Part shown: positions 1 through 64,000 of the stretch, one piece after another
How the letters are laid out: each line of letters opens with the position of its first letter
Position numbering within the stretch: position 1 is the first letter of the stretch
Source: Vicinamibacteria bacterium
GTDB lineage: Bacteria; Acidobacteriota; Vicinamibacteria; Vicinamibacterales; JAENWD01
Direction of reading: 5' to 3'
Assembly: GCA_963800785.1 (NCBI GenBank)
Contig: CAWDCH010000013.1
Coordinates: 141,877-205,876 of the forward strand
Length of the DNA: 64,000 nucleotides
Notes under the pieces: model-generated
Databases searched by the model: none
Told to the model about the DNA's origin: nothing
Seen by the model: the letters and a program-made list of their open reading frames with translations, nothing else
Made by a program: the position numbers and the translations under genes

Positions 1-1646
1 CGTGCCATCGACAGTCGAACGAGTCAGCACGACCGAGTGTTCATCGGGCGCGGTGGCCTCGACTTCGCCTGCGGCCACCGGTACAAGTGTTCTGCGCAGC
101 GCCAGGAGCGACTCATACAGCCGCAGCACGATGGCATGTTCCGGCTGTTCGCGTTCCTCCCATGCGAGCGCGCTGCGTCGGAACGTGCTTTCGGCCTGCG
201 GATCGGGAATCGCTTCGCGTCGCTCCGGATCGGCGAACGCGCTGAAGTAGCGGAACTCGTGCCTGCGTCCCGCCGTGACGTTCCGCCCCAGCTCGCCGTG
301 GTGATCGGTGAAGTACTGGAACGGCGTGCTGGCGGCGTACTCCTGGCCCATGAAGAGCAGCGGGGTTTCTGGCGCCAGCAGCAGCAAGGTCGAGAGCGCG
401 CGCCACAAAGCCGGATCGATCACGTGGTGCAGGCGGTCGCCCAGCGCCCGGTTGCCGACCTGATCGTGATTCTGGACGCAGATGACGAACCGCCACGGCG
501 CGATCCCTTCCGAGCTTGTGCCACGCGGCTCGCCTCGTCGCCTCGTGGGCTGACCGGTGTAGAACCAGCCCTGTCGCAGAGTGCGCGCGATATCGTTGGC
601 AGTCCCATCGAAGTCGGCGTAGTAGCCCTCGGAGTCGCCGGCAGCGCGCCTGCGAAGTTGATGGTGCAGGTCGTCCGCCCAGACTGCGTCCACTCCCCAA
701 CCGCCTTCTGATTCGGGCTTCAGGATTCCCGCGAGGTTGCGGTCATCCTCGGCGCAGATCCAGATGCGGCGATCGTGAGCGGTCTCCCGGACAGTGGTCG
801 TCAGTTCCGCGACGAAGTGGCGCGGGCTCTCATCGATCAATGCGTGTGTGGCGTCGAGGCGGAGCCCGTCGAACCGGAACTCGTGGATCCAGTACGCCGC
901 ATTCTCGATCAGGAAGGCGCGCACCTCGCGGCTGTGCGATTGATCGAGATTGAGCGCGGATCCCCATGGCGTCTGGTGACGGTCGGTGAAGTAGTACGGG
1001 CTGTATGCCCACAGGTAATTGCCGTCTGGGCCCAGGTGGTTGTAGACGATGTCGAGGATGACCAACAGTCCGAGCCCGTGCGCACTATCGACGAGGCGGC
1101 GGAGATCGTCGGGAGTCCCATAGCAGCGCGCTGGCGCGAACAACGAGACGCCGTCATATCCCCAGTTCCAGCGGCCAGGAAAATCGGCGATCGGCATCAG
1201 CTCGATGGCCGTAATGCCGAGGCGAGCCAGCGATTCGAGCTGCTCGGCGGCCGCGGTGAAGGTGCCTTCGCGCGTGAATGTCCCCACGTGCAGCTCGTAG
1301 ATGACGAGCGCCTCCGCCCCGACGCCCGGCCAGCGATCGACCTTCCAGTCGAAGCCGCAGGAGTCCACGATCGCGGAGGGCCCGTGCACGCCATGGGGCT
1401 GTAGGCGCGACGCGGGATCGGGGAACGGTCCCCGATCGCCGAGCAGATAGCGGTACTCCGTATTCGTCGTGAGATCAGGAAAGACAGCGGCGAAGTAGCC
1501 CGATCCATCTGCCACAAGTGGCCGGGGCGTCTCGCCGTTCTCGACGACGAGGGCGACAGCCGCCGCCTCGGGCGCCCAGACGCGGAAGTGCGTGCCGACC
1601 CCATCGATCCAGGCGCCAAGCGATGGCTTCCATGTCGCGATCGCCG

Positions 1647-1650
<4 letters not shown>
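1..1650 (-). CDS. treZ: malto-oligosyltrehalose trehalohydrolase (TreZ), 3' end outside the window
   Basis: The minus frame with codon first bases at coordinates divisible by 3 is open from the window edge to ATG at 1650. It is absent from the ORF track because its stop lies outside the window. My translation starts [29 protein letters not shown]. Positions 1080-1021 read [20 protein letters not shown], a GH13 region-I motif. ATGA overlap with the glgX stop. Confidence 0.85.
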
Positions 1651-3833
<2,183 letters not shown>

Positions 3834-3925
3834 GAGGATCGTCAGGTTTTGCGGCCGAGCGATCTTATCGTGCGTTGGCCGCCGGTGCCGAGACGCACAA
3901 ATCGGGCCAAGGTTCGCGGGTGGAA

Positions 3926-4735
3926 ACGGATCGGACAAGTCACGGACGGACGCGGATGGCTATGGATCAATAGAAGGTCGCGGAGGGACGCGGGCTACAC
4001 GGACTGATTTTGGGCGGCCAGTCACGGGCAACGCATTGCAGGGGTCGCGCCGAAAACGGAAGCGGGCCAGAGGTCACGGACAAACGCGGATGGTCACGGA
4101 TCGACAGAAGGTCACGGAGGGACGCGGACGGTCACGGATTGACAAGGTCACGGACGGACGCGAACGGTCACGGATTGACAGAAAGTCATGGACAGACGCG
4201 ACGCGGACTTCACGGACTGTTGAACGGGCCGGTCTCGGGCGGCGCATGGTGGGGTCGCGCCGGGGACGGTAACGGATCGGAGGTCACGGACAGACGCGGA
4301 TGGTCACGGATCGACAGAAGGTCAAGGAGGGACGCGGACTACACGGACTGTTGAACGGGCCGGTCTCGGGCAACGCATGGTGGGGTCGCGCCGGGGACGG
4401 TAACAGATCGGAGGTCACGGACAGACGCGGATGGTCACGGATTGACAAAAGGTCACGGACGGACGCGGACGGTCACGGATTGACAGAAAGTCATGGACAG
4501 ACGCGGACTTCACGGACTGTTGACGGCACCGGGCTCGGCACGCATCGTGGGGTCGCGCGTCGGCCGGAGGCCGACGCGGGTCGAGTCGCGAGTGCGGACC
4601 GCAAGCCGCCTTCACCATCCCCACGCGGCTTGCGATCCGCACTCACGACTCGACTCAGCCGCGCGTCGCGTGGCGCGACCCTCGTCGTAGGGTGATGCCC
4701 GGCTGCTTCCGTGAACTTCCGTGTAATCCGTGACC
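3926..4735. repeat. composite word-repeat array (GTCACGG words, 131-bp higher-order repeat, inverted terminal words, 30-bp-arm hairpin)
   Basis: 14 exact and 8 one-mismatch GTCACGG words on the plus strand. Module CACGGACTG...GGGGTCGCGCC occurs at 3998, 4211, 4342 and 4511. Inverted words CCGTGA/CCGTGT/CCGTGACC lie at 4706-4735. Hairpin 4580-4609 / 4625-4654. Confidence 0.9.
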
Positions 4736-7698
4736 TACGAACTTGAAAGAACGGCGACGGGACAAGTGCTCAAGACATTGCCCAAGGCGATCGTAGGGCC
4801 GCTGTCCGTATCAGTAATCGACGGCACTTCGCCCGTGACGACGTTGCGGAGGCCGCTTGCGAAGCTGTCGGGGATACGGACAATCGTGTCCTGCCAAATC
4901 GTATCGGTGATCGGCCAGCCATTCTCGCTGTGAACCGTTGACGCGACGAGGCGCGGCACAATGGTGATAAGGCCACGGCCTCCATCATGACGCGCGTAAG
5001 CCACCACCCGTGCCCAGCGCGCCCCCTCCACGTGTAGCGGCACGTAGCTGCCGTTGAGCATGAGTTGCGGGTGCTGTTGCCGCAGCCGCAGCAACCGCGT
5101 CGTCAGCCACAGCTTGATTCGCCCATCGGGCCACGCCGCCAACAGATCGCTGACGATCGCGCTGAGCGCCAGGCCTCCTGGCGACTCTTCGCATTCCGAG
5201 GTTCCGATCGCGGCCTGAAGCGAGGCAAGGATGTCCCGACGCGCCGCGAAGTCGATCCGCTGGCGGTTGTCGGGATCGACCAGGTGCAGATCCCACAGCT
5301 CGTTCCCCTGGTAGATGTCGGGCACACCAGGGGCCGTGAGTTTGATTGCAAGCTGTGAAAGGCTGTTCACGACGCCGGCGCGAGCGACTCGTCTGGCAAA
5401 CGGCACGAACGCAGGAAGGAATCGTGCGGCATGGGGGCCGTCGAGCGTCTTCTCAATGAAGGTCGTTACCGCGGCGCCGTAGGCCTCATCGGGTGCGATC
5501 CAGCTCGTTCGCAACTTGGCCTCCCGCGTCGCCTTCATCAGAAACGCCGTAAGGCGTGCCGACAAGCCCTCGGGTGCCCTCGACGGGATGGGCGCCCCGG
5601 CGAGTTCCGCTGGCCACACGGACAGCAGCGACTGGTAGTACAAATACTCGTCGTTGTGCTCCGGTGCGGGCAGTGCATCGACGGTGTTTCGCAGTCCCGC
5701 GTTCATCCGCGCCCAGCGCGAGACTGTCTTCGCCCATTCGTCGGCCAGCTCCGACAGCACGTTCAGCCGCGCGCGCGCATCCTCCCCGCGCTTCGTATCG
5801 TGCGTGGCGGTCGTGGTCATGCTGAACGGCCACCGGTCGCGCCGCTCCGCGTTGGCTCGATGGAACGCGTCGATCGTCGTCATCGGCGCCGAGGGGTTAC
5901 CGCCGACCTCGTTCAGCGAGAGGAGCACGTTGTAGCGATAGAACGCCGTGTCCTCGACACCCTTCGCATGGACTGGCCCCGTGAATTGCTGAAACCGCAT
6001 GGTGAACCTGAGACGCTGGTCCATCGGATGGTCCTGCAGCGCAACCGTGTCATCGTGTCTGGCGCGTGCCGCCGCCGAGCCGAGCACGTGGCGGAGAAAG
6101 CCGAACGTCGCGCGTTCAGCAGCAGGATTCCGTCGATCTGCATGCTCGAACGCCGTCTCGATCGCGCGGCGATCGGCATCGCTGGCGCCGTACTCGTCGA
6201 TATAGGTGCGATACACGGGCAAGGCTGCGGCAACTTCCTGGAGCGCGTGGCTCAGCGTCCCGAGCGTGAAGTCGCGTGTCCTCCGATCCTGGTGCGCCAG
6301 GTCGTAGAGGGCATGCGCCAGCACGTTCAGCTCGCTGGCGAGCGTCGTCTGCATGATCAGGCGCTTCCCCTCGACGACCTCTTCTTCGAAGCTCTCCTGA
6401 CGACCGGTAATCCGGCGATATTGGCGCCGCAGACGCCAGAGCCCGTCGGGGTCCACGAACAGACTGTTCACGAGATTCAGGAAGTCGTAGCCCGTCGTGC
6501 CGTGAATCGGCCATGCCGGCAACGATTCGCCTGGCGAGAGAATCTTTTCGGCCAATACGTAGAGCGGCAATTCGCCCGACAGCGAGAGGCTGGAATCCGC
6601 GGAGGCGGGATCGGCGTCGCCATCGGCCGCGAGACGCTGGAGATTGGCAAAGTAGCGTGCCGGATCGAAGAGGCCGTCCGGATGATCGACGCGCACGCCG
6701 GTCACGGCGCCCTCGGCAATCAGCTTTTTCAGGAGACCATGCGTGTCGCGAAACACACGCGGTTCTTCCATGCGCAACGCGGCGAGGTCGTTCACATCGA
6801 AGAACCGCCGATAATTGATCTCGTCGAGCGCGGTTCGCCAGAAGGCGAGCCGGTAAGGCTGATGCTCGAGCAGATCGTGCAGGGGGTCGAAGCTCGCAGC
6901 ATTGCCAGGGGCACCATTGAAATGCCGGACCGCGGCCTCGATGTGTGCTGCGATCTCACCAGAGATCGCAACCAGCTGCAGCAGGCGCCGTCGCGCGACC
7001 TCCTTCTCGCGTTTTCGTTCCTCGATCCGCTCGGGTGTGCGCTCGTCGTACGTCGGCAGGTTCTGCAACGCGGACACGATGCTGAGGAACTCACGCACCT
7101 CGCCGTTGTCTTCGCTCACCCTCGCGCGAAGCGCGTCGAGGTTGTGGCGGTACACCGAGGGCGCCTGCCGCGGGTTGATGGGCAGCATGTGGTCGAAATA
7201 GCGGAGCTGCAGCGCGCCGCTCTCGAACGCCAGCTGCAGGTGGCCCCGTTCGAGCTCGTACCCGTACTGATCGCCCAGGATCGGCAGCAACAGCTTGTCG
7301 CGCATCGCCGACACCACCGGTGTCCAGTCGATGTCGAAGTAGCCAGCGTGCTCGGCGGACGGGCCGTTTTCGAGGACGTCGAACCACCATGCATTCGTGC
7401 GCGCATCCGTGCCCATGTGGTTGGGTACGAAGTCGAGCACTTGTCCCATCCCATGCGCCTGAAGCGCCGCGACAAACGCCTGATAGTCCTCATCGTCGCC
7501 AAGCTCGGGATTGAGGGCATTGTGGTCGCTGATGTCGTAACCGTGGAGCGTGCCTGGCGTCGCCTTCAGATACGGCGAGGCGTAACAGGCGCCGATGCCC
7601 AGCGTTGCTAAGTAGGGGACGAGCGCAGCCGCATCACGAAACGTGAAGCCTGTATGAAACTGCAGGCGATAGGTGCTCGACGGCACTCGCGCGATCAC
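4735..7698 (-). CDS. treY: malto-oligosyltrehalose synthase (TreY)
   Basis: 987-aa ORF. N-terminus [39 protein letters not shown], plus [10 protein letters not shown] and [12 protein letters not shown] overlap with the treS stop. Confidence 0.9.
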
Positions 7699-10600
7699 GC
7701 GCCCGGCCCTTTGTCGAGCAACTCGATCAGCCCGGCGAGCGGGATGTGCAGCCAGTCCGGCCGGTTGTTCAGTTCATACCGCAGCTCGTACAGCGCTTTC
7801 TCAATCAGGTAGATGCGGGAGAGTGCCGTGAAGCTGTCGAGCCCTTCGGGGACGAAGAGCGCAGAACGCGCCGCGGCGCGATACGCCTCCACGAAGATGC
7901 GGCTGACGTTCGTCTCCCAGAATCGCGCCCACGCCACCAGCTTGGTGCCGTCCTCTGGATGATGCGCTCGCCACGCGGTCAGCGCCGCCTGCGACGCGTA
8001 GCTGAACGAGCGGACCATGCCCGCAACATCCTTCAGCGGCGCCTGCCGCAGCCGCCGCTCGGGAAGCGCTCGGCCCGGCTCACCTTCGAAGTCGATGATG
8101 TAGAAATCTCCGCTGTCCCACAGCACCTGGCCAAGGTGGTAATCGCCGTGGATGCGCGTTTTCACCAGCCCTTGGGGGATGGTCGCGAGCAGCTGATCCA
8201 GATCGTTGACGACGTCGGGCAAGAATCTCGCAACGACCGTCGCCATCTCCTGAGCCATCGGCGCCAGCGTGGGCAGTTGGGTGACCAGCAGTTGACCCGT
8301 CTGCGTGGCCAGCGTGCGAATCCCCGCGATGGTCGCCGAGAGATCCTCGGGCGTCAGCGGCTCGGGCTCGAAATCGTTGACACCCTTCGCGCTGGCCATC
8401 GCCAGGTGCAAATCTGCCGTGCGTCGTCCTAGCCGGAGCACGGCATCGACATACCAGCCAAGACGATCGACCACGCCCTGGGAAACGCGCACATTGCCGG
8501 GAAGGAGCAGGCCCACTTCTGCGGCGATTTCGCCGATGTCCGGTGGCGGACCTGCTTCCGCGGCGGCGTTCTCGAGATAGCGGCCCGCTTCGCTGAGCGC
8601 CTGTTCCCAACCCGTCGCCTGGTAGTGGACTAGACCATGGAGGACGCCCAGCGTCGACCGCGTTCCATCGCCCTCCTCGTACTCGATGGCGCCACCGAGG
8701 CGCGGCGCGCGCGGGAACTGCACGCGCTCCGTGAGGTGATAACTGATTTCGAGCTCGGGGTTCGGCCCGGGCTCGACGCGCCGAATCAGCTTCAGGATCA
8801 GTTGCTCGCCGAAGATGAACGAGGTATTGCTCTGTTCGCTGGACGATCGATGGACCGGCAACGGCACGGCGGGGTCGACCGGTCCTCGCAGGGAATCGAA
8901 TGCGCTTGTCCGGCTGGCGACGAATCGCCCCTCGCGGCCGTCGAAGGAGAACCCGGCCGCGATGGCATCGAGAAGCAGGGAGGCGACCCCCCAATCGAGT
9001 CGTTCGTGCAGCACGCCTTTTCTGGCTCCGCTCACGCGGGCAATCACGAGTTCCGGCGATTCGCGTAAGAGGTCGTCGGCTGCCTTGCCGCCAAGGAACG
9101 CCATCGGCAGGACGTAGACTTCGGAGCCGCCGTCGCGGTAGTGCACGTCGAGCAGAGTGAGAAAGACCGGATCGGGTCCGCCGCGGACGAGCGCGTGATC
9201 GCGAATCAGGACCTGGCTGAGCGGACGCGCCTTGGCGGCGAACCAGCGACGTGTCGCCAGGTGGACCGGCAAGTAGTCGCGCTCCAGGATCTCGTGGGTC
9301 GCGGTCGTAAACGCGGTATCCCAGACAACACCGAGCAGGAGCGGCGGCAGATCGAGCGCGCCCGGCGGCTTCGGCGCCGATCGCGGCGCCGGCCGCTCGA
9401 CGACTGGAGGCGCGGGCGCCTCCGCCAGCTGAAACCAGTAGAAGCCGTAGGGGGCGAGCGTCAGAAAGTAGGGAAGGTCGCCTATCCGCGGGAACTCCGT
9501 GCTGCCAACCATCTCGATAGGCACGCGGCCGCTCCAGGCGCGCAGATCGAGCTCGGCCGGTTGCGCCGTCCGTGCGAGATTGGCGACACAGAAGATGGTC
9601 TCCCCGTCATATTCGCGAGCATAGGCAAGGATCTTCCGGTTCGGCGGCGAGACGAAGCGAATGCTGCCGCGTCCGAAGGTGCGGTGACGCGCACGCAATG
9701 CGATGATCCGCTTCATCCAGTTCAGGAGGGACGAGGGCGAGCGTTCCTGCGCCTCGACATTGAGCGCCTGATATCCCCACACCGGATCCATCACAAGCGG
9801 GGCGAAGAGTCGCGCGGGATCGGCGCGTGAGAAGCCGCCATTGCGATCCGACGTCCACTGCATCGGCGTGCGCACGCCGTTACGATCGCCGAGATAAATG
9901 TTGTCGCCCATCCCGATCTCGTCGCCGTAATAGATGACTGGCGTACCGGGCAGCGAAAAGATCAGGCCGTTCATCAGCTCGATCCGCTGGCGGTTGTTCT
10001 CCATCAGCGGCGCCAGGCGACGACGGATGCCGACGTTAATCCGCATCTGCGGGTCAGTCGCGTACGCCTGATACATGTAGTCGCGCTCTTCGGCGGTCAC
10101 CATCTCGAGCGTCAGCTCGTCGTGGTTCCGCAGGAAGATCGCCCACTGACACGCCGCGGGAATTTCCGGCGTCTGGCTCACGATGTCCGCAATCGGATGC
10201 CGGTCCTCCTGCCGGAGCGCCATGTAGATGCGGGGCATCAACGGGAAGTTGAATGCCATGTGGCATTCATCGCCGGATCCGAAATACGCACAGACATCGC
10301 CCGGCCACTGATTGGCCTCGGCCAGCAGCATGCGGTTGGAGTAGTTGCCGTCTATCTCGGCCCGCAGCTCTTTCAGTACCAGGTGGGTCTCGTAAAGGTT
10401 CTCGCAACTCGTGCCTTCACGCTCGATCAGGTACGGCACCGCATCGAGCCGCATGCCATCGACACCCATGTCGAGCCAGAACCGCATGATCTTCTGCACC
10501 GCGCGGCGCACGTGCGGGTTGTCGAAGTTGAGATCGGGCTGGTGATGAAAGAAGCGGTGCCAGTAATAGGCATTGGCCGCCGGATCCCAGGACCAGTTCG

Positions 10601-11066
10601 AGGTCTCGGTGTCGGTGAAGATGATGCGGACGCCCTCGTATTTATGCTTGGTATCGCTCCAGACGTAGTAGTTCCGCTTGGTCGAATCCGCCGGTGCGCG
10701 CCTGGCCGCCTGGAACCAGGGATGCTGATCGGAGGTGTGGTTGATGACGAGCTCCGTCACCACCTGCAGCCCGTGCTCGTGGGCCTCCCGCAGGAACATT
10801 CGAAAATCCTTCAACGTGCCGTAGCTCGGATGCACTCCCTCGTAGTGGGCGATGTCGTAGCCGTCATCGCGCAGCGGCGACGGGTAGAACGGCAGCAGCC
10901 AGACGCACGAGACGCCGAGGCTCTTGATGTAGCTGAGCTTCTCCGTCAACCCGCGGAAATCACCGATGCCATCGCCATTGCTGTCGTGGAAGGCGCGGAC
11001 GTGAACCTGATAGATGACGGCGTCCTTGTACCAGAGTGGGTCGGTCGCGCTGCCCGGCCGAATCAT
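7695..11066 (-). CDS. treS: trehalose synthase fused to maltokinase (TreS-Pep2/Mak)
   Basis: 1123-aa ORF. The N-terminal GH13 part has [38 protein letters not shown] and [10 protein letters not shown]. The C-terminal ~450 aa is kinase-like ([19 protein letters not shown]). Confidence 0.9.
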
Positions 11067-13090
11067 GCGGAGAGCCTCTCGAGACGGAAGATGTGCGCCG
11101 GCACCTGCGCTCTCGGATCGAGACGCACGTAGTTGCGATCGCCCCGCCAGGTGTAGGCGTTCCCGCTCAGCAAGTCTCTGACCAGGTAGCCGCCGGGATC
11201 AAGGCCATAGCGCAACGGATCGAACGACACGAACCCTTGCTGCATATTGAACGGATCGAGGTTTACGACCACAAGCAGCGCGGGCGACTGATCGCCGGCG
11301 CTCTTCACGTAGGCGATGATTTCCCAGTTGTCGCAGCCGACGAAGCGTAAACCCTCGGTCGTCTGCAGCGCCGGGTTGTCGCGCCGGATTCGGTTCACGA
11401 GGGCAATCAGCGGTGTCAGTGTTTGCGGTGCCTCCCAGTCACGCGGCTTGAGCTGAAACTTCTCCGAATCGAGGTATTCCTCGGATCCCTGTCGCACGGC
11501 AACGTTTTCGACCAGTTCGTAGCCGCTATAAATGCCGTAGCTCGCGCCGAGCGTCGCCGCGAGGACGAAGCGCGCCTGAAATGCCGGGCGGCCTCCGCGC
11601 TGCAGATAGTCGGTGAGGATATCCGGTGTGTTGGCGAAAAGGTTGGGCCTGAGGTACTCGCGGACCGACGTCGTCGTCAGCTCGGTGAAGTATTCCTCGA
11701 GCTCGGCGCGCGTGTTGCGCCAGGTGAAATAAGTGTACGACTGCGTGAATCCTATCTTGGCAAGATACCGCATGATCTTCGGGCGAGTGAACGCCTCGGA
11801 CAGGAAGATCGTGTCGGGAAACCGTTCCTGGACATCGGCGATCATCCACTGCCAGAACGCAAGCGCTTTCGTGTGTGGATTGTCGACGCGAAAGATCCGG
11901 ACACCCTTCTGGCACCAGAAGACGACGACGTCGCGGAGCGCAGCCCACAGCTCCCGCCAGGCCTCGGTGTCGAAGTTGATCGGATAGATGTCCTGATACT
12001 TCTTGGGTGGATTCTCTGCGTATTTGATCGTGCCGTCCGGGCGATGCCGGAACCACTCGGGATGTTCGCGCACCCATGGGTGATCGGGCGAACACTGGTA
12101 GGCAAGGTCGAGCGCCACCTCGAGGCCTTCACGCTCGGCCGCGCCGCGGAACGTCGCGAAATCATCGAAGGTGCCGAGTCCAGGATCGATGGCGGTGTGG
12201 CCCCCCGCCGGGCTGCCGATCGCCCAGGGGCTGCCGGGGTCGTCCGGCCCGGCGATCAGCGCATTGTTCCGTCCCTTCCGATGCGTGGTACCAATCGGAT
12301 GAACCGGCGGAAGATAGACGACATCGAAGCCCATCGCGGCTACCGCGGGTAGCCGCCGAGCCGCTTCGCTCAATGTGGCACCGCGTGAAGGATCAGGACT
12401 ATACGAGCGCGGAAAGAGCTCGTACCACGCGCCCGTGCGAGCGCGTACGCGTTCCACGCGCGCCCGGAACGTCGCCGACGCCGCCGCATGCAGACGCTGG
12501 TCGGCGGCGGCCATATCGACGGCGAGGTCCTCCAGAAGCGCTGTCGCCACGCGCTCCGACTGACCGGCCGCGCCGGTGAGGACGTCGGCCGTCGCGCGCA
12601 GCTGCGGCGCCAGCGTCGCTTCCCCACGATCAGCCGCCAATCGCAGCAGCTGAGCGCCTTCCTCGAGCTCGCTCGAAACGTCGAGGCCACCCTCGTGCTT
12701 CTTCCGCAGCTCGTCGCGCCAGCTTCCGAATCGGTCGACCCATGCCACGACCGCGTACTCGCACCAACCCTGCTCGGACAGATCAACGGTGGCCGTCCAC
12801 GCATCGTTGCCGAGTGGCGAGAGGCGAATCTCGCTCCACGGACCGGGTTTGCCTCGCTCGAATGGGGTATGCCGGGTGCGGAGGAGCGCACGCAGCGAGT
12901 CGTGGCCGTCGGCGAAAATGTCCGCAGTGACGCGGAGCGGCTCGCCGACGACGCGCTTGATCGGATAGCGACTGTCGTCGACACGAGGGGCAACGTTCTC
13001 GATGACCACGCGGATGCGGCCATCGAGTGAGGGTGGCGGCGCATGGCCGGACGCACGAGGCATGCCCGTACTTACTATCGCCTCTTTCAT
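11063..13090 (-). CDS. glgE: alpha-1,4-glucan:maltose-1-phosphate maltosyltransferase (GlgE)
   Basis: 675-aa ORF with [36 protein letters not shown] and [13 protein letters not shown]. An alternative start lies 9 codons downstream. Confidence 0.9.
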
Positions 13091-13155
13091 CGGCGCAAGC
13101 CCGGCCGTGTTTGTGTTAGGGGGCTGAGGCTGTTAAGAATGTAAGAGCGCATCAC

Positions 13156-14574
13156 GTGACGCTTTACCTCCTTAACAGCGTCGGACCCTTAAAACCCTAT
13201 AACCCCGTGGCAAAAATCGCCAACACTATCCTCGACACCATCGGGCACACGCCGATGGTCCGGATCAACCGGATCGCGCGCGACGTGCCCGGCACCGTAC
13301 TGGTCAAGCTCGAGACGTTCAACCCTGGCAACTCGATCAAGGACCGCATGGCGGTCAGAATGATCGAGGACGCCGAGCGCGCGGGGCTGCTCAAGCCTGG
13401 CGGCACCATCATCGAGGGGACCTCCGGCAACACCGGGATGGGTTTGGCCATTACGGCGGTCGTCAAAGGCTATCGCTGTATCTTCACGACGACTGATAAG
13501 CAGTCCAAGGAGAAAATTGACGCGCTGAAGGCGTTCGGGGCCGAGGTGATCGTCTGCCCCACGAACGTCGATCCGGAGGACCCGCGTTCGTACTACTCGG
13601 TGTCCTCGCGGCTCGTGAAGGAAGTGCCGAACAGCTGGAAGGCGAACCAATACGACAACCCATCGAACACGCAGGCCCACTACGCGCAGACCGGCCCGGA
13701 GATCTGGGATCAGACGGCCGGCAAGGTCACCCACCTCGTCGTCGGAGTGGGTACCGGCGGGACTGCCAGTGGAGTGGGTAGGTATCTCAAGGAGAAAAAT
13801 CCTGCGATCAAGGTCTGGGGGATCGACACCTACGGATCGGTGTTCAAGAAGTACAAAGAGACGGGCATCTTCGACAAAGGCGAGATCTACCCGTATATCA
13901 CCGAAGGGATCGGTGAGGATTTCCTGCCTCAGAACGTGGACTTCAGCGTCATCGATCACTTCGAGAAGGTGACCGACCGCGATGCCGCCATCATGACGCG
14001 GCGCATCGCGCGCGAAGAGGGCATCTTCGCCGGAAATTCCGCCGGCTCTGCGATGGCGGGCCTTCTCCAGCTGAAGGACCGCTTCACCTCCGACGATGTC
14101 ATCGTGGTCATTTTCCACGATCACGGCTCGCGCTACATGGCGAAGATGTTCAACGACGATTGGATGCGCGAGAAGGGGTTCCTCGAGCGCAGCGGCATGC
14201 GCGCGGCCGACCTCGTGGCGTCAGGACTGTCCGGAGAGCTGTGCTCGATCGAAGCATCGCAGCCGGTCGAGGCGGCAGTTCGATTGATGCGCGATCACGA
14301 CTTCTCGCAGATCTCGATCACGCGTGAAGGCCGGCTCATCGGGTCGCTGAACGAAACCCGCCTCTACGACGAGCTAGTGCGGCAGCCGGGTGTGAAGACG
14401 CAACCGGTGGAGGCCATCATGCAGCCGGCATTTCCGTTCGTCGACATCTCGACGAACGTCGAGCTGCTCTCCACGATGATCACCCACGAGAACCCTGCGG
14501 TCCTCGTACGCGATTTCAAGACGGACAAGACGTTCATCATCACGCGGTCGGATCTCATCCGCGTCCTCGTCTAG
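13156..14574 (+). CDS. cystathionine beta-synthase-like PLP enzyme with C-terminal CBS pair
   Basis: 472-aa ORF with GNSIKDRM, TSGNTGMGLA and GVGTGGT, then a tandem CBS-domain region. An in-frame GTG at 13207 is an alternative start. Confidence 0.85.
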   Translation: MTLYLLNSVGPLKPYNPVAKIANTILDTIGHTPMVRINRIARDVPGTVLVKLETFNPGNSIKDRMAVRMIEDAERAGLLKPGGTIIEGTSGNTGMGLAITAVVKGYRCIFTTTDKQSKEKIDALKAFGAEVIVCPTNVDPEDPRSYYSVSSRLVKEVPNSWKANQYDNPSNTQAHYAQTGPEIWDQTAGKVTHLVVGVGTGGTASGVGRYLKEKNPAIKVWGIDTYGSVFKKYKETGIFDKGEIYPYITEGIGEDFLPQNVDFSVIDHFEKVTDRDAAIMTRRIAREEGIFAGNSAGSAMAGLLQLKDRFTSDDVIVVIFHDHGSRYMAKMFNDDWMREKGFLERSGMRAADLVASGLSGELCSIEASQPVEAAVRLMRDHDFSQISITREGRLIGSLNETRLYDELVRQPGVKTQPVEAIMQPAFPFVDISTNVELLSTMITHENPAVLVRDFKTDKTFIITRSDLIRVLV

Positions 14575-14583
14575 CGAGGCGCG

Positions 14584-15594
14584 ATGGCCTTTGGGCGCCG
14601 CCATCAGGAATTCGAGCGTCAGAGGACTCGAGTGCTCAGGCTCGCGATTGCACTGTGTGTGATCCTCGCCGTAGCGTTGAGCGCCGGCCCGAAGCTTGGC
14701 GGGCAGGCGACAACGCCGGAGCGGCGACTCGCGATTACGTTCGATGACCTGCCTGGCGTGTCCCGGCAGTCGACGGCCACCAATCTCGACACCATCAACG
14801 CCCGTCTGTTAGCTACGTTGCGGATCGAACGCGTGCCCACGGTGGGTTTCGTCAACGAACGCGGCGTCGACGTCGAGGGGGAGCGCGACGCGCGGACCGC
14901 GATTCTCAAGCGGTGGCTCGATGCGCGCATGGAGCTCGGGAACCATACCTATTCCCATCCGGACCTGAACACGATGTCTCCCGACCAGTACGAGGTCGAC
15001 ATCCTGAAAGGAGAGCGCCTCACCCGAAAACTGGCGACGGAACGAGGGGGGGTGCTGCGCTGGTTCCGCCACCCTTTCACGCATACAGGGCCGACTGCCG
15101 AGATCAAGGCGCGAATCGACGGCTTCCTGGGCGCGCACGGCTACACCGTGGCACCGTTCACGATTGAGACCGCGGACTATGCGTTTGCAGCGGTGTACGA
15201 GCACGCGACGCTTTCGACAGACGACGCAGCGGCGGACAAGGCCATGGCCGCCTACCTCAGCGCGACTGACGAGCGCGTGGCGTTCTGCGAATCGCTTGCC
15301 GCGGACACTTTCGGGCGGGAGATCCCGCACGTCCTGCTAATCCATGTGAACCGGTTGAATGCTGACGCGATGCCCGAGCTGCTGCGCCGGTTGAAGGCCC
15401 GCGGGTACTCATGGATTTCACTCGCTGATGCGCTGAGGGACGAGGCGTACGCTACCCGCGACGACTACGTTGGCCGAAGCGGCCCTTCGTGGTTGCATCG
15501 TTGGAGGATTGTGCTGGGTAAACCGGATCGTTTGCACGACGAACCGGATCCGCCAGCGTGGATCGCGGAGGCGTTCAGCGCACGCCCGCAGTAG
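14584..15594 (+). CDS. polysaccharide deacetylase (NodB-homology) family protein with signal/TM segment
   Basis: 336-aa ORF with a hydrophobic N-terminus, ITFDDLPG and NHTYSHPDL. Confidence 0.75.
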   Translation: MAFGRRHQEFERQRTRVLRLAIALCVILAVALSAGPKLGGQATTPERRLAITFDDLPGVSRQSTATNLDTINARLLATLRIERVPTVGFVNERGVDVEGERDARTAILKRWLDARMELGNHTYSHPDLNTMSPDQYEVDILKGERLTRKLATERGGVLRWFRHPFTHTGPTAEIKARIDGFLGAHGYTVAPFTIETADYAFAAVYEHATLSTDDAAADKAMAAYLSATDERVAFCESLAADTFGREIPHVLLIHVNRLNADAMPELLRRLKARGYSWISLADALRDEAYATRDDYVGRSGPSWLHRWRIVLGKPDRLHDEPDPPAWIAEAFSARPQ

Positions 15595-15660
15595 GGCTCG
15601 ACGTCATGTCGCGCAGGTGTTGCCGAAGCCAACGCTTGAGCCGGGGTACGATGGCGTTCA

Positions 15661-17943
15661 TTACGGCTGTGTGGGCAGCGCGGCGTTTTCTGGCTGCGTG
15701 CCGGCGATGAACGCCTCGCCGATCGCGCCTTCGCCCGTCGATGGCGCTCCGGTCCCTTTATCCACCGACACGAACACTATATTCCCGGGGGCGGTGAATT
15801 CGGGCTTGTTGTCGCGCCCGCGCCTGGCGAGATACGCCTTCATGACGTCGATCCAGATCGGCAGCGCGACATTAGCGCCGGTCTCGCCGCGGCCCAGCGT
15901 CTTCTTCTCGTCGTAGCCAATCCAGATCCCGATCGTGATATCGGGATCGAAGCCGATGAACCACGCATCGGTGTATTCATCCATCGTCCCCGTCTTCCCG
16001 GCGACGGGCCAATCGAGCGCGGCGGCAGCGGCCGCTGTGCCGCGGGTGGTGACGCCCCGCAGCAGATTTGTCATCACGAACGCGGTGTCCGCGCGGATCG
16101 CGTCGTGCGGTTCGGGCCGGTTTTCTTCCAGCAGATTCCCCTGCCGATCGACCACGCGCAGGACCTCGTACGGCCGCATCCTGACTCCTTGGTGCGGGAA
16201 GACCGTATAGGCGCTCGTCGCGTCGAGAAGCGTGGCTTCCGTGGCGCCCAGTGCCAGCGACAGATAGGGCAGGAACTTGCTGGTGAATCCGAAGCGCTTC
16301 GCGTAATCGATAGCGACCGCCGGGCCGATGCTGTCCAGGAGCTTCACCGTCGGGATGTTTCTCGACTGCTCGATTGCGTGGCGCAGCGTAACCGGACCTT
16401 CGAACTTACGGTCATAATTCTGCGGCGAGTACAGCGGTTGATTCGGGCCGGCTGGATACGCCACCGGCGCATCGACAATCACTGACGCCGGCGTGTAGCC
16501 GCGATCGATGGCGGCCGTATAGACAATGGGCTTGAACGTCGATCCCATCTGCCTCCACGCCTGCGTTGCCCGGTTGAACTTGCTCCGCGAGAAGTCGAAG
16601 CCGCCGATCATCGCGCGAATCTGGCCTGTGCGGTTGTCGATGGCCACGAGCGCCCCCTCGACAATCGGATCCTGATCGAGACTCGCCGTGGCGAAGCGCC
16701 CCTCTTCGTCGATTGTCAGGATCTTCAACGGCACCAGATCGCCAGGCTTGAGAAAGTCGGGACTCTTCTTCCGGGTCCACTCGTAGCCGGACTTCGCGAT
16801 CTCGACGTAGTAGGGGCCGGCGCGCAGGAGAAACGAGGCGGCAGGAACGGCGCGCGGACCTTTACCCCCCGACGCGACGACCACCGCGGGCACGATGTCG
16901 CCCACGCGAATCGGCGTCTTCCAGCGGTCGTGCTGGAACGTTTCCACCGTCGCGCCGTCGGCGATGACGTTTCGACGTGGTTTGCGGAAGCCGCGGCGCT
17001 TGTCGACCTTCCGCAAGCCCGCATCGAAAGCCGCTTCGGCGGCCCGCTGGAGGTCGACGTTCAGCGACGTGTATACGGACAGGCCGCTCTCGTACAATCG
17101 CTTCGCGCCGTAGCGCTCCTCGAGGTGCTGCCGCACGTCTTCCAGGAAGAAGGGCGCAAACGTGTTCGTCAGCGGGCGGCCACTGGTGACAATGGGCGCC
17201 TGTTTCGCCTGATTGGCGCGAGCCTGGCTGATGAACCCTTCATCGGCCATGCGCTGCAGCGCGTAGTTGCGGCGCCGGCGCGCGGCTTCCGGGTTCACAT
17301 AGGGGCTTTGCCGCGACGGTCGCTGAATGATGCCGGCAAGGAGCGCCGCTTCCTCCAGCGTCACGTCCTTGGCCGACTTGCCGAAGTAGAGCCGTCCTGC
17401 CGCCTCGGCCCCATACGTGCCATGGCCCCACGGAATGTGGTTGCAGTACAGCGTGAAAATCTCGCGCTTCGTATAGCGCTTCTCGATCTGAATCGTCAGC
17501 AGCGCTTCCTTGATCTTGCGCTCCCACGTCTTCTCGTTGCTCAGGAACAGATTGCGCGCGAGCTGCTGGGTGAGCGTGCTCGCGCCATAGCGCTGGCCGC
17601 GGATGACATCGCGGATGGCAGTGACGACGATCCGCGGAATGCTCAGGCCGAGATGGGAATCGAAGGACTGATCTTCGGTGGCGATGATCGCCTGACGGAG
17701 AGTCGGAGAGATCTGGTCCGACGAGATGACGACGCGCCGCTGCGTCGCGAACTCGCCGACGACCTGGCCGTCCGCGGCGTGGACGCGAGTGATGGTGCTC
17801 GGCGCGTAGTCATCGAGCGTCGACACCTGCGGCATGTCGCCGGCCGACGCGAAGAGTAGGCCGCTGACGCTGCCGGCCGTTGCGGCAATCACGAACAGCG
17901 CCACGATGGCGGCCCGGCGGGCGATGCGGACGACGCGCGCCAA
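15661..17943 (-). CDS. mrcA: penicillin-binding protein 1A (bifunctional transglycosylase/transpeptidase)
   Basis: 760-aa ORF. GT51 motif EDQSFDSHLG; transpeptidase motifs STFK and KTGT. Confidence 0.9.
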   Translation of the reverse strand: MARVVRIARRAAIVALFVIAATAGSVSGLLFASAGDMPQVSTLDDYAPSTITRVHAADGQVVGEFATQRRVVISSDQISPTLRQAIIATEDQSFDSHLGLSIPRIVVTAIRDVIRGQRYGASTLTQQLARNLFLSNEKTWERKIKEALLTIQIEKRYTKREIFTLYCNHIPWGHGTYGAEAAGRLYFGKSAKDVTLEEAALLAGIIQRPSRQSPYVNPEAARRRRNYALQRMADEGFISQARANQAKQAPIVTSGRPLTNTFAPFFLEDVRQHLEERYGAKRLYESGLSVYTSLNVDLQRAAEAAFDAGLRKVDKRRGFRKPRRNVIADGATVETFQHDRWKTPIRVGDIVPAVVVASGGKGPRAVPAASFLLRAGPYYVEIAKSGYEWTRKKSPDFLKPGDLVPLKILTIDEEGRFATASLDQDPIVEGALVAIDNRTGQIRAMIGGFDFSRSKFNRATQAWRQMGSTFKPIVYTAAIDRGYTPASVIVDAPVAYPAGPNQPLYSPQNYDRKFEGPVTLRHAIEQSRNIPTVKLLDSIGPAVAIDYAKRFGFTSKFLPYLSLALGATEATLLDATSAYTVFPHQGVRMRPYEVLRVVDRQGNLLEENRPEPHDAIRADTAFVMTNLLRGVTTRGTAAAAAALDWPVAGKTGTMDEYTDAWFIGFDPDITIGIWIGYDEKKTLGRGETGANVALPIWIDVMKAYLARRGRDNKPEFTAPGNIVFVSVDKGTGAPSTGEGAIGEAFIAGTQPENAALPTQP

Positions 17944-17961
17944 CGTCAGCGTCCGAACAGT

Positions 17962-19902
17962 TCAGCGACGCGAGTGGCCGCCGCTACCGGCCCGCGACGG
18001 TGCCGCGCTCGCCGGCGCGGATCGCGCCGGCGGAGGAGCGGCTCGCATCGAGGGTGCCGACATGCTGGTGCGTGGGGCCCCCATCGAACGCATCGGGGCC
18101 GACGACGGCGACGCCGGAGCCCCCGAGAAACCCGGTCCCGAGTACGACCTGCTGGAGCGCGGCACGGCGTAGCCACCGCCCGAGCGAGGGCCGGAGGATC
18201 CGGGTGCCGACATGCTGCCACCGGAGCGCGGCGAAGGATCACCGTAGCCCTGGGGATATCCCGACGGTCCCCGATCCGGGGGTCGTGACACCGTGCCGCG
18301 ACCCGAATCCGAGCTGGGCATCACCGATCGCGACGATCCCGCCGAGTTGGGGAGATTCCGAGGCACGGCGACGCCAGCACGTTCGTACGCGTTCGCGGGA
18401 TTGCTGCCAGCCGGAGGCACTGGCGTGCCGCGGTGATAGATGACCGGAGGTGCCGGTGTTCCAGGTGTCTGGGTTCCACGGCCTCGCGCCGTAGCGAATC
18501 CTCGGTTCGAGTAAGTCCGTGTCGAGTAAGCGGGTGGCGTGGTAATCGCCGGGGTTCTGGCCGCAGGCGGTTGCACGATGCCGGGGCGATAGGTCGCAGA
18601 CGAGCCGGCCGGCGGCGCACCGAATCCGCGCCCTCGCGGTGAAGACGGGGAAGCCACCGAACCTGAGTTTGGATAGCCGCGCGTGAAGGACCCGCGCGGG
18701 ACAGCCGTATTGGTCGCTAAGCGCGCGTTCGGTGATACGACCGATCCGCGCGGAACAGCGATCCGTGGCTGGTTCGGCTGGACCACGAACGACGGCGGCG
18801 AGGCGCCGCGGAACGCTCGTGGATCGAATCGTCCCGCCGCGAAATGGCCGCGGCCAAAGGAGCCGGCAGAGACGACAGTCCACGCGCGTCCCGGGTTATA
18901 GCCGGCGTAGTAGCCCCGGTGCCCCCAGAATCCATGGACCGGGCGGTTGTTCCATCCAAGGGGACACCACCCGACGTATCCTGGCGCGACCGCCCAGTGA
19001 ACCCAGGCCGACGACCAGCCGATCGACGGCGCCCAGTACCAGCGTCCCCCGTTCAGTCCCCAGCGGCCATAGTGGTGTGTCGGGTACAACCAGCGGCGTC
19101 CGTGACCGATGAAGTTCCAGCCGAACCCGCCGTAGAACCGCCACTTGCCGTAGTAGTAGGGACGCCATGTCGCGGCCACGGTGGGATACCAGACGTAGCC
19201 GTACGGCGCAAGGTAGCTCCACGAGCCGTCCTCATCGAGCGAGCTCGCGTAAACATTGAGTTCCGACGGCAGATACGCGGCGGACGCCGTGCCGCGCCGC
19301 GAGTCGAGCAGTCCCTGCGACCAGAGATAGAACGCATCGGGTCGCGCCGAATTGAAGGCTATCGGCGCCAACGGATAGTCGCCCTGGTAGACGACGACCT
19401 GTTCGCCCGCCAGCACTGGCGCCGTGCCCGTGTCGCTGACGATGTTCGCGATCCCCCTCACGACCGCCACTTCGAGCCCTTCACGCTGGCCGTCGTTCAG
19501 GAGCGAGAGGCGCACTTCGCCGCTGCCGTCGATGCGCACCGACGCAGTCGCGCTGTCCACCTGCAGGCTTCCGGCGCCGCTCTCGGCAAACACCACCAGC
19601 CGGCCCTCGAGCAGCCGCACGATGTTGGCGCCATTGATGTCCACCGTCGTGCGCTCATCGAGGTGTAGTGCCGAGCCGTCGCCGAGGAGCACCTCCGCTC
19701 GGCCGGTCTCGGCGCGGATGCGATCACCGACTACCAGCGGGCTGTTCTGTTCCGCGGACTCTCGCCCGCTTTCGCGATCGAGAAACACCTGCCCGTCAAC
19801 GACGGAAAGATGGGGAGGCGGTGCGGTGGTGTCCTGCGCCCGTGCGACACTCGCCAGACCAAGCACGAGGCAGGTGCCAAGAGTTGCAAAAAGGCGTGTC
19901 AT
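17962..19902 (-). CDS. secreted FecR-domain protein with Trp/Tyr/Gly-rich middle region and long Ser/Pro/Gly-rich tail
   Basis: ORF 17962..19965. The likely start is MTRLFATLGTCLVLGLASVARAQ at 19902 (signal peptide). A FecR-like beta-rich N-domain is followed by a WxYxGxW-type region and a low-complexity tail. Confidence 0.6.
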   Translation of the reverse strand: MTRLFATLGTCLVLGLASVARAQDTTAPPPHLSVVDGQVFLDRESGRESAEQNSPLVVGDRIRAETGRAEVLLGDGSALHLDERTTVDINGANIVRLLEGRLVVFAESGAGSLQVDSATASVRIDGSGEVRLSLLNDGQREGLEVAVVRGIANIVSDTGTAPVLAGEQVVVYQGDYPLAPIAFNSARPDAFYLWSQGLLDSRRGTASAAYLPSELNVYASSLDEDGSWSYLAPYGYVWYPTVAATWRPYYYGKWRFYGGFGWNFIGHGRRWLYPTHHYGRWGLNGGRWYWAPSIGWSSAWVHWAVAPGYVGWCPLGWNNRPVHGFWGHRGYYAGYNPGRAWTVVSAGSFGRGHFAAGRFDPRAFRGASPPSFVVQPNQPRIAVPRGSVVSPNARLATNTAVPRGSFTRGYPNSGSVASPSSPRGRGFGAPPAGSSATYRPGIVQPPAARTPAITTPPAYSTRTYSNRGFATARGRGTQTPGTPAPPVIYHRGTPVPPAGSNPANAYERAGVAVPRNLPNSAGSSRSVMPSSDSGRGTVSRPPDRGPSGYPQGYGDPSPRSGGSMSAPGSSGPRSGGGYAVPRSSRSYSGPGFSGAPASPSSAPMRSMGAPRTSMSAPSMRAAPPPARSAPASAAPSRAGSGGHSRR

Positions 19903-20058
19903 CGGACTAACCCCAACATCGGACGTCGGCGGACGTCCTCGGGCATCGGCACGGCAGGCTGGCAAGGTCGAGTATACACCCCTTCAGGCCGGAAAACCGC
20001 TATTCGCCTGTAGGGCCGACCTTTAGGTCGACGACCTCCTGGTGACGAACGACAAAGA

Positions 20059-20087
20059 TTGACTGCATCACACTAACATTTCATACT
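20059..20087 (+). promoter_or_regulatory. candidate sigma70-type promoter of dnaK (TTGACT-17 nt-CATACT)
   Basis: TTGACT at 20059-20064, a 17-nt spacer, then CATACT at 20082-20087. This lies about 30 nt upstream of the dnaK ATG in an AT-richer patch. Confidence 0.4.
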
Positions 20088-20117
20088 GAAGCGATCCTAA
20101 GTCCACCACGAGGAACC

Positions 20118-22032
<1,915 letters not shown>

Positions 22033-22065
22033 GGGCGTCCGCCTCCGCGCGAGGCGGTAGGGCGA

Positions 22066-23187
22066 ATGGACTTCTACATCATTCTCGGCCTCGATCGCGG
22101 TGCGACGGTCGCCGACGTCAAAAAGGCGTATCGGCGGCTGGCGCGTCGCTATCACCCGGATGTGAATCCGGGCGATCAGCCGTCGGCGCTGCGCTTTCGG
22201 GAGATCGCGGAGGCCTACGCGATCCTGAGCGATCCGGAGCGGCGCCGTCGCTACGATCTGGTCGGCTACGAGCCCGCGCGGCCGGACAACGCGGCGACCG
22301 GCTTCGAGGGGTTCGACTTCTCGGCGGCGGTGTACGCGAACCAGCAGTCGACGTTCGGCGATCTCTTCGCCGATGTATTCCGCGGCGAGCCACTGCACGT
22401 GTCAGGTCCCGAGCGTGGCGCAGACCTGCATGCGACGGTCAACCTGACCTTCGAGCAGGCGATGCGGGGGGGCGAGTTTCGGGTCGCTGTCGTCAAGCAG
22501 GCGACGTGCAAGGACTGCGCAGGCACTGGGGTTCTGTCCGTCGCTGCGGCCAGGTGTCCGGCATGTGATGGGGTGGGGACTGTACGCTCGGCGCGCGGCC
22601 ACATGGTGTTCACGCGCGCCTGCGGCCGCTGCCGCGGCACCGGGATCCTGGCGCAGCAGGTGTGCGTCGGCTGCGGTGGTCTGGGATCGGTCGCGCGGAG
22701 CGAGCAGCTGGCGGTGGTGATTCCGCCAGGCGTTCACGACGGCGCGCGGATGCGACTCGGCGCCGCCGGCAGCGCAGGCCGGATGGGCGGGCCGCCGGGC
22801 GACGTCTACGTGACCGTTCACGTTTCGCCGCATCCGCTGTTCCGGCGGGAAGGGGACGAGCTTCATCTCGTGGTTCCGGTGGCGGTCCACGAGGTGGCCT
22901 TGGGGGCGCGGATCGACATTCCGGGTATCGACGGCCCGACTCGCCTGCGCGTGCCGCCCGGCACGCAGTCCGGCCAGCATTTCCGCCTCCGCGGCCGCGG
23001 CGCGCCGTCGCCGCGGACCGGCCGCCGAGGCGACCTGGTGGTCGAGGTCAGGCTGATGCTGCCCTCCGTGATGGACGAGCGATCGAAGCTGCTCCTGCGG
23101 GAGCTCGGGATGTTGAACGGCGAAAGCGTGCGCAACGAATTCGACAAGGCGTGGCGGACACCGGAGGCGGAAAAACGGGAAGCGTAA
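22066..23187 (+). CDS. dnaJ: DnaJ-class co-chaperone (J domain, four CxxCxG zinc motifs, C-terminal substrate-binding domains)
   Basis: 373-aa ORF with YHPDVNPGD, CKDCAGTG, CPACDGVG, CGRCRGTG and CVGCGGLG. Confidence 0.85.
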   Translation: MDFYIILGLDRGATVADVKKAYRRLARRYHPDVNPGDQPSALRFREIAEAYAILSDPERRRRYDLVGYEPARPDNAATGFEGFDFSAAVYANQQSTFGDLFADVFRGEPLHVSGPERGADLHATVNLTFEQAMRGGEFRVAVVKQATCKDCAGTGVLSVAAARCPACDGVGTVRSARGHMVFTRACGRCRGTGILAQQVCVGCGGLGSVARSEQLAVVIPPGVHDGARMRLGAAGSAGRMGGPPGDVYVTVHVSPHPLFRREGDELHLVVPVAVHEVALGARIDIPGIDGPTRLRVPPGTQSGQHFRLRGRGAPSPRTGRRGDLVVEVRLMLPSVMDERSKLLLRELGMLNGESVRNEFDKAWRTPEAEKREA

Positions 23188-23209
23188 GCGTTTATCAGAA
23201 GTGGGTCCT

Positions 23210-23701
23210 ATGGCGACAAAGCGAAGCGGCAAAGCGTATTACATGATCAGCGCCGTCGCGGCAAAGTACGACATCCATCCGCAGACGCTCCGACTGTACG
23301 AACGCGAAGGCCTGCTCAAGCCGTCGAGGACCGAGGGCAACACCCGCCTGTATTCCGAAGACGATCTCGACCAGCTCGAAACCATCCTGTCGCTGACGCG
23401 CGAGCTCGGCGTCAACCTCGCGGGGGTCGAGGTCATCCTCAACATGCGCCGCAAGATGGAGCGCATGCAGCAGGAAGTCAACGAGTTCATGGCGTATGTG
23501 AAGAAGGAGCTGGCGCGCGGGCTCGATGACTGGGAGCAGCGTCTCAGCACGGCGATGGTCAAATCATCGCCGACGGATCTCGTTCGATCCGGTGGGTCAG
23601 GTGCGACGGGTGCATCAGGTGCAACTGGTGCGTCCGGTGCGCGAAGCACGGACGAAGACGAGATCGACGTCGCGTCAACAGCGTCCAAGCGTTCGTCGTA
23701 G
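23210..23701 (+). CDS. hspR: MerR-family heat-shock repressor HspR
   Basis: YMISAVAAKYDIHPQTLRLYEREGLLKPSRTEGNTRLYSEDDL, located directly after dnaK-dnaJ. GTG 23201 is an alternative start. The C-terminus carries a short GATGAS repeat. Confidence 0.8.
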   Translation: MATKRSGKAYYMISAVAAKYDIHPQTLRLYEREGLLKPSRTEGNTRLYSEDDLDQLETILSLTRELGVNLAGVEVILNMRRKMERMQQEVNEFMAYVKKELARGLDDWEQRLSTAMVKSSPTDLVRSGGSGATGASGATGASGARSTDEDEIDVASTASKRSS

Positions 23702-23813
23702 CGGATCATATCCTGCACCTGTCGCGCCGAACGCTCTGCGCACCCACGCACTACGCACTGAACGCACCGTTCGTGTCGTCGCACCCATCGCAGTCGATCA
23801 GTGCTACAGTCTG

Positions 23814-24671
23814 ATGGTGCCTTGCCCGCTTTGCGACGATACCGGTTGGAAGCCGATCGAGATCGACGGTGTTCGACGAATGACGCGATGCGACTGCTGG
23901 CGCGCGAAGCTGGGCGACACACTGCTCGCCGACGCGAATATCCCGCGCCGCTACCAGCATTGCGATCTCGACACGTTCATCACCTACCCAAACGAGCGGC
24001 TGCTGAACGTCGTCAAGCGCACGAAGCGCTTTGCCGACGAGTTTCCGGTGGTGGAGAAAGGACTGTTCTTCGTCGGTCCACCAGGCGTCGGCAAGACACA
24101 CCTTGCGGTCGCAACGCTCCGGCGGGTCATCCAGCGGACCGGTGCGCGCGGCATCTTCTACGACACGCGCGATCTGCTACGCGTCATCCGAAGCACCTAC
24201 GATCCGGTGGTGCGCGCGACGGAAGTGCAGGTGCTGCAGCCGGTGATCCACGCCGACCTGCTGGTGCTGGACGATCTCGGCGCCGAAAAGACGTCCGAGT
24301 GGGTGGAAGAGACGCTGAACTTCATCGTCAACGAGCGCTACAGCCAGCGCCGGGCGACGATTTTCACGACGAACTACGAGGAAAAGGAAGATCGCGACGA
24401 CCCGAACTCGCTGCTGGCCCGCGTCGGGTTCCGTATGCATTCGCGGCTCTATGAGATGTGCGAGTTCCTCGAATACGAGGGCGCCGATTTCCGCCATGCC
24501 GAACCGAACTCGGGACCGAACGAGCTCCTGGCGCTCTGGAAGACGATGAAGCGCCCGGGCAAGCTGCCCTCACGCAGCAGCGGTCAGCTGCGAGCCCAGC
24601 TTCGCGAGCCACGGGCGAAGGCCGACAGCAAGGCCGACCTCAAATGGAGCGGGGGCAAGGCGGGACGTTAG
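23814..24671 (+). CDS. DnaC/IstB-like AAA+ ATPase with N-terminal Cys-rich motif
   Basis: The real start is probably ATG 23814 (MVPCPLCDDTGW...RCDCW). Walker A is GPPGVGKTH and Walker B is LLVLDDLG. The upstream part of ORF 23526.. is not protein-like. Confidence 0.75.
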   Translation: MVPCPLCDDTGWKPIEIDGVRRMTRCDCWRAKLGDTLLADANIPRRYQHCDLDTFITYPNERLLNVVKRTKRFADEFPVVEKGLFFVGPPGVGKTHLAVATLRRVIQRTGARGIFYDTRDLLRVIRSTYDPVVRATEVQVLQPVIHADLLVLDDLGAEKTSEWVEETLNFIVNERYSQRRATIFTTNYEEKEDRDDPNSLLARVGFRMHSRLYEMCEFLEYEGADFRHAEPNSGPNELLALWKTMKRPGKLPSRSSGQLRAQLREPRAKADSKADLKWSGGKAGR

Positions 24672-24776
24672 GCAAGGACGAAGGACGAAGAATGAGGGAC
24701 GAAGGACATGCGCTGAACAAGGCGTCCCTCGTCTCTCCTCCGTCGTCCTTCGTCCCTCGTCACTCGTCCCTCGGCC
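24671..24776. repeat. word hairpin (GGACGAAG / GAGGGACGA words and their complements)
   Basis: GAGGGACGAAGGAC (24694-24707) is perfectly complementary to GTCCTTCGTCCCTC (24744-24757). Further complementary words flank this core. Confidence 0.7.
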
Positions 24777-25885
24777 TCTACCTCCACATCCCCTTTTGCG
24801 CGCATATCTGCAACTACTGCAACTTCAACCGCGGTCTGTTCGATGAGCAGTTGAAGCGGGAGTATGTCGACGCGCTGGTGCAGGAGATTGGGTCGTCGGG
24901 CGACGGGTCTGCGGCAGACACTATTTTCTTTGGTGGCGGCACGCCGTCACTCCTGTCGGGCGAGGATGTCGGTCGGTTGATTGACGCCTGTCGCGACGCC
25001 TTCGACGTCGCGCCTGATGCCGAAGTCACCCTCGAAGCCAATCCCGAAACGGTGAGCGTCGAGAAGATTGCGGGCTACCGCGAGGCCGGCGTCAACCGCA
25101 TCAGCCTGGGCGTGCAATCCCTGGACGATCGGGAGCTCGCACGGCTCGATCGGCAGCACAATGCGGCGCGTGCGCGCCAGGCGTTGACCGACGTGCGGGC
25201 AGCCGGCATCGACAACGTCAGCCTCGATCTGATGCTGTGGCTGCCACAGCAGCGGCTCGAGGACTGGCAGTCGACGATCAACGGCCTCATCGAGCTCTCG
25301 CCGGACCACGCGTCCCTCTATCTCCTGGAGCTCTATCCCAATGCGCCGTTGAAGGAGTCCATCGCGCGGGAACGCTGGTCGCTTGCGCCCGAAGACGACG
25401 CGGCGGACATGTATCTGTGGGCGCTGGAACGCCTGGACGAAGCGGGGTACGAGCAGTACCAGATCTCGAACGTCGCGCGCGCCGGCCGAGTCGCGCGTCA
25501 CAACCTGAAATACTGGCGCGACGGGTCGTGGATTGGATTCGGGTGCGGCGCGCATTCGACGCGCGGCGCGTGGCGATGGGCGAACGTCGCCGGAACACGC
25601 GACTACGTTACACGTGTGACGAATGGCCTCTCCGCCGCCGACACGCGACGGCAGCGGACGGAGCAGGAGCGCCTGGAAGATGCGCTCTTCACCGGATTGC
25701 GGCTGTCCGAAGGCCTCGATCTGGACGTCATCGGCGGCCGTTACGGGGTCGATGCCTGGGACCGCTACGGCGACAGCCTCCGGCTGCACGAATCTGCCGG
25801 ACGTCTCAAGATCGACGGCCACCGCGTGCAGCTGACGCGCAGCGGAATGCTGGTCGCCAACGACGTGATGACCGTTTTCATCTAG
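24692..25885 (+). CDS. hemW: radical SAM heme chaperone HemW / coproporphyrinogen-III oxidase-like protein
   Basis: LGLYLHIPFCAHICNYCNF (CxxxCxxC), FFGGGTPS and GVNRISLGVQS. The nearest in-frame start upstream of the conserved core is ATG 24692, which lies inside the hairpin repeat. Confidence 0.85.
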   Translation: MRDEGHALNKASLVSPPSSFVPRHSSLGLYLHIPFCAHICNYCNFNRGLFDEQLKREYVDALVQEIGSSGDGSAADTIFFGGGTPSLLSGEDVGRLIDACRDAFDVAPDAEVTLEANPETVSVEKIAGYREAGVNRISLGVQSLDDRELARLDRQHNAARARQALTDVRAAGIDNVSLDLMLWLPQQRLEDWQSTINGLIELSPDHASLYLLELYPNAPLKESIARERWSLAPEDDAADMYLWALERLDEAGYEQYQISNVARAGRVARHNLKYWRDGSWIGFGCGAHSTRGAWRWANVAGTRDYVTRVTNGLSAADTRRQRTEQERLEDALFTGLRLSEGLDLDVIGGRYGVDAWDRYGDSLRLHESAGRLKIDGHRVQLTRSGMLVANDVMTVFI

Positions 25886-25953
25886 TTGTTTTAGCGGTTT
25901 CGTTGCTGATGATCGGTACGTTAGAGTATGGCCTTTCCGGAGGAGGAAACTCG

Positions 25954-26535
25954 ATGACAGGATTCGACTGCCGGCCGGCACGTGGCCGCCGGAACACCCT
26001 CGGGGCCCTTTTGCTGGCCGCGGGGCTCGTCTGCGCCGCTTCGTCGCAGGCCGCCGCGCAGGATCCCGCACAGCCGCCTGCCCAGCCCGGGCAGCCGCCC
26101 GCGCAACCCGCGCCGGCCGCTCCTCCGGCCGCGCAGCCGCCTGCCGCCCAGCCGAACCCCTTCGTGTTCAACAGCGATGCGGCCATGCTCACGTTCTTCA
26201 TCAAGCCTGATAAGGCCGCCGACTTCGAGAAGGTCATGGCGAAGCTGCACGACGCGCTCGCGAACAGCGACAAACCGGAACGCAAACAGCAGGCGGCCGG
26301 GTGGAAGCTGTACAAGGGCGCCGAGCCAGGGCCGAATGGCACGGTGATTTACGTCAACTTCCTGTCACCCGCCCTCAAGGGTGGCGACTACACGATTTCG
26401 AAGATCCTGGCCGAGGTCTTTCCGCAGGAAGTGCAGCAGCTGTTCCCGCTGTATCGCGATGCGTTCGCGGGGCTGAGCCGCGCCGAGCTGAGCCTGATTC
26501 AGGACTTCAGCGCGCCGCCGAAGCCGGCACAGTAG
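25954..26535 (+). CDS. secreted hypothetical protein with Pro/Ala/Gln-rich linker
   Basis: ATG 25954 is preceded by GGAGGAGG. It has a signal-peptide-like N-terminus (LLLAAGLVCAASSQAAAQ), a PAQ-rich stretch, then a ~130-aa globular part. I recognise no family. Confidence 0.6.
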   Translation: MTGFDCRPARGRRNTLGALLLAAGLVCAASSQAAAQDPAQPPAQPGQPPAQPAPAAPPAAQPPAAQPNPFVFNSDAAMLTFFIKPDKAADFEKVMAKLHDALANSDKPERKQQAAGWKLYKGAEPGPNGTVIYVNFLSPALKGGDYTISKILAEVFPQEVQQLFPLYRDAFAGLSRAELSLIQDFSAPPKPAQ

Positions 26536-26553
26536 CAAATTAGAGATTTATTC

Positions 26554-26710
26554 AACAACGAGCTCAGAGTGACGAGCTCTGAACGCGGAACCGCGAACGA
26601 CGAACGAACGCGGGGGTTCGTCCCCGTTCGGCGGTCGTCGCGCGGCGTTCAGAACTCGTCACTCACAGTTCGTCGCTTTGAGCTCGTTGTTCGTTGTTCT
26701 GAGCTCGTTG
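26554..26710. repeat. long imperfect word hairpin (ACGAGCTC / ACGAACGA words) between convergent genes
   Basis: GAGTGACGAGCTCTGAACGC (26566-26585) pairs with GCGTTCAGAACTCGTCACTC (26646-26665). Inner and outer words are also complementary. Confidence 0.75.
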
Positions 26711-26719
26711 TCCGTAAAG

Positions 26720-27235
26720 CTAGAAGGCCAGATTGAGTCCGACGCTGAAACGCTGCGGGTTCTTGTGGATCGCGTCACCGGTGAACTTGAAGACGCGATA
26801 GTCGAGACGCACACGCAGCGGCCCCGCCAGCTCGATCTTCGCGCCCCCGCCGATGTTCGTGCCCCAGCCGGTTTCCTGGATGTCGAGCGCATCGAACCGC
26901 TCGCGGAATACTCCACCGCCGACGGTCGCATAAAGCTGCGACTTCGGCACCACGCCCCGCGGCGTCTGCACCAGAACGTTCGCCATGCCCGTGCGGACCG
27001 TGGGTGCGCAGGTCTCCGTGCCCGAGAACACCTGGCATTCGTCATCGCCCGACGCGCGCGCGTACTCGAACTCGAACCCGAGGATCAGAAAACTGGCGCC
27101 AACTGACACGCCAAACGCCGACCGGGTGCTGGGCGAGGTCTGTGCGCCGACGAACGCGGTCAAATCGGCATGTGCCGGCAGCGCGCTGATGACGACGAGC
27201 ACGACGGTGAAAATGAGGAGACGGGCAACGCGCAT
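26720..27235 (-). CDS. small outer-membrane beta-barrel protein
   Basis: 171 aa with a signal peptide ending AHA, an alternating hydrophobic pattern and a C-terminal ...SVGLNLAF (terminal Phe). Confidence 0.75.
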   Translation of the reverse strand: MRVARLLIFTVVLVVISALPAHADLTAFVGAQTSPSTRSAFGVSVGASFLILGFEFEYARASGDDECQVFSGTETCAPTVRTGMANVLVQTPRGVVPKSQLYATVGGGVFRERFDALDIQETGWGTNIGGGAKIELAGPLRVRLDYRVFKFTGDAIHKNPQRFSVGLNLAF

Positions 27236-27317
27236 CGCGAGCTGAAGCGTCCTTCCCGGGCCGGAATGGCCCGAATCTCAATGATATGATCACGCGCCTC
27301 ACCCTCCGAGCCGCGAC

Positions 27318-28457
27318 GTGGACTTCCGACTCACTGACGAGCAGCAGCTGCTGCGACAGAGCGTTCGCGAGTTTGCCGAAACCGAGATCCGTCCGCACGT
27401 CCGCGCGTGGGACGAAGCGCAGCATTTTCCATCCGAGCTCGTGCCCAAACTTGCCGCACTTGGTCTGATGGGCGTGCAGTTTTCCGAGGAGTACGGCGGC
27501 TCGGGCATGAGCGCCATCGACTATTGCCTGTGCATCGAAGAGCTCGCCCGCGTCGATCCATCCGTGGCGCTCTCGGTCGCCGCACACAATGGACTCGGTC
27601 CCGCGCACATCGCGATGTTCGGCAACGCCGCCCAGAAGACGCGGTGGCTGGTGCCGCTCGCAAAAGGAGAGAAGCTGGGGGCGTGGGCGCTGACCGAGCC
27701 GAACGCGGGCAGCGATGCGGCCGGCACGAGGACAATCGCCACCCGCGATGGCGCTAGCTGGATGTTGAATGGTACGAAGACCTTCATCACGCATGGGGCA
27801 TCTGCCGACGTGATGGTGGTCATGGCCTCCACGGACCGCAGCCGCGGCGCCAAGGGGATCTCCGCATTCGTAGTGGAGCGAGGCACGAAGGGCTTCAATG
27901 CCGGGCACAAAGAAGACAAGCTCGGCATGCGCGCCAGCGAGACGACCGAGGTGCACTTCGAACAGTGCGTGGTCCCCGCCGATCACATGCTCGGCGAAGA
28001 AGGGCAGGGATTCATTCAGGCGCTTCAGGTCCTCGATGCCGGACGCATCGGGATCGCGGCTCTCTCGGTCGGGCTGGCGCAGGGCGCGTTCGACGCCGCG
28101 CGCCAGTACGCGCTGGGCCGACGACAGTTCGGCCAGCCAATCGCATCCTTCCAGGCGATTCAGTGGAAGCTGGCCGACATGGCCATGCGAATCGAGGCCG
28201 CACGTCTGCTCACGTATCGCGCGGCCTACCTGAAAGATCAGGGGAAGAAGACGACGCTCGATTCGGCCATGGCGAAGCTGTTTGCGAGCGAGGTGGCCGT
28301 CAAAGCGGCTGAAGAGTCCGTGCAGATCCACGGCGGCTACGGCTTCGTCAAGGACTATCCCGCCGAGAAGTTCTTCCGCGATGTGAAGCTGACCACGATT
28401 GGCGAAGGGACGAGCGAGATTCAGCGGCTGGTCATCGCCCGGCAGCTGCTGGGTTGA
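27318..28457 (+). CDS. acyl-CoA dehydrogenase (short/medium-chain type)
   Basis: 379 aa with typical ACAD N-terminal, middle and C-terminal regions ([25 protein letters not shown]-like [14 protein letters not shown]). Confidence 0.9.
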
Positions 28458-28462
28458 GACGC

Positions 28463-29417
28463 ATGGCGGACGCGTCGCTCGCCGAACGTGTGCGTGCCGG
28501 AGATACGAGAGCGCTGGCGCGGGCAATCTCTCTCGTCGAGGACGGCGCTGCCGCGGGCGACGATCTCCTCGCGTCCCTCTTCCCCTCTACCGGGCGCGCC
28601 TGGACGATCGGGGTCACCGGGCCGCCAGGGGCGGGCAAGAGCACGCTGGTCGATCAACTCGTGCGGCAGCTGCGCGCGCGGTACGAGACCGCAGGCATCC
28701 TGGCAGTCGATCCGACGAGCCCGTTTACCGGCGGCGCGATTCTCGGCGACCGCGTGCGCATGCAGCACCACGCCTCCGACTCGGGCGTGTTCATTCGCAG
28801 CATGGCCACGCGCGGGCATCTGGGCGGACTCGCCACGGCAACCGCCGACGCCAGCCTGGTGCTGGACGCCGCCGGACGCGACTATGTCATCATCGAGACG
28901 GTGGGCGTCGGCCAGGACGAAGTGGACATTGTGCGCCTTGCCGACGTCTCGGTCGTGACGCTCGTACCGGGCACGGGCGACGACGTGCAGGCCCTCAAGG
29001 CCGGCATCATGGAGATCGCCGACATCTTCGTCGTCAACAAGGCCGATCGAGAGGGCGCCGACCGGATGGTCTCGTCGATTGAGGCAGTGCTGGCGTTGCA
29101 GACCGTCCCAGAAGGCAGCTGGACGATTCCCGTCCTCAAGACGGAAGCGACACGCGGCGTCGGCGTTCCGGAGCTGCTGACCGCGCTGGATCGATTCCGC
29201 GACACGTCCCGCCCGCTCGTTGACGAGCGGCGGGCTGCGCGCGTGCGCGACGCAGCTACGCGATCACGTCGGCGGGCTCTTCCAGCAGCGTCTCGAGGTC
29301 GCAGTGCCTTCGACGGAACTCGATCGTCTCGCTGGCGAGATCGCGGCGCGAACGCTCGATCCCCGAACCGCTGCTGGACGAGTGCTGGCGCGCGTCTGTC
29401 CACCGCGAGAGTCATGA
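28463..29417 (+). CDS. meaB: methylmalonyl-CoA mutase-associated G3E GTPase MeaB/ArgK, interrupted by a frame shift near 29249
   Basis: P-loop GPPGAGKST, plus ETVGVGQ and NKADREGA. The conserved C-terminus (TQLRDHVGGLFQQRL...ELDRLAGEIAARTLDPRTAAGRVLARV) is in the +1 frame (track ORF 29220..29417). It ends in an ATGA overlap with mce. Confidence 0.8.
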
Positions 29418-29836
29418 AAGCCACGCTCGATCACATCGGTGTCGCGGTGCGCGGGTTGTCGGAGGCGCTTGCGTTCTATCGCGATGCCCTTGGCCTGGAG
29501 GTGTCCGAGCCGACCGACGTGCCGACCGAGCGCGTGCGTGCCGTGTTCGTACCGGTTGGCGACGCGTCGATCGAGCTGCTCGAGGCCACATCGCCAGATT
29601 CGGCGGTCGCCCGATCAATCGAACGGCGAGGGGAAGGGCTGCATCACATCACGCTGGCCGTCGACGATCTCGGCGCAGCGCTCACCCGTCTGAAAGCACG
29701 GGGAGTCCGGCTGGTCGACGAGACTCCGAGGCCCGGCGCTCACGGCACCCGCGTCGCGTTCGTGCACCCATCGAGCACCGGAGGGGTTCTGCTCGAGCTG
29801 AAGGAACGCACGTCCGGCGCCGGAGACCCTCCCTGA
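29414..29836 (+). CDS. mce: methylmalonyl-CoA epimerase (VOC/glyoxalase fold)
   Basis: MKATLDHIGVAVRGLSEALAFYRDALGLEV...GEGLHHITLAVDDL...VAFVHPSSTGGVLLEL. Confidence 0.85.
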   Translation: MKATLDHIGVAVRGLSEALAFYRDALGLEVSEPTDVPTERVRAVFVPVGDASIELLEATSPDSAVARSIERRGEGLHHITLAVDDLGAALTRLKARGVRLVDETPRPGAHGTRVAFVHPSSTGGVLLELKERTSGAGDPP

Positions 29837-29838
29837 CC

Positions 29839-30687
29839 GTGGCCTCGCGGTCCATCTCCTTCGGTCCATTCGAGCTGATACCCGTCAACGACGGATACTT
29901 CGCGCTCGACGGCGGCGCCATGTTCGGCGTCGTGCCGAAGCCGCTCTGGGAGAAAGTGGCGCCGCCGGACGCGCGCAACCGCATCCGCATGGCGATGCGC
30001 GCCTGGATCGTCCGCGGGGGCGGCCGGAGCGTGCTGATCGACGCCGGTTGCGGCGACAAGCTCGACGCCAAGTCGGCGGATATCTACGGGCTCGATCGCG
30101 CACACCGTCTGGAGCATGCGCTCCACGACGCGGAGGAAACCTCGTCCACGATCGATCTTGTGATCGCGTCACACTTGCATTTCGATCATGCCGGCGGTTT
30201 CACGAAGCGCGTCGATCAGGCCGTGGTACCGCGATTCCCGAACGCGCGCTACTCGATCAGGCGCGGCGAGTGGGAAGATGCGCTCCACCCGAACGAACGG
30301 AATCGCGCCAGCTATCTCGTCGAGAACTACGTGCCGCTTGCCGACGCCGGCATCGTGGACTTCGTGAGCGATGATGGCCCGGTCGCGCCGCATCTGACCG
30401 TGCGTCGGACCGGCGGCCACACGATGCACCACCAGATAGTGCTGATCGAGGCCGGCGGGCAAACGGCAGTCTTCGTGGCGGATCTGCTGCCAACGGCAGC
30501 GCATCTGCCGCTGCCGTACATCATGGGCTACGACCTCTATCCGATGGACACGCTCGCCTTCAAACGTGTGTTCCTGCGCGAAGCGGTCGAGCGGGAGTAC
30601 TTGATCCTGTTCGAACACGATCCGGAGATCGCGGCCGGGTATATCCGCGAGCGGAATGGCCGGTTGTCGATTGAGCGGGCGTTGTAG
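29839..30687 (+). CDS. MBL-fold metallo-hydrolase
   Basis: 282 aa with ASHLHFDHAGG and downstream His/Asp ligands. Confidence 0.8.
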   Translation: MASRSISFGPFELIPVNDGYFALDGGAMFGVVPKPLWEKVAPPDARNRIRMAMRAWIVRGGGRSVLIDAGCGDKLDAKSADIYGLDRAHRLEHALHDAEETSSTIDLVIASHLHFDHAGGFTKRVDQAVVPRFPNARYSIRRGEWEDALHPNERNRASYLVENYVPLADAGIVDFVSDDGPVAPHLTVRRTGGHTMHHQIVLIEAGGQTAVFVADLLPTAAHLPLPYIMGYDLYPMDTLAFKRVFLREAVEREYLILFEHDPEIAAGYIRERNGRLSIERAL

Positions 30688-30730
30688 GGACCTATGTCCC
30701 TGTGTCCTCATGCCCCTCGGAGGTGACTGA

Positions 30731-31585
<855 letters not shown>

Positions 31586-31594
<9 letters not shown>

Positions 31595-31759
31595 GTGCCA
31601 AGTGCTAAGTGCTAAGTGGAGTGGGGAGTGGCTAGTGGAGAGTGGTTGCAGGACTGGTCAGATTGTCGCAGCTACGAGGAGCGGGGGGCTAGTCAGCCAC
31701 CACTTCCCACGACCCACTTCTCACTCCACTTAGCACTTGGCACTTAGCACTTGGCACTG
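31586..31759. repeat. word hairpin family copy 1 (CAGTGC[YAAGTGC]n AAGTGGAGTG... arms, ~58 bp each, ~50-nt core)
   Basis: The left arm (31586-31645) and right arm (31697-31759) are near-complementary. Both arms closely match the arms of the element at 61171-61353. Confidence 0.85.
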
Positions 31760-31771
31760 CTTTGGAGGTCC

Positions 31772-32707
31772 ATGAGTATCGTCGTCACCGGTTCCATCGC
31801 CTACGACTACCTGATGTCGTTCCCGGGCAAGTTCACCGAACACCTATTGCCCGAGCACGTGCATCGCGTGAGCCTGAGCTTTCTCGTCGACACCATGGAC
31901 AAGCGTCGCGGCGGCTGCGCGCCGAACATCGCGTATACGCTGGCGCTTCTCGGCGAGCGGCCGCGGCTGATGGGTACGGCAGGGCAGGACTTCGGCGACT
32001 ACCGACATTGGCTCGAAGCCGCGGGCATCGACACATCGCTCGTCGGCGAAGTCCCGGACAAGTTCACGGCGTCGTTCTTCTGCAGCACCGACCAGGACAG
32101 CAACCAGATTGCGTCCTTTTACACGGGAGCGATGGCTAACGCCGCCGAGCTCTCGTTTCGGACGGCGGGCACCGTGACGCTGACGATCATTGCGCCCAAC
32201 GATCCGCAGGCGATGCTGCAGTACACGGAGGAATGCCGCACGCTCGAGATCCCCTTCATCTTCGATCCAGGCCAGCAGTGTGCGCGGATGTCAGGAACGG
32301 AGCTCGCGGATGCGCTGAATGGCGCGACCGTGCTGATCCTGAACGACTACGAGCTCGAGCTGCTCCGGCAGAAAACCGGCCTCGACGAGCGCGAGCTGAT
32401 CGCCCGAACGGGAACGCTCGTCGTGACGCGCGGCGAGGAAGGCTCGACCATCCTGACGGCGGACGACGAGATCCGGGTTCCCGCCGTGAAGCCGCACCGC
32501 ATCGCTGACCCAACGGGCGTTGGCGACGCGTTTCGCGGCGGCTTCATGAAGGGAATGGTTGCCGGCCTGGACCTGGAAACGTCCGGACGGCTGGGAAGCG
32601 TCGCGGCGACCTACGCCCTCGAGCACCTCGGCGGATCCAGCCATGCATACACGTGGGAGGATTTTGCGGGCCGCTATGAGGAGCATTTCGGGCCGCTTCG
32701 CGGATAG
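31772..32707 (+). CDS. PfkB-family carbohydrate/nucleoside kinase (adenosine kinase-like)
   Basis: ATG 31772 is preceded by GGAGG. Sequence includes SIVVTGSIAYDYLM, GGCAPNIAY and the C-terminal DPTGVGDAFRGGF. Confidence 0.85.
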   Translation: MSIVVTGSIAYDYLMSFPGKFTEHLLPEHVHRVSLSFLVDTMDKRRGGCAPNIAYTLALLGERPRLMGTAGQDFGDYRHWLEAAGIDTSLVGEVPDKFTASFFCSTDQDSNQIASFYTGAMANAAELSFRTAGTVTLTIIAPNDPQAMLQYTEECRTLEIPFIFDPGQQCARMSGTELADALNGATVLILNDYELELLRQKTGLDERELIARTGTLVVTRGEEGSTILTADDEIRVPAVKPHRIADPTGVGDAFRGGFMKGMVAGLDLETSGRLGSVAATYALEHLGGSSHAYTWEDFAGRYEEHFGPLRG

Positions 32708-32718
32708 ATATCTGCCGG

Positions 32719-34072
32719 CTAGGAGAGTCCAGCGGCAAAGCGCGTCTTCGCGGCGGCGAGAATCTGCGCGAACTTGGCCTGCGCCAGATTCCACTCGGTC
32801 TCGACCAGCGCCTGCCGCGCATCGGAGAGCTCGATCGACGTAATCAAGCCGTTCTCGTACGAGACCTGCGCGATCGAGAGGGTCTCGCGGGCGAGGTCGA
32901 GCGCCTTGCGCTGTGCTTCGACCACCTCCCGAGAGCCGGTCCACTCCGTGTAGGCCGAGGTCACCTCGAGCCGGCCGCTATCGAGCGCGGCGTCCAGGCC
33001 ATGAACCGCTTCCTGAATCTGCGCTTTCGCCGTCGCCCGCCGTGCGACCGCGCCCGGCGTCGCGAACAGGGGAATCCTCATCGCAAAGCCGACGGCATAG
33101 CTCCGATTGGTCGGGGCCAGGAACGATCTGAAGGCGTCCTCCTGATATTGGAGATTTCCGTTCAGATAGAAGCTGGGCTGCATCTCGCTGTTGGCAATCG
33201 CCACCGACCGCTCGGCCATCTGCCGCTGCGAAGTGATCGCTCGCAAATCTGGTCGGCGGTCCAGCCCGCTGAGCAGAGCCTCCTGCGACGGCAGCTCGTT
33301 AATCTGATCGAGCGATCCCTGGAGCGTCAACGGCGTCGCGGCCGGGAGCGACAACACGCTGCGCAGCGCCTGATACGCGATATCCACGGCCGACTTCGCG
33401 CGAATCAGCGTAGTCTTCGCATTGGCGACGTCGACTTCAGCCCTCAGCACGTCGAAGCGCGCCGCCGATCCCGCCTCAAACCGCGTCTTCGCAATCGCCA
33501 ACTGCTCTTCCGCAAGCCGCACACCCTGCTCGGCGACGCCGACGCCCTGTTCCTGGAGCACGGCGCGATAGAAAGCCTCGACCACCTGGAGTGACAGTTG
33601 CTGTTGCGCCCGATCGAGCGTGAGCCGTGTCCCGTCTGCCGCCGCGGCCTGCAGCCCAAACGTGTTCCGCAGGCGGCCTCCGGTGTAGAGCGGCTGCGAG
33701 AAATCGAGCTGCATGATGTTCTGGCGCGTGAATGCCGCCTGGAAGGTCTGTTCCTCCGGACCAAAGATCCCGGCCGGGATGCGAATCGTCGGAAACTCCT
33801 GTGCCGGCGTGTACCTGGAACGAGAGGTTCGCCGACGGCAGGAAGTTCGCTTTTGCTTCTGCGACGCGCCCTTCCGCCTCGTGCACCTTCTCCTGCTCGA
33901 CCTTCAGCGCTTTGTTGTCGCGCAGCGCGATCTCGAGCGCGGCCTCGAATGTCAGTGGCGTCGGAACGACCGTCGCCTTCTTCGCGGCGGACTGTGGCAA
34001 CGATTCTCCGAAGGCGTTGGCCGCCGCAATCAGGCCGCCAAGGAGCACCACCAGAATGATCGCCCCGGTCAC
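32719..34072 (-). CDS. TolC-family outer membrane efflux protein, interrupted by a frame shift near 33814-33815
   Basis: The N-terminal part (signal peptide, LTFEAALEIALRDNKALKVEQEKVHEAEGRVAEAKANFLPS) is the tail of track ORF 33476..35650. The remainder is ORF 32719..33714, whose frame is open upstream (YTPAQEFPTIRIPAGIFGPEEQTFQAAFTRQNIMQLDFSQPLYTGGR). The start is GTG 34072 or TTG 34090. Confidence 0.75.
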
Positions 34073-34086
34073 GCGAAGGGCCGGGC

Positions 34087-37000
34087 TCAATGCCGGGTTC
34101 TCGGCCTTCCGCAACGCCTTCAACCAGGCGAGGAAGCGCTGGAGGAGCAGGTACGAGACGGGCACCACGACCAGCGTCAGCAGCGTCGACGTCAACAGAC
34201 CGCCGATCGTCGCGATCGAGATCGGCGCACGGAACTCGCCGCCGTCGCCCCGTCCGAGCGCGGACGGCACCATCCCGAGGATCATCGCCAGCGTCGTCAT
34301 CACGATCGGCCGCAAGCGAACCGGGCCGGCTTTGAGCAGGGCATCCCTTACGGACAGGCCCTCATTGCGATGCAGCTGGTTGGTGTAGTCGACGAGCAGG
34401 ATCGCGTTCTTCGTGACCAGCCCCATCAGCATCACGACGCCGATCATCGCGGGCATGCCGATGTGGTTGCCCGTCACCAGCAGCGCCAGCAGCGCACCGA
34501 CGAGCGCCAGCGGCAGCGACAACATGATGAGCATCGGTTCGGTGAACGACTCGAACTGCGAGGCCAGCACGATATAGATGAAGGCGACAGCAAGCAGCAG
34601 GGCCAGCCCCATCGCCGCCGCGGAGTCCTGCATCATCTCGACGTCGCCGGCAAAGCCCGCCTCGAAGTTCGGCGGCATCTTCACCGACGCAATCGCCTTC
34701 TCGACATCCGCAGTCACGTCGCCGAGCGGGCGGGTCGAGAGGTCGACGCCGACCTTGAGCTGACGGCGCCGCTGTTCGCGATCGATGCTGGTCGGACCGA
34801 CGGCTGGTTGCATCGAGACCAGATCCGACGTCCGCACCGACGCGCCGGTAGGCGAGTACAGCGGCGTCCGTGCGATCGCGCTGAAGTCGTTGCGGAATTC
34901 GGGCGCCAGCCGCACGCGGATGTCGTGCTCGCGATCGCCGTCGCGCAGCTTCGTCGGGACGACGCCCTCGACCATCCCGCGGAGCTGGCCGGCGATTCCG
35001 CCGACGTCGAATCCGATATCCGCCGCCATCTCGCGGTTGATCCGCGCCACCATCTCGGGCTGACCGGCGACCAGTGTGCTCTTGACGTCGACGGCGCCGG
35101 GGATGCGCCGGATCTTCGTGACCAGCTCGTCGCTGATGCGCTGCAGCTCCTTCATGTTGTCGCCGCGGACATACAGGTCGATTGGCGGCTGGTAGGGCAC
35201 GCCTTGCATGAACTCGGGATCGGCGACGCGAATCTCGGCAAACGGGAATGACGCCAACTGCTGGCGCACAGCCGCCTTGATCTCCTGCAGACCGCGCGCG
35301 CGTGTCTCCTTGCGCGACAGCTTGACCTGCACCGAAGAGGAGCGGACCTCGCCCTGAAGGCCGACCGTGCTGAAGACCTGACGTACTTCGGGAACCTGAC
35401 CGAGGATCTGCTCGATGCGGCTGACCTGTGCCACGCTCTCGTCGAACGAGGTGCCTGGCGGCAGATCGACGAGCACCTGGAACTCGCCGCGGTCCTCTTC
35501 GGGCACGAACTCGGTGCCGATGACGCCGAACAGGCTGAGGCTGGCGACGAAGAGCGCGACCGCGACGCCAAGCACGGTCCAGGGCCGGGCGAGCGACCAC
35601 CGCAGCAGGCGGTGATAGCCGGCATCGAGCTTGTCGGTACTGATGGCCAATGCGTTCGAAGAAGCGGCCGACGCGCGTCCTGTTGCGCTCCTCTTCGGGA
35701 ATGAAGCGCACGAACCGCGACGACAGCATCGGGTCGAGCGTGAACGCGACGAGCAGCGACATTGCCACTGCGAACGCGATGGTCAGCGCGAACGACTTGA
35801 AGAACTGCCCGACGATGCCGGTCATGAAGCCGACGGGAAGGAAGACCGCCAGAATCGTGAAGGTCGTCGCCATGACGGCCAGGCCGATCTGTGCCGTGCC
35901 GTTCCTCGCCGCCGTCACCGGGTCTTCGCCCATCTCCATGTGCCGATAGATGTTCTCGCGCACCACGACGGCGTCGTCGATCAGGATGCCGATGACCAGC
36001 GAGAGCGCCATCAACGTCATCATGTTGATCGTGAAGCCCGCGATGTACATGAAGAAGAACGTGGCGATGACGGACGTTGGCAGCGCCAGTGCCGAAATCA
36101 GCGTTGAGCGCCAGTCGCGCATGAAGATGAAGATGACGAGCACCGCCATCAAGCCGCCGAAGACGATGTGGCTCCGCACCTCCTCCACGTTCGACTTGAT
36201 GAACTCCGCATCGTCGTGGATCGGCTTGATGCGAAGCGTCGGGAAGTTGGGTGCGACGCGATCGAGCAGCGCATGGACGCGCCGGGAGATTTCGACCGTG
36301 TTGGCGCCCGACTGCTTTCGCACGGAGAACGACACCGCGTCCACGCCGTTGAGCCGCGTGGTCGTCTCGCGCTCTTCGTAGCCATCCACGACGGTGCCGG
36401 CATCCTTCAGGCGGACCGTCGAACCGCTGGTAGAGCGCAGGATCACGTTCTCGATTTCGTGAATATCGCGGAACTCGCCTTGTGTGCGCAGAGAGATGTT
36501 GCGGCCTTCCCGGATAATCTTGCCGGTGGGCACGTCCAGGTTTTCGTACGCGAGCTTGTCAGCCACGATGCTGACCGGCAAGCCCAGGGCCTCGAGCCGG
36601 CCCGGATCGAGATTCACCTGAATCTCACGCACCTCACCGCCGTTGACCTGCACCGCCGCGACGCCGTCGATCTGCTCGATCAGCGGCTTCAGATCATCCT
36701 CGACGACGCGCCTGGCAACGTCAGAGGGCTGGGACGAGCCCACCGCGTACACCATGATCGGCAGTGCGGCGACGTCGAAGCGCTGGATGGTCGGATCCTC
36801 GACGTCCTTCGGCAGCTTGTCGCGAATCGCGGCGACCTTCTCACGCACCTCCGCCGCCGCCTGCTGCGGATCGACTTCGAGGCGCAGCTCGATGCCGACG
36901 CGGGCGAGCGATTCGCGCGAGTTCGATTCGATGCGCTTGACGCCGTTGATACCCGCCACCGCGTCTTCGATTGGCTTCGTGACCAGCGTCTCGACTTCCT

Positions 37001-37169
37001 CCGGCGCGGCGCCCGGGTAGACCACCGTGACGTTGACGAAGGGGAAGTTGACGTCGGGAAACAGATCGACGCCGAGCCTCGTCATCGAGACGACGCCGAG
37101 CACCATGAAGGTCAGGATGACCATTGTGGCGAAGACGGGCCGTTTGATTGAGGTATCGGAAATCCACAT
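34087..37169 (-). CDS. RND (HAE1/AcrB-type) efflux permease, frame shift near 35645; no in-frame stop before TolC
   Basis: The N-terminal half is track ORF 34362..37169 up to ...[10 protein letters not shown]. The C-terminal half is ORF 33476..35650 from [16 protein letters not shown] onward. The 3' end is uncertain (see findings). Confidence 0.85.
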
Positions 37170-37199
37170 GGCGATGCTCGCTTACGTCAGGGATGCCGT

Positions 37200-38387
37200 C
37201 TACTGAGACGCGCTCGCTGGCGCCGCGTCGGCAACCAGCGGAATCGCGCGCACCTTCGTTCCCGGCGCCATCGGCTTGCGTGCGTCGGCCGCGATCTGGT
37301 CGCCGGGAGCGAGACCACTCACGATCTGGACGCGCGTCTCGTCTCCCAGACCTTCGGTGACTGAAACCGCAGACACGGCGCCGTTGGCGACGCGATAGGC
37401 GACGCGCGCTCCGTTGCGGGTGGCAACGGCATCGCGCGGCACGAGCGTCGCGGCGGTGGCGCGGCCGGTCTCGATGCGGGCCGTGGCATACATCCCTGAG
37501 AGGAGCTCACCCTTCGGATTCTGGACGCGCACTTCGACCCGGAAGTGCCGATTTCGCGCGTCGACTTCGGGTGCCACCGCGACCACGCGTCCGGGCCACG
37601 ACTGGCCCGGTCGAGCCTGCACCGAAACGACGGCGGGCATGCCAACCTGCAGGCGTCCCGCTTCCAGCTCCGACACGCCGGCCTCGAGCTTCATCTCGTT
37701 GACATCGGCAACGACGACCACGCCTTTGCTGTCGCCGGGCCCGACGAGCGCGCCCTGGTCGAAGTTGCGTTCGACGACGACACCCGCGGTCGGCGCGGTC
37801 AGGGTGGCGTCGCGGCGCACTTCCTTGGCGCGGCGAAGCGATGCTTCGGCCTGCTGCAGCGTGGCCGCGGAGAGGCTGCGCGCGGCGGTGGCTGAACGCA
37901 GCGCCGTCTCCGCCGCGTCGAGGCGCTGCTTGGCCAGCGCGCCCTTCTGGAACAGGTTTGTCGAGCGATCGAATTCGAGCTTGGCGTTGGCGAGCGCTGC
38001 CTCCGACTGCTCAAGCCCCGCACGCGTGACGGCCACGGCCGCCTCGGCGGCGTCGGTCTGCGCGTCCAGCTCGCGGCGATCCTGAATGGCCACGAGCTGT
38101 CCCGGCGACACCCGATCGCCGATGTCGACCATGACCCGCTGCAGCGTGCCCGACATCTTCGGAATGACGGCGACGCGGCTGCGCGGCGAGACGCTGCCCG
38201 AAATCGTCAGCGACGCGAGCAGATCGCCCGTGCCGACCGTGACCACCGAGACGGCCGGCAGTTCCACCGTCACCACCGAGGGCGCTTTTTCAAGCGACTC
38301 GGCCTGACCGCTCTCTCCGCACGACGCGGCGCCAACGGCGCCGCCGAGTATTCCGACGAGGATGAGTGCAGCGTGCTTACGTTGCAT
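37200..38387 (-). CDS. RND efflux periplasmic adaptor (membrane fusion protein)
   Basis: The start is probably ATG 38387 (MQRKHAALILVGILGG...CGE lipobox-like). Coiled-coil and barrel-sandwich regions are present. Confidence 0.85.
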   Translation of the reverse strand: MQRKHAALILVGILGGAVGAASCGESGQAESLEKAPSVVTVELPAVSVVTVGTGDLLASLTISGSVSPRSRVAVIPKMSGTLQRVMVDIGDRVSPGQLVAIQDRRELDAQTDAAEAAVAVTRAGLEQSEAALANAKLEFDRSTNLFQKGALAKQRLDAAETALRSATAARSLSAATLQQAEASLRRAKEVRRDATLTAPTAGVVVERNFDQGALVGPGDSKGVVVVADVNEMKLEAGVSELEAGRLQVGMPAVVSVQARPGQSWPGRVVAVAPEVDARNRHFRVEVRVQNPKGELLSGMYATARIETGRATAATLVPRDAVATRNGARVAYRVANGAVSAVSVTEGLGDETRVQIVSGLAPGDQIAADARKPMAPGTKVRAIPLVADAAPASASQ

Positions 38388-39075
38388 GATTGACAGCTCC
38401 CGAAGTCTGCGCGGCGCCTCTGGCGGTCGCCGGGGCCGGGGTGCACGTGGCGACGAAGGTCGTGCGGATACCAGCGCGCAGGCCGGCGATCGTGGCGTCG
38501 AGCGTGTCGGCGGCGAGGCAGTCCGGGTCTTCACCATTGCCGAGGCGCTGCCCGATTGAGAGCACCGACGGTCCGTGCACGGCGGCCCAGAGGATGTGGA
38601 ACGCCGCTGAGACGTCGAGGTCGCGTGGGAATACGCCGGCGTCGACACATCGCCCGACCATGCGGTCCGCGTCCTGCATCATCTCGACGAGGAAGCCGAA
38701 ACGTTCCAGATCCTCGAGGTGGGGGACCGAGCGATCCACGAACATCAGCTCGAAGTACTTGGGCTGCTCGCGGGCGAAGCGGTAGTAGGCGAACATCATC
38801 GCGCGCAGGGCGCGCAGCGGATCGGTTTCAGTGCTCGCCGCAGCGTCCGCGGCGCGCTTGATCATGTGGAAGCCTTCCTCGGCGAGCGCGAAGAAGATCT
38901 CGTCCTTGCTCGCGAAGTAGCCGTAGATCGCGGCGGGGCTGTACTCGATGCGCTCGGCGATCTTGCGCATCGACACGGTGCGGTAGCCCTCGTTGACGAA
39001 GAGCTCGCGCGCGGCGTGCAGAATGGCGTTACGCACGGCAGCGCGCTCGCGGTCCTGACGTTCTTTGATTCCCAT
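38377..39075 (-). CDS. TetR/AcrR-family transcriptional regulator
   Basis: The likely start is ATG 39075 (MGIKERQDRERAAVRNAILHAARELFVNEGYRTVSMRKIAERIEYSPAAIYGYF). It heads the efflux operon. Confidence 0.85.
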   Translation of the reverse strand: MGIKERQDRERAAVRNAILHAARELFVNEGYRTVSMRKIAERIEYSPAAIYGYFASKDEIFFALAEEGFHMIKRAADAAASTETDPLRALRAMMFAYYRFAREQPKYFELMFVDRSVPHLEDLERFGFLVEMMQDADRMVGRCVDAGVFPRDLDVSAAFHILWAAVHGPSVLSIGQRLGNGEDPDCLAADTLDATIAGLRAGIRTTFVATCTPAPATARGAAQTSGAVNHAT

Positions 39076-39094
39076 CTGAATTGTGTTTCCAGGA

Positions 39095-39122
39095 TGAACA
39101 GTGTTCGGCTGAACGGTGTTCA
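39095..39122. promoter_or_regulatory. candidate TetR operator: two adjacent palindromes TGAACAGTGTTC / TGAACGGTGTTCA
   Basis: GAACA-G-TGTTC is a perfect inverted repeat. A second, near-identical copy lies 3 nt away, 20-47 nt upstream of the tetR start. Confidence 0.45.
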
Positions 39123-39594
39123 GAGAATATGTGGGAATAGACGCGCAGCGCAAGTGATTTGTTTCACAAACTTACAACTCCTTTATCAAGCAAAGGTTAC
39201 GTGGGTTGCTGGGGTCACGTTGGTTCCCGGTCTGGTGCCGTTGGTCGGGTTTGCCGGACTCCCCGGCACCCGAGGAACCGCTAGCGACTCGGGAAACGCG
39301 GTCAGCCTGATTAACCCGGGCAACCCGATGACGATTTCCGGCAACTGCCGTCGGCCGCCCGTCAATTCTCGCCGCTGCGCACCATCGCCCATTACACGAA
39401 CTCGGACGCGCGTTTTCGACAACGCGATTCAAAAACGTTCGCAAATCCGCGACGTCGGTCCGAGGGTGCGGCCACCGCGTCACGTGTGTGACGCCGGGGC
39501 ACGTGCCTTGCACTTGCGCTGCCGCAACGCGGTCGCACCCAGGCGACCGAAGGAGATCGACGCGTGTTCTAGGCGATCAGGAAGGGAGCGTCAT

Positions 39595-40602
39595 TTGTTC
39601 AAGTCTGCTTTGCTTGCCCCCGCGGTCATCGTCTGTAGTCTTGCCATACCGGCGCGTGCGCAGACTGCCGACAGCCCTTCGAACGCTTCCACGTCGCCTC
39701 AGGCCACGACCGCGCGTCCGACCTTCGCGGCCAGCGTCGATCTCGTCGCGCTGACCGTCACCGTGACCGACAACACCAATCAGTACGTGCGCAACCTCGG
39801 TCTCGGTGATTTCACTGTCTTCGAGGATGGCGTCGCGCAGCCAGTCTCGTTTTTCGGCGTCTCGGACGTCCCGCTCGACCTGGCGTTGCTCATCGACGCC
39901 AGCGCCAGCATGCAACCGCAGATCGGGATGGTGCGGCAGGCGGCCACCGGCCTGTTGCACGCTCTGAAACCTGGCGATCGTGCGGCGCTGGTGGAGTTCC
40001 GCGACCAGATCGCGCTGGGCCAGCCGATGACCGGCGATCTCGACCGCGTGGCCGCTGCGATCCATCAGATCAACGCACATGGCGGCACGTCGCTCTACAG
40101 CGCGCTGTATGTGACGCTTCGCGACTTTCAGAAGGCGTCCGTCGATCGCTCCACGGTTCGCCGCCGCGCGATCGTCGTCCTCTCGGACGGGTCCGACACA
40201 GGAAGTCTGGTTTCGTTCGAGGATGTGCTCGATCTGGCGCGACGCGCAGGCGTGACGGTCTATACCATTGCGATGAAGTCGCGCGACCCGCTTGCTCGAC
40301 CGTCCTCACAGCGCCGCTTTCTTTCGCAGTCCGACTTCGCGATGCGCGCGCTCGCCGAGGAGACCGGCGCCCGGGCCTTTTTCCCAATGAACGGTGCGGA
40401 GGTGAAGCAGGTCTACGCGACGATCGCGTCGGAGTTGTCGGCGCAGTACGCGATCGGTTATACATCGCGCAATCCGCAGCAGGATGGCGGGTGGCGCCGC
40501 ATTCTCGTTCGCATTGCCTCACGTCCCGGCATGCGGTCCCGTACGCGCACCGGCTACTTCGCTGCCGGCGTACAGGCGTTGGCAGCCGCATTGCGCGACT
40601 AA
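39595..40602 (+). CDS. VWA-domain protein of the acidobacterial VWFA-related type
   Basis: TTG 39595 follows GGAAGGGAG. A signal peptide is followed by VDLVALTVTVTDNTNQYVRNLGLGDFTVFEDGVAQPV and the MIDAS-like LLIDASASM. Confidence 0.8.
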   Translation: MFKSALLAPAVIVCSLAIPARAQTADSPSNASTSPQATTARPTFAASVDLVALTVTVTDNTNQYVRNLGLGDFTVFEDGVAQPVSFFGVSDVPLDLALLIDASASMQPQIGMVRQAATGLLHALKPGDRAALVEFRDQIALGQPMTGDLDRVAAAIHQINAHGGTSLYSALYVTLRDFQKASVDRSTVRRRAIVVLSDGSDTGSLVSFEDVLDLARRAGVTVYTIAMKSRDPLARPSSQRRFLSQSDFAMRALAEETGARAFFPMNGAEVKQVYATIASELSAQYAIGYTSRNPQQDGGWRRILVRIASRPGMRSRTRTGYFAAGVQALAAALRD

Positions 40603-40635
40603 TGCGGTGCTGCGGTGCCGCTTGCGGTGCTGCGG
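40603..40635. repeat. short direct word run (TGCGGTGC x4)
   Basis: TGCGGTGCTGCGGTGCCGCTTGCGGTGCTGCGG begins immediately after the VWA stop codon. Confidence 0.5.
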
Positions 40636-40706
40636 ATCATATGTAGGGCGGAACTTCGGTCCGCGGCGCGGCTGGGCTGAACCGCAACCCCAGATGTCGC
40701 TGGGCA

Positions 40707-41219
40707 ATGCCACCGGGGCGCATTGTCATGCGCCCCTCCATGTATTCTTCTGACGTGTTTGGTCGCTTCGCGGCAACCGTGATGTTGTTGCTTGCCCTGA
40801 TTGGCGGCGCAGCGCTGCCTTTGGTTGCGTGCGCGCGCGCGTTATCCATCCCCGCGATCGCGCAGACGGCGCGTGCGATCGACGCTGCCGGCCGCCTCGT
40901 GTGCCACCAGCGGCCCGAACGGTCCTTCAGCGCGTGCGGATACCCGTGGCCGGTGTGCGGCCGCTGCGCGGGGCTGTATCTCGGCGCCGCCGCGGGGGCG
41001 ATAGTCTTCGCCTTCTGGCGCGTCGACCGTGTCGCGGCGACCACATCGGCGTGGCGACGGCGTTTGTTTGTGGCGGCCCTCCCGACGGGCGTGTTGTGGG
41101 TGGGCGAGTTCATCTTGAGGCTCGATCCCGGTACGCTCGTGCGCTTCCTGGGCGCCCTGCCGGCCGGCACGGCCGGTGCAGCGTGGCTGATGGCGATTGC
41201 GCGCGGGGACCTGCGGTAG
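40707..41219 (+). CDS. DUF2085-like membrane protein
   Basis: CHQRPERSF...GYPWPVCGRCAGLYLG motif with several TM segments. Confidence 0.7.
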   Translation: MPPGRIVMRPSMYSSDVFGRFAATVMLLLALIGGAALPLVACARALSIPAIAQTARAIDAAGRLVCHQRPERSFSACGYPWPVCGRCAGLYLGAAAGAIVFAFWRVDRVAATTSAWRRRLFVAALPTGVLWVGEFILRLDPGTLVRFLGALPAGTAGAAWLMAIARGDLR

Positions 41220-41261
41220 ACTGGTGCGGTGCGTGCGACCACCATTGAGCGAGCGCAGGGC

Positions 41262-41621
41262 ATGAACCCGGTGCTCGTCGGGCTCGCCGCGTGGCTGATT
41301 CCGGGGGCCGGACATCTCCTGGTCGGCCAGCGCGGCAAGGGGCTGGTATTTCTTCTGATCCTTCCGCTCATGTTTGCCTTGGGGCTGGCGCTCGAAGGTC
41401 GCCTCTTCCCGTTCGAACCTGCGCAGCCCCTGGTCGCCCTTGCGGCGATCGCGGACGTGGGCATTGGCGTCCCATACTTCGTCGCTAAAGCGCTCGGCCA
41501 CGGAGCCGGGCGGGTCGTGGCGGTCACCTACGAGTACGGCAACACCTTCGTCATCGTCGCCGGCCTGCTGAATCTGCTCGTCGTCTGCGACGCCTGGGAC
41601 ATCGCGAGCGGCCGGAAATAG
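41262..41621 (+). CDS. small integral membrane protein (WLIPGAGH motif)
   Basis: ORF 41229..41621. The likely start is MNPVLVGLAAWLIPGAGHLLVGQ. Three or four hydrophobic segments are present. Confidence 0.55.
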   Translation: MNPVLVGLAAWLIPGAGHLLVGQRGKGLVFLLILPLMFALGLALEGRLFPFEPAQPLVALAAIADVGIGVPYFVAKALGHGAGRVVAVTYEYGNTFVIVAGLLNLLVVCDAWDIASGRK

Positions 41622-41643
41622 GCTGCTAGACATCTGGCCTGCC

Positions 41644-41817
41644 GTGCACTCCCATTTCCTCCTGCTGATTCTGTTCGCGCTGTTCGTCTCGATCGTCTTT
41701 GCGGCGCTGCTGCGAGACGATCCTCGTGCGCAGGTGCGCTTTGGCGCGGTGATGTTCGCCAGCTTCGTCGCCGGCGCCGTGGTGCTGGGCTGGCTGATGT
41801 ATCCGTTCCCGCTCTGA
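41644..41817 (+). CDS. possible 57-aa two-TM membrane peptide (below the ORF-track size cut-off)
   Basis: My translation from GTG 41644 is VHSHFLLLILFALFVSIVFAALLRDDPRAQVRFGAVMFASFVAGAVVLGWLMYPFPL*. The opposite-strand track ORF 41626..41856 is not protein-like. Confidence 0.35.
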   Translation: MHSHFLLLILFALFVSIVFAALLRDDPRAQVRFGAVMFASFVAGAVVLGWLMYPFPL

Positions 41818-41836
41818 GAGCGGATCGACGTCAGCT

Positions 41837-42259
41837 GTGACCGCTGGTCCGGCCAATGGCCGCCGTCATCCGGCTCTCTCGCAAATGGCGTGGTGGTGGG
41901 GGCCGGTCCTGATCTACGCAGCACTCATCTTCATTGCCTCGTCGATTCCCCAGCCGCCGAGCCTGCCGCAGATCGTGACCGACAAGGACGTTCACGGCGG
42001 TGTCTACGCCGGCTTCGCGCTGGTGGTACTGCGAGCGTTGGCCAGGCGCTGGGAGCGCGTGACGCTGCTGACGATGGCGGGAGCCGTCGTCCTGGCGGTC
42101 CTGTACGGCGCCTCAGACGAATTCCATCAGTCGTTCGTGCCCGGCCGGACGTCCGATATCGCGGACCTGCGCGCGGATGCAATCGGCGCGACGGTGGCGG
42201 TCGGCCTTGCGGGGGCGATCTCGCGATTTCGCGGGCGCGTCTCGGACGCTAAAATCTAA
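41837..42259 (+). CDS. VanZ-like family membrane protein
   Basis: SDEFHQSFVPGRTSDIADLRADAIGA motif. The start may be the internal MAWWWGPVLIY. Confidence 0.7.
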   Translation: MTAGPANGRRHPALSQMAWWWGPVLIYAALIFIASSIPQPPSLPQIVTDKDVHGGVYAGFALVVLRALARRWERVTLLTMAGAVVLAVLYGASDEFHQSFVPGRTSDIADLRADAIGATVAVGLAGAISRFRGRVSDAKI

Positions 42260-42263
42260 GGCA

Positions 42264-43040
42264 ATGAGCTACGAGACGCTGATCGTCGAGCTGGACGGTC
42301 CTGTTTTGCTGATCACGGTGAACCGTCCGAAGGCGCTGAACGCGCTGAGCGCACGCGTTCTGGACGACTTGTCGAACGCGCTCGACGAGGTTGCGGCTGA
42401 TCGCCAGGTGCGCGCACTCGTCGTCACTGGGGCGGGCGATCGGGCGTTCGTGGCTGGCGCGGACATCTCGGAACTGTCGTCTCTCAGCCCCGAGTCGGCT
42501 CGTGCGCTGGCGCTGCGCGGCCACGCCGTATTCACGAAGCTCGAGACGCTTGGCAAACCGTCAATCGCAGCCATCAACGGCTTTGCGCTTGGCGGCGGCT
42601 GCGAGCTGGCGATGGCCTGCACGCTCCGACTGGCGTCGGAGGCCGCGATACTCGGGCAGCCCGAAATCGATCTCGGCCTGCTGCCGGGATTCGGTGGAAC
42701 ACAGCGACTGCCGCGTCTCGTTGGCCGGGGACGTGCGCTCGATCTGCTGCTGACCGGACGTCGGATCGATTCGGCCGAGGCCGAGCGGATAGGCCTCGTC
42801 AATCGGGTCGTCCCTGGCCGGGTGCTTCTCGACGAAGCGCGGACACTGGCAAAGACGCTCGCCGCCAAGCCAGCCACCGCGATTCGCTACATTCTCGAAG
42901 CCGTGCACGGCGGCGCCGACCTTTCGTTCGATGCTGGCTGCCGGATAGAAGCATCGCTCTTCGGCCTGGTCGCGTCGACACCGGACATGGCCGAGGGCAC
43001 GCGGGCGTTTCTCGAAAAGCGGAAGCCCCGCTTCGATTGA
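42264..43040 (+). CDS. enoyl-CoA hydratase (crotonase family)
   Basis: The real start is ATG 42264 (MSYETLIVELDGPVLLITVNRPKALNAL). Also AAINGFALGGGCELAMAC. Confidence 0.9.
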   Translation: MSYETLIVELDGPVLLITVNRPKALNALSARVLDDLSNALDEVAADRQVRALVVTGAGDRAFVAGADISELSSLSPESARALALRGHAVFTKLETLGKPSIAAINGFALGGGCELAMACTLRLASEAAILGQPEIDLGLLPGFGGTQRLPRLVGRGRALDLLLTGRRIDSAEAERIGLVNRVVPGRVLLDEARTLAKTLAAKPATAIRYILEAVHGGADLSFDAGCRIEASLFGLVASTPDMAEGTRAFLEKRKPRFD

Positions 43041-43044
43041 GACC

Positions 43045-43533
43045 ATGCAGACGCTCGAGGGTAGTGACAAGGCCAAGGGCTTCAAGTTCGCAATCGTCGT
43101 GGCGCGGTTCAACGACTTCGTCACCGACCGACTGCTGGCGGGCGCGCTCGACGCACTCTCCAGCGCGGAGGTTGCATCAGGCGACGTGACGGTGCTCAGA
43201 GTGCCGGGAAGCTTCGAGATTCCGATTGCAGCGCAGCGTGCCGCCGAGACCGGCCGATTCGATGGCGTGATCTGCCTCGGATGTCTCATTCGTGGCGAGA
43301 CGCCGCATTTCGACTACATCGCGCAAGCCGTCTCGCATGGCCTGACGCATGCGGCCGCCGCCACGGGGGTGCCGATGGCCTTCGGCGTGCTGACGACGAA
43401 CTCCGCGGAAGAAGCGTTGGCCCGCGTGCCAACCGGGCCCAGCAACAAGGGGTGGGAAGCCGCGATGGCCAGCGTCGAGATGGCCACCCTGCTGGCGCGG
43501 CTGGGCGACGGGCGTCCTGGAGGCCCGGCGTGA
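43045..43533 (+). CDS. ribH: 6,7-dimethyl-8-ribityllumazine synthase
   Basis: FAIVVARFNDFVTDRLLAGA, VPGSFEIP and GCLIRGETPHFDYI. Confidence 0.9.
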   Translation: MQTLEGSDKAKGFKFAIVVARFNDFVTDRLLAGALDALSSAEVASGDVTVLRVPGSFEIPIAAQRAAETGRFDGVICLGCLIRGETPHFDYIAQAVSHGLTHAAAATGVPMAFGVLTTNSAEEALARVPTGPSNKGWEAAMASVEMATLLARLGDGRPGGPA

Positions 43534-44000
43534 TCGAGTCAGCTAGCGGCTGGGAGTGGGCGCGGCAGGCAAGGGGTGTCGCCGTCCAGATGCTGTATCA
43601 GTGGGAGGTGGGCCGATTGACCGTCCCCGAAGTGGCGGAGTCGTTCTGGCGCATCGGCGAAATCGACGAGAGCATTCCCGACCGTGCGCGTGAACGGGCA
43701 GCCGAGCTCGTCCGCGGAACAGTAGAACAGCTTGGACGGATCGATCGCATCCTGGAGGACGCGTCGCGCAACTGGCGCCTCGATCGCATGCCGGTGATCG
43801 ATCGGCTAATTTTGCGGCTCGGGATCTATGAGCTGCTGTACGACACCGACACACCGTCCGCCGTCGTGATTGACGAAGCGATCGAGCTCGCACGTCGCTT
43901 CAGCACGGAAGAAGCCGTGCCGTTCGTGAACGGCGTGCTCGATGGCGTCAAGGATCGGATCGAACGCGGCGAGATCGCCGCAGGCCCCACAGCATCATGA
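43530..44000 (+). CDS. nusB: transcription antitermination factor NusB
   Basis: GTG 43530 overlaps the ribH stop (GTGA). Sequence includes AVQMLYQWEV, DRMPVIDRLILRLGIYEL and IDEAIELARRFS. Confidence 0.85.
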   Translation: MIESASGWEWARQARGVAVQMLYQWEVGRLTVPEVAESFWRIGEIDESIPDRARERAAELVRGTVEQLGRIDRILEDASRNWRLDRMPVIDRLILRLGIYELLYDTDTPSAVVIDEAIELARRFSTEEAVPFVNGVLDGVKDRIERGEIAAGPTAS

Positions 44001-45496
44001 GTCAGGAAGACGAGCAGGTTCAGCAGCGCCGCCAGCACCTCGAAAGTGTCGCCGCGCTTGGCGTCCCGACCTATCCGAATCGCTTCGATCGCACCGATAC
44101 CATTTCCGCGCTCGTCGCCGCGCACGGTGACGAAACTGCGGAGGCGCTCGAGGCAGGCAAGGTAGAGACCGTTACCGCCGGTCGCGTGCTGGCGATTCGG
44201 AGCTTCGGCAAGGCCAGCTTCCTGGCGCTTTCGGATGGCTTGCAGCGCATCCAGGTGTACATTCGGCAGGACGCCCTGCCGGAGCGCGACTTCCAGATCT
44301 ACAAGCTGCTCGACCTGGGCGACCATGTCGGCGTCGCCGGACATCTGTTCAGGACGCGCACCGGCGAGCTGACGATCTGGGCGAAAAAGCTCGAATTCCT
44401 GGCCAAGTGCCATCTGCCACTCCCGGAGAAGTGGCACGGGCTCACCGACATCGAAACCAGATACCGCCAGCGCTATCTCGATCTGATCGTCAACCCTGAA
44501 TCGCGCCAGGTCTTCGAAGTGCGGGCCAGGGTCGTCGCGACCATTCGCCGATTTCTCGATGCGCGCGGCTTCCTCGAGGTCGAGACGCCGGTGATGCAGC
44601 TAGTGGCAGGTGGCGCGGCGGCCCGGCCCTTCGTCACGCGTCACAATGCGCTCGACATGGACCTTTTCCTGCGCATCGCCCCCGAGCTGTATCTCAAGCG
44701 GCTCGTCGTCGGCGGCATCGAACGCGTCTACGAGCTGTCGCGGAATTTCCGGAACGAGGGCGTCTCTACCCAGCACAATCCCGAGTTCACGATGCTCGAG
44801 TTCTACCAGGCCTACGCGGACTATCAAGAGCTGATGGTCCTGACCGAGCAGATGCTGGTGGAAACGGCACAGGCGGCCATCGGACGCGAGGAGACTGAGT
44901 TCAACGGCCACACTATTTCGTTCCTTGCGCCGTTCAGGCGGCTCTCGCTGCGTCCCGCCGCCGCCGAGGCCGCAAGCCGGCGGCTCGCCGCGCCGGTCAC
45001 CGAAGCAGACCTGCGGCAGACGGAGACCGCGCTCGCTGTCGCGGCAAAGCTGGGGCTCGATCTTCCCAACTCGACGACGGCAGGCAAGGCGGCGACCGAG
45101 ATCTTCGAAGCCCTCTGGGAACGGGATCTCGTCCAGCCGACGTTCGTCTACGACTTTCCGACGGAGGTCTCGCCGCTTTCAAAGCAGAAGCCCGACGACC
45201 CGGACACCGTCGAGCGCTTCGAGCTGTACATCGGCGGCTTCGAGGTGGCGAACGCGTTCAGCGAGCTGAACGATCCGCTGGAGCAGCGCCGCCGTTTCGA
45301 GCAGCAGCTCGAGGAACGGCGCAAAGGTGACGCCGAAGCCCACGTGATGGACGAAGACTACGTCCGGGCGCTCGAATACGGTCTGCCGCCGACCGGCGGG
45401 GAAGGGATCGGCATCGACCGGCTCGTGATGGTGCTGACGGGAAGTCCCTCGATTCGGGACGTAATTCTGTTTCCCCACATGCGTCGACGGGACTGA
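43997..45496 (+). CDS. lysS: lysine--tRNA ligase (class II)
   Basis: 499 aa with an OB-fold N-terminal domain and class II motifs (FLEVETPVMQ, YELSRNFRNEG, GEGIGIDRLVM). Confidence 0.92.
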   Translation: MSQEDEQVQQRRQHLESVAALGVPTYPNRFDRTDTISALVAAHGDETAEALEAGKVETVTAGRVLAIRSFGKASFLALSDGLQRIQVYIRQDALPERDFQIYKLLDLGDHVGVAGHLFRTRTGELTIWAKKLEFLAKCHLPLPEKWHGLTDIETRYRQRYLDLIVNPESRQVFEVRARVVATIRRFLDARGFLEVETPVMQLVAGGAAARPFVTRHNALDMDLFLRIAPELYLKRLVVGGIERVYELSRNFRNEGVSTQHNPEFTMLEFYQAYADYQELMVLTEQMLVETAQAAIGREETEFNGHTISFLAPFRRLSLRPAAAEAASRRLAAPVTEADLRQTETALAVAAKLGLDLPNSTTAGKAATEIFEALWERDLVQPTFVYDFPTEVSPLSKQKPDDPDTVERFELYIGGFEVANAFSELNDPLEQRRRFEQQLEERRKGDAEAHVMDEDYVRALEYGLPPTGGEGIGIDRLVMVLTGSPSIRDVILFPHMRRRD

Positions 45497-45502
45497 GGCC
45501 GG

Positions 45503-45965
45503 ACAGACCACAAAACTGCAGACCACGGACCGCAGACCACAGGCCGATTCAGGCCCGCGGTCCTTCGGCGTCGATCACGACGATCAACTTCTGCAAGGTC
45601 CTGATGGTCTGAACGCTGTAGTTTTGCAACGAGATTGAGCGTCCTCACTCAGTAAAGACTGGCGCCTGCTCAAGTCGATTAGGTAGTCGGTTTCGCAGGC
45701 TGAGGATAGGGCTATGTCCAGGAAGCGTCGGTAATCGCGCTCCGATGTCCTTTGCAGACCCTTCGACGATATTGGCCGGAATCGACATTGCGGTACGTCG
45801 TAACTGGCTTTGTATTACGAACCGTCCGGTGACCGGGAACGCCTTGGTCTCTTCATAGATGCAAAGCGCGAGGGCATCGGCGAGGTGGAAGGCCTTGAGC
45901 TTTCTGTGGTCGTGTCTGTGGTCTGGAGTCTGTAGTCTGGAGCCTGTAGTCTGTAGCCTGTCACT
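45503..45965. repeat. inverted word arms (CAGACCACRG left, CTGTGGTCT/CTGTAGTCT right) enclosing a four-helix-bundle gene remnant
   Basis: The left arm (45503-45543) and right arm (45903-45965) are built from mutually complementary words. The enclosed gene fills the space exactly. Confidence 0.75.
45549..45914 (-). pseudogene. four-helix-bundle protein (23S rRNA intervening-sequence protein / Avd-like family), no start codon and at least one frame shift
   Basis: My three-frame reading gives DHRKLKAFHLADALALCIYEETKAFPVTGRFVIQSQLRRTAMSIPANIVEGSA, then a shift near 45751-45753. It continues RTSERDYRRFLDIALSSACETDYLIDLSRRQSLLSED, then a probable second shift near 45640, then SISLQNYSVQTIRTLQKLIVVIDAEGPRA*. 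Confidence 0.75.
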
Positions 45966-47186
45966 GTGCCCTTCGAACTCCACGTCGCCCTCCGCTACCT
46001 GCTCGCACGGCGGAAGCAGGCATTCATCTCGGTGATCTCGCTGATCTCCACGCTCGGCGTGGCGGTGGGGGTCAGTGCGCTCATCATTGCGCTGGCCCTC
46101 ATGACCGGGCTCCAGGGCGAGCTGCGCAACCGGATTCTCGGCGGGACCGCTCACGTGTACGTCTGGAAGCGCACCGGCCTCGTCGATCTTCCTGCGGAGA
46201 TCGCGAAGCTGCGCGCCGTCCAGGGGGTCGTCGGCGCCGCGCCGACGATTCAAGGGAAGGGGCTCGTCTCTAACGAGAAGGGCACGCAGTTCATCGGCAT
46301 CAAGGGCATCGACCCGAAGCTCGAGGGCGAAGTTACGGACCTCGCGAAATCGATGGTGGAGGGGACGATCGATGCGATCGCCGAGCAGAAAGGCGATCAG
46401 CCTCCGGGCATTCTGATCGGCGCCGACCTCGCGAAGGAACTGACGCTGCACGTCGGCGATTCGCTGACTGTGCTCACGCCCGAAGGGACGCTTTCGCCGA
46501 TGGGGTGGATGCCGCGCGCGCGGCGGCTGCGGGTGGCGGGCATCTTCCGACTGGGACTCTACGACTACGATGCCGCGTCGGGCTTCGTGTCGATCCCGGT
46601 TGCCGGGCGATTGATGGACAAGGCTCCGGACTTGATCGAGGTGAAGGTGTTCGACGCCTACCAGGCGCCGGCAATCGCCGATCGCATCGCGACAACGTTC
46701 GGCCCCGATTACTGGGTCCAGGACTGGGCCGACATGAACCGATCGCTCTTTTCTGCGCTCTGGCTGGAGAAGATGGTCATCTCGATCACGATTGGCCTCA
46801 TCGTCGCCGTTGCCGCGCTCAATATCATCGCGTCGCTGGTGCTCCTCGTCATGGAGAAGAGCCGCGACATCGGCATCCTCAAGACGATGGGCGCCACCAG
46901 CCGCAGCATCATGGTGGTGTTCATGCTGCAGGGGCTGGTCATCGGCCTGGTCGGCACCGGCGTGGGCGCCGTCTTTGGCGGCGGCCTCGCCTATGTTCTC
47001 GATCGCTACCAGCTGATTCAGATTCCCGCCGACGTCTACCAGGTCTCGCACGTGCCGTTCGTGATGCTGCCCGGAGACCTGGCCGCCGTTATCATCGGCG
47101 CGGTCATCATCTGCTTCGTGGCAACGATCTATCCCTCCCGGCAGGCGGCGCGGTTGGACCCGGTGCAGGCGTTGAGGTTCGAATGA
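45966..47186 (+). CDS. lolE: lipoprotein-releasing ABC transporter permease (LolC/LolE family)
   Basis: 406 aa with FELHVALRYLLARRKQAFISVISLIS, MacB-like periplasmic and FtsX domains. Confidence 0.88.
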   Translation: MPFELHVALRYLLARRKQAFISVISLISTLGVAVGVSALIIALALMTGLQGELRNRILGGTAHVYVWKRTGLVDLPAEIAKLRAVQGVVGAAPTIQGKGLVSNEKGTQFIGIKGIDPKLEGEVTDLAKSMVEGTIDAIAEQKGDQPPGILIGADLAKELTLHVGDSLTVLTPEGTLSPMGWMPRARRLRVAGIFRLGLYDYDAASGFVSIPVAGRLMDKAPDLIEVKVFDAYQAPAIADRIATTFGPDYWVQDWADMNRSLFSALWLEKMVISITIGLIVAVAALNIIASLVLLVMEKSRDIGILKTMGATSRSIMVVFMLQGLVIGLVGTGVGAVFGGGLAYVLDRYQLIQIPADVYQVSHVPFVMLPGDLAAVIIGAVIICFVATIYPSRQAARLDPVQALRFE

Positions 47187-47195
47187 CGGGAGTGG

Positions 47196-47319
47196 CCTGC
47201 GGGCTTCGGGCTACGGGCCACAGCTTGCCCAAGCTAAAGCTTGGGCCTACGACTGCCTGCGCAGCGATCGTACGCAGGCCCGAGCTTCAGCTCGGGCAGC
47301 CTGAAGCCTGAAGCCTGCC
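47196..47319. repeat. compound hairpin element (outer GGCTTCGGGCT / AGCCTGAAGCC words plus three perfect short hairpins)
   Basis: Hairpins are at 47227-47246 (8 bp, loop TAAA), 47255-47279 (7 bp) and 47278-47297 (8 bp, loop TTCA). The outer words are complementary with one G-U type mismatch. Confidence 0.6.
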
Positions 47320-47994
47320 ATGGCCTTCATCGAAGTCACCGCGCTGAACAAACGCTATCGCGTCGGCACGCAGGACATCCACGTACTGCGCGATCTGGAT
47401 CTCGCCGTGAACGGGGGCGAGATGGTCGCCATTGTCGGTGCCAGCGGCGTTGGCAAGAGCACGCTGCTGCACCTCCTCGGCGGGCTCGATCGCCCCGAAT
47501 CGGGACACATCGTCGTCCAGGGCCGGGAGCTCGGCGCGATGCAGGACGACGCGCTGGTGGCGTTCAGGAATGTGCAGGTCGGGTTCGTCTTTCAGTTTCA
47601 CCACCTGCTGCCCGAGTTCTCGGCGCTCGAGAACGCCGAGATGCCGATGCGCATCGCGCGGCGTCCTGCGGCGGAGGCACGCACCGCGGCACAGGCGTTG
47701 CTGCAGCGCGTCGGCCTTGGCGAGCGGCTCGGTCATCGTCCGGCGATGCTGTCGGGCGGTGAGCAGCAGCGTGTCGCCGTGGCCCGTGCGCTCGTCATGG
47801 CACCGGCCCTCGTTCTTGCCGACGAGCCGACAGGCGATCTCGACGAGGCGACCGGCGACACCTTGCACGAGCTGTTTCGTGCCATGCACCGCGAGCGTGG
47901 CCTCACCTCCGTGATTGCCACGCATAATCCGAGGCTGGCCGCGGCCTGCGATCGGATCCTGAGGCTTGAAAGTGGCCGACTCGTCCCCGCCTGA
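47320..47994 (+). CDS. lolD: lipoprotein-releasing ABC transporter ATP-binding protein
   Basis: Walker A GASGVGKST, signature LSGGEQQRVAVARAL and Walker B LVLADEPTG. Confidence 0.9.
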   Translation: MAFIEVTALNKRYRVGTQDIHVLRDLDLAVNGGEMVAIVGASGVGKSTLLHLLGGLDRPESGHIVVQGRELGAMQDDALVAFRNVQVGFVFQFHHLLPEFSALENAEMPMRIARRPAAEARTAAQALLQRVGLGERLGHRPAMLSGGEQQRVAVARALVMAPALVLADEPTGDLDEATGDTLHELFRAMHRERGLTSVIATHNPRLAAACDRILRLESGRLVPA

Positions 47995-48065
47995 TCCGAA
48001 AATCCGTAGCGACGTCGTTCGTAAAAAAGCTGCGGAATCACTCAAGAGCTTGGCCGGCAATGCCG

Positions 48066-48071
48066 TATAAT
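48066..48071 (+). promoter_or_regulatory. candidate -10 box (perfect TATAAT) upstream of clpC
   Basis: TATAAT lies 22 nt upstream of the clpC ATG, with GGAGG between them. No convincing -35 was found. Confidence 0.3.
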
Positions 48072-48092
48072 TGAAGAGAGGTCGGAGGCCGG

Positions 48093-50528
48093 ATGTTCGA
48101 ACGGTACACCGAAAGAGCGAGGCGCGTGCTCTTCTTCGCCCGCTACGAAGCCAGCCAACTCGGGAGCATTTCGATTGAGACCGAGCATCTTCTGCTTGGT
48201 CTCATTCGGGAAGGCAAGGGCCTGACCAGCCGGATCTTCGCCCGCTCCCACCTGTCTCTCGAAAACATCCGCAAGGAAATCGAAGGGCGGACGGTGTTTC
48301 GCGAGAAGGTGTCGACGTCGGTCGAAATTCCCTTCAGCGCGGAAACCAAGCGTGTGCTGCAGTTCGCGGCCGAAGAAGCCGATCGGCTGCTGCACAACTA
48401 CATCGGTACCGAGCACTTGCTGCTCGGCATCCTGCGCGAGGAACGATCCGTCGCGGCGTCCATCCTGATGGAAAAGGGGATGCGCCTGAACACGGTCCGC
48501 GACGACATCGTGCAGCTCCTGAACGAGAAGACGACGCTGACGCGGGTCAAGGAAACGCCGCTCCTCGCCGAATTCAGCCGCGACCTCACCGAGGCCGCGA
48601 TGAAAAACCAGCTCGATCCGCTCGTCGGGCGCGATCACGAGCTGGAACGCGTGCAACAGGTCCTGTGCCGCCGCACCAAGAACAACGCGGTGCTGATCGG
48701 CGAGCCTGGTGTCGGAAAGACGGCGATCGTTGAAGGCCTGGCGCAGAAGATCGTGTACGGCGATGTGCCGCACTTCCTCGCCGACAAGCGGATCCTCGCC
48801 CTCGACATCTCGCTCATCGTTGCGGGCACGAAGTATCGCGGTCAGTTCGAAGAACGCCTCAAGGCGATCATGAAGGAGCTGACCGACAACCCGAACATCA
48901 TCGTCTTCATCGACGAGCTCCATACGCTGGTGGGCGCGGGATCGGCGGAAGGGTCGCTGGATGCCGCGAACATCCTGAAGCCGGCCCTGAGCCGCGGCGA
49001 GATCCGGTGCATCGGCGCGACAACGCCGTCGGAATACCGGAAGTACATCGAAAAGGACCGGTCGCTGGAGCGCCGCTTCCAGGCCGTCAAGGTGGATCCG
49101 CCGAGCGAGCTCGAGGCCATTTCAATCATCCTGGGCGTGAAGGACCGCTATGAGCAGTTCCATCACGTCGAGTACACGCGGGAGGCGATCGAGGCGGCGG
49201 TCTATCAGTCCAGTCGCTATATCACCGATCGGTTCCTGCCCGACAAGGCGATCGACTTGATCGACGAGGCGGGCGCTCGCGCCAAGCTGCGTGAGGCGGG
49301 CTTCAGCGAGGAATTTGGCGAAATCAACCGCAGCATCCGTGTGGCCGTCGAGCAGATGGAGAGCGCGGTCTCGGCCAAGGACTTCGAGAAGGCGCAGTTC
49401 TATCGCGAGCAGGAAGTGACGGCGCGCGAGAACCTGCAGTTCGTCCGCGAGAAGTTCGACGTCAAGAACTCGGGCCGCAAGGTCTCGGTGGGGAAGCAGG
49501 ACATCGACGAGGTCGTCTCCAAGTGGACCGGTGTGCCGCTGGCGTCCATCAACCAGGACGAAGGCGACAAGCTGCTTCGGATGGAAGAGGAGCTCCATAA
49601 GCGCGTCATCAGCCAGGAGAAGGCGATTTCGGCCGTTTCGCGCGCCATCCGCCGCTCCCGCGCGGGCCTCAAGAACCCCGCCCGGCCGGTGGGCAGCTTC
49701 GTATTCCTCGGACCGACGGGCGTCGGCAAGACGGAGTTGGCCCGGGCGCTCGCGAACTTCCTCTTCGGCAGCGACCATGCCCTGATCCGCTTCGACATGT
49801 CGGAGTACATGGAGAAGCACTCGGTGAGCAAGCTGATTGGCTCGCCGCCCGGATACGTCGGGCATGAGGAGGGCGGTCAGCTCACGGAGAAGGTGAAACG
49901 GAACCCGTACTCAGTGGTTCTCCTGGACGAGATCGAGAAGGCGCACCCGGATCTGTTCAACATCCTGTTGCAGGTGTTCGAAGATGGGCACCTCACGGAC
50001 GGTCTGGGCAACCGGGTGAACTTCAAGAACACGATCATCATCATGACGTCGAACATCGGCGCCCGCTTCATTCAGAAGAAAGCGGCGCTGGGGTTCCAGT
50101 CGGCGGATCAGAGCGAGATCACGCGCACCGTGTCGGACATGGTGCTGGGCGAAGTCAAGCGGACGTTCAACCCGGAGTTCATCAACCGCATCGACGAGAT
50201 CATCGTCTTCGAGGCACTGTCCGACGACGACCTGCGGACGATCCTGACCCTGCTGGTCGGTCAGCTCAACGCGAACCTCGCCGATCGGCGGCTGCGGATC
50301 GCCATCGCCCCGGAAGTGGCCGACTGGATTATCGAGGCCACGTGCAAAGACCGATCGTATGGTGCACGCCCCCTGCGCCGCGCGATTCAGCGCTACATCG
50401 AGGATCCGCTCTCGGAGGAACTGATCCGAGGGCATCTGCGAAGTGGCGAAATCGAGGTCTACCTCGATGCGGGCGCCCTGACCTACCGGCCCTCTGGCCA
50501 GGTCGAGGCCGGCCGTCGACTGGCCTGA
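48093..50528 (+). CDS. clpC: ATP-dependent Clp protease ATP-binding subunit ClpC
   Basis: 811 aa with N-terminal Clp repeat domains, two AAA+ modules ([18 protein letters not shown]) and a UVR-like linker ([11 protein letters not shown]). Confidence 0.92.
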
Positions 50529-50637
50529 AGCGTCCAACATCCTGTAGGCTTAAAGGTTTGGGACCCGGCTGTACGTCCGGACGCGGGCCAGCGGCCTGCG
50601 GACGGCTGGTCGGGTTTCGGTAGGATTCCCTCTACTC

Positions 50638-53292
50638 ATGTACAGGTCGTTGATTCCCGCGCTGGCCCTGACGACTGGTCTCTGGGCGGGCGCCTTCGGT
50701 GAGACTGTCGGGGCACAGGACGCTCAGCCGGCCCCCGCCCAGCAACCGGCGCAGCCGCAACCGCCCGCGCCACAGCCGGCCCCCTCCGAGCCGCAATCGG
50801 CCCCGGCGCCGTCGGCGCCGAAACTGCCTCCGGCAGGGTCGCCACCGCTCATCCGGTTCATCCAGCTGTCGTTTCCGACGCAGGGTGACGTCTCGGTGAT
50901 CGAACCCCAGACGTACCTGTATTACATCCAGGCCCAGGTCAGCCGGCCATCGGATGGCGTCTGGGTGCCGTACGACGACAAGACCGAGAAGGTGTTGCTC
51001 GAGGACTTCCAGCGGCTGTGGGCCACGAACTTCCTTGAGGACCTCTCGATTGAGGTCGTCGACGACCCTTACCCGAACGGCGTGATCGGCAAGCGCATCA
51101 TCTACAAGATGGAGGAGCGCCAGCGGGTCAAGATCGTCGACTACGAGGGCAGCAAGAAGGTCGAGCAGACCAAGATCGACGAGAAGCTGAAGGAAGAGAA
51201 CATTCAGATCCGCCTCGACACGTTCATCGATCCCGGGCTGATTCGGCGTGTCGAGGGTGTCGTCCGCGGCCTGATGTCGGAGAAGGGGTACCAGTACGCC
51301 GAGGTGACCCACACGATCAAGGAGCTGCCGGGGGGCCCGAAGCTGGTGCACCTCACGTTCAACATCAGCGAGGGGCCAAAGGTCAAAATCAAGCGGCTCG
51401 ACTTCGACGGCAACAAGGCGCTGAGCGACGGCGAGCTCCAGAAGCAGATGAAGGAGAACCGGCCGGAGCACTGGCTCTCCTGGATCACGGGCCGCGGGAC
51501 GTATCAGGAATCCAAGTTCGAGGAAGACGCCGAGCGGATGACCGAGAACTATCGCAACAAGGGCTACATCGCCGCGCGCATCGGGACCCCCGAGATCAAG
51601 GTCCTCAACGACGCCAAGGATGGCAAGACCCGCTACATCGAGCTGAAAGTGCCGGTCGTCGAAGGCGATCGTTATCGGGTAGGCAGCTTCGACTTCGACG
51701 GCAACACGGTGGTCAAGTCCGAAGTACTGCGCCAGCTGTTCAAGGTGAAGGAAGGGGACTATTACAGCGAGAAGAACGTTCGCAAGGGCATGCAGCAGGC
51801 GCGCGACCTGTACGGCGCCGGCGGGTACTGGGAGTTCACCGGCTATCCGGACCTCAAGCCGCGCAACATGCCCGAGCCTTCGCAGTCCAACAACCCGGAA
51901 GCGATTGAAGAGGCAAAGAAGCAGCCGGCAATTGTCGACGTGACGATGCGGCTGCAGCAGGGCGAGCAGTACTTCGTCAATCGCATCACCTTCGTCGGGA
52001 ACACCACGACGCGAGACAACGTCATCCGTCGCGAGTTCCGGTTGCTCGAGAACGGCGTCTTCAATAGCGAGTCGCTGAAGTACAGCGTCCGGCGCATCAA
52101 CCAGCTCGGATATTTCCGGCCGATCGAGGAAGGGACCCCCGACAACCCTAAGGTCGAGAAGACGCAGGGGCAGAAGAACAAGGTCGACGTCACGCTCAAG
52201 TTCGAGGAGCAGAACCGCAACCAGCTGACGTTCGGCGCCGGCGTCTCGCAGTTCGAAGGGTTCTTCGGCCAGCTCTCCTTCCAGACGTCGAACTTCATGG
52301 GACGCGGCGAAAGCGTCACCTTTTCGGTCCTTGCCGGGTCGCAGGTCCAGAACTACCAGATCGCCTTCAGCGAGCCGTTCCTGTTCGATCGTCCGATCAA
52401 TGCCGGCATCGACCTCTTCAAGCGCGAGATTCGCTACTACTACTCGTATACGCAGGCATCGACCGGCGGCAACATCATGGCCGGCTTCCCGCTGCGCGAC
52501 TTCACCCGTATGTTCATGTCCTACAGCCTGCAGGTCGAGCAGGTGAAAGACATCAACGAGCTGTTCCTCGATCCCGAGGTCATCAACCGAAATCCATTCC
52601 TTGCCGATGCGTTGCTCGTGGGCGAAGGAGGCCGCCGTACGGTGAGCCAAATCAGCCCGAGCATCGTCCACAACACGATCGACAACCCGATCTTTCCGAA
52701 TTCCGGCAAGCGGTTGACGGTCGGCCTCGGCTTTGCCGGCATCGGCGGCGACGTCAACTTCTACAAGCCGCGCGCCGAGGCCGTGTTCTGGAAGCCGATC
52801 GGACCGCAGCGGCGTGTCACGTTCGGTATGCGCGGCGAGCTCGACTACGTACACCCGTTCGGGAGCACGACCTCGGAGAACCTGCCGATCTTCGAGCGGT
52901 TGTTCACGGGCGGCGAGTACAGCGTGCGCGGGTATGACATTCGGTCCATTGGGCCGCGCGACATCGGGACGCCGCAACAGCCCGGCACGTTCATCGTTTT
53001 GGGCGGCAACAAGCTGGCCCTGTACAACGCGGAGCTGCACTACTCGATTGCCGGCCCGTTCCGCGTGCTCGGCTATTTCGACGCGGGCCAGGTCCAGGAT
53101 TTCGGCGAGAAGTTCCGGATGGACGACTTCATCATGTCGACCGGCGTGGAAGTGCGGTTCTTCATGCCGGTGCTGAACGTGCCGTTCCGCCTGATTTACG
53201 CGCACAACATGAATCGGGACGGGATTTACGACAACAACCTCCAGCCGGTGAAGGCCGACACGTTCCGCTTCGCCGTGGGGTCGACGTTCTAG
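50638..53292 (+). CDS. bamA: outer membrane protein assembly factor BamA
   Basis: 884 aa with a signal peptide, a Pro/Ala/Gln-rich linker, POTRA repeats and a C-terminal Omp85 barrel ending ...FRFAVGSTF. Confidence 0.9.
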   Translation: MYRSLIPALALTTGLWAGAFGETVGAQDAQPAPAQQPAQPQPPAPQPAPSEPQSAPAPSAPKLPPAGSPPLIRFIQLSFPTQGDVSVIEPQTYLYYIQAQVSRPSDGVWVPYDDKTEKVLLEDFQRLWATNFLEDLSIEVVDDPYPNGVIGKRIIYKMEERQRVKIVDYEGSKKVEQTKIDEKLKEENIQIRLDTFIDPGLIRRVEGVVRGLMSEKGYQYAEVTHTIKELPGGPKLVHLTFNISEGPKVKIKRLDFDGNKALSDGELQKQMKENRPEHWLSWITGRGTYQESKFEEDAERMTENYRNKGYIAARIGTPEIKVLNDAKDGKTRYIELKVPVVEGDRYRVGSFDFDGNTVVKSEVLRQLFKVKEGDYYSEKNVRKGMQQARDLYGAGGYWEFTGYPDLKPRNMPEPSQSNNPEAIEEAKKQPAIVDVTMRLQQGEQYFVNRITFVGNTTTRDNVIRREFRLLENGVFNSESLKYSVRRINQLGYFRPIEEGTPDNPKVEKTQGQKNKVDVTLKFEEQNRNQLTFGAGVSQFEGFFGQLSFQTSNFMGRGESVTFSVLAGSQVQNYQIAFSEPFLFDRPINAGIDLFKREIRYYYSYTQASTGGNIMAGFPLRDFTRMFMSYSLQVEQVKDINELFLDPEVINRNPFLADALLVGEGGRRTVSQISPSIVHNTIDNPIFPNSGKRLTVGLGFAGIGGDVNFYKPRAEAVFWKPIGPQRRVTFGMRGELDYVHPFGSTTSENLPIFERLFTGGEYSVRGYDIRSIGPRDIGTPQQPGTFIVLGGNKLALYNAELHYSIAGPFRVLGYFDAGQVQDFGEKFRMDDFIMSTGVEVRFFMPVLNVPFRLIYAHNMNRDGIYDNNLQPVKADTFRFAVGSTF

Positions 53293-53372
53293 GGGCCAAT
53301 GGTCGACGAATGGCCGGGCTTGAGGCTATACTTAGGGGTTCGCTCTACTTACGTTCAAGGGGTACAGCCAGC

Positions 53373-54140
53373 ATGAAGGTGTCCGTAGTCAATCTTGCGC
53401 TCGGTTTGGCGCTTGGTGCGCCCGCTATCCTGGCCGCTCAGGCGCCCACCACTCAGGCGCCGACGACCGCGGCGCCTGCCACCGAACAGCAGCCCGCGGC
53501 CCAGCCGCTCACCTCCACGCCCGGCACGCCGCCGCAGCCCTTCCCGCAGAGCGTACGCGTGGGCGTGATCGACATGCTGCGCGTGTTCGGGGACACGGCG
53601 TGGGGCAAGACCGCGCAGCAGCGCATCGATTCGCTCGGCCAGAAGAAGACCGCTGAGCTCTCCGAGCGGCAGAAGAAGCTGCAGGCCGACAACCAGAAGC
53701 TCGAGACCGACGTGCTGAACGAAGCGGCGCGCCGGGAAACGCAGGCGAACGTGCAGCGCCAGGAAAAAGAGCTCCAGCGCGCGCAGCAGGACGCTCAGGA
53801 AGAGTTCAATCAGCTCCGCCAGGAAGTTCAGGAGTCGTTCAACGCGAAGCTCGGTCCTATCCTCCAGACGCTCGTGAACGAGAAGAAGATCACGATGCTG
53901 TTCCGGACCACTGACTCGGGCCTGGTGTTCTTCGACCAGAGCCTCGATCTGACCAGCGAAGTGATCAAGCGGTTCGACGCGGTGAACCCGCCGAACTCGT
54001 CGGCGACCCCCACCACGCCCGCGCCCTCGGCTCCTGGCGCCACTGCGGCGCCGCCAGCCTCGACGCCGCCCGCGACGCCACCTGCGACGCCCGCGCCCAA
54101 GCCGTCGACGCCGGCGCCGAAACCGCAGCCGAAGGACTAG
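53373..54140 (+). CDS. OmpH/Skp-family periplasmic chaperone with Pro/Ala/Thr-rich termini
   Basis: ATG 53373 (MKVSVVNLALGLALGAPAILAAQ). It has a coiled-coil, Gln/Glu/Lys-rich core and sits directly after bamA. Confidence 0.8.
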   Translation: MKVSVVNLALGLALGAPAILAAQAPTTQAPTTAAPATEQQPAAQPLTSTPGTPPQPFPQSVRVGVIDMLRVFGDTAWGKTAQQRIDSLGQKKTAELSERQKKLQADNQKLETDVLNEAARRETQANVQRQEKELQRAQQDAQEEFNQLRQEVQESFNAKLGPILQTLVNEKKITMLFRTTDSGLVFFDQSLDLTSEVIKRFDAVNPPNSSATPTTPAPSAPGATAAPPASTPPATPPATPAPKPSTPAPKPQPKD

Positions 54141-54222
54141 CCGTCCTGTTGCCGGTGAGGCCGGCCTTCTGCGGCCCCTCTGCGCTCTTTGGCCCGACCG
54201 CCCGTCGTCCCTGCTGGACGGG

Positions 54223-55515
54223 GTGGTCCGGGCCTTGTACCATCCCAAACACCGAACTGCCGGACGCGTGACCGTGATTCACATTCCGACGCTCGTCGAC
54301 CGCCTGCCTCACCGCTATCCCTGGTACCTGCTCGACGCCGTTATCCAGCACGAGCCGGGACGCCGCGTCGTGGCCGCGAAGAACGTGACGGTCAGCGAGG
54401 AGTTCTTCCAGGGCCATTTCCCCGGGCTGCCGACGATGCCGGGAGTCCTGATGATGGAGGCCCTGGCACAGGCATCGACGGTGCTCCTCCTCGATTGCGC
54501 GACGCCCGGCGTGCGGGTCTATTTGCGCGGCGTCGACAACGCCAAGTTCCGGCGTCAGGTGGTGCCGGGCGATCGCCTCCGGCTCGAGGTGACGCTCAGT
54601 CGGCGACGCACCCAGCTCGCCCGCGTCCATGGGGTCGCCTACATGGGCGAGCACGTCGTCGCCGAGGCCGATCTGCTGCTCGAGCTCCGCCGCGTCACGG
54701 ACATCGATCCGCGCGCCATCGTCCATCCCGGCGCGGAGATTGGCGCAGGCACCTCGGTGGGTGCCTACGCCACCATCGGTCCCAACGTGCGCATCGGTCC
54801 AAACTGCCGTATCGGGTCGTCGGCAGTTATCGACGGCTGGACCGAGATCGGCGAAGGCACGCAAGTATTCCCGTTCGCCTCGATCGGGCTGATGCCGCAG
54901 GACCTCAAGTACCACGGCGAGCCGACCAGGCTTCAGGTCGGCAAGCGAAACATCTTCCGCGAGTTCGTGACCATCCATCGCGGGACCGAGATGGGCGGCG
55001 GGCTGACGCGGATCGGCGACCGAAACCTGTTCATGGCCTACGTGCACGTCGCCCACGACTGCCGAATCGGCAACGACACGATCTTCGGCAACGCCGCGAC
55101 GCTTGGCGGCCACGTCTGGGTCGAGGACTTCGCCACGATCTCCGCGTTCTCCGGAGTGCACCAGTTCTGCCGCGTCGGCGAGCACGCGTTCATCGGCGGC
55201 TACTCAGTGGTCACGAAGGATGCGCTGCCGTACGCGAAGACCGTCGGTAACCGCGCGCGCATCTATGGCCTGAACACAATCGGCCTGATCCGTCGCGGCT
55301 TCTCGGAAGACACCCTCAGCAAGTTGAAGCGCGCGTACCGGTATCTGCTGGTCTCACGCCTGAACACGACCCGCGCCATCCGCGAAATCGAGCAGGACCG
55401 GACGCTGGCGTGTCCCGAAGTGGCCTACCTGGTGGATTTCATCCGCGGATCGCAGCGTGGCGTCCTACTGCGACGGCCCACCAGACGGGCCGAAGAAATG
55501 GTCGCGGACGAGTAA
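54223..55515 (+). CDS. fabZ/lpxA: in-frame fusion of 3-hydroxyacyl-ACP dehydratase FabZ and UDP-GlcNAc O-acyltransferase LpxA
   Basis: FabZ part: LPHRYPWYLLDAV...FFQGHFPGLPTMPGVLMMEALAQ. LpxA part starts at IDPRAIVHPGAEIGAGTSVG, with hexapeptide repeats and ...DLKYHGEPTRL. The start is uncertain (GTG 54223, 54268 or 54274). Confidence 0.8.
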   Translation: MVRALYHPKHRTAGRVTVIHIPTLVDRLPHRYPWYLLDAVIQHEPGRRVVAAKNVTVSEEFFQGHFPGLPTMPGVLMMEALAQASTVLLLDCATPGVRVYLRGVDNAKFRRQVVPGDRLRLEVTLSRRRTQLARVHGVAYMGEHVVAEADLLLELRRVTDIDPRAIVHPGAEIGAGTSVGAYATIGPNVRIGPNCRIGSSAVIDGWTEIGEGTQVFPFASIGLMPQDLKYHGEPTRLQVGKRNIFREFVTIHRGTEMGGGLTRIGDRNLFMAYVHVAHDCRIGNDTIFGNAATLGGHVWVEDFATISAFSGVHQFCRVGEHAFIGGYSVVTKDALPYAKTVGNRARIYGLNTIGLIRRGFSEDTLSKLKRAYRYLLVSRLNTTRAIREIEQDRTLACPEVAYLVDFIRGSQRGVLLRRPTRRAEEMVADE

Positions 55516-55546
55516 GATCGTGGTCTCGACGCACGTTTTCGGCGAG

Positions 55547-55658
55547 GAATCCGCAATCCGAATCGGCAATCTAACTCTGCACTCTAAATCCGCAATCCAG
55601 TCCGCAATCCAATCCGCGATCCAATCCGCAATCCACAATCCGCAATCCGCAATCCGAA
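55547..55658. repeat. direct word array (AATCCGC / AATCCGCAATCC), no complementary arm
   Basis: About 12 same-orientation copies or variants of AATCCGC run up to 2 nt before the lpxI ATG. Confidence 0.7.
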
Positions 55659-55659
55659 G

Positions 55660-56490
55660 ATGCGCCTGGGTCTAATCGCCGGTAACGGTAGATTTCCGTT
55701 TCTGGTGCTCGATGCCGCACGCGCGCAGGGCCACGACGTCACGATCGTCGCGGTGAAGGACGAGGCCTACCCGGACCTCGCCGACCTGGCGGCCAGATCC
55801 CCGCAGGCGCCCATCCACTGGGTACCGCTTGGTCATCTCGGCACCTGCATCAGAATCCTGAAGGACGCCGGCGTCAGCCATGCGGTGATGGCCGGACAGG
55901 TGAAGCACACGAAGATTTTCAGCGTCATGCCGGACTTGACGTTGCTCTCCGTGATTGCACGTCTGAAGGCCCGCAATACCGACGCGCTCATCTCGGCGGT
56001 GGCCGATGTCCTGCGTGAGAAAGGCATAGCGCTACTCGACTCCACCGAGCTGCTGCGGCCGCTGCTGGCGACGCCTGGTGTGCTGACATCGCGCGCGCCG
56101 AACGCCGCGGAGGAGGCGGACTTCGCATTCGGATATCGGATGGCGGATGCGATCGCGGGACTCGACATCGGGCAATCGATCGCCGTGCGGGACGCGGCGG
56201 TAGTGGCGGTGGAGGCAATGGAGGGGACCGACGAAATGATCCGACGCGCCGGTCGTCTGGCGGGGCAGGGGATCCGGGTGGTGAAGGTGGCAAAGCCCAG
56301 ACAGGACATGCGTTTCGACGTGCCCGTCGTCGGCGCGGCGACGATCGCCGTGATGCGAGAGGTTGGCGCGACGGCCCTTTCGGTGGACGCCGGCAAAGCG
56401 CTGCTCATCGACGGTCCCGACGTCGTTCGCGTCGCCAACGATGCCGGCATCGCCATCGTCGGTCGCGCAGTAGTGGAGGCGGGGCTCTAA
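55660..56490 (+). CDS. lpxI: LpxI-family UDP-2,3-diacylglucosamine diphosphatase (DUF1009)
   Basis: [21 protein letters not shown]..., [10 protein letters not shown] and [26 protein letters not shown]. It sits in a lipid A gene context. Confidence 0.8.
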
Positions 56491-56505
56491 CCCCGCGATA
56501 GTGTT

Positions 56506-57483
56506 GTGACAAAGCTTGCAGTTATCGGCGTCGGCCATCTCGGGCGCCATCACGCGCGAATCCTGTCGGCAATGCCGGACGCGGAGCTCGTAGGCATCGT
56601 CGACATCAACCAGGAGCGTGCGGAGCAGGTTGCCGAGGCGAACAAGACGCAGGCGATTCGCGATGCGGCGAATCTGATCGGCAAGGTCGATGGCGTGGTG
56701 ATCGCCACGCCGACCGAATCGCACGCCGCCGTGGCGCGGCGCTTCCTGGAAGCCGGGATGGCGGTACTGATTGAGAAGCCGCTGGCGCGGTCGATGGCCG
56801 AAGCCGACGAGCTCGTGCGCCTGGCGAGCGAGACAGGAACGCTGCTTGCCGTCGGGCACACCGAACGATTCAACCCCGCCGTGGCGGCGGCGCGCCCCCT
56901 CCTGACCGCGCCGCGGTTCATCGAGGTTCATCGCCTCGGGGCGTTCCCCGATAGGAGCCTCGACATCGATGTCGTTTTTGATCTGATGATTCACGATCTC
57001 GATGTGGTGCTGTCGATCGTGAACTCGCCGGTCTCGGCGATCGATGCAGTGGGCGTGCCCGTGCTCACCCCGAGGATCGATATCGCCAACGTCCGGCTCC
57101 GGTTCCAGACGGGCTGCATCGTCAATCTGACAGCCAGCCGAATCAGCCGGGATCGGACTCGCAAGATCCGCTTCTTCCAGCCCGAGTCCTACGTGGCGAT
57201 TGATTACGCGGCGCAGGAGGTGGAGATGTGGCGACTGGTGCGGCAGCCCGCGGGCATGCCAACGATCGAGGGCGGCCCCGTCTCGGTCACGTCGGATGAG
57301 CCGTTGAAGCGGGAGCTCGAGGATTTCGTCGACGCGATTCGCGGCCACCGGCCGCCGCAAGTGACCGGCGAAGACGGCCGCCGCGCATTGGCCCTGGCGC
57401 AGGAGATCTCCGCGCAGATGGTGTTGACAACGAATACCGCCGCAGGGCCACACGTCGGCGCCGCCGGTGATCGGCGCGACTGA
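56506..57483 (+). CDS. Gfo/Idh/MocA-family oxidoreductase
   Basis: LAVIGVGHLGRHHAR Rossmann N-terminus, plus EKPLA and a C-terminal alpha/beta domain. Confidence 0.85.
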   Translation: MTKLAVIGVGHLGRHHARILSAMPDAELVGIVDINQERAEQVAEANKTQAIRDAANLIGKVDGVVIATPTESHAAVARRFLEAGMAVLIEKPLARSMAEADELVRLASETGTLLAVGHTERFNPAVAAARPLLTAPRFIEVHRLGAFPDRSLDIDVVFDLMIHDLDVVLSIVNSPVSAIDAVGVPVLTPRIDIANVRLRFQTGCIVNLTASRISRDRTRKIRFFQPESYVAIDYAAQEVEMWRLVRQPAGMPTIEGGPVSVTSDEPLKRELEDFVDAIRGHRPPQVTGEDGRRALALAQEISAQMVLTTNTAAGPHVGAAGDRRD

Positions 57484-57510
57484 AGTCGCATCCTACTACT
57501 GTCACGAAAC

Positions 57511-58401
57511 ATGACCGCAACTGAGGCAATTCTCGAGAGAGCGATCGCGGGTGACGATCTGTCACCAGACGACGTGAATGCCATCCACGCGATCCCTGAC
57601 GTGCTCGCACTCGGTATGGCGGCAGACGAGGTCCGCCGGCGCCGGCACGGGGCGAACATCACATTCGTACGCGTGCAGATCGTGCCCGTCGATTCGGTGA
57701 GCGATCAATTCGCCGTCGCGCCTGCCGCCGGTGAGATTCGCCTGACGGGCTCTCTCGCCGATCTCGAACGTGCTCTGGACGCCGTTCGCCGAGTCGTGGC
57801 GCTTGTTGGGAGGCGTGTCCCGGTTCACGGGTTCTCGCTCGCCGAAGTTGACGCTGTTGCCGGGGTTGATACGGCAAAAGCGGTTGAGGTGTTGACATCC
57901 CTGCACGCGGTCGGCCTGGAGCGCATCGCCGAGGCACCGCTCGATGGGTTGCCATCCGTCGAGCCGTTGCTTGAGAGCGTCTTCAACGTCGGTCTCGGGA
58001 TCGCTCGGGCGACGGTCGAGCGTGCGCCCGCGGACGCGCGCGCAGCGCTGCTCGATTCTGCTGCACGAATCCTCGGTGCGTACCCGGCAATCGTGGCCTT
58101 CGCACCGCTGCCGCGGCGCAGCGGTGTTTATCCCTCCACCGGGTTCGAGGACGTCCGGCTGGTCGCGTTGACCCGTCTGCTCGTCGACGTGCCGCACGTG
58201 CAGGTGGATTGGCAGCTCTATGGTCCCAAGCTCGCACAGGTCGCGCTGACATTCGGCGCCGACGACGTGGACAATGTGTCGCCGGTGGACGACGCGCCGG
58301 AGGGCAGAAGGCGGGCGCCGCTCGAGGAAATCCGCCGGAACATCGTCGCGGCGTCAGGCGAGCCCATCGAACGGGACGGACGCTTCGAGACTCGCGCCTG
58401 A
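57511..58401 (+). CDS. cysteine-free paralogue of the MqnC/MqnE radical-SAM family (function unknown)
   Basis: 296 aa, clearly alignable by eye to the neighbouring MqnC at both ends (LS.DD....A.....LG..AD.VR.R.H; TG.E.....A..RL..D...VQ..W...G.K.AQ.AL.FGA.D). It contains no Cys at all and lacks CxxxCxxC. Confidence 0.7.
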   Translation: MTATEAILERAIAGDDLSPDDVNAIHAIPDVLALGMAADEVRRRRHGANITFVRVQIVPVDSVSDQFAVAPAAGEIRLTGSLADLERALDAVRRVVALVGRRVPVHGFSLAEVDAVAGVDTAKAVEVLTSLHAVGLERIAEAPLDGLPSVEPLLESVFNVGLGIARATVERAPADARAALLDSAARILGAYPAIVAFAPLPRRSGVYPSTGFEDVRLVALTRLLVDVPHVQVDWQLYGPKLAQVALTFGADDVDNVSPVDDAPEGRRRAPLEEIRRNIVAASGEPIERDGRFETRA

Positions 58402-59195
58402 TGGCCATCGTTCGCATCGGTGCGGTGTCGTATCTGAACGCGCGGCCGCTCGTCGAAGGCCTCGAGGCCCTGACCGATCGCTTCTCGGTTCGGTACGATC
58501 TGCCCAGCACGTGTGCCCAGCTGCTGCACGCACGTCAGATTGATCTCGGTCTGATCCCCTCGATCGAGTATCTGCGCGGTGACGGCTATCGCATCGTGCC
58601 CGACTGCGCCGTCGCCGCGGATGGCCGGGTCGCGTCCGTCGCGATCTTCACGTCGATGCCGATCGAACGCGTGCGATCGATCGCCCTCGACACCAGCTCG
58701 CGAACATCGGTGGCGCTGACGCGCGTGATGGCGGCACGATACTTCGGGATCGCGCCGTCGTTCGTTGACTACAGTCCAGATCTGCCCGGCATGATCGCGC
58801 GCGCGGATGCGGCGCTGCTCATCGGTGATCCGGCGCTTCTTGCCGATTACGAGCCGTTGGGTCTTCAGAAAATCGATCTCGGCGCTGCATGGAAGGATTT
58901 CACCGGCCTTCCGTTCGTGTTTGCGTGCTGGACGGGAGTTTCCGGCGCAGTGAACGCGGATGACGTGGCCACGCTTCAGGCCGCGCGCGCAGCGGGGGAG
59001 TCGCACTCCGCCGCCGTGGCGGCGCGGTTCTTTCCGGATGATCCGGAACGGGCTGCGCTCGGCGGCCGATATCTGCGCGAGAACATCCGTTTTCGCCTGG
59101 GTGAGCGCGAGATCGCGGGGCTGGAGCGGTTCTACGCGCTTGCGGCGGAGGTGGGCGTGGTGCCGCGTTCGCAGCCGCTCCGCTGGCTCCCCTGA
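58401..59195 (+). CDS. mqnA: chorismate dehydratase MqnA (futalosine pathway)
   Basis: ATG 58401 (TGATG overlap with the upstream gene). MAIVRIGAVSYLNARPL...IDLGLIPSIEY. Confidence 0.85.
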   Translation: MAIVRIGAVSYLNARPLVEGLEALTDRFSVRYDLPSTCAQLLHARQIDLGLIPSIEYLRGDGYRIVPDCAVAADGRVASVAIFTSMPIERVRSIALDTSSRTSVALTRVMAARYFGIAPSFVDYSPDLPGMIARADAALLIGDPALLADYEPLGLQKIDLGAAWKDFTGLPFVFACWTGVSGAVNADDVATLQAARAAGESHSAAVAARFFPDDPERAALGGRYLRENIRFRLGEREIAGLERFYALAAEVGVVPRSQPLRWLP

Positions 59196-59252
59196 TCGTG
59201 CGGGTCTACTGGCGGAGCTTGGTCCGCCTGGAACGGATTAGAATTCGAAGGA

Positions 59253-60470
59253 ATGAGCCTGACCGGGATCATCGATAAGGCGGCGGCGGGAGAGCGGCTG
59301 ACTGCGAGCGACGCCCTGACGCTGTACGCTCAGGCGCCCACACATGCGCTCGGCCGGCTTGCTGATGCCGTCCGTGCGCGCAAGCATCCTGGGCGCGTCG
59401 TCACCTACATCATCGATCGCAACGTCAACTACACGAACGTCTGCGTCGCGCGGTGCAACTTCTGCGCGTTCTATCGTCCGGTCGGCTCCGGCGAGGGCTA
59501 CGTTCTCTCCTTCGATGAGATCTTCAGGAAGATCGACGAGACGATTGCCGTCGGCGGCAACCAGCTGCTGCTTCAGGGCGGACACAATCCTGATATTCCC
59601 CTCGCCTGGTACGAGGATCTCTTCCGCTCCGTCAAGGCACGATATCCCGAGTTCAAGTTGCACGCCCTGTCGCCTCCGGAAGTGATCCACATCTCGCGGC
59701 TGTCGCACCTGCCGGTGCCCGAGGTGATTTCGCGGCTGGTCGCGGCGGGTCTCGACAGCGTGCCCGGCGGCGGTGCCGAGATTCTGGTCGATCGTGTCCG
59801 CACGCTGCTCCACTGCTACGGCAAGGCCACCGCCGATGAATGGCTCGGCGTCATGCGGCATGCACACCATGCCGGTCTGCGCACGACGGCGACGATGATG
59901 TACGGCACCGTCGAGACGCTCGACGAGCGTCTCGAGCACCTGTTCCGTCTGCGCGACTTGCAGGACGAAACCGGCGGCTTCACGGCATTCATCACCTGGA
60001 GCTTCCAGCCCGACCACACGGAGCTCGGACGCGACCACGGCGTGACGACCGAAGCGACCGGAATCGAATACCTCCGAACGTTGGCGATCGCACGTCTCGT
60101 CCTGGACAACTTCGATAATCTGCAGTCGTCGTGGGTTACGCAGGGCGGAAAGGTCGGGCAGCTCAGCCTGGCGTTCGGCGCCAACGACATGGGCTCGGTG
60201 ATGATAGAGGAGAACGTCGTGCGCGCCGCGGGCGCGGCGTACTGCATGGACGAACTCGAGATCGTCCGGAACATCGAGGACGCCGGCTTCATCGCGAAGC
60301 GACGCAGCATGCACTACGAAGTCCTCGGCGATCCCATGTTCCGCCTGCGCGACGTGCCGCGCATGCTGGAGCTGGCCACGTCTCGCGCGCCCGGCGACGT
60401 CGCGGTGCCCGCTGAACTGTCGAACTACGCCGCCCGCTCGCGCGCCGGTAAGGCAGCGCGGCAGCAATAG
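59253..60470 (+). CDS. mqnC: radical SAM cyclic dehypoxanthinyl futalosine synthase (MqnC; MqnE not excluded)
   Basis: IIDRNVNYTNVCVARCNFCAFYR, GGAEILVDRVR, QSSWVTQGGKVGQLSLAFGANDMGSVMIEENVV. Confidence 0.8.
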   Translation: MSLTGIIDKAAAGERLTASDALTLYAQAPTHALGRLADAVRARKHPGRVVTYIIDRNVNYTNVCVARCNFCAFYRPVGSGEGYVLSFDEIFRKIDETIAVGGNQLLLQGGHNPDIPLAWYEDLFRSVKARYPEFKLHALSPPEVIHISRLSHLPVPEVISRLVAAGLDSVPGGGAEILVDRVRTLLHCYGKATADEWLGVMRHAHHAGLRTTATMMYGTVETLDERLEHLFRLRDLQDETGGFTAFITWSFQPDHTELGRDHGVTTEATGIEYLRTLAIARLVLDNFDNLQSSWVTQGGKVGQLSLAFGANDMGSVMIEENVVRAAGAAYCMDELEIVRNIEDAGFIAKRRSMHYEVLGDPMFRLRDVPRMLELATSRAPGDVAVPAELSNYAARSRAGKAARQQ

Positions 60471-60532
60471 ACCCCCAGGAAAACTTCGACGGTCGAGGTC
60501 CGGCACCGGCCGCCGCTGACTATAATCGCGAC

Positions 60533-61159
60533 ATGTTCGCAGCCTTCAGACGGTCGCTGTTACCTCTTGTTGTCGCCCTCGTGTTCGCCTACGCGGCCGG
60601 CATCGCTCCGGCCTCCGCGCAGTCGCCCGCTCCCGCTGCGCCACCATCTGCCGCCGATTTGCCGATCAATCCGGAAGATCCGGAGGTCAAGTCCGGCACA
60701 CCGGGAAAAGACGTGATCTTCCTGCCGACGCCTCAGGAGGTGGTGTCGGCGATGCTGGATCTCGCGAAGGTCACTGATGAGGACGTCGTGTACGACCTCG
60801 GTTCGGGCGATGGCCGCACGCCAATTACCGCAGCAAAGGAACACGGCGCGCGCGGTGTTGGCGTCGAGTTCAACCCGAAGCTCGTGGCTCTGTCGCGCCA
60901 GAACGCCGAGAAAGCCGGCGTCGCCGATCGCGTGCGCTTCATCAACGCGGATCTGTTCCAGACCGACATCTCGGAAGCCACAGTGGTCACCCTGTACCTG
61001 CTCAGCTCGCTCAATCAAAAGCTGCTGCCGAAGCTGCAGCACGAGTTGAAACCAGGCACCCGAATCGTCTCCCACGCCTTCTCGATGGGCGACGAGTGGA
61101 AGCCCGATGCGGAGCGGACGGTCAACGGGAAGACGATCTACCTGTGGACAGTCAAATGA
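60533..61159 (+). CDS. class I SAM-dependent methyltransferase with N-terminal signal/anchor sequence
   Basis: LLPLVVALVFAYAAGIAPASAQ, then VYDLGSGDGR (motif I) and VEFNPKLV...RFINADLF. Confidence 0.8.
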   Translation: MFAAFRRSLLPLVVALVFAYAAGIAPASAQSPAPAAPPSAADLPINPEDPEVKSGTPGKDVIFLPTPQEVVSAMLDLAKVTDEDVVYDLGSGDGRTPITAAKEHGARGVGVEFNPKLVALSRQNAEKAGVADRVRFINADLFQTDISEATVVTLYLLSSLNQKLLPKLQHELKPGTRIVSHAFSMGDEWKPDAERTVNGKTIYLWTVK

Positions 61160-61170
61160 ACTGACGCTGA

Positions 61171-61353
61171 CAGTGCCAAGTGCCAAGTGCCAAGTGGAGT
61201 GAAGAGTGGAGAAGTTTGGAGTGGTGGGTATGAGTTACGTCGTTGCCGTTCTTGTTTGATTGGTCGCACAGTCGACGATCTGACCGATTGAGCCACTAGT
61301 CACTTTCCCACTTCTCACTCCACTTCGCACTTCGCACTTGGCACTTGGCACTG
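61171..61353. repeat. word hairpin family copy 2 (same arms as 31586-31759, ~64-nt core)
   Basis: Left arm CAGTGCCAAGTGCCAAGTGCCAAGTGGAGTGAAGAGTGG...; right arm ...CCCACTTCTCACTCCACTTCGCACTTCGCACTTGGCACTTGGCACTG. Confidence 0.85.
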
Positions 61354-61368
61354 TACAGTTCTTCCCCA

Positions 61369-62610
61369 GTGCTGGTCCTCCGCGCCCGGTGGATTCTTCC
61401 CATCGTCGATCGTCCTCTCTTGAACGGTTGGTGCGCCATCGATCGTGGCCGGATCGCCGCAGTGGGGCGCGCCGGTGCCGTATTGCCGTTTCGAGATGAC
61501 GCGCCGCTCGTCGATCTCGGCGACATGGCGGTACTGCCGTCGCTGACGAATGCACACACCCACCTCGAGCTGTCGTGGATGCGGGATCGGATCCCGAGAG
61601 GCACGCGGTTCACCGAATGGGTGCGGTCGATGCTGCGAACGAGACGCGGCGAGACACCGTCCGACGCGGCGGTCGTCGCATCCACCGAGGACGCGATACG
61701 CGAGATGCGCGCGGCCGGCGCCGGACTCGTCGGCGACGTGAGCAACTCCCTCGTGAGCGTCACCCCGCTCCGCCAGAGCCCGCTCCGTGGCGTTGTCTTC
61801 CACGAACTGCTGCGCCTGGCGGCGGCGGACGCTGAAACCGTGCTCGAACAAGGCCTCGATGCCGTGAAGCGTTGCGGTATCTCGCCTCGCGTGCCGGTCA
61901 GTCTCGCACCGCATGCACCGTATTCGGTATCGCCACGGCTCTTTCAAGGCATCCGCGCGGCGCAGGAACGTACCCCATTTCTGCCGTCGACGGTGCATCT
62001 CGCCGAGTCTCCGGAAGAAACAGAGCTGCTGGCCACCGGTGACGGCCCGTGGCGCACCCTTCTTCAGGATCTCGGGGCGTGGGACCCGGCGTGGACGCCG
62101 CCCCGCACCGACGCCGTGTCGTATCTCGATCAGATGAAAGTGCTGAACTCGCGCCTGCTCGCGGTGCACGGCGTGCAACTGGACGATCGGGCGCTCGAGC
62201 GTTTGAAGAGCAGAGGGACGACGATTGTGACGTGTCCGAGGAGCAATGCCTATGTCGGTGTGGGGTATCCACCGATCGATCGGTTCTATCGCTCCGGGGT
62301 AGCGGTGGCCATCGGCACCGACAGTCTTGCCAGCAACGACGATTTGAACCTCTTTTCAGAGCTGGAGTTACTGCACCGCCTGGCGCCGTCGGTGCCGCCC
62401 CGGGCGCTCCTGGAGAGCGCCACGGTGACCGGAGCGCGGGCGCTGGGATTTGGGGCGGAAACTGGTACGATCGAACCCGGTCGCGACGCCTCGCTCATCG
62501 CCGTCAATCTCCCGTCAAACGTCGTCGACGTCGAGGAATACCTGGTGAGCGGGATCGCTGCGGGCAGCGTGCGCTGGGTTCAAGACATAATCGCAGAAAC
62601 AGGGTTGTGA
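61369..62610 (+). CDS. amidohydrolase (aminofutalosine deaminase / chlorohydrolase-like family)
   Basis: LPSLTNAHTHLELS metal-binding motif and C-terminal IGTDSLASN. The probable start is GTG 61369, because the track start 61345 lies in the repeat arm. Confidence 0.8.
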   Translation: MLVLRARWILPIVDRPLLNGWCAIDRGRIAAVGRAGAVLPFRDDAPLVDLGDMAVLPSLTNAHTHLELSWMRDRIPRGTRFTEWVRSMLRTRRGETPSDAAVVASTEDAIREMRAAGAGLVGDVSNSLVSVTPLRQSPLRGVVFHELLRLAAADAETVLEQGLDAVKRCGISPRVPVSLAPHAPYSVSPRLFQGIRAAQERTPFLPSTVHLAESPEETELLATGDGPWRTLLQDLGAWDPAWTPPRTDAVSYLDQMKVLNSRLLAVHGVQLDDRALERLKSRGTTIVTCPRSNAYVGVGYPPIDRFYRSGVAVAIGTDSLASNDDLNLFSELELLHRLAPSVPPRALLESATVTGARALGFGAETGTIEPGRDASLIAVNLPSNVVDVEEYLVSGIAAGSVRWVQDIIAETGL

Positions 62611-63455
62611 TGATTCGGCGCTACCTCTCGTTCATCCGATTCAGCCACTCGGTGTTCGCGCTGCCGTTTGCGCTCGTCGGCGCGCTGCTGGCAGCGCGGC
62701 TCGTCACGGTCGGCTGGCGGCAGGTACTGTGGATCGTCGTGGCGATGGTGGCGGCACGCAGCGCGGCGATGGGGTTCAATCGGCTTGTCGATGCCGACTA
62801 CGACGCGCGCAATCCCCGGACCGCGCTGCGCGAGCTCCCCCAGGGGCTGATTTCCCGGCCATCGGCGACGCTGTTCGTCGTGATGGCGTCCGTCGCGTTC
62901 GTGATCGCCGCAGGGCAGCTGTCGACGCTCTGTCTCGTCCTGTCGCCGGTCGCGCTCGCGATCGTCTTCTGGTATTCGCTCGCGAAGCGTTACACCGCCT
63001 ACACACAGGCATTTCTCGGCCTAGCGATGGCGGTCGCGCCGGTCGGCGGCTGGCTGGCGGCCGGTGGTCGTGGCGGGTGGGAGCCCTGGCTGCTGGGTCT
63101 CGCAATCGGTTTGTGGGTCGGTGGCTTCGACGTGCTCTACGCGTGTCAGGATCTCGAGTTCGATCGCGCGCACGGCCTGCGATCGATTCCGGTGCGGTTC
63201 GGGTTGACGCGATCGATCCTGATCTCACGCGTGATGCACGCGCTGACGATTCTTTGCATGCTGCTGGTGGGGTTCGTGGCGGGTCTTGGACCGCTCTATA
63301 TGGCCGGCGTCGGGCTTGTCGCAGCGCTTCTCACTTACGAGCAGTCGCTCGTCGCACCCGACGATCTTTCCCAGGTGAAACGGGCCTTCGATCTCAACGG
63401 TTACGTTGGTATCCTGTACTTGGCCACCACCGCGGCCGCGATTTACGTTCGTTAA
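62610..63455 (+). CDS. UbiA-family polyprenyltransferase (MqnP-like, menaquinone branch)
   Basis: ATG 62610 (TGATG overlap). NRLVDADYDARNPRT and DVLYACQDLEFD Asp-rich motifs with about 8 TM segments. Confidence 0.85.
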   Translation: MIRRYLSFIRFSHSVFALPFALVGALLAARLVTVGWRQVLWIVVAMVAARSAAMGFNRLVDADYDARNPRTALRELPQGLISRPSATLFVVMASVAFVIAAGQLSTLCLVLSPVALAIVFWYSLAKRYTAYTQAFLGLAMAVAPVGGWLAAGGRGGWEPWLLGLAIGLWVGGFDVLYACQDLEFDRAHGLRSIPVRFGLTRSILISRVMHALTILCMLLVGFVAGLGPLYMAGVGLVAALLTYEQSLVAPDDLSQVKRAFDLNGYVGILYLATTAAAIYVR

Positions 63456-63506
63456 CACGGCCGGGTCTCGTCCAACCGCCATCGCCCTTCGTCTGAACCA
63501 AAAGCC

Positions 63507-64000
63507 GTGATTCCCCAGTCGCACCAGCCGATCGCTCACGACGTCGTCGACGAATCCCTGCGCGCGAAAACGCCGGATCGAATCGCCGGCATGTTTGACG
63601 CCATTGCCAGCCGCTACGATCTGCTGAATCGCCTGCTGAGCGTCGGCGTGGATCAGTGGTGGCGTCGGCGCGCCGTCAATGCCCTTCGGATGACCGGCCG
63701 CGAGACGCTCCTGGACCTGTGCACCGGGACAGCAGATGTGGCGATCATGGCGTGCCGCCGAGGCGGTGCAGCGCGCGCGATCGGGATCGATTTCTCCCAC
63801 CAGATGCTCCGTGTGGGCCTCGCCAAGGTACGAAAACGTCATGCCGTCCCACGAATTGCGCTGATTCGGGGCGATGCCACGACGATCCCGCTCGCCTCCG
63901 AGTCGGTGGATGCGGCGACGATTGCCTTCGGCATCCGGAACGTTCAGCGGCCCGATGTCGCGTGCCGTGAGCTGGCACGGGTCGTGCGACAAGGAGGACG
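63507..64000 (+). CDS. ubiE: demethylmenaquinone/ubiquinone methyltransferase UbiE/MenG, 3' end outside the window
   Basis: My translation from GTG 63507 reads ...IAGMFDAIASRYDLLNRLLSVGVDQWWRRRAV...LLDLCTGTADVAI...IAFGIRNV. It is not in the track because it runs off the window. Confidence 0.85.
   Translation, partial: MIPQSHQPIAHDVVDESLRAKTPDRIAGMFDAIASRYDLLNRLLSVGVDQWWRRRAVNALRMTGRETLLDLCTGTADVAIMACRRGGAARAIGIDFSHQMLRVGLAKVRKRHAVPRIALIRGDATTIPLASESVDAATIAFGIRNVQRPDVACRELARVVRQGG

Follow-up and report, generated by a model that had tools for sequence, protein, structure and literature searches.

A lineage-specific, variable repeat array in the treY-glgX junction of a Vicinamibacteria operon is probably an intergenic minisatellite

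The present study concerns a composite repeat array between treY and glgX in a Vicinamibacteria (Acidobacteriota) metagenome-assembled genome, of which a stretch of 64,000 nucleotides was analysed (hereafter, the window). With a probability of roughly 0.6, we read this array as a hypervariable intergenic minisatellite, specific to its lineage, by which glgX-treZ became uncoupled from treY, probably through Rho-type polarity. The array appears to be young, changes fast and is confined to the closest relatives; this favors an ordinary bacterial minisatellite, as the most likely reading, over a conserved module of RNA control. As in minisatellites generally, its units of 10 to 100 bp lie head to tail in non-coding DNA. 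As in other VNTRs, copy number and arrangement differ between close strains, namely the window and its relative L120, both of which are assemblies.

All genes of the cluster lie on the minus strand, in the order glgE, treS-mak, treY, a spacer of ~900 bp, glgX, and treZ. Profile and domain matches confirmed the gene identities assigned in a preliminary description of this DNA. These are a GlgE-type maltosyltransferase (11063-13090, minus strand; PF11896 and PF21702), a TreS-maltokinase fusion (7695-11066, minus strand; by domain search), the malto-oligosyltrehalose synthase TreY (987 aa; 4735-7698, minus strand; NCBIfam TIGR02401, 942 bits; stop codon TAG at 4737-4735), the glycogen debranching enzyme GlgX (728 aa; 1647-3833, minus strand; TIGR02100, 1045 bits), and TreZ (from 1650 downwards, minus strand). 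The TreY of the window is 100% identical to P0255, encoded on a 488,316-bp NCBI/ENA contig, and the LysRS of the window likewise has a 100% identical counterpart there. Among named genomes, LysRS is closest (78%) to metagenome-assembled Vicinamibacteria or Vicinamibacterales. The same description had three neighbouring gene pairs overlapping by ATGA, which is correct for glgE/treS and for glgX/treZ; the treS/treY overlap (7695-7698) is instead GTGA, with a GTG start. The glgX start used by relatives is the ATG at 3833, and their GlgX proteins of 726 to 728 aa begin with MSRRSY. Because this conserved start is the ATG at 3833, the untranslated gap between treY and glgX amounts to about 900 bp (3834-4734). 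The array does occupy, as had been claimed, the only large gap in glgE-treS-treY-glgX-treZ. Start codons in the window mostly lack a Shine-Dalgarno sequence (e.g., those at 3833, 11066, 43997, 50638, and 60533). A TATAAT stands 7 nt upstream of the ATG at 60533, a position that suggests a leaderless mRNA. The window also encodes a TIGR03436 'acidobact_VWFA' protein, which, together with the LysRS relatives, places the organism among the uncultured Vicinamibacteria (Acidobacteriota).

The array core extends from 3938 to 4545 (minus strand), as given by the unit parse, Tandem Repeats Finder and the repeat families D1-D4. Within the composite repeat first noted at 3926-4735, the sequence reading and unit parse recovered the alternation of two units that had been described there. 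On the sense strand, the A unit has 20 nt (rTCCGCGTCyrTCCGTGACC; in RNA, rUCCGCGUCyrUCCGUGACC) and the B unit has 18 nt (TTCTGTCAATCCGTGACC; in RNA, UUCUGUCAAUCCGUGACC). Four long modules (GGCGCGACCCCACCATGCG...CAACAGTCCGTGAAGTCCGCGTC) break up this alternation; their CACGGA starts fall at 3998, 4211, 4342, and 4511, exactly where they had been placed. Together, the A and B units and the long modules span about 600 nt of the spacer. Tandem Repeats Finder returned periods of 18, 20, 38, and 131 overall. The period of 38 (= 20 + 18) showed 85-88% matches, and that of 131 showed 2.4 copies with a score of 520. The latter is a higher-order repeat in two copies (4211-4472, minus strand), in which 4211-4341 and 4342-4472 are 93.1% identical, against ~93% in the earlier estimate.

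The plus strand carries 14 exact GTCACGG words, as counted before, versus 0.09 expected from base composition; the words with one mismatch number nine and not eight. Allowing up to one mismatch, GGTCACGGA matched 43 times in the window versus 24.4 +/- 4.4 times in shuffles, and 19 of these 43 matches lay inside the array. The 13-bp core GTCACGGANNGAC is present in 12 copies in the array and nowhere else in the window, and no second copy of the array was found within these 64 kb. All copy numbers are those of the assembly. GC content is 62-64% throughout the region. No other 500-nt stretch of the window is as strand-skewed as the array, with its GC skew of 0.25 (>4 SD). The sense-strand ORFs in the spacer are short, overlapping and out of register, and none of them links the treY stop to the glgX start. 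A coding array was rejected, because three divides none of the periods (18, 20, 38, and 131) and the ORFs are short and overlapping. CRISPR arrays have repeats of 23-55 bp and unique spacers of similar length. A CRISPR array was also rejected, since only 9-11 nt separate the cores and these segments fall into two recurring types instead of being unique.

Directly 3′ of the treY stop lie three sense-strand ACGGA words (GGUCACGGAUUACACGGAAGUUCACGGAAG; 4706-4735, minus strand), which the preliminary description had rightly placed there as inverted words adjoining the TAG. The spacer RNA opens with these purine-type words as UAG-GUCACGGAUUACACGGAAGUUCACGGAAG, and the array words are their reverse complement. 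Similar words follow the treY stop in the relatives L120, L121, L124, and L129. L129, with 73% TreY identity, has no glgX downstream. Because even this relative has ACGGA words 3′ of its treY stop, these words may be older than the array. In L129, four CCACGGA-type words stand 17-20 nt apart at 4597-4690, and different genes follow.

A GC-rich stem-loop comes after treY (4550-4681, minus strand), with its arms GGGTCGCGC at 4550-4558 and GCGCGACCC at 4673-4681; in the RNA, the stem is GGGUCGCGC/GCGCGACCC. In the window this stem is split by a strain-specific insertion of 98 bp (4562-4659, minus strand), bounded at either end by a copy of the 8-bp direct repeat GACGCGCG. L120, the strain at 98% identity, has no insertion here, and its stem is intact and folds as a 9-bp stem. 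The insertion consists almost entirely of a hairpin with 30-bp arms (4580-4654) and the completion of a hairpin with a 10-bp stem (4556-4578). The long arms (4580-4609 and 4625-4654) are 30 nt each and 93% complementary, in agreement with the earlier reading. The insertion looks like a miniature mobile element of palindromic type together with its target-site duplication, and no other copy of it was found in the window. In every relative with a non-minimal spacer, a GC-rich hairpin occurs 45-70 nt past the treY stop, each with its own sequence and none with a U-tract. A terminator scan of 3500-5000 gave a single match, at 3738-3725 within glgX, and none inside the spacer. An intrinsic terminator was therefore rejected, as the hairpins after treY have no U-tract and the spacer has no terminator-like site.

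On the glgX side, a unique segment of ~100 nt with CACGAUAAGAU closes the spacer. A box, CACGATAAGAT (3862-3872, minus strand), which contains TAAGAT, lies 29-39 nt upstream of the glgX ATG. This box is identical in the window, L121, L122, and L125 (alignment A1), the surrounding spacer having otherwise diverged, and junctions with a 10-bp spacer lack it. The box may serve a separate glgX-treZ transcript as its -10 element (TAAGAT) or as a leader element. In a sigma-70 consensus scan the box fell below threshold, and the scan of the spacer gave no promoter on either strand. The array sits between the post-treY stem-loop and the pre-glgX box, where constraint should be weakest.

To place the array in its lineage, the treY-glgX junction was read from the contigs of nine relatives. 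Nearly all TreY homologues of >70% identity came from soil metagenomes. The length of the spacer follows the TreY phylogeny: 10 bp (TAG-GTCACACGTN-ATG) in L126 and L128, both at 78% TreY identity; 85 bp in L122 (80%); 120 bp in L125 (81%); 297 bp in L121 (81%); and ~900 bp in the window. The spacer of L121 holds a few of the words, in both orientations. That of L125 holds one GTCCGTGACC...ATCCGCG together with a UAGGUCGC/GUGACCUA stem, which could be the seed of the array. The contig of L124 (84%) stops 82 bp after the treY stop. In the P0002 contig (83%), at least 1200 bp of gene-poor, non-coding DNA follow treY, the DNA letters of which were not read. The array is absent from the relatives at 78-81% TreY identity. 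In a neighbour-joining tree of TreY, the window, L120 and P0002 form the array-bearing clade, with L125 as its sister and the 10-bp junctions basal. The TAG-N10-ATG junctions of the 78% relatives support the earlier view that the array was inserted, or expanded, in a once tight junction.

L120, with 98% TreY identity and from an independent metagenome, does possess the array, its spacer being at least 602 bp long with the contig stopping inside the array. Its leader is identical to that of the window at 76 of the first 78 nt (by eye). The same A units, B units and long modules recur in L120, without the 98-bp hairpin insertion and in a different number and order, although some of these differences could be assembly error, both sequences being assemblies. 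That L120 shares the units, differs in their number and order and lacks the insertion argues that the array is young, restricted to one sub-clade and still changing. The preliminary description would have regarded the array as a relic rather than a functional element if related strains carried unrelated sequence of similar size at this site. The relatives go further than that, as the spacer does not keep even its size, ranging from 10 bp to at least 1200 bp.

The sense RNA of the array core (4480 to 3940) gave a minimum free energy of -140 kcal/mol, compared to -147 +/- 7 kcal/mol for shuffled sequences (z = +0.92). In this folding model, the core RNA has no more structure than expected by chance. 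The full 904-nt sense spacer had a z of -3.2, only because of the inserted hairpin and the long-range pairing of the three 5′ words with the array; in the MFE fold, these words pair with array words ~640 nt downstream. The z of -6.9 for the plus strand is likewise due to the inserted hairpin and the long-range word pairing. The sense core contains 39% C and 24% G (C/G = 1.64 over 581 nt). C/G exceeds 1.3 in every 78-nt window across the array, and most of these windows hold 19-25 YC dimers. Long, untranslated, C-rich and unstructured RNA is the preferred loading substrate of Rho. The array has the features of a Rho utilisation sequence, that is, at least about 80 nt of untranslated RNA with C in excess of G and little structure. 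Because its RNA is long, untranslated, C-rich and unstructured, Rho-dependent polarity would be the most likely consequence of the array.

Previously, the array had been proposed to act as an RNA processing or stability module separating the synthase and debranching halves of the operon. In such a module, the 5′ ACGGA words would pair with downstream UCCGUGACC, the 30-bp hairpin would be an RNase III site or a 3′-end protector, and the levels of treY versus glgX-treZ mRNA would be set in this way. The z of the full spacer and the pairing over ~640 nt are in its favor, as is the GC-rich stem-loop after treY in every relative with a longer spacer. Furthermore, both mismatches of the 30-bp-arm hairpin read as G.U when the minus strand is the RNA but as C.A when the plus strand is, and a T/C polymorphism in the B-unit mini-stem is G.U on the sense strand. 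This pattern fits sense-strand transcription, though with three observations p is about 0.125 at best. Against these points, the array core is unstructured on the minus strand, the array is absent at 78-81% TreY identity, and unit number and order differ in the 98% strain, which also lacks the insertion carrying the 30-bp hairpin. Nor did Rfam provide a family for the array; nothing in the window reached the gathering score, and the perfect hairpin drew only plant and animal miRNA matches far below it. The proposed module is not supported by these results and appears unlikely to us. The 30-bp hairpin is the element of the spacer that looks like a processing or stability signal, and such a role is weakly possible for this strain-specific hairpin.

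The array might instead bind protein, either as DNA, with iteron-like or regulator-titrating GTCACGGANNGAC sites, or as a plus-strand antisense RNA acting as a CsrA/Rsm-type sponge in a carbon-storage operon. The motifs themselves invite this idea, since the plus strand of the array offers 12 GTCACGGANNGAC, 23 ACGGA and 45 GGA, and GUC-ACGGAU-(N)-GAC is similar to a stem carrying the high-affinity ANGGAX hexaloop (PMC4005645). ACGGAU is the loop of the hcnA and RsmZ SL1 sites and constitutes a characterised high-affinity RsmE/CsrA site when on a stem (PMC4005645). CsrA homologues are present in some Acidobacteria (PMC4682653), which also favors the idea. However, tblastn with E. coli and B. 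subtilis CsrA queries found no csrA gene in the window or in the loci of the relatives, and Rfam gave no CsrB or Rsm family match at E <= 1. A Csr/Rsm sponge has its own promoter and terminator and exposed GGA motifs. Consensus scans of either strand found no promoter or terminator for a plus-strand transcript, and the GGA motifs, present as they are, are barely more accessible than background (0.47 vs 0.39). Besides, the polymorphisms favor pairing on the sense strand and not on the plus strand, and the array is not conserved beyond the closest relatives. Iteron-type origins have direct repeats of 17-22 bp beside a rep gene, DnaA boxes and an AT-rich unwinding region. As for DNA binding, the core-to-core spacing of 18-20 bp is iteron-like, but a period of 38 bp comes to 3.6 helical turns, which keeps the sites from sharing one face of the helix, and neither a rep gene nor a DnaA box nor an AT-rich region is present. 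An iteron-type origin was rejected despite the fitting spacing, given the treY and glgX flanks, the GC content of 62-64% and the lack of a plasmid match. The strong uniformity of the units (12 GTCACGGANNGAC copies in the array) and the recurrence of ACGGA words after treY even in the 73% relative do tell against the minisatellite reading and are compatible with a binding-site function. Overall, we hold protein binding by the array to be quite improbable.

It is very unlikely that the array is a short repeat that the assembler wrongly expanded, collapsed or chimerically joined. The short-read contigs of relatives do break here, that of L120 inside the array and that of L124 shortly after treY, and short reads struggle to resolve a 131-bp repeat whose copies are 93% identical. 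Nevertheless, L120 was assembled independently from another sample and shares the leader and the long, A and B units with the window. The window itself is contiguous on a 488-kb contig, with unique treY and glgX flanks, and the array copies differ by distinct substitutions rather than being identical.

We give scarcely any credence to the array as a functional multi-site RNA, whether as a plus-strand sponge with 12 GUC-ACGGAN-N-GAC mini stem-loops and 23 ACGGA, which if true would be a giant CsrA/Rsm-type sponge in a glycogen/trehalose operon and the first outside Gammaproteobacteria, or through sense-strand 'anti-GGA' words titrating the three ACGGA words after treY, which if true would be a switch between the synthase half and the debranching half of the operon, tunable through the copy number.

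According to the minisatellite reading, the treY-glgX junction would at first have been tight (10 bp). In one clade, the two genes would then have come to be separated by a genuine intergenic spacer that carried a GC-rich stem-loop next to treY and, before glgX, the CACGATAAGAT box. This spacer would have held a short hairpin, its 5′ arm overlapping the treY stop (UAGGUCAC...) and its 3′ arm, GUCCGUGACC, being followed by AUCCGCG. In the sub-clade of the window, the words of the 3′ arm would have been amplified into alternating 20- and 18-nt units and then into higher-order units of ~131 bp, likely through replication slippage and unequal recombination. Copy number and order would still be shifting between strains at 98% identity. 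The array, of which the anatomy, variability, phylogenetic distribution, composition and lack of structure are observed directly, is not a sequence-specific machine. Its likely effect would be the physical and transcriptional uncoupling of glgX-treZ from the upstream genes. The about 600 nt of C-rich, G-poor and poorly structured RNA may serve as an untranslated entry zone for Rho. Read-through from treY would be attenuated, and glgX-treZ would then depend mainly on their own upstream box in its putative promoter role.

Short-word repeats also precede other genes of the window. At 55548-55656, AATCCGC is repeated in tandem on the sense strand (about 13-17 copies with variants) up to 3 nt before the ATG (55660) of an LpxI-like gene, and this word overlaps the array words ATCCGCG and ATCCGTG. 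At 24670-24775, just upstream of a HemN/HemW-like gene, purine words (GGACGAA) are followed by complementary pyrimidine words (TTCGTCC/CGTCCCT), which is the word/anti-word layout of the treY-glgX spacer in miniature. Tandem TCTGTAG/TCTGGAG heptamers (45903-45961) end directly at the GTG start (45966) of a LolC/E-like gene, and CACTT/CACTTAGCACTTGG repeats at about 31700-31760 precede an ATG at 31772. Such leader microsatellites are unusually dense in this genome, and the genome as a whole seems prone to, or tolerant of, tandem repeats of short words in its intergenic leaders. These other leader repeats lend support to a mutational origin of the array.

Searches of databases returned no counterpart outside the lineage in the collections covered. 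Plasmid and phage collections gave no match to the array. Unit-specific patterns gave one chance coding match each in metagenome and in viral contigs (L123 and L127), the metagenome collection having missed L120. In genome contigs, the pattern GTCACGGA-N8-13 x3 proved too generic, hitting at least 119 unrelated tandem repeats in many phyla; among these listed matches (at least 119), none resembles the array by blastn. Many unrelated genomes of high GC content (Streptacidiphilus, Myxococcota, Terriglobales, and others; e.g., L011, L040, and L078) carry tandem GTCACGGA arrays spaced at 16-21 bp, and these and others are similar to the treY-glgX array in the core only. A literature search on intergenic tandem repeats in Acidobacteria yielded nothing relevant.

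If our reading is right, the locus provides a natural example of how a tight, translationally coupled junction becomes a long, repeat-filled spacer, with intermediate stages of 10, 85, 120, 297, and ~900 bp kept in related uncultured Vicinamibacteria. The array could be used as a hypervariable strain-typing marker for this abundant soil lineage. It is also a place where short-read assemblies break, and it cautions against reading regulatory function into the regularity of repeats. Its importance would be greater if the C-rich repeat leaders of this Shine-Dalgarno-poor genome were a general expression device.

Among known systems, rut regions are matched by the array in that it would give a long, untranslated, C-rich, G-poor and weakly structured RNA rich in YC dimers. 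In contrast, known rut sites are about 80 nt long and are not tandem repeats, and Rho dependence is here purely inferred. Cyanobacterial STRRs and LTRRs are short-word tandem repeats in non-coding regions, including those between co-transcribed genes. The array resembles them as a short-word tandem repeat confined to non-coding DNA, in a genome that also has heptamer arrays in its leaders. Its phylum and words are different, and STRRs are simple heptamer arrays found genome-wide, not composite hierarchical ones. REP units are palindromes of 20-40 bp in hundreds of copies (PMC3733652). As with the REP/BIME elements of enterobacteria, non-coding intercistronic repeats are involved that could alter the relative expression of upstream and downstream genes. 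However, the units of the array are direct, non-palindromic, unstructured as RNA and limited to one locus in the window; a REP/BIME element was rejected, as the palindromic stem-loop unit is absent and the core has a z of +0.92.

Csr/Rsm sponges (CsrB, RsmY/Z), which are known only in Gammaproteobacteria (PMC4682653), share with the array many ANGGA motifs, some of them on short stems, and the link to carbon-storage genes; the ACGGAU loop is identical to the characterised RsmE site (PMC4005645). They differ in that the motifs of the array are antisense, with no promoter or terminator and no covariance-model match, and in that the array is not conserved. MIRUs have units of 40-100 bp at ~40-50 dispersed loci, with small ORFs overlapping the flanking genes (PMC3184786). 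The units of the array are 18 and 20 nt long with a 131-bp higher order; no small ORF overlaps the flanking stop and start codons to couple the genes, and no second locus was found in the 64 kb. Like the MIRU-VNTRs of mycobacteria, the array is a tandem minisatellite between operon genes that is transcribed in sense with the operon, is missing from the homologous position of related species and varies in copy number from strain to strain (PMC3184786).

Follow-up and report, generated by a model that had tools for sequence, protein, structure and literature searches.

Known since 1993, the intervening sequences of rRNA and the S23p/PF05635 ORFs within them have no accepted origin or function (PMC4990558). 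They are found in the 23S and 16S rRNA of Leptospira, Coxiella, Brucella and Xanthomonas, where terminal inverted repeats close a loop that holds the PF05635 gene (PMC4990558). In Coxiella, the terminal stem is 28 bp long and is cut by RNase III, and tandem heptamers (GACAGAT) lie just upstream of the S23p ORF (PMC4990558). The Xanthomonas S23p protein, Xcc0516, is cited there as a pentameric ring (PMC4990558). PF05635 genes have also been noted in rRNA insertions of CPR bacteria and within cas operons (PMC3936711). Heptamers are the commonest long simple repeats in bacteria, with TAACTGA arrays as an unexplained case (PMC4679880). Here we report that two inverted repeats in a 64,000-nt stretch of Vicinamibacteria DNA (the window) belong to a family of gene-less derivatives of a hairpin-bounded PF05635 element, a family that is large and old and has been passed on vertically.

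Both repeats, copy 1 at window positions 31585–31760 and copy 2 at 61170–61354, belong to one dispersed inverted-repeat family. The two arm sequences quoted in the original prediction were recovered from the window at the places given for them, and copy 2 is the second copy that had been announced about 30 kb away. A repeat search of the window found the arms of copy 1 (31585–31649 and 31696–31760; 65 nt, 46 nt apart) to be 85% complementary and those of copy 2 (61172–61224 and 61293–61345; 53 nt) to be 81% complementary. The arms are therefore complementary as described, but "near-perfect" somewhat overstates the match, since each heptamer has a variable base at which mismatches recur. RNA folding, suggested earlier as a check, gave −126.4 kcal/mol for copy 1 (z = −13.3) and −101.9 kcal/mol for copy 2 (z = −8.9), and in neither case was any of 200 shuffles as good. 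Tandem Repeats Finder detected period-7 words in all four arms, and each arm has one occurrence of the junction 17-mer AAGTGCNAAGTGGAGTG, making four in the window (G+C = 64.6%) vs 0.34 expected. Searching the whole window against Rfam at gathering thresholds returned no match, and no rRNA.

Copy 1 lies between mtnP (S-methyl-5'-thioadenosine phosphorylase; 30731–31594, + strand; TIGR01694 above cut-off), the 3' end of which enters the element, and a PfkB-family (nucleoside/ribokinase-like) kinase gene directly downstream (31772–32707, + strand). The end of mtnP, CTG CAG TGC TAA (31583–31594), falls within the first words of the left arm, which thus supplies the stop codon as had been claimed, and the same YLQC-stop ending is kept in the ortholog L038; the kinase ATG at 31772 is likewise 12 nt past base 31759. 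The left arm (31585–31649, unstranded; delimited by repeat search, Tandem Repeats Finder and arm alignment) consists of a G, the outer words CAGTGCT, AAGTGCC, AAGTGCT and AAGTGCT (31586–31613), the junction AAGTGGAGTG (31614–31623) and the inner words GGGAGTG, GCTAGTG and GAGAGTG (31624–31644), followed by GTTGC. Complementary to this grammar, the right arm (31696–31760, unstranded) has inner words at 31701–31721, CACTCCACTT at 31722–31731, four GCACT words at 31732–31759 and a final C. The termini CAGTGC and GCACTG were thus correctly placed, except that the conserved terminus extends by one base on each side, to the G at 31585 and the C at 31760. Between the arms, alignments to the leader of the full-length element described below define a core (31644–31695, + strand) with the leader-homologous motif GGTTGCAGGACTGGTCAGATTGTCGC (31644–31669) in the orientation of the missing gene. 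Gene callers can be misled here, as a TTG start was called within the arm at 31751.

Copy 2 lies between a methyltransferase and an amidohydrolase gene, and its flanks are unrelated to those of copy 1. Its left arm (61170–61224, unstranded) has only three outer words, CAGTGCC, AAGTGCC and AAGTGCC (61171–61191), rather than four, then AAGTGGAGTG (61192–61201) and degenerate inner words, and its right arm (61293–61354, unstranded) has CACTCCACTT at 61316–61325 and four GCACT words at 61326–61353. The core, of a long type of ~70 nt (61225–61292, − strand), is inverted relative to that of copy 1 and includes the leader-derived motif TCGACGATCTGACCGATTGAGCCAC (61272–61296). Most long intergenic spacers of the window carry word repeats.

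The spread of the family was assessed by scanning one representative genome per species (185,579 species, 596 Gb) with the junction 17-mer. At least 112 loci matched and, among the matches listed, ~60 were in Vicinamibacteria or other Acidobacteriota (metagenome-assembled genomes). Three single genomes had at least 26, at least 17 and at least 12 loci, respectively, vs ~0.005 per genome by chance, and the other listed matches were single and consistent with chance (~280 expected in 596 Gb). Gene-less hairpins probably number in the hundreds per genome, the lower bounds being 12–26 loci in each of three genomes. The genes flanking the window copies are ~80–88% identical to Vicinamibacteria assemblies that carry the family. 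The original prediction of a dispersed family depended on there being copies elsewhere, and at least 55 more loci were found in Vicinamibacteria genomes. The chance that there is no family and that the copies arose by assembly duplication or local replication slippage is negligible: the words are tandem and the number of outer words varies (three vs four in copy 2), as slippage would have it, but the flanks are unrelated, orthologs are present in several independent long-read assemblies, and dozens of loci per genome follow one fixed grammar. An attC/integron-cassette reading was dropped because housekeeping genes, and not cassette arrays, surround the scattered copies.

To define that grammar, 104 arms were aligned, anchored on the junction. 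An arm reads G, [C/A]AGTGCn, AAGTGCn, [A/G]AGTGCn and AAGTGCn, then AAGTGGAGTG, three nnnAGTG words and G-Y-GGC; five AGTG(C/G) words spaced exactly 7 nt apart are thus followed by four more AGTG, giving nine AGTG motifs in total. The 104 arms share this grammar of ~64 nt and are not a repeat of variable length, and the word cores stay constant over hundreds of copies and between species. The AGTG(C) positions were 95–100% conserved and the n positions near random, with the qualification that collecting loci by an exact 17-mer inflates conservation at positions −7 to +9 of one arm per locus. A single arm is a run of direct heptad repeats starting G[C/A]AGTGC and is not palindromic. Almost every element had an AGTG-array followed by a CACT-array, separated by loops of 3 to 99 nt, and ~10 solo arms were also found.

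In relatives, the same arms bracket the gene for a ~124-aa PF05635/TIGR02436 "23S rRNA intervening-sequence" protein (IVP). At loci L022 and L065, the arms are ~500 nt apart with the PF05635 gene between them (E = 2e-7). The L022 protein has 48 homologs of 118–132 aa, annotated as PF05635 four-helix-bundle proteins and sharing many invariant residues; TIGR02436 matches scored 54 and 77 bits vs a cut-off of 24, and the L022 protein matched the five-chain PDB entry 2RLD (E = 7e-18). Intact IVP orthologs share a conserved location between LytTR response regulators, with complete AGTG-family arms flanking the intact gene in L113 and L114/L115 and, in the more distant L116 and L117, arms of GAGTGC words on both sides. 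Folding of the complete L113 element brings its arms together around the ORF (−303 kcal/mol, z = −7.6).

These full-length relatives are built like rRNA intervening sequences. Complementary termini close the element in both window copies and in L113, and a PF05635 gene occupies the loop in L113, L114/L115, L116, L117 and L022. The window copies are ORF-less, and ORF-less versions exist among rRNA intervening sequences as well; heptamers beside the ORF are found in Coxiella too. Unlike rRNA intervening sequences, which sit in an rRNA helix, the copies described here lie between protein-coding genes, their ~64-nt arms are built of degenerate words in a fixed grammar, their gene-less derivatives have been amplified, and RNase III processing is proposed for them by analogy. 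A tblastn search of the retrieved loci with two IVP sequences revealed no further IVP genes, and the independent AGTG-type full-length loci therefore amount to one conserved locus in several genomes. PF05635 was the only ORF found between arms, at this one locus and in a different-word element in the window, with no other ORF between arms in ~550 kb. No AGTG-type IVP gene was found within the window. The different-word element (45505–45962, − strand) consists of inverted heptamer arrays, CAGACCA-type at 45505–45545 and CTGTGGT/CTGTAGT-type at 45900–45962, around a frameshifted PF05635 gene (~45587–45902, − strand; E = 4.7e-11), with a PF05635 score of 43.3 bits vs a cut-off of 33.8 over 45645–45899.

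The gene-less copies are linked to the full-length element through their cores. A leader motif, GCnnAATCGGTCAR, is common to full-length and gene-less copies, including both window copies, and the first leader bases of the L113 element, GTGGTGGCAAAATCGGTCA, align with the gene-less cores in the same orientation in copy 1 and inverted in copy 2. Since both window cores are homologous to the element's leader, the copies are internal-deletion derivatives. The ~70-nt core of copy 2 is of a type found at no fewer than seven independent genomic sites, which indicates that a single deletion derivative has been amplified.

Bacterial MITEs, such as the Correia elements of Neisseria and the enterobacterial ERIC sequences, share with these hairpins inverted termini, variable cores, an origin by internal deletion and a location inside operons, and Correia hairpins in transcripts are targets of RNase III. 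Terminal inverted repeats, small size, lack of an ORF and many copies are MITE traits that were all observed here, whereas a target-site duplication and a transposase-encoding parent were not, the parent encoding PF05635 instead. Alignment of the copies, from which termini and target-site duplications were both to be read, defined the former and gave no sign of the latter, as no direct repeat was present in the flanks of 43 elements. It is very improbable that the family consists of conventional MITEs that descend from an insertion sequence with a DDE transposase, in which case the 64-nt arms would be terminal inverted repeats containing multiple transposase-binding sites. Long terminal inverted repeats with sub-terminal motifs, a variable interior, deletion derivatives and high copy number would all suit such an origin, but it is contradicted by the missing target-site duplications and by ~550 kb of related sequence in which no transposase was found between arms. 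The variable positions are also saturated while the word cores are intact, unlike the neutral decay of dead copies; compared with Correia and ERIC elements, conservation is periodic (cores fixed, spacers free) rather than a uniform decay. Complementary flanks, which would be a sign of insertion into an older terminator stem, were absent, and neither empty-site polymorphism nor a catalytic protein was found. We therefore infer mobility solely from the fact that a deletion subfamily has been amplified.

The copies are old and vertically inherited. Many elements were found at orthologous positions across species-level genomes, with both flanks 77–91% identical; copy 1 has orthologs at L038 and L008, and copy 2 at L054 and L057, the latter having lost the whole core and kept the arms. 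Across 15 orthologous pairs, word cores were 85% identical (~96% where no word had been gained or lost), and the variable bases were 45% identical vs ~36% between unrelated arms. To judge from these comparisons of sequence, the word cores may be held either by purifying selection or by frequent conversion among copies, and gene conversion could, as an alternative to selection, account for constant cores combined with shuffled variable bases.

We compared the left arm with the reverse complement of the right at the variable positions of 33 pairs and observed that they matched no better than shuffled partners (z = −0.5 for outer and +0.8 for inner words). Watson-Crick plus G-U pairing at variable positions was 54.5% vs 52.3% for shuffled partners (z = 1.4), and word cores paired at 90%. 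Compensatory changes, a search for which had been suggested as a check, were thus absent between arms in both tests. Because the variable positions are no more complementary within an element than between different elements, the hairpin is a by-product of the shared word grammar; and as AGTG(C) is kept while n is randomised without compensation, the arms look like periodic recognition sites and not just a stem. These results indicate that conservation applies to the sequence, at intervals of 7 nt, and not to base pairing. A structured non-coding RNA under selection for its fold would be expected to have compensatory changes, and neither these nor an Rfam match were found.

Element position was examined relative to genes called with a crude GC3-based ORF caller, by which 25 paired elements lay between tandem, 18 between convergent and 8 between divergent genes (intergenic background 157, 71 and 66, respectively); at least one "divergent" call, that for L057, is wrong because the orthologs of this locus are tandem. 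In 36 of the 42 elements facing a gene 3' end, the stop codon was within −25 to +20 nt of the terminus (median +4), and convergent spacers were often wholly filled by the element. These observations, together with persistence at orthologous sites, retention of the arms of L057 after loss of its core and the great stability of the stems, would fit a host-selected RNA structure that ends or protects transcripts at gene 3' ends independently of IVP, as a terminator, a block to 3' exonucleases or an RNase III site, with the parent element as a historical source only. Also in favour of this explanation, the IVP gene at the LytTR locus is a pseudogene in MFD00392 (L065), a genome that still has many well-kept AGTG hairpins; either other paralogs serve in MFD00392 or the protein is not needed for hairpin maintenance. 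We nevertheless consider a host-selected structure unlikely. It predicts compensatory changes, of which none were seen, the word-core sequence being conserved instead, and it leaves unexplained the solo arms, the 4+1+3 word grammar and the A-N-T-G of the 5' arm across distant lineages (see below). A terminator scan of 31300–32000 gave no terminator-like sites, and copy 1 has no T-tract or intrinsic-terminator pattern (the sequence directly after the stem is CTTTGGAGG in copy 1 and TACAGTTC in copy 2). About 8 of the 51 paired elements were, by the same crude gene calls, in divergent spacers. No sigma-70 pattern was found at copy 1.

Conservation of sequence rather than pairing, and the existence of solo arms, would equally suit arrays to which a regulatory or nucleoid-associated protein of the host binds as double-stranded DNA, and in which the inversion reflects symmetric assembly and not a hairpin; with a 7-bp period, every third word would face the same side of the helix. 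We regard such arrays as improbable, as they explain neither the deletion-derivative relationship nor the bracketing of PF05635 genes by lineage-specific words in nearly all lineages, and we know of no candidate host protein.

The generality of this bracketing was assessed by scanning metagenomes with an IVP protein alignment, which gave 80 loci at 36–77% identity, 53 of them non-redundant and with enough flank. An inverted repeat scoring ≥30 was present between the flanks of 48 of these 53 loci (median 52); among 274 displaced control windows (median 18, maximum 30), two scored as high. Word arms are therefore a general companion of PF05635 genes. At the 48 loci the word period was 7 in 29, 9 in 18 and 8 in one, and the words differed by lineage (AAGTGCn, AATGCGR, GAATKCA, AATGTCG, GATTGCC, GGATTGC, ATTGCCAAA and others). 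On the coding strand, the 5' arm contained A[AGT]TG 89 times vs 13 times for its complement. Gene-less hairpins made of the same words as the local IVP arms were found elsewhere on the same contigs, at L117 (GAGTGC), at L178, L179, L183, L186 and L188 (AATGCGR), and at L144. The terminal word was also genome-specific, with GA preceding AGTGC in 28 of 39 arms of MFD09212 and [G/A]C preceding AGTGC in ~75% of arms of the two other genomes; IVP-flanking arms matched the terminal-word type of their own genome, a co-variation that is in part simple co-inheritance since arms and gene are physically linked. None of the open-access papers searched was found to connect PF05635 genes with inverted arms made of words, or with the amplification of gene-less derivatives.

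The population biology of the family resembles that of REPIN-RAYT systems, which also comprise many hairpins at gene 3' ends without target duplication and with long vertical inheritance, a gene at a conserved locus flanked by the same repeats, and genome-specific repeat variants (PMC3116915, PMC3337134). Hairpins of ~100–190 nt, mostly at gene 3' ends and at the copy numbers given above, without target-site duplication and vertically inherited as REPINs are (PMC3116915, PMC3337134), might accordingly owe their mobility to a single-copy Y1 (IS200-like) transposase whose gene lies elsewhere in the genome, with the IVP gene as a passenger. This is highly unlikely: the arms are direct heptads instead of the 20–40-nt imperfect palindromes with a GTAG/CGTC head that characterise such repeats (PMC3733652), the only ORF between arms is PF05635, and word arms accompany this gene in 48 of 53 lineages. 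No RAYT gene flanked by repeats was found among the loci examined. The gene here encodes a small helical protein without known catalysis and not a Y1 transposase, and the repeats are heptad arrays and not REP palindromes. Overall, we class the element with the intervening sequences, as a type that is located outside rRNA and whose population biology is REPIN-like.

Two further systems bear comparison. The STRR repeats of cyanobacteria are intergenic tandem heptamers. So are the TAACTGA repeats of Beggiatoaceae, Cyanobacteria and Bacteroidetes (PMC4679880). Both resemble the arms in being intergenic 7-nt arrays that are lineage-specific and often beside start or stop codons. They differ in being near-perfect direct repeats of variable copy number that are almost never inverted (1 of 170 sets in BOGUAY; PMC4679880) and for which no linked protein gene is reported, whereas the arrays described here are inverted pairs of fixed grammar around PF05635 genes. 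A connection between these heptamers and the word hairpins is possible. The Avd protein of diversity-generating retroelements has a PF05635-relative fold, forms a pentameric nucleic-acid-binding barrel and acts on a specific RNA beside its own gene (PMC10053308). In contrast to Avd systems, no reverse transcriptase, template repeat or variable repeat was found beside the IVP genes examined, and the words had no adenine-specific variation. Adenine mutagenesis of this kind as the origin of the variable bases was dropped, as there is no variation at the conserved A's within the words.

Taken together, we regard it as fairly probable that the window copies are deletion derivatives of the IVP element whose transcribed stem is cut by RNase III and whose words are read by IVP. 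When a host operon such as mtnP-kinase is transcribed, the arms would pair into an imperfect stem of ~60 bp. This stem is a candidate RNase III substrate, by analogy with the homologous rRNA intervening sequences, and its cleavage would probably uncouple the cistrons on either side or make them more stable. The words are putative recognition sites of the pentameric IVP, the link between protein and words being correlative. Since IVP is a homopentameric ring, to judge from PDB 2RLD and from Xcc0516 (PMC4990558), one subunit could bind one word, and the five outer words would fit five subunits; 7 nt of extended single strand is, by our estimate, about the right length per subunit. The match between five words and a pentamer is only suggestive, because the nine AGTG motifs are not a multiple of five and other lineages have 3.5–6 words or many more. 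To our knowledge, PF05635 proteins have no nuclease or recombinase activity. By analogy, IVP may bind, maintain or propagate its own element and, in trans, the gene-less copies, much as a single-copy RAYT does for its REPINs.

More tentatively, we propose as a possibility that PF05635 proteins in general read tandem words, one ring subunit per 7–9-nt word. Together with their arms they would then constitute a widespread, previously unrecognised class of transposase-less selfish or domesticated elements that populate genomes with many gene-less hairpins, and the classic intervening sequences of rRNA would simply be those copies that had inserted there.

In Vicinamibacteria, which are abundant but poorly studied soil bacteria, the present analysis traces a large share of the intergenic DNA to its parent element. 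The hairpins supply stop codons, sit within operons, can mislead gene callers and are likely to break short-read assemblies. For PF05635 proteins, the question of function gains a testable motif, namely AGTGC at 7-nt spacing or its lineage equivalents, which accompanies the gene in nearly every lineage sampled. If it is true that these proteins are word readers, some of the unexplained heptamer repeats between genes in other phyla might be accounted for in the same way.

[quoted passage not shown] This gene, which is frameshifted, lies on the minus strand at ~45587-45902, between inverted heptamer arrays that are CAGACCA-type on the left and CTGTGGT/CTGTAGT-type on the right, and the element as a whole (45505-45962) takes up the entire spacer separating a pair of plus-strand genes.

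Two other heptamer hairpins were found in the window. The arms of the hairpin at 24674-24777 (~33 nt, 82-84% complementarity) set AAGGACG/GGACGAA heptamers against CGTCCCT/CGTCCTT heptamers, and the start of a HemN-like gene lies shortly downstream. The hairpin at 26554-26715, in a 377-nt spacer, has longer arms (49-54 nt, 70-78% complementarity) made up of heptamers ending in ACG (AACAACG AGCTCAG AGTGACG ...) and their complement. A 133-nt spacer also contained small palindromes flanked by short heptamer arrays (47195-47317), CGGGCTA-type on the left and AGCCTGA on the right.

Approximately 17 AATCCGC heptamers in tandem (55548-55656) occurred in a single orientation only, directly upstream of a gene starting at 55660; their reverse complement, GGATTGC, is an arm word around PF05635 genes at two metagenome loci (L193 and L196). 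An 800-nt spacer (3937-4734) was full of nested GGTCACGGAC-type 10-mer repeats with periods of 10, 20, 38 and 131 nt, and included a 30-nt hairpin with 93% complementarity at 4580-4654. These repeats are resembled by a 10-mer word hairpin (GGGTGCGGAC) at 1317-1571 of the related locus L117.

Comparison of the AGTG copy at window 61170-61354 with the orthologous site in two related loci (L054 1359-1547 and L057 4760-4857) revealed that L057 has lost the ~70-nt core by deletion and retains both arms, with a loop of just 3 nt between them. In genome MFD00392, the PF05635 gene of the conserved locus between LytTR response regulators (L065 5434-6081) carried in-frame stops and frameshifts; some of the frameshifts could be sequencing errors, as the assemblies are long-read. 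Despite this damage, AGTG hairpins look well conserved at 12 or more loci of MFD00392. In the assembly MFD09212, the same element and flanks were present in opposite orientation on two contigs (L017 5178-5318 and L055 6457-6597); because this pair is probably a duplicated contig, L055 was excluded from by-genome counts.

At the AGTG copy at window 31585-31760, the mechanical ORF list started the downstream PfkB-type kinase at a TTG within the right arm, at 31751, which adds 31751-31771 to the gene. Comparison with orthologs indicates that the real start is the ATG at 31772, and start-codon calling can be misled by word hairpins.

Follow-up and report, generated by a model that had tools for sequence, protein, structure and literature searches.

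A decayed four-helix-bundle gene enclosed by inverted heptanucleotide arrays between lysS and lolE has the anatomy of a 23S rRNA intervening sequence outside rRNA

Intervening sequences (IVSs) with an open reading frame (ORF) for a PF05635 protein ("S23p" or IVS protein) have been published for the 23S rRNA of Coxiella burnetii and Leptospira. In REP/REPIN-RAYT systems, a single gene lies between inverted repeat copies, many gene-free intergenic hairpins accompany it, and the arrangement persists vertically over long periods. In the Coxiella IVS, GACAGAT heptamers precede the S23p ORF, their copy number varies between strains, and the first repeat is where RNase III cleaves (PMC4990558). The PF05635 family also has a structural relative in Avd (PMC10053308), the accessory variability determinant of diversity-generating retroelements. 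Heptanucleotide repeats have been described as cyanobacterial STRR, as the GGGAATC type of Xanthomonas and Nostoc (Rehm 2015), as TAACTGA in Beggiatoa and Microcystis, and as the paired hepta- and octanucleotide arrays of Geobacter metallireducens, proposed to be sites for global regulators (IHF/HU) (PMC2700814). In the table of Rehm 2015, array #15 lies over the start codon of XCC0516.

The locus studied here lies in a stretch of 64,000 nucleotides from a Vicinamibacteria bacterium (the window), in which a preliminary description had placed a four-helix-bundle (4HB) gene remnant surrounded by inverted word arms. The remnant is antisense to lysS and lolE in a spacer of 469 nt, and its neighbours are lysS, lolE, lolD, and clpC. 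The features are given below in window coordinates; L001 (a Vicinamibacteria MAG), L002, L084, and L085 are the corresponding loci of four relatives.

43997 to 45496, plus strand: lysS (lysyl-tRNA synthetase), upstream flank; 499-aa ORF; orthologs in L001 and L002 with PF00152 and PF01336
45504 to 45546, no strand: left arm, CAGACCA-type array of 7-nt period; three clear words, 4.1 copies by TRF; pairs with the right arm
45549 to 45625, minus strand: C-terminal segment of the 4HB pseudogene (HMM positions 97 to 118), including the TGA stop at 45549-45551
45622 to 45625, minus strand: 1-nt deletion in an A-run compared with the intact orthologs (AAAAA to AAAA; TTTT on the plus strand), from DNA alignments; its repair restores the frame
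45626 to 45750, minus strand: middle segment of the 4HB pseudogene (HMM positions 54 to 102), in a different frame from the segments on either side
45751 to 45753, minus strand: 1-nt insertion in an A-run relative to intact orthologs, from DNA alignments and frame repair
45754 to 45914, minus strand: N-terminal segment of the 4HB pseudogene (HMM positions 3 to 58), starting ..HDHRKLKAF, without a start codon
45903 to 45961, no strand: right arm, array of 7-nt period with the words TCTGTGG, TCTGTAG, and TCTGGAG; 8.7 copies by TRF
45913 to 45914, minus strand: junction of a deletion of about 45 to 50 nt, from alignment with L084, L085, L002, and L001
45966 to 47186, plus strand: lolE-like permease gene (MacB_PCD and FtsX), downstream flank; GTG start; orthologs in relatives
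47194 to 47317, no strand: gene-free hairpin in the lolE-lolD spacer, dG -87.9, ending at the lolD ATG

The peptides quoted in the preliminary description were present in the minus-strand frames, and a six-frame HMM scan of the whole 64 kb found three 4HB frame pieces at this locus and no further 4HB remnant. Repair of the two indels in minus-strand 45549-45914 produced the translation HDHRKLKAFHLADALALCIYEETKAFPVTGRFVIQSQLRRTAMSIPANIVEGSARTSERDYRRFLDIALSSACETDYLIDLSRRQSLLSEDAQSRCKNYSVQTIRTLQKLIVVIDAEGPRA, followed by the stop. When spliced by hand, this translation matched the family model as had been expected, with 83.4 bits to PF05635 (E=1.6e-23, profile positions 1 to 105 of 106, cut-off 33.8) and 81 bits to TIGR02436 (cut-off 24), so that both cut-offs are exceeded over the full domain once the frameshifts are repaired. 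It aligned over its full length with intact proteins at 59 to 73% identity, and its relatives by sequence in the PDB were 2GSC (E=1e-21) and 2RLD. An intact translatable gene was not found at the locus, which has no start codon, a 5' deletion of about 45 to 50 nt, and +1 and -1 indels. Window positions 45549-45914 (minus strand) are thereby confirmed as a PF05635/TIGR02436 4HB pseudogene.

As stated earlier, no ATG, GTG, or TTG lies in frame upstream before the arm; the start is missing because the 5' end of the pseudogene runs into the arm. Two frameshifts had been proposed. The first, a +1 in an A-run, is at 45751-45753 as placed, and the second exists as a -1 in an A-run but lies at 45622-45625, about 15 to 18 nt from the claimed position near 45640. 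Relative to L084, L085, L002, and L001, the deletion at 45913/45914 took the leader, a sigma54-like YGGC-N8-TGC motif, and ATGAGC, and GACCACAG words flank its junction on either side. The near-invariant residues E32 and G35 have been replaced (E32G and G35V). The frameshifts, both in homopolymer runs, could be assembly errors, but the deletion cannot. A sequencing artefact as the whole explanation was ruled out by the deletion and the residue replacements, and the neighbouring long genes are intact.

Read in the 4HB sense, the left arm follows directly after the stop codon, with CAGACCAC words at 45504-45513, 45519-45528, and 45533-45542; the last word is 6 nt from the TGA, in agreement with the preliminary description. 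The right arm, upstream of the gene in the 4HB sense, ends 4 nt before the lolE GTG (45966) and is nearly identical to the corresponding arm of L084 and L085. The arms surround the remnant and fill the lysS-lolE spacer, which upholds the earlier claim of enclosure. The duplex between them was calculated at -63.9 kcal/mol versus -34.9 +/- 4.7 for shuffled sequences (best shuffle, -52.9), and in the minimum free energy fold of the whole element they pair together on either strand, forming a terminal stem around the whole element as in an IVS. The arms are still complementary although the gene is dead. As intergenic tandem arrays of period 7 with 4.1 and 8.7 copies and a variable copy number, they also have the properties of heptanucleotide repeats. 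The CAGACCACRG word is not overrepresented in the window (10 matches versus 8.3 expected, six of them in the two arms) and clusters at this locus alone in the 64 kb, unlike a MITE or REPIN. No target-site duplication was seen at the element.

For comparison, a locus of Azospirillum lipoferum 4B AZO_p2 (L173) was examined, which is LSU rRNA (1100 bits) and contains a bona fide 23S IVS, an insert of 469 nt comprising a 4HB ORF and arms of 33 nt made of heptamer words. The window element shares with 23S IVSs a 4HB ORF of about 120 aa in a loop closed by a stem of terminal inverted repeats, a size of about 430 to 470 nt, and tandem heptamer arms with GAC cores, strain-variable copy number, and an ORF that is often decaying; GGAC, AGAC, and GGCT cores are common to it and the Azospirillum IVS. 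It differs in lying antisense between the protein-coding genes lysS and lolE, outside an rRNA helix, in having longer arms (40 to 60 nt or more), and in the sigma54-like promoter motif inside the arms of its intact relatives. RNase III processing, moreover, has been demonstrated for rRNA IVSs alone. A scan of the window returned no Rfam family, LSU rRNA included, at the gathering score, and nothing relevant locally at E<=1, as expected from the preliminary description. Given an anatomy, size, and word type like those of the Azospirillum IVS, we conclude that the window contains an IVS-type cassette outside rRNA that was inherited vertically and, in this copy, has decayed.

An intact ortholog with the same arms is found antisense between lysS and lolE in each of the four relatives, and inverted heptamer arms are present in all of these intact copies. 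The encoded proteins have a pI of 9 to 10, and their dN/dS values of 0.09 to 0.22 show that the gene is under purifying selection in the closest relatives. L084 and L085 encode an identical 4HB protein and differ in arm copy number. The YGGC-N8-TGC motif of the intact relatives lies inside the arms, 12 to 14 nt before the ATG; it was found in 13 of 80 loci plus L084 and L085 versus about 0.4 expected, all in Acidobacteriota where named. With a promoter-like motif inside the arms, the 4HB gene's own mRNA would be without the 5' arm. Analysis of three intact orthologs with PADLOC gave no defence-system match. In about 70 more distant relatives (LolE 57 to 68% identical), the lysS-lolE adjacency is kept and the 4HB gene is absent. 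Some relatives have larger lysS-lolE spacers (683 to 2165 nt) that hold unrelated long opposite-strand ORFs and no cassettes.

Period-7 arrays with lineage-specific words occur in 22 of 36 gene-free lysS-lolE spacers of 20 to 200 nt, and at least 9 of these 22 are clear empty hairpins. Within the window, the short arms of the lolE-lolD hairpin (GGGCTTC GGGCTAC ... AGCCTGA x3) belong to the same word family as the cassette, and in relatives, too, this spacer is a hot spot for hairpins. The other window hairpins are built from other words (AGTGCYA, AAGGACG, and AATCCGC), and a sensitive six-frame HMM search found no 4HB remnant in them. The AGTGCYA family occurs twice in the window; a pair of window hairpins separated by 29.6 kb are duplicates of each other, with arms 79 to 94% identical; and an AAGTGNN-type hairpin is shared with the PNP-AdoK spacer of one relative at 84% identity. 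In total, 8 period-7 arrays were counted over the 64 kb of the window versus 0 in 50 kb of E. coli. The proposal that the empty hairpins derive from a gene-bearing parent form was therefore not sustained: the words differ, 4HB remnants are missing, and at lysS-lolE the gene-free hairpin is the widespread state, with the gene in the closest clade only. Because the gene-free state is so widespread, the direction may even be the reverse. Since gene-free hairpins fill this spacer in distant relatives, we infer that the hairpin is the more general and persistent structure, with the 4HB gene probably resident in a subset.

The layout extends well beyond this locus, and intact homologues elsewhere do bear flanking inverted repeats, as the preliminary description required. 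Among 73 4HB genes spread over many phyla, in a genome sample biased toward relatives of the window gene because it was drawn with peptide patterns from that gene's subfamily, 49 (67%) had a period-7 or period-8 array within 250 nt on at least one side and 29 (40%) had arrays on both sides. The corresponding values for random controls were 58 of 800 (7%) and 2 of 800 (0.25%), and the baseline in 4HB-free intergenic gaps of 4HB-bearing loci was 15%. About a third of the 4HB genes had no array at the chosen threshold. Period 7 was detected in 41% of upstream and 36% of downstream 150-nt flanks compared with 0.8% of random windows, and only periods 7 and 8 were enriched, periods 4 to 6 and 9 to 11 standing at about 0 to 4%. 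The gene-in-heptamer-hairpin layout was found in six phyla or more, in the rRNA IVS, on plasmids of Nostoc punctiforme, Calothrix, and Gemmatirosa, and in two viral contigs, IMG/VR having yielded just two relatives; tblastn against 50,697 GenBank phage records gave no match. In Xanthomonas, a GGGAATC array extends over the start codon of XCC0516, whose product is the protein of PDB 2GSC. The heptanucleotide repeats of the literature are likewise intergenic tandem words of 7 nt (sometimes 8 nt) in a variable number of 2 to 26 copies, often in convergent inverted pairs at stop or start codons, a description that the window hairpins fit. They differ in that the published arrays are not connected with PF05635 genes, whereas here the arrays enclose such a gene. 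In the full-text literature, with subscription journals outside its scope, we found no paper tying non-rRNA PF05635 genes to flanking heptamer arrays, and the link appears to be undescribed.

The arms were compared among these loci. AGAC, TAGAC, and AGGCT cores recur across phyla in the 5' arm (enriched 7- to 18-fold), and the 3' arm has the complementary sequences. Shared cores are more than a simple stem would call for and so hint at a sequence-specific partner. Arrays frequently adjoin the start codon or extend over it, and they resemble the first codons in sequence. Arm complementarity far exceeds chance in about 30% of loci. By duplex energy, the cognate arm ranked first among 16 at 21 of 73 loci, a comparison of partial value, since the arms of different loci share cores and cross-pair. 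Some copies cannot form a stem, namely, the direct arrays of Pseudanabaena and the noncomplementary arrays of Nostoc 7120 gamma. Mismatches within arms showed no G.U strand bias (33 versus 38 loci; G.U sums, 750 versus 833), a result equally compatible with a DNA-level role and with RNA-level selection.

Taken as a whole, the observations are probably best explained by a decayed IVS-type cassette with IVS-like arm pairing and RNA processing. The gene, for a basic 4HB protein of about 120 aa, runs antisense between lysS and lolE and occupies the loop of a hairpin with inverted 7-nt-word arms; these arms would pair in read-through lysS-lolE transcripts. By analogy with rRNA IVSs, a double-strand-specific RNase may then process the stem, which would excise the antisense cassette and leave stem-capped lysS and lolE mRNAs. 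Such excision is proposed because the anatomy, size, and word type are those of a 23S IVS, and it would let a cassette reside at little cost within rRNA or among the genes of a transcribed housekeeping operon. Transcription of the 4HB gene would start at a promoter of its own, which in Acidobacteriota would be of the sigma54 type and give a nearly leaderless mRNA. Replication slippage would drive arm evolution, as near-identical relatives differ in copy number and the two arms covary. From homology to Avd, the most likely function of the 4HB protein is nucleic-acid binding, possibly to the repeated word.

The idea behind the "parent form" is that of an autonomous/nonautonomous pair, REPIN-RAYT- or MITE-like, in which the 4HB protein acts in trans to create, maintain, or spread hairpins and the gene-bearing cassette is the master form from which the gene-free hairpins derive. 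The likeness to REPIN-RAYT lies in a gene with arms, many gene-free hairpins, and long vertical persistence. It is joined by the gene-free lolE-lolD hairpins of the window and L002, which use the cassette word family 1.2 kb away, the copied pair of window hairpins, the AAGTGNN-type hairpin kept in the PNP-AdoK spacer, the array richness of 4HB-bearing loci (15% of gaps) and of the window relative to E. coli, and the arm-word cores common to many phyla. Hairpin words, however, vary within one genome, so that a common cognate sequence of the REPIN kind is missing; the 4HB arms consist of tandem arrays and not of one palindrome; the gene-free hairpins lack 4HB remnants and at lysS-lolE are phylogenetically wider than the gene; and no target-site duplication was seen. 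The protein, for its part, lacks nuclease, recombinase, and polymerase motifs, does not belong to the HUH/Y1 transposases, and had no PADLOC match. We consider such a pair unlikely, and somewhat less credit still is due to the arrays being primarily DNA or RNA binding sites, each 7-nt word bound by one subunit of a multimeric protein. Candidate binders would be a pentameric 4HB protein (autoregulation), a sigma54 enhancer-binding protein, or IHF/HU. Binding would account for the conserved 5'-arm cores with their complement in the 3' arm, for arrays at start codons such as that of XCC0516, and for the copies with direct or noncomplementary arrays; a sigma54-like motif requires an upstream activator site, and the Geobacter metallireducens paired arrays have been proposed as IHF/HU sites (PMC2700814). 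Against it stand the complementarity of arms far above chance, with the cognate arm ranked first among the 16 at 21 of 73 loci, its survival beyond the death of the gene, a 7-nt period unfit for the helical repeat of double-stranded DNA, and the compact stems of the short-loop gene-free hairpins.

That the layout has no function, an ordinary small gene having inserted by chance among repeats produced by neutral slippage in a repeat-prone genome, is very improbable. Arrays are indeed common in the intergenic DNA of these genomes (the same 15% of gaps), and arm copy number is unstable. Yet arrays on both sides are found at 40% against 0.25% in random controls, enrichment is restricted to periods 7 and 8, inverted orientation and complementarity are kept at five orthologous loci with different words, and the layout recurs across at least six phyla as well as in an rRNA IVS. 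Descent from a diversity-generating retroelement (DGR), with the 4HB gene as a former Avd accessory gene, deserves almost no credence. Like Avd, the proteins studied here are small and basic (pI 9 to 10) and belong to the same structural superfamily (PMC10053308), but Avd was not retrieved by sequence at E<=0.001, and the DGR association suggested earlier held good for this family resemblance and nothing beyond it. In accord with the preliminary description, no reverse transcriptase (RT) was found among the neighbours or in 10 mid-sized ORFs tested, all housekeeping, and the window contains no direct repeat resembling a template or variable repeat (TR/VR). In the four relatives the gene occupies the corresponding site and no RT accompanies it, and the phage records gave no match; the DGR reading was rejected for this locus. 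To our knowledge, heptamer arms are not a described feature of DGRs.

The IVS-type cassette has consequences for annotation, since long hairpins of 7-nt period at intercistronic junctions of housekeeping operons are conserved by position and not by sequence and should not be taken for CRISPR-like arrays or assembly artefacts. A wider reading, which we regard as doubtful, is that PF05635 4HB proteins and heptamer arrays form one cross-phylum system in which the protein would read the single-stranded word and help to generate, maintain, or home into the hairpins; it would cover the cyanobacterial STRR-type, Xanthomonas GGGAATC-type, and Geobacter paired arrays. If it is true, 23S rRNA IVSs would merely be copies that landed in rRNA helix loops, the 4HB cassette would be the autonomous member in a new class of hairpin-resident genetic element, and the PF05635 family would gain a function outside DGRs. 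Three loose ends meet here: the origin and purpose of 23S rRNA IVSs and their conserved ORF, in question since the early 1990s; the role of the very large PF05635/TIGR02436 family outside DGRs; and the cause of the abundant heptanucleotide repeats in cyanobacteria, xanthomonads, Geobacter, and others. If the cassette is one entity, all three would become approachable by experiment in culturable hosts, for which Xanthomonas campestris XCC0516, with its existing crystal structure, and Nostoc punctiforme NPUN_RS34290 are candidates.

The four-helix-bundle (4HB) gene of the window (64.6% G+C) lies in a 469-nt spacer between the lysS stop codon (45496) and the GTG start of a lolE-type permease gene (45966). 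Together with its two arms, it makes up a cassette of the following parts:

45504, 45519 and 45533: left arm, CAGACCAC words
45549-45914, minus strand: 4HB pseudogene
45903-45961: right arm, a period-7 array of 8.7 copies

The peptides quoted in the preliminary description as family hallmarks were found in three minus-strand frames, and the HMM search proposed there placed the spliced translation in the family, with matches to PF05635 (83.4 bits, E value of 1.6e-23, profile positions 1 to 105 of 106) and TIGR02436 (81 bits). Lesions were placed by codon-level alignment with intact relatives. The frameshift suspected at 45751-45753 proved to be one extra A in a run; the second one also exists, as one A missing from the run at 45622-45625, 15 to 18 nt from the position of about 45640 first given. 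Removal of one base and addition of another yields an uninterrupted 121-codon frame with a TGA stop at 45549-45551. The gene has also lost about 45 to 50 nt at its 5' end, where relatives have a leader and ATGAGC, and carries replacements of near-invariant residues (E32G and G35V). Both frameshifts fall in homopolymer runs, where an assembly error is possible in principle; the 5' deletion cannot be explained in that way. The long neighboring genes are intact. Pairwise dN/dS of the window copy was similar to that of intact copies, indicating that inactivation was recent. A search of all six frames of the 64 kb with a profile HMM of 4HB homologues detected no 4HB remnants beyond the three frame pieces of this pseudogene.

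The inverted word arms said to enclose the gene are real. Their duplex was calculated at -63.9 kcal/mol, compared with -34.9 +/- 4.7 with shuffled partners, and the left arm pairs with the right arm in the minimum-energy fold of the entire spacer on either strand. Word matches were not enriched window-wide (10, with 8.3 expected), and 6 of the 10 fall in the two arms. The right arm is almost base-for-base that of L084 and L085, two metagenomic loci with an intact ortholog, up to ...CCAGACCACAGAC; past this point they have about 45 nt followed by ATGAGC, whereas the window goes straight to ACGACCACAGAAAGC. The gene seems to run into its arm because GACCACAG is both the last arm word and codons 4 to 6 (D-H-R) of the 4HB gene.

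The nearest intact proteins were 59 to 73% identical to the window 4HB protein. P0014 (L001 = L004, a 3.15-Mb contig from a Vicinamibacteria MAG) and P0003 (L002, a JGI contig) are encoded at the same site as in the window, antisense between lysS and lolE-lolD-clpC. When metagenomes were scanned with the N-terminal part of the window LolE as the query, 80 loci were returned; the two closest, L084 and L085 (LolE 95 to 96% identical), have an intact 124-aa 4HB gene between lysS and lolE. The intact copies (pI of 9 to 10) gave dN/dS values of 0.09 to 0.22 with saturated dS, indicating that the protein has long been kept by purifying selection. The check proposed on intact homologues bore out the association, since inverted period-7 arrays were present on both sides in 4/4 of these orthologs and around P0013 (L003), a relative at an unrelated site. 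Arm words in intact relatives are akin but not identical (GGCTACG/CGTAGCC, GGCTACA/TGAAGCC and CAGACTA/TAGTCTG). L084 and L085 encode an identical 4HB protein, and their arms differ by 14 nt on one side and about 50 nt on the other, a difference due to slippage.

Inside the arms, a promoter-like motif, YGGC-N8-TGC, was found 12 to 14 nt before the 4HB ATG at 13/80 genome loci and in L084 and L085, with about 0.4 expected. Its carriers, where named, are Acidobacteriota only:

Loci with YGGC-N8-TGC: L001, L002, L003, L008, L009, L014, L015, L018, L021, L027, L032, L052, L071, L084, L085

The sigma54 -24/-12 consensus is TGGCACG-N4-TTGCW, and the GG and GC doublets of this putative promoter and their spacing are those of -24/-12 promoters. 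Judging by the distance to the ATG, the mRNA would be nearly leaderless. It is precisely this motif that was lost from the window copy. In Vicinamibacterales, cassettes also occupy a second syntenic site, following a moeA-like gene (L005, L007, L008 and L025); the GGGCTTG/GGTCTTG arms there are long, and about 170 nt of additional conserved leader (..GTACGCAGTTyCyGCGATC..) separates the 5' arm from the promoter-like motif.

The arms go with the 4HB gene family and not with the lysS-lolE locus alone, and the arrangement recurs across phyla. The sample of 80 loci was drawn from species-representative genomes that span many phyla (Acidobacteriota, Planctomycetota, Verrucomicrobiota, Myxococcota, Desulfobacterota, Chloroflexota, Nitrospirota, Gammaproteobacteria and others). 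Strict arrays over 834 kb numbered 75 at period 7 and 22 at period 8, with essentially none at other periods from 4 to 12. Period 7 was found in 41% of upstream and 36% of downstream 150-nt 4HB flanks, compared with 0.8% of random windows. A period-7 or period-8 array lay within 250 nt of the 4HB gene on at least one side in 49/73 cases and on both sides in 29/73; the corresponding counts for random pseudo-genes in the same loci were 58/800 and 2/800. As a stricter control, intergenic gaps without a 4HB gene were scored, and 44/292 (15%) had arrays, indicating that arrays are common in these genomes and that 4HB-bearing gaps are about four-fold richer. The two-sided arrangement was rare away from 4HB genes. 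Period-7 arrays numbered zero in 50 kb of E. coli K-12 and eight in the window.

The arm words are not arbitrary. AGAC, TAGAC, AGACA and AGGCT were enriched 7- to 18-fold upstream on the sense strand, with their complements enriched downstream, and many arrays reach as far as the ATG and are similar to the opening codons of the gene, ATG AGA GAC TAC/CAC (M-R-D-Y/H). The cognate arm was the best of about 16 partners tested in 21/73 loci. Downstream of the 4HB gene of L032 (693-900), several GGACCTA/TAGGTCC hairpins follow in series, an array cluster rather than a single 3' arm. XCC0516, whose start codon is overlapped by GGGAATC array #15 of Rehm et al. 2015, is the protein of PDB 2GSC, the top PDB relative of the window family. 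The gene-plus-arrays layout was also found in two viral contigs. Among six plasmid copies inspected from cultured organisms, the arms are inverted in Nostoc punctiforme, Calothrix and Gemmatirosa, and the arrays of the Nostoc 7120 gamma copy are non-complementary. On the Pseudanabaena galeata plasmid pPg_01 (L174, 46268-46627), an exception to the hairpin rule, the arrays are direct (AAAAGCT x17 upstream, AAAAGCC x10 downstream) and the gene lies between cas6 and cas4, a position that fits the CRISPR association reported for the family (PMC10910872).

Some hairpins of the same construction have no gene in them. lysS adjoins lolE in about 70 further relatives (LolE 57 to 68% identical), none of which has a 4HB gene there. 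Period-7 arrays were present in 22/36 lysS-lolE spacers of 20 to 200 nt, among which were at least nine compact hairpins of lineage-specific heptamers (CAGTTGA; GTTGTCA/CAACTGA; GGTAGCC/GGCTACC; GTTGGTA; GGCTCCA/GGAGCCC; GTGGCTA/CCAGCCA; GCAGGCG; GCCGNCA); a few other spacers had arrays in a single orientation only. The spacer that follows, lolE-lolD, is another hot spot, with inverted heptamer arrays in L002, L091, L104, L118, L148, L150 and L156. The window contains the following gene-free structures:

3930-4740: intergenic block of about 800 nt, words of about 10 nt (GGTCACGGAC / AGACGCGGAT), three 131-nt modules, inverted word copies at 4700-4740, perfect 30-bp hairpin at 4580-4654; no 4HB remnant found in the block
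24672-24780: hairpin of AAGGACG/CGTCCCT heptamers, dG -80
26554-26691: imperfect palindrome of about 140 nt, ACGAGCTC/GTTCGTC words, dG -92
31585-31760 and 61170-61354: two large AGTGCYA/AGTGGAG hairpins, dG -132 and -110 kcal/mol, mutual copies 29.6 kb apart (arms 79-94% identical, loops partly alignable), the former ending where the adenosine kinase gene starts
47194-47317: lolE-lolD hairpin, short arms GGGCTTC GGGCTAC ... AGCCTGA x3 of the cassette word family, ending at the lolD ATG
55548-55656: one-orientation AATCCGC-type array, about 17 copies (TRF, period 7), ending 3 nt short of an ATG (55660)

The gene-free hairpins fill the interval between one gene's stop codon and the following gene's start codon and lack a U-tract; their appearance suggests a role in intercistronic processing or stability rather than in termination. 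Their turnover is fast, as confirmed by a second site upstream of adenosine kinase. The hairpin of the window there is 175 nt long and built of AGTGCYA words; relatives have an AAGTGNN hairpin (84% identity), non-complementary heptamer arrays (93%) or a REP-like palindrome instead (96%). A different, REP-like palindrome family, GTAGGGCGGACCTTxAGGTCCGCCCTAC, was seen in lysS-lolE and PNP-AdoK spacers of relatives (L091, L124 and L167), filling the same spacers as the heptamer hairpins of other lineages.

The layout of the cassette is identical to that of a 23S rRNA intervening sequence (IVS). The 4HB match on plasmid AZO_p2 of Azospirillum lipoferum 4B interrupts a bona fide LSU rRNA gene (Rfam 1100 bits, model positions 585-1962), as a 469-nt insert whose 33-nt arms (TCAGAGGACGGATGACAGAGGACGGAGGACAGA and its complement) enclose the 4HB ORF. 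The Coxiella IVS has two or three GACAGAT heptamers, their number strain-dependent, ahead of a decaying S23p ORF, and a 28-bp terminal stem, with RNase III cutting where the first repeat starts (Warrier et al., PMC4990558). The window element has the parts, order and size of an IVS but lies in an mRNA operon, and we file the locus as an IVS-type cassette in a protein-coding operon. A reading as a diversity-generating retroelement is excluded for this locus, with no reverse transcriptase among the neighboring genes or in 10 mid-sized ORFs tested, no TR/VR-like direct repeat in the window and no tblastn hit in 50,697 phage records.

By analogy with IVSs, the arms would pair in read-through operon RNA and the paired arms would be cut by RNase III, which would render the insertion harmless. 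Weak points of this model are that no G.U strand bias was seen in the arms, that the promoter-like motif sits inside them, that word cores are conserved and that some copies have non-pairing arrays. These keep two alternatives alive: the arrays may be bound in a word-specific manner by the 4HB pentamer or by a regulator, or the 4HB protein may act in trans as the partner of a family of hairpin-resident elements, as in REPIN-RAYT pairs.

Heptamer arrays, including inverted pairs, are already described (Xanthomonas, Nostoc, Beggiatoa and Geobacter), as are the heptamers of the Coxiella IVS (PMC4990558). In full-text searches of the freely accessible literature, we found no paper tying PF05635 genes outside rRNA to flanking heptamer arrays, and the general association between gene and arrays is the part of this work that deserves follow-up.

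Follow-up and report, generated by a model that had tools for sequence, protein, structure and literature searches.

An imperfect palindrome fills a gap in a menaquinone operon

The window analysed here, a stretch of 64,000 nucleotides from a Vicinamibacteria genome, carries downstream of mqnC a SAM-methyltransferase-like gene (stop codon TGA, 61157-61159) and an aminofutalosine-deaminase-like gene (probable GTG start at 61369), all on the + strand and within a co-directional operon; both of these genes belong to the menaquinone pathway. The gap between these two genes is filled by a single element, called copy 2 to distinguish it from a relative in the same window, copy 1. Positions 61158-61361 form one imperfect palindrome almost throughout, and the probable GTG start lies 15 nt beyond the last of its repeated words. 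The preliminary description had placed a hairpin at 61171-61353; the hairpin is indeed there, with true ends slightly wider, out to a GAACTG...CAGTTC pair. The features of copy 2 are given below, followed by two other elements of the window with which it is compared (4HB, four-helix bundle).

61158-61361, no strand assigned: copy-2 element, 204 nt, delimited by the extent of self-complementarity, the RNA fold and orthologous elements
61158-61163, + strand: outer terminal GAACTG, pairing with CAGTTC at 61356-61361 and overlapping the upstream stop codon
61171-61229, + strand: left arm, with three outer AGTGCCA words (61172-61192) and the junction AGTGGAGTG (61193-61201)
Within 61171-61229, + strand: inner part of the left arm, degenerate GTGNNNN words followed by the inner stem GTGGTGGG
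61238-61254, - strand: stretch that may descend from the last codons of a 4HB gene, sense CAAGAACGGCAACGACG, compare ...ARTARRR in full-length copies; a weak match
61262-61289, - strand: 5'-leader remnant in the core, sense AATCGGTCAGATCGTCGACTGTGCGACC, holding a 13-nt motif (61273-61285)
61292-61353, + strand: right arm, with inner stem GCCAC, inner words and the junction CACTCCACT (61316-61324)
61325-61352, + strand: outer words of the right arm, four TNGCACT with N = C, C, G and G
31585-31760, no strand assigned: copy 1, same arm family, leader remnant on the + strand with the motif at 31656-31668, orientation opposite to copy 2
45503-45965, - strand: CAGACC-type heptamer arms around a PF05635 gene (about 45552-45902, two frameshifts to read through)

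The inverted repeat of copy 2 spans 61172-61224 and 61293-61345, and its outer arms (61170-61196 and 61328-61354) are 96% complementary. A long stem built from terminal inverted repeats is predicted in both copies (z -8 to -13), with folding energies of -101.9 kcal/mol for the + strand of copy 2 (z -8.9), -90.6 kcal/mol for its - strand (z -8.1) and -126.4 kcal/mol for copy 1 (z -13.3 against shuffles). No PF05635 ORF was found inside copy 2, and no rRNA or other Rfam family was detected, either in the window at gathering thresholds or in the element alone at E<=1. Copy 2 is thus not an insertion into 23S rRNA, as it sits between two protein-coding genes.

Two copies share their arms and carry one motif on opposite strands

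The two hairpins had been described as having the same arms, and our analysis confirmed this: the arms, of 53-65 nt and 81-96% complementary, are made of AGTGCNA heptamers, and in both copies each arm contains an exact match to AGTGCNAAGTGCNAAGTGGAGTG, with 0 matches expected in shuffles. The right-arm string quoted in that description is correct in both copies, its dashes falling at the variable position of the words. The motif GGTCAGATYGTCG also lies, as claimed, on opposite strands of the two cores, with exact matches at 31656-31668 (+) and 61273-61285 (-); there is no third site in the 64 kb, and about 0.39 matches of this type would be expected by chance even with one mismatch allowed. 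The core lengths reported earlier, 64 and 50 nt, are of the right order, repeat detection giving 68 nt for copy 2 and 46 nt for copy 1, values that shift with the arm boundaries chosen. At copy 1, the upstream gene stops at a TAA (31592-31594) that belongs to the first AGTGCTAA word; this upstream gene ends differently in L006 and L021, the two loci that carry orthologous copy-1 elements.

The arms define a family of complete hairpins

A scan of species-representative genomes with the arm pattern returned at least 93 loci. Among the matches listed, four Vicinamibacteria MAGs account for 72 of 80 loci and a single MAG for at least 30, and about 75 elements are complete hairpins of 95-230 nt made of identical ordered parts: small elements with inverted ends, present in many copies as MITEs are. 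An exact arm match was absent from viral contigs.

These hairpins could conceivably be plain heptameric simple sequence repeats (SSRs) produced by slippage, G-quadruplex (G4) repeats, or an intrinsic terminator, with no identity as elements. Heptameric SSRs are over-represented in bacterial intergenic DNA, an excess ascribed to polymerase slippage or G4 formation (PMC4692102), and word number does vary between orthologues, the left arm of copy 2 having one word fewer than that of its orthologue L031 (3 against 4). However, a non-repetitive junction, an inner stem and a leader remnant are common to dozens of copies, and AGTGCNA contains no run of three or more G, making G4 formation impossible. 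The intrinsic terminator was rejected, as a terminator scan found none at copy 2, the stem is followed by GTACAGTTCTTCCCC without a T-tract, and the site lies inside a co-directional operon. We consider simple repeats of any of these kinds an extremely unlikely explanation.

Several loci show other arrangements. In L071, two complete short elements with similar GGGCAACCCCTCAGGC cores (4969-5140 and 5625-5802) lie around one ordinary-looking gene. In two Chloroflexota MAGs (L020, 1-330; L076, 700-960), AGTGCAA, AGTGGAGTG and GATGAAC words are organised as tandem 75-88-nt higher-order direct repeats without hairpins. L015 carries a left arm alone (7414-7593), with no partner inside 1.6 kb, and the matching position of the window (30659-30722) holds a 63-nt spacer with TGTCCCT-like words, a presence/absence difference between related genomes.

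Gene-bearing members encode a PF05635 protein

Seven elements with these arms bear a gene (L063, L014, L039, L094/L095, L184, L185 and L187). The preliminary description had proposed that the short cores might be deletion remnants of a 4HB gene, a reading that calls for forms with both arms and gene; such forms are therefore present, intact in L063 (124 aa) and frameshifted in some of the others. The frameshifts of L185 and L187 are both in JGI metagenome contigs, and some frameshifts in these 4HB genes may be assembly errors. A PF05635 ORF lies inside L063, L014, L095 and L184-L187. The gene product scores 43.8 bits against PF05635, for a cut-off of 33.8, and matches PDB 2rld (E 1e-12); its 71 close database relatives are all PF05635. 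No transposase family was matched in the full-length relatives, of which the PF05635 gene is the sole gene, and PADLOC defence models gave 0 matches for this 4HB protein as for that of the 45503-45965 element.

Read along the sense strand of the gene, full-length elements display a constant order: an arm, the inner stem GTGGTKGC, AGAATCGGTCAATTCGGGCTGAATTCGTCGCAGCAGG... in the leader (about 170 nt), a TGGAAC-N5-TTGCA box, the ATG and the gene, GGCGTTGCCCCTCACT, and the second arm. This conserved box, which follows the sigma-54 -24/-12 pattern and precedes the 4HB start codon by about 20 nt (7555-7575 in L063), occurs in all Vicinamibacteria full-length elements (L063, L039, L014, L095, L184, L185 and L187). 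It is not shared by 4HB genes at large, being present at only 3 of 77 diverse loci, and is therefore specific to the AGTGCNA-arm subfamily.

The core motif derives from the 5' leader rather than from the 3' end of the gene

With at most 3 substitutions allowed, GGTCAGATYGTCG is present in twenty-one short cores, in every case a few bases inward of the inner stem GTGGTKGC; other short cores have GAGGGGCAAC...GTTGCCCCTC or GGTTGCCAACGCC. In full-length elements, the counterpart of the motif is the opening 25-45 nt of the 5' leader, beside the arm upstream of the 4HB gene, and the short-core consensus, GTGGTKGC-WGAATC-GGTCAGATCGTCG-CAGGTACG, equals the start of the full-length leader with a gap of about 11 nt. 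When the short cores were aligned without anchoring to the whole interiors of three full-length elements, with dinucleotide shuffles as controls, p-values were near uniform and none was significant (0.16 and 0.52 for the two window copies). The power of this alignment is low for matches shorter than 20 nt, and it was therefore replaced by end-anchored tests. In these, the motif side of the 21 short cores reached a mean score of 13.4 against full-length leaders, compared with 1.0 +/- 4.1 for shuffles and 1.7 for the opposite end of the same cores. Taken individually, copy 1 gave p ~0.006 and copy 2 p ~0.001, the latter with a score of 17 against the leaders of L063, L039 and L095. From the end-anchored test, we conclude that the motif is a remnant of the leader, on the 5' side of the gene.

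The preliminary description had instead related the motif to TTGATCGTCGTGATCGAC, at the 3' end of the 4HB gene in the 45503-45965 element, so that cores with GGTCAGATYGTCG would be 3'-end remnants of a gene of that kind. TTGATCGTCGTGATCGAC does occur at the 3' end of this reading frame, on the minus strand near 45570-45587 (45578). However, the sole part of it shared with the motif, GATCGTCG, occurs 22 times in the window, for 13 expected, which reduces the resemblance to chance level; moreover, the 45503-45965 element is built of other words and its PF05635 gene belongs to an unrelated subfamily, and the motif maps to the 5' leader in elements with the same arms. A 3'-end-like match exists elsewhere in the copy-2 core: its non-motif end, CAAGAACGGCAACGACG, resembles the 3' end of the L094 gene, CAAGAACGGC-CCGACG (p ~0.012 uncorrected), and the L185 3' end, ATCGTAAGTCTTAGCAACCACT, resembles GACGTAACTCATACCCACCACT of copy 2. 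Comparing cores with 4HB-gene 3' ends against shuffled controls, the check suggested in the preliminary description, thus gave a weak positive for copy 2 and no similarity for copy 1 (p ~1), with p<0.05 in only 3 of 21 cores. A gene 3'-end remnant at the non-motif end of the copy-2 core is suggestive only, and we judge it very improbable that the motif itself derives from a gene 3' end.

Taken together, these results partly support the earlier interpretation, which was right in spirit and wrong in detail, since the motif is 5' leader. The shared arms and leader support the cores as gene-less relatives of the 4HB element and as its deletion derivatives. The change may nevertheless have gone either way, by loss of the gene or by gain of a gene in a hairpin, given the negative unanchored comparison and the weak 3'-end matches.

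Orientation is conserved in alignable orthologous pairs

As the arms are mirror images, orientation is visible only in the leader remnant, which relative to the flanking + strand genes is sense in copy 1 and antisense in copy 2. The idea that the arms are near-palindromic and that the core marks the orientation held up across the family, both orientations relative to flanking genes being found among the 21 motif-bearing short elements. In a strict set of tandem gene contexts, the leader sense is co-directional with the host genes in 6 elements and opposite in 1; it is also opposite in copy 2 and L031. Orientation is conserved in every alignable orthologous pair (copy 1 with L006 and with L021, copy 2 with L031), and no site was seen in both orientations among the orthologous pairs compared.

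The opposite cores of the two window copies could also have arisen in place, if recombination between the inverted arms turned one of the two cores around. A segment bounded by long inverted repeats is a classic target of such inversion, and the interior is not static, as cores at the copy-2 site differ among species. This possibility is countered by the constant orientation of the orthologous pairs; with no site found in both states, in-place flipping is unsupported, and we hold it to be very unlikely. As a separate observation, the motif lies on the minus strand of its own contig in 18 of the 21 motif-bearing short elements (loci L006-L092), an excess that may be due to chance or to assembly orientation.

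Word sequence is conserved at old sites

The copy-2 site was occupied in all five related genomes examined (5/5), with no empty orthologous site among them, and the copy-1 site in three. At the MqnC-methyltransferase-deaminase site, elements with AGTGCNA arms lie at 1657-1985 in L188, 1654-1825 in L189, 1645-1825 in L190 and 1358-1548 in L031. In the genes flanking orthologous pairs, four-fold degenerate sites are 48-54% identical. By contrast with this, the fixed positions of the outer words are 90-100% identical between orthologues (42/42, 48/48 and 38/42), while the N positions match in 3/7, 3/8 and 2/7 cases and the remaining element sequence is 74-84% identical. Judged by their occupancy in species with near-saturated synonymous sites, both window copies are old.

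Across elements, N positions of a left word and its partner form 17 Watson-Crick pairs, against 16.7 expected, and the stem is, on this pairing count, a succession of 6-bp blocks split by an unconstrained base. Since the fixed positions are kept and N is free and unpaired, it is the sequence of the words that is kept, beyond mere pairing. Two explanations both fit: a sequence-specific reader with a 7-nt register, or homogenisation of the words by conversion or re-insertion through the arms. Core types at the copy-2 site vary between species, suggesting that cores are replaced or converted by way of the arms, and homogenisation gains weight from a site that is occupied in 5/5 genomes with differing core types. 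Conversion or re-insertion through the arms, which these differing cores allow, would explain perfect word conservation without selection.

Other word families surround PF05635 genes in the window and in metagenomes

The product of the 45503-45965 gene matches TIGR02436 (E 1e-22) and PF05635 (E 5e-23), and in BLASTP is not similar to the 4HB proteins with AGTGCNA arms (E 0.11). We assign this element to the same class, with a different word family; its frameshifts could be assembly errors. Further repeats are scattered over the window. Intergenic hairpins of other short words lie at 24674-24777, 47200-47317 and 26554-26715 (AAGGACG/CGTCCTT; CGGGCTA.../AGCCTGA; 21-nt GAGCTC-containing units). 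L006 also has the element found at 26554, and L015 has a plain GC hairpin at that site (3376-3470). A higher-order repeat with 38-nt and 131-nt periods and 10-nt words of the GGTCACGGA type occupies 4071-4517, and is followed by a 30-bp hairpin with 93% complementarity (4580-4654). Just upstream of a gene, 55548-55656 holds a one-sided tandem array of about 15 AATCCGC units without an inverted partner. The reverse complement of this unit, GCGGATT, is the commonest word around 4HB genes in the metagenome sample described below.

For this sample, metagenomes were scanned with an alignment of the AGTGCNA-arm 4HB subfamily, and 80 loci were kept, with proteins 36-64% identical and DNA of 30-67% GC. 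The best short period was 7 in 124 of 150 flanks, usually in inverted arrays, and the period-7 self-match had a median of 0.75 beside the gene, versus 0.43 at 900-1150 nt. The upstream flank matched the reverse-complemented downstream flank with a score of at least 40 at 45 of 74 loci, versus 9 of 74 in the direct-orientation control. Words differ by lineage, GGATTGC being the commonest, with GGAGTGC, GGAATGC, GATTTTG and some 8-9-mers; in a Chitinophaga genome, a 4HB gene with a GATTTGG array sits between hemF and hemB.

Elements abut gene ends and show no strand bias in RNA stability

The elements abut gene ends; the neighbouring genes are in tandem at 19 sites, convergent at 7 and divergent at 3. 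Sequence just outside the arms, compared over 142 element ends, is enriched 10-17 fold for TCAGT and CAGTT, and CAGTT/CAGTG is a candidate target motif. Apart from 1-2 nt by which the arms extend, the flanks hold neither a palindrome nor a duplication, direct repeats being judged by eye, and complementarity between ten-nt flanks equals the null (3.3 versus 3.2); both a pre-existing hairpin target and a target-site duplication were therefore rejected. At the RNA level, the sense strand was the more stable in 11 and the less stable in 8 of the 19 tandem-context elements (mean difference -2.1 kcal/mol), and sense and antisense folding energies did not differ in the 21 motif-oriented elements. Strand selection on the RNA through G-U asymmetry was likewise rejected.

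These data bear on whether the hairpins are host-selected structures similar to REPs, serving as mRNA stabilisers, operon processing sites, attenuators or nucleoid-protein sites, in which case the short forms would be ancestral and the 4HB gene a later passenger. Such a role would suit the excess of short over gene-bearing elements (about 75 to 3 among the arm-scan matches listed), the persistence of orthologous copies across species with perfect word conservation, and the position directly after gene ends, with so few divergent cases. Heptamer arrays in Xanthomonas are likewise 83% position-conserved between two species; they have no assigned function and were not linked to a gene (PMC4692102). 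However, PF05635 subfamilies each have their own words, in phyla of 30-67% GC, which points to joint movement of gene and arms as a unit; frameshifts in several gene copies are in line with decay toward gene-less forms; and RNA stability shows no strand bias. Host-selected hairpins acquiring a passenger gene thus seem to us rather unlikely, although a serious alternative.

Discussion

We favour, as the probable identity of copy 2, a gene-less, non-autonomous member of a palindromic heptamer-word family that is abundant in Vicinamibacteria (Acidobacteriota) and resembles rRNA intervening sequences (IVS), a reading in which function and mobility are inferred by analogy. In a full-length element, 3-5 outer AGTGCNA words are followed in each arm by the AGTGGAGTG junction, by three inner words of looser sequence and by a short inner stem. 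Between one arm and its mirror image lie the leader (about 170 nt) and the gene for the PF05635 protein (23S rRNA intervening-sequence protein, a four-helix bundle). The short forms retain both arms together with the opening 25-45 nt of that leader, which include GGTCAGATYGTCG. Co-transcribed with the mqn operon, copy 2 would form a roughly 60-bp stem interrupted by a mismatch at about every seventh position. The parallel with the stems of rRNA IVS suggests that this stem might be an RNase III substrate or an element of mRNA processing or stability. The six fixed positions of each word would be maintained by a sequence-specific reader or by conversion between copies, and not by base pairing alone, and spread may rely on a trans-acting factor, possibly the 4HB protein that intact copies encode. 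PF05635 proteins are not known to have nuclease or transposase activity. The Avd accessory proteins of diversity-generating retroelements belong to the same four-helix-bundle fold family, form pentamers and bind nucleic acids.

The closest parallels are the 23S rRNA IVS of Leptospira, Coxiella burnetii and Brucella, which interrupt helix 9, 25 or 45 and are transcribed within the pre-rRNA. Their inverted repeats around a PF05635 ORF make a long stem, with heptamers and an ORF that often decays or has deletions. In Coxiella, the terminal inverted repeats are cut by RNase III, tandem GACAGAT heptamers stand at the 5' end in 2-3 copies whose number varies among strains, and the S23p (PF05635) ORF decays; the IVS has been suspected of being selfish or mobile (PMC4990558). 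The Coxiella paper also cites an older proposal in which the ORF acts as a mobility factor. Unlike these IVS, copy 2 lies outside rRNA, between protein genes of an operon, and lacks the ORF; the present elements also have much longer arrays, with 7-9 words per arm, and dozens of copies per genome.

A second close parallel, with which the cyanobacterial STRR heptamers are grouped, is offered by the GGGAATC repeats of Xanthomonas and the GGGGAYT repeats of Nostoc: about four units with one or two free positions, arranged in inverted stem-loop pairs, intergenic, transcribed on either strand, kept in position among relatives and variable in length. Xanthomonas has about 185 GGGAATC-type arrays per genome, mostly of four units, with 70-75 inverted pairs (Rehm et al. 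2015, PMC4692102). Copy 2 and its relatives share with them intergenic tandem 7-nt units in inverted pairs at conserved positions. Unlike these repeats, which have been read as G-quadruplex formers and have no gene, the arms described here share junction, inner stem and leader with PF05635 elements. In a search that mostly covered sources other than subscription journals, the Coxiella IVS report was the only link found between heptamer arrays and PF05635 genes, and no paper was found that joins the Coxiella and Xanthomonas observations.

Among mobile repeats, REP/REPIN sequences with their RAYT genes are similarly short extragenic palindromes in tens to hundreds of copies, mostly located just after genes and without target-site duplications, a rarer form of which flanks a single gene in inverted orientation. 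Here, by contrast, the flanked gene encodes a PF05635 4HB protein and not a RAYT, a Y1 (IS200/IS605-like) transposase, and the repeat is an array of heptamers instead of a single palindrome of 20-40 nt. Like MITEs, the short elements are small, gene-less and multi-copy, have terminal inverted repeats and apparently come from a longer gene-bearing relative, but they lack a target-site duplication, and their parent element has no recognisable transposase.

These comparisons raise the possibility, which we put forward tentatively, that PF05635 proteins and arrays of 7-nt words, with six read positions and one free, constitute one widespread protein-plus-site system, in which the protein would recognise its own words and a selfish palindromic element would leave gene-less hairpins behind. 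With six fixed positions and one that is free and unpaired, the pattern of conservation specifically hints at a factor that reads sequence in a 7-nt register. For annotation, it is relevant that genes upstream take their stop codons from such hairpins, that genes downstream start 7-15 nt away, and that the hairpins may pass for other repeat classes. If true, the protein-plus-site system would account for rRNA intervening sequences, for the intergenic excess of heptamers and for the scattered 4HB genes wedged into operons. The role of the S23p ORF, the heptamer excess and the stand-alone 4HB genes, so far separate puzzles, would then be joined as parts of one class of elements.
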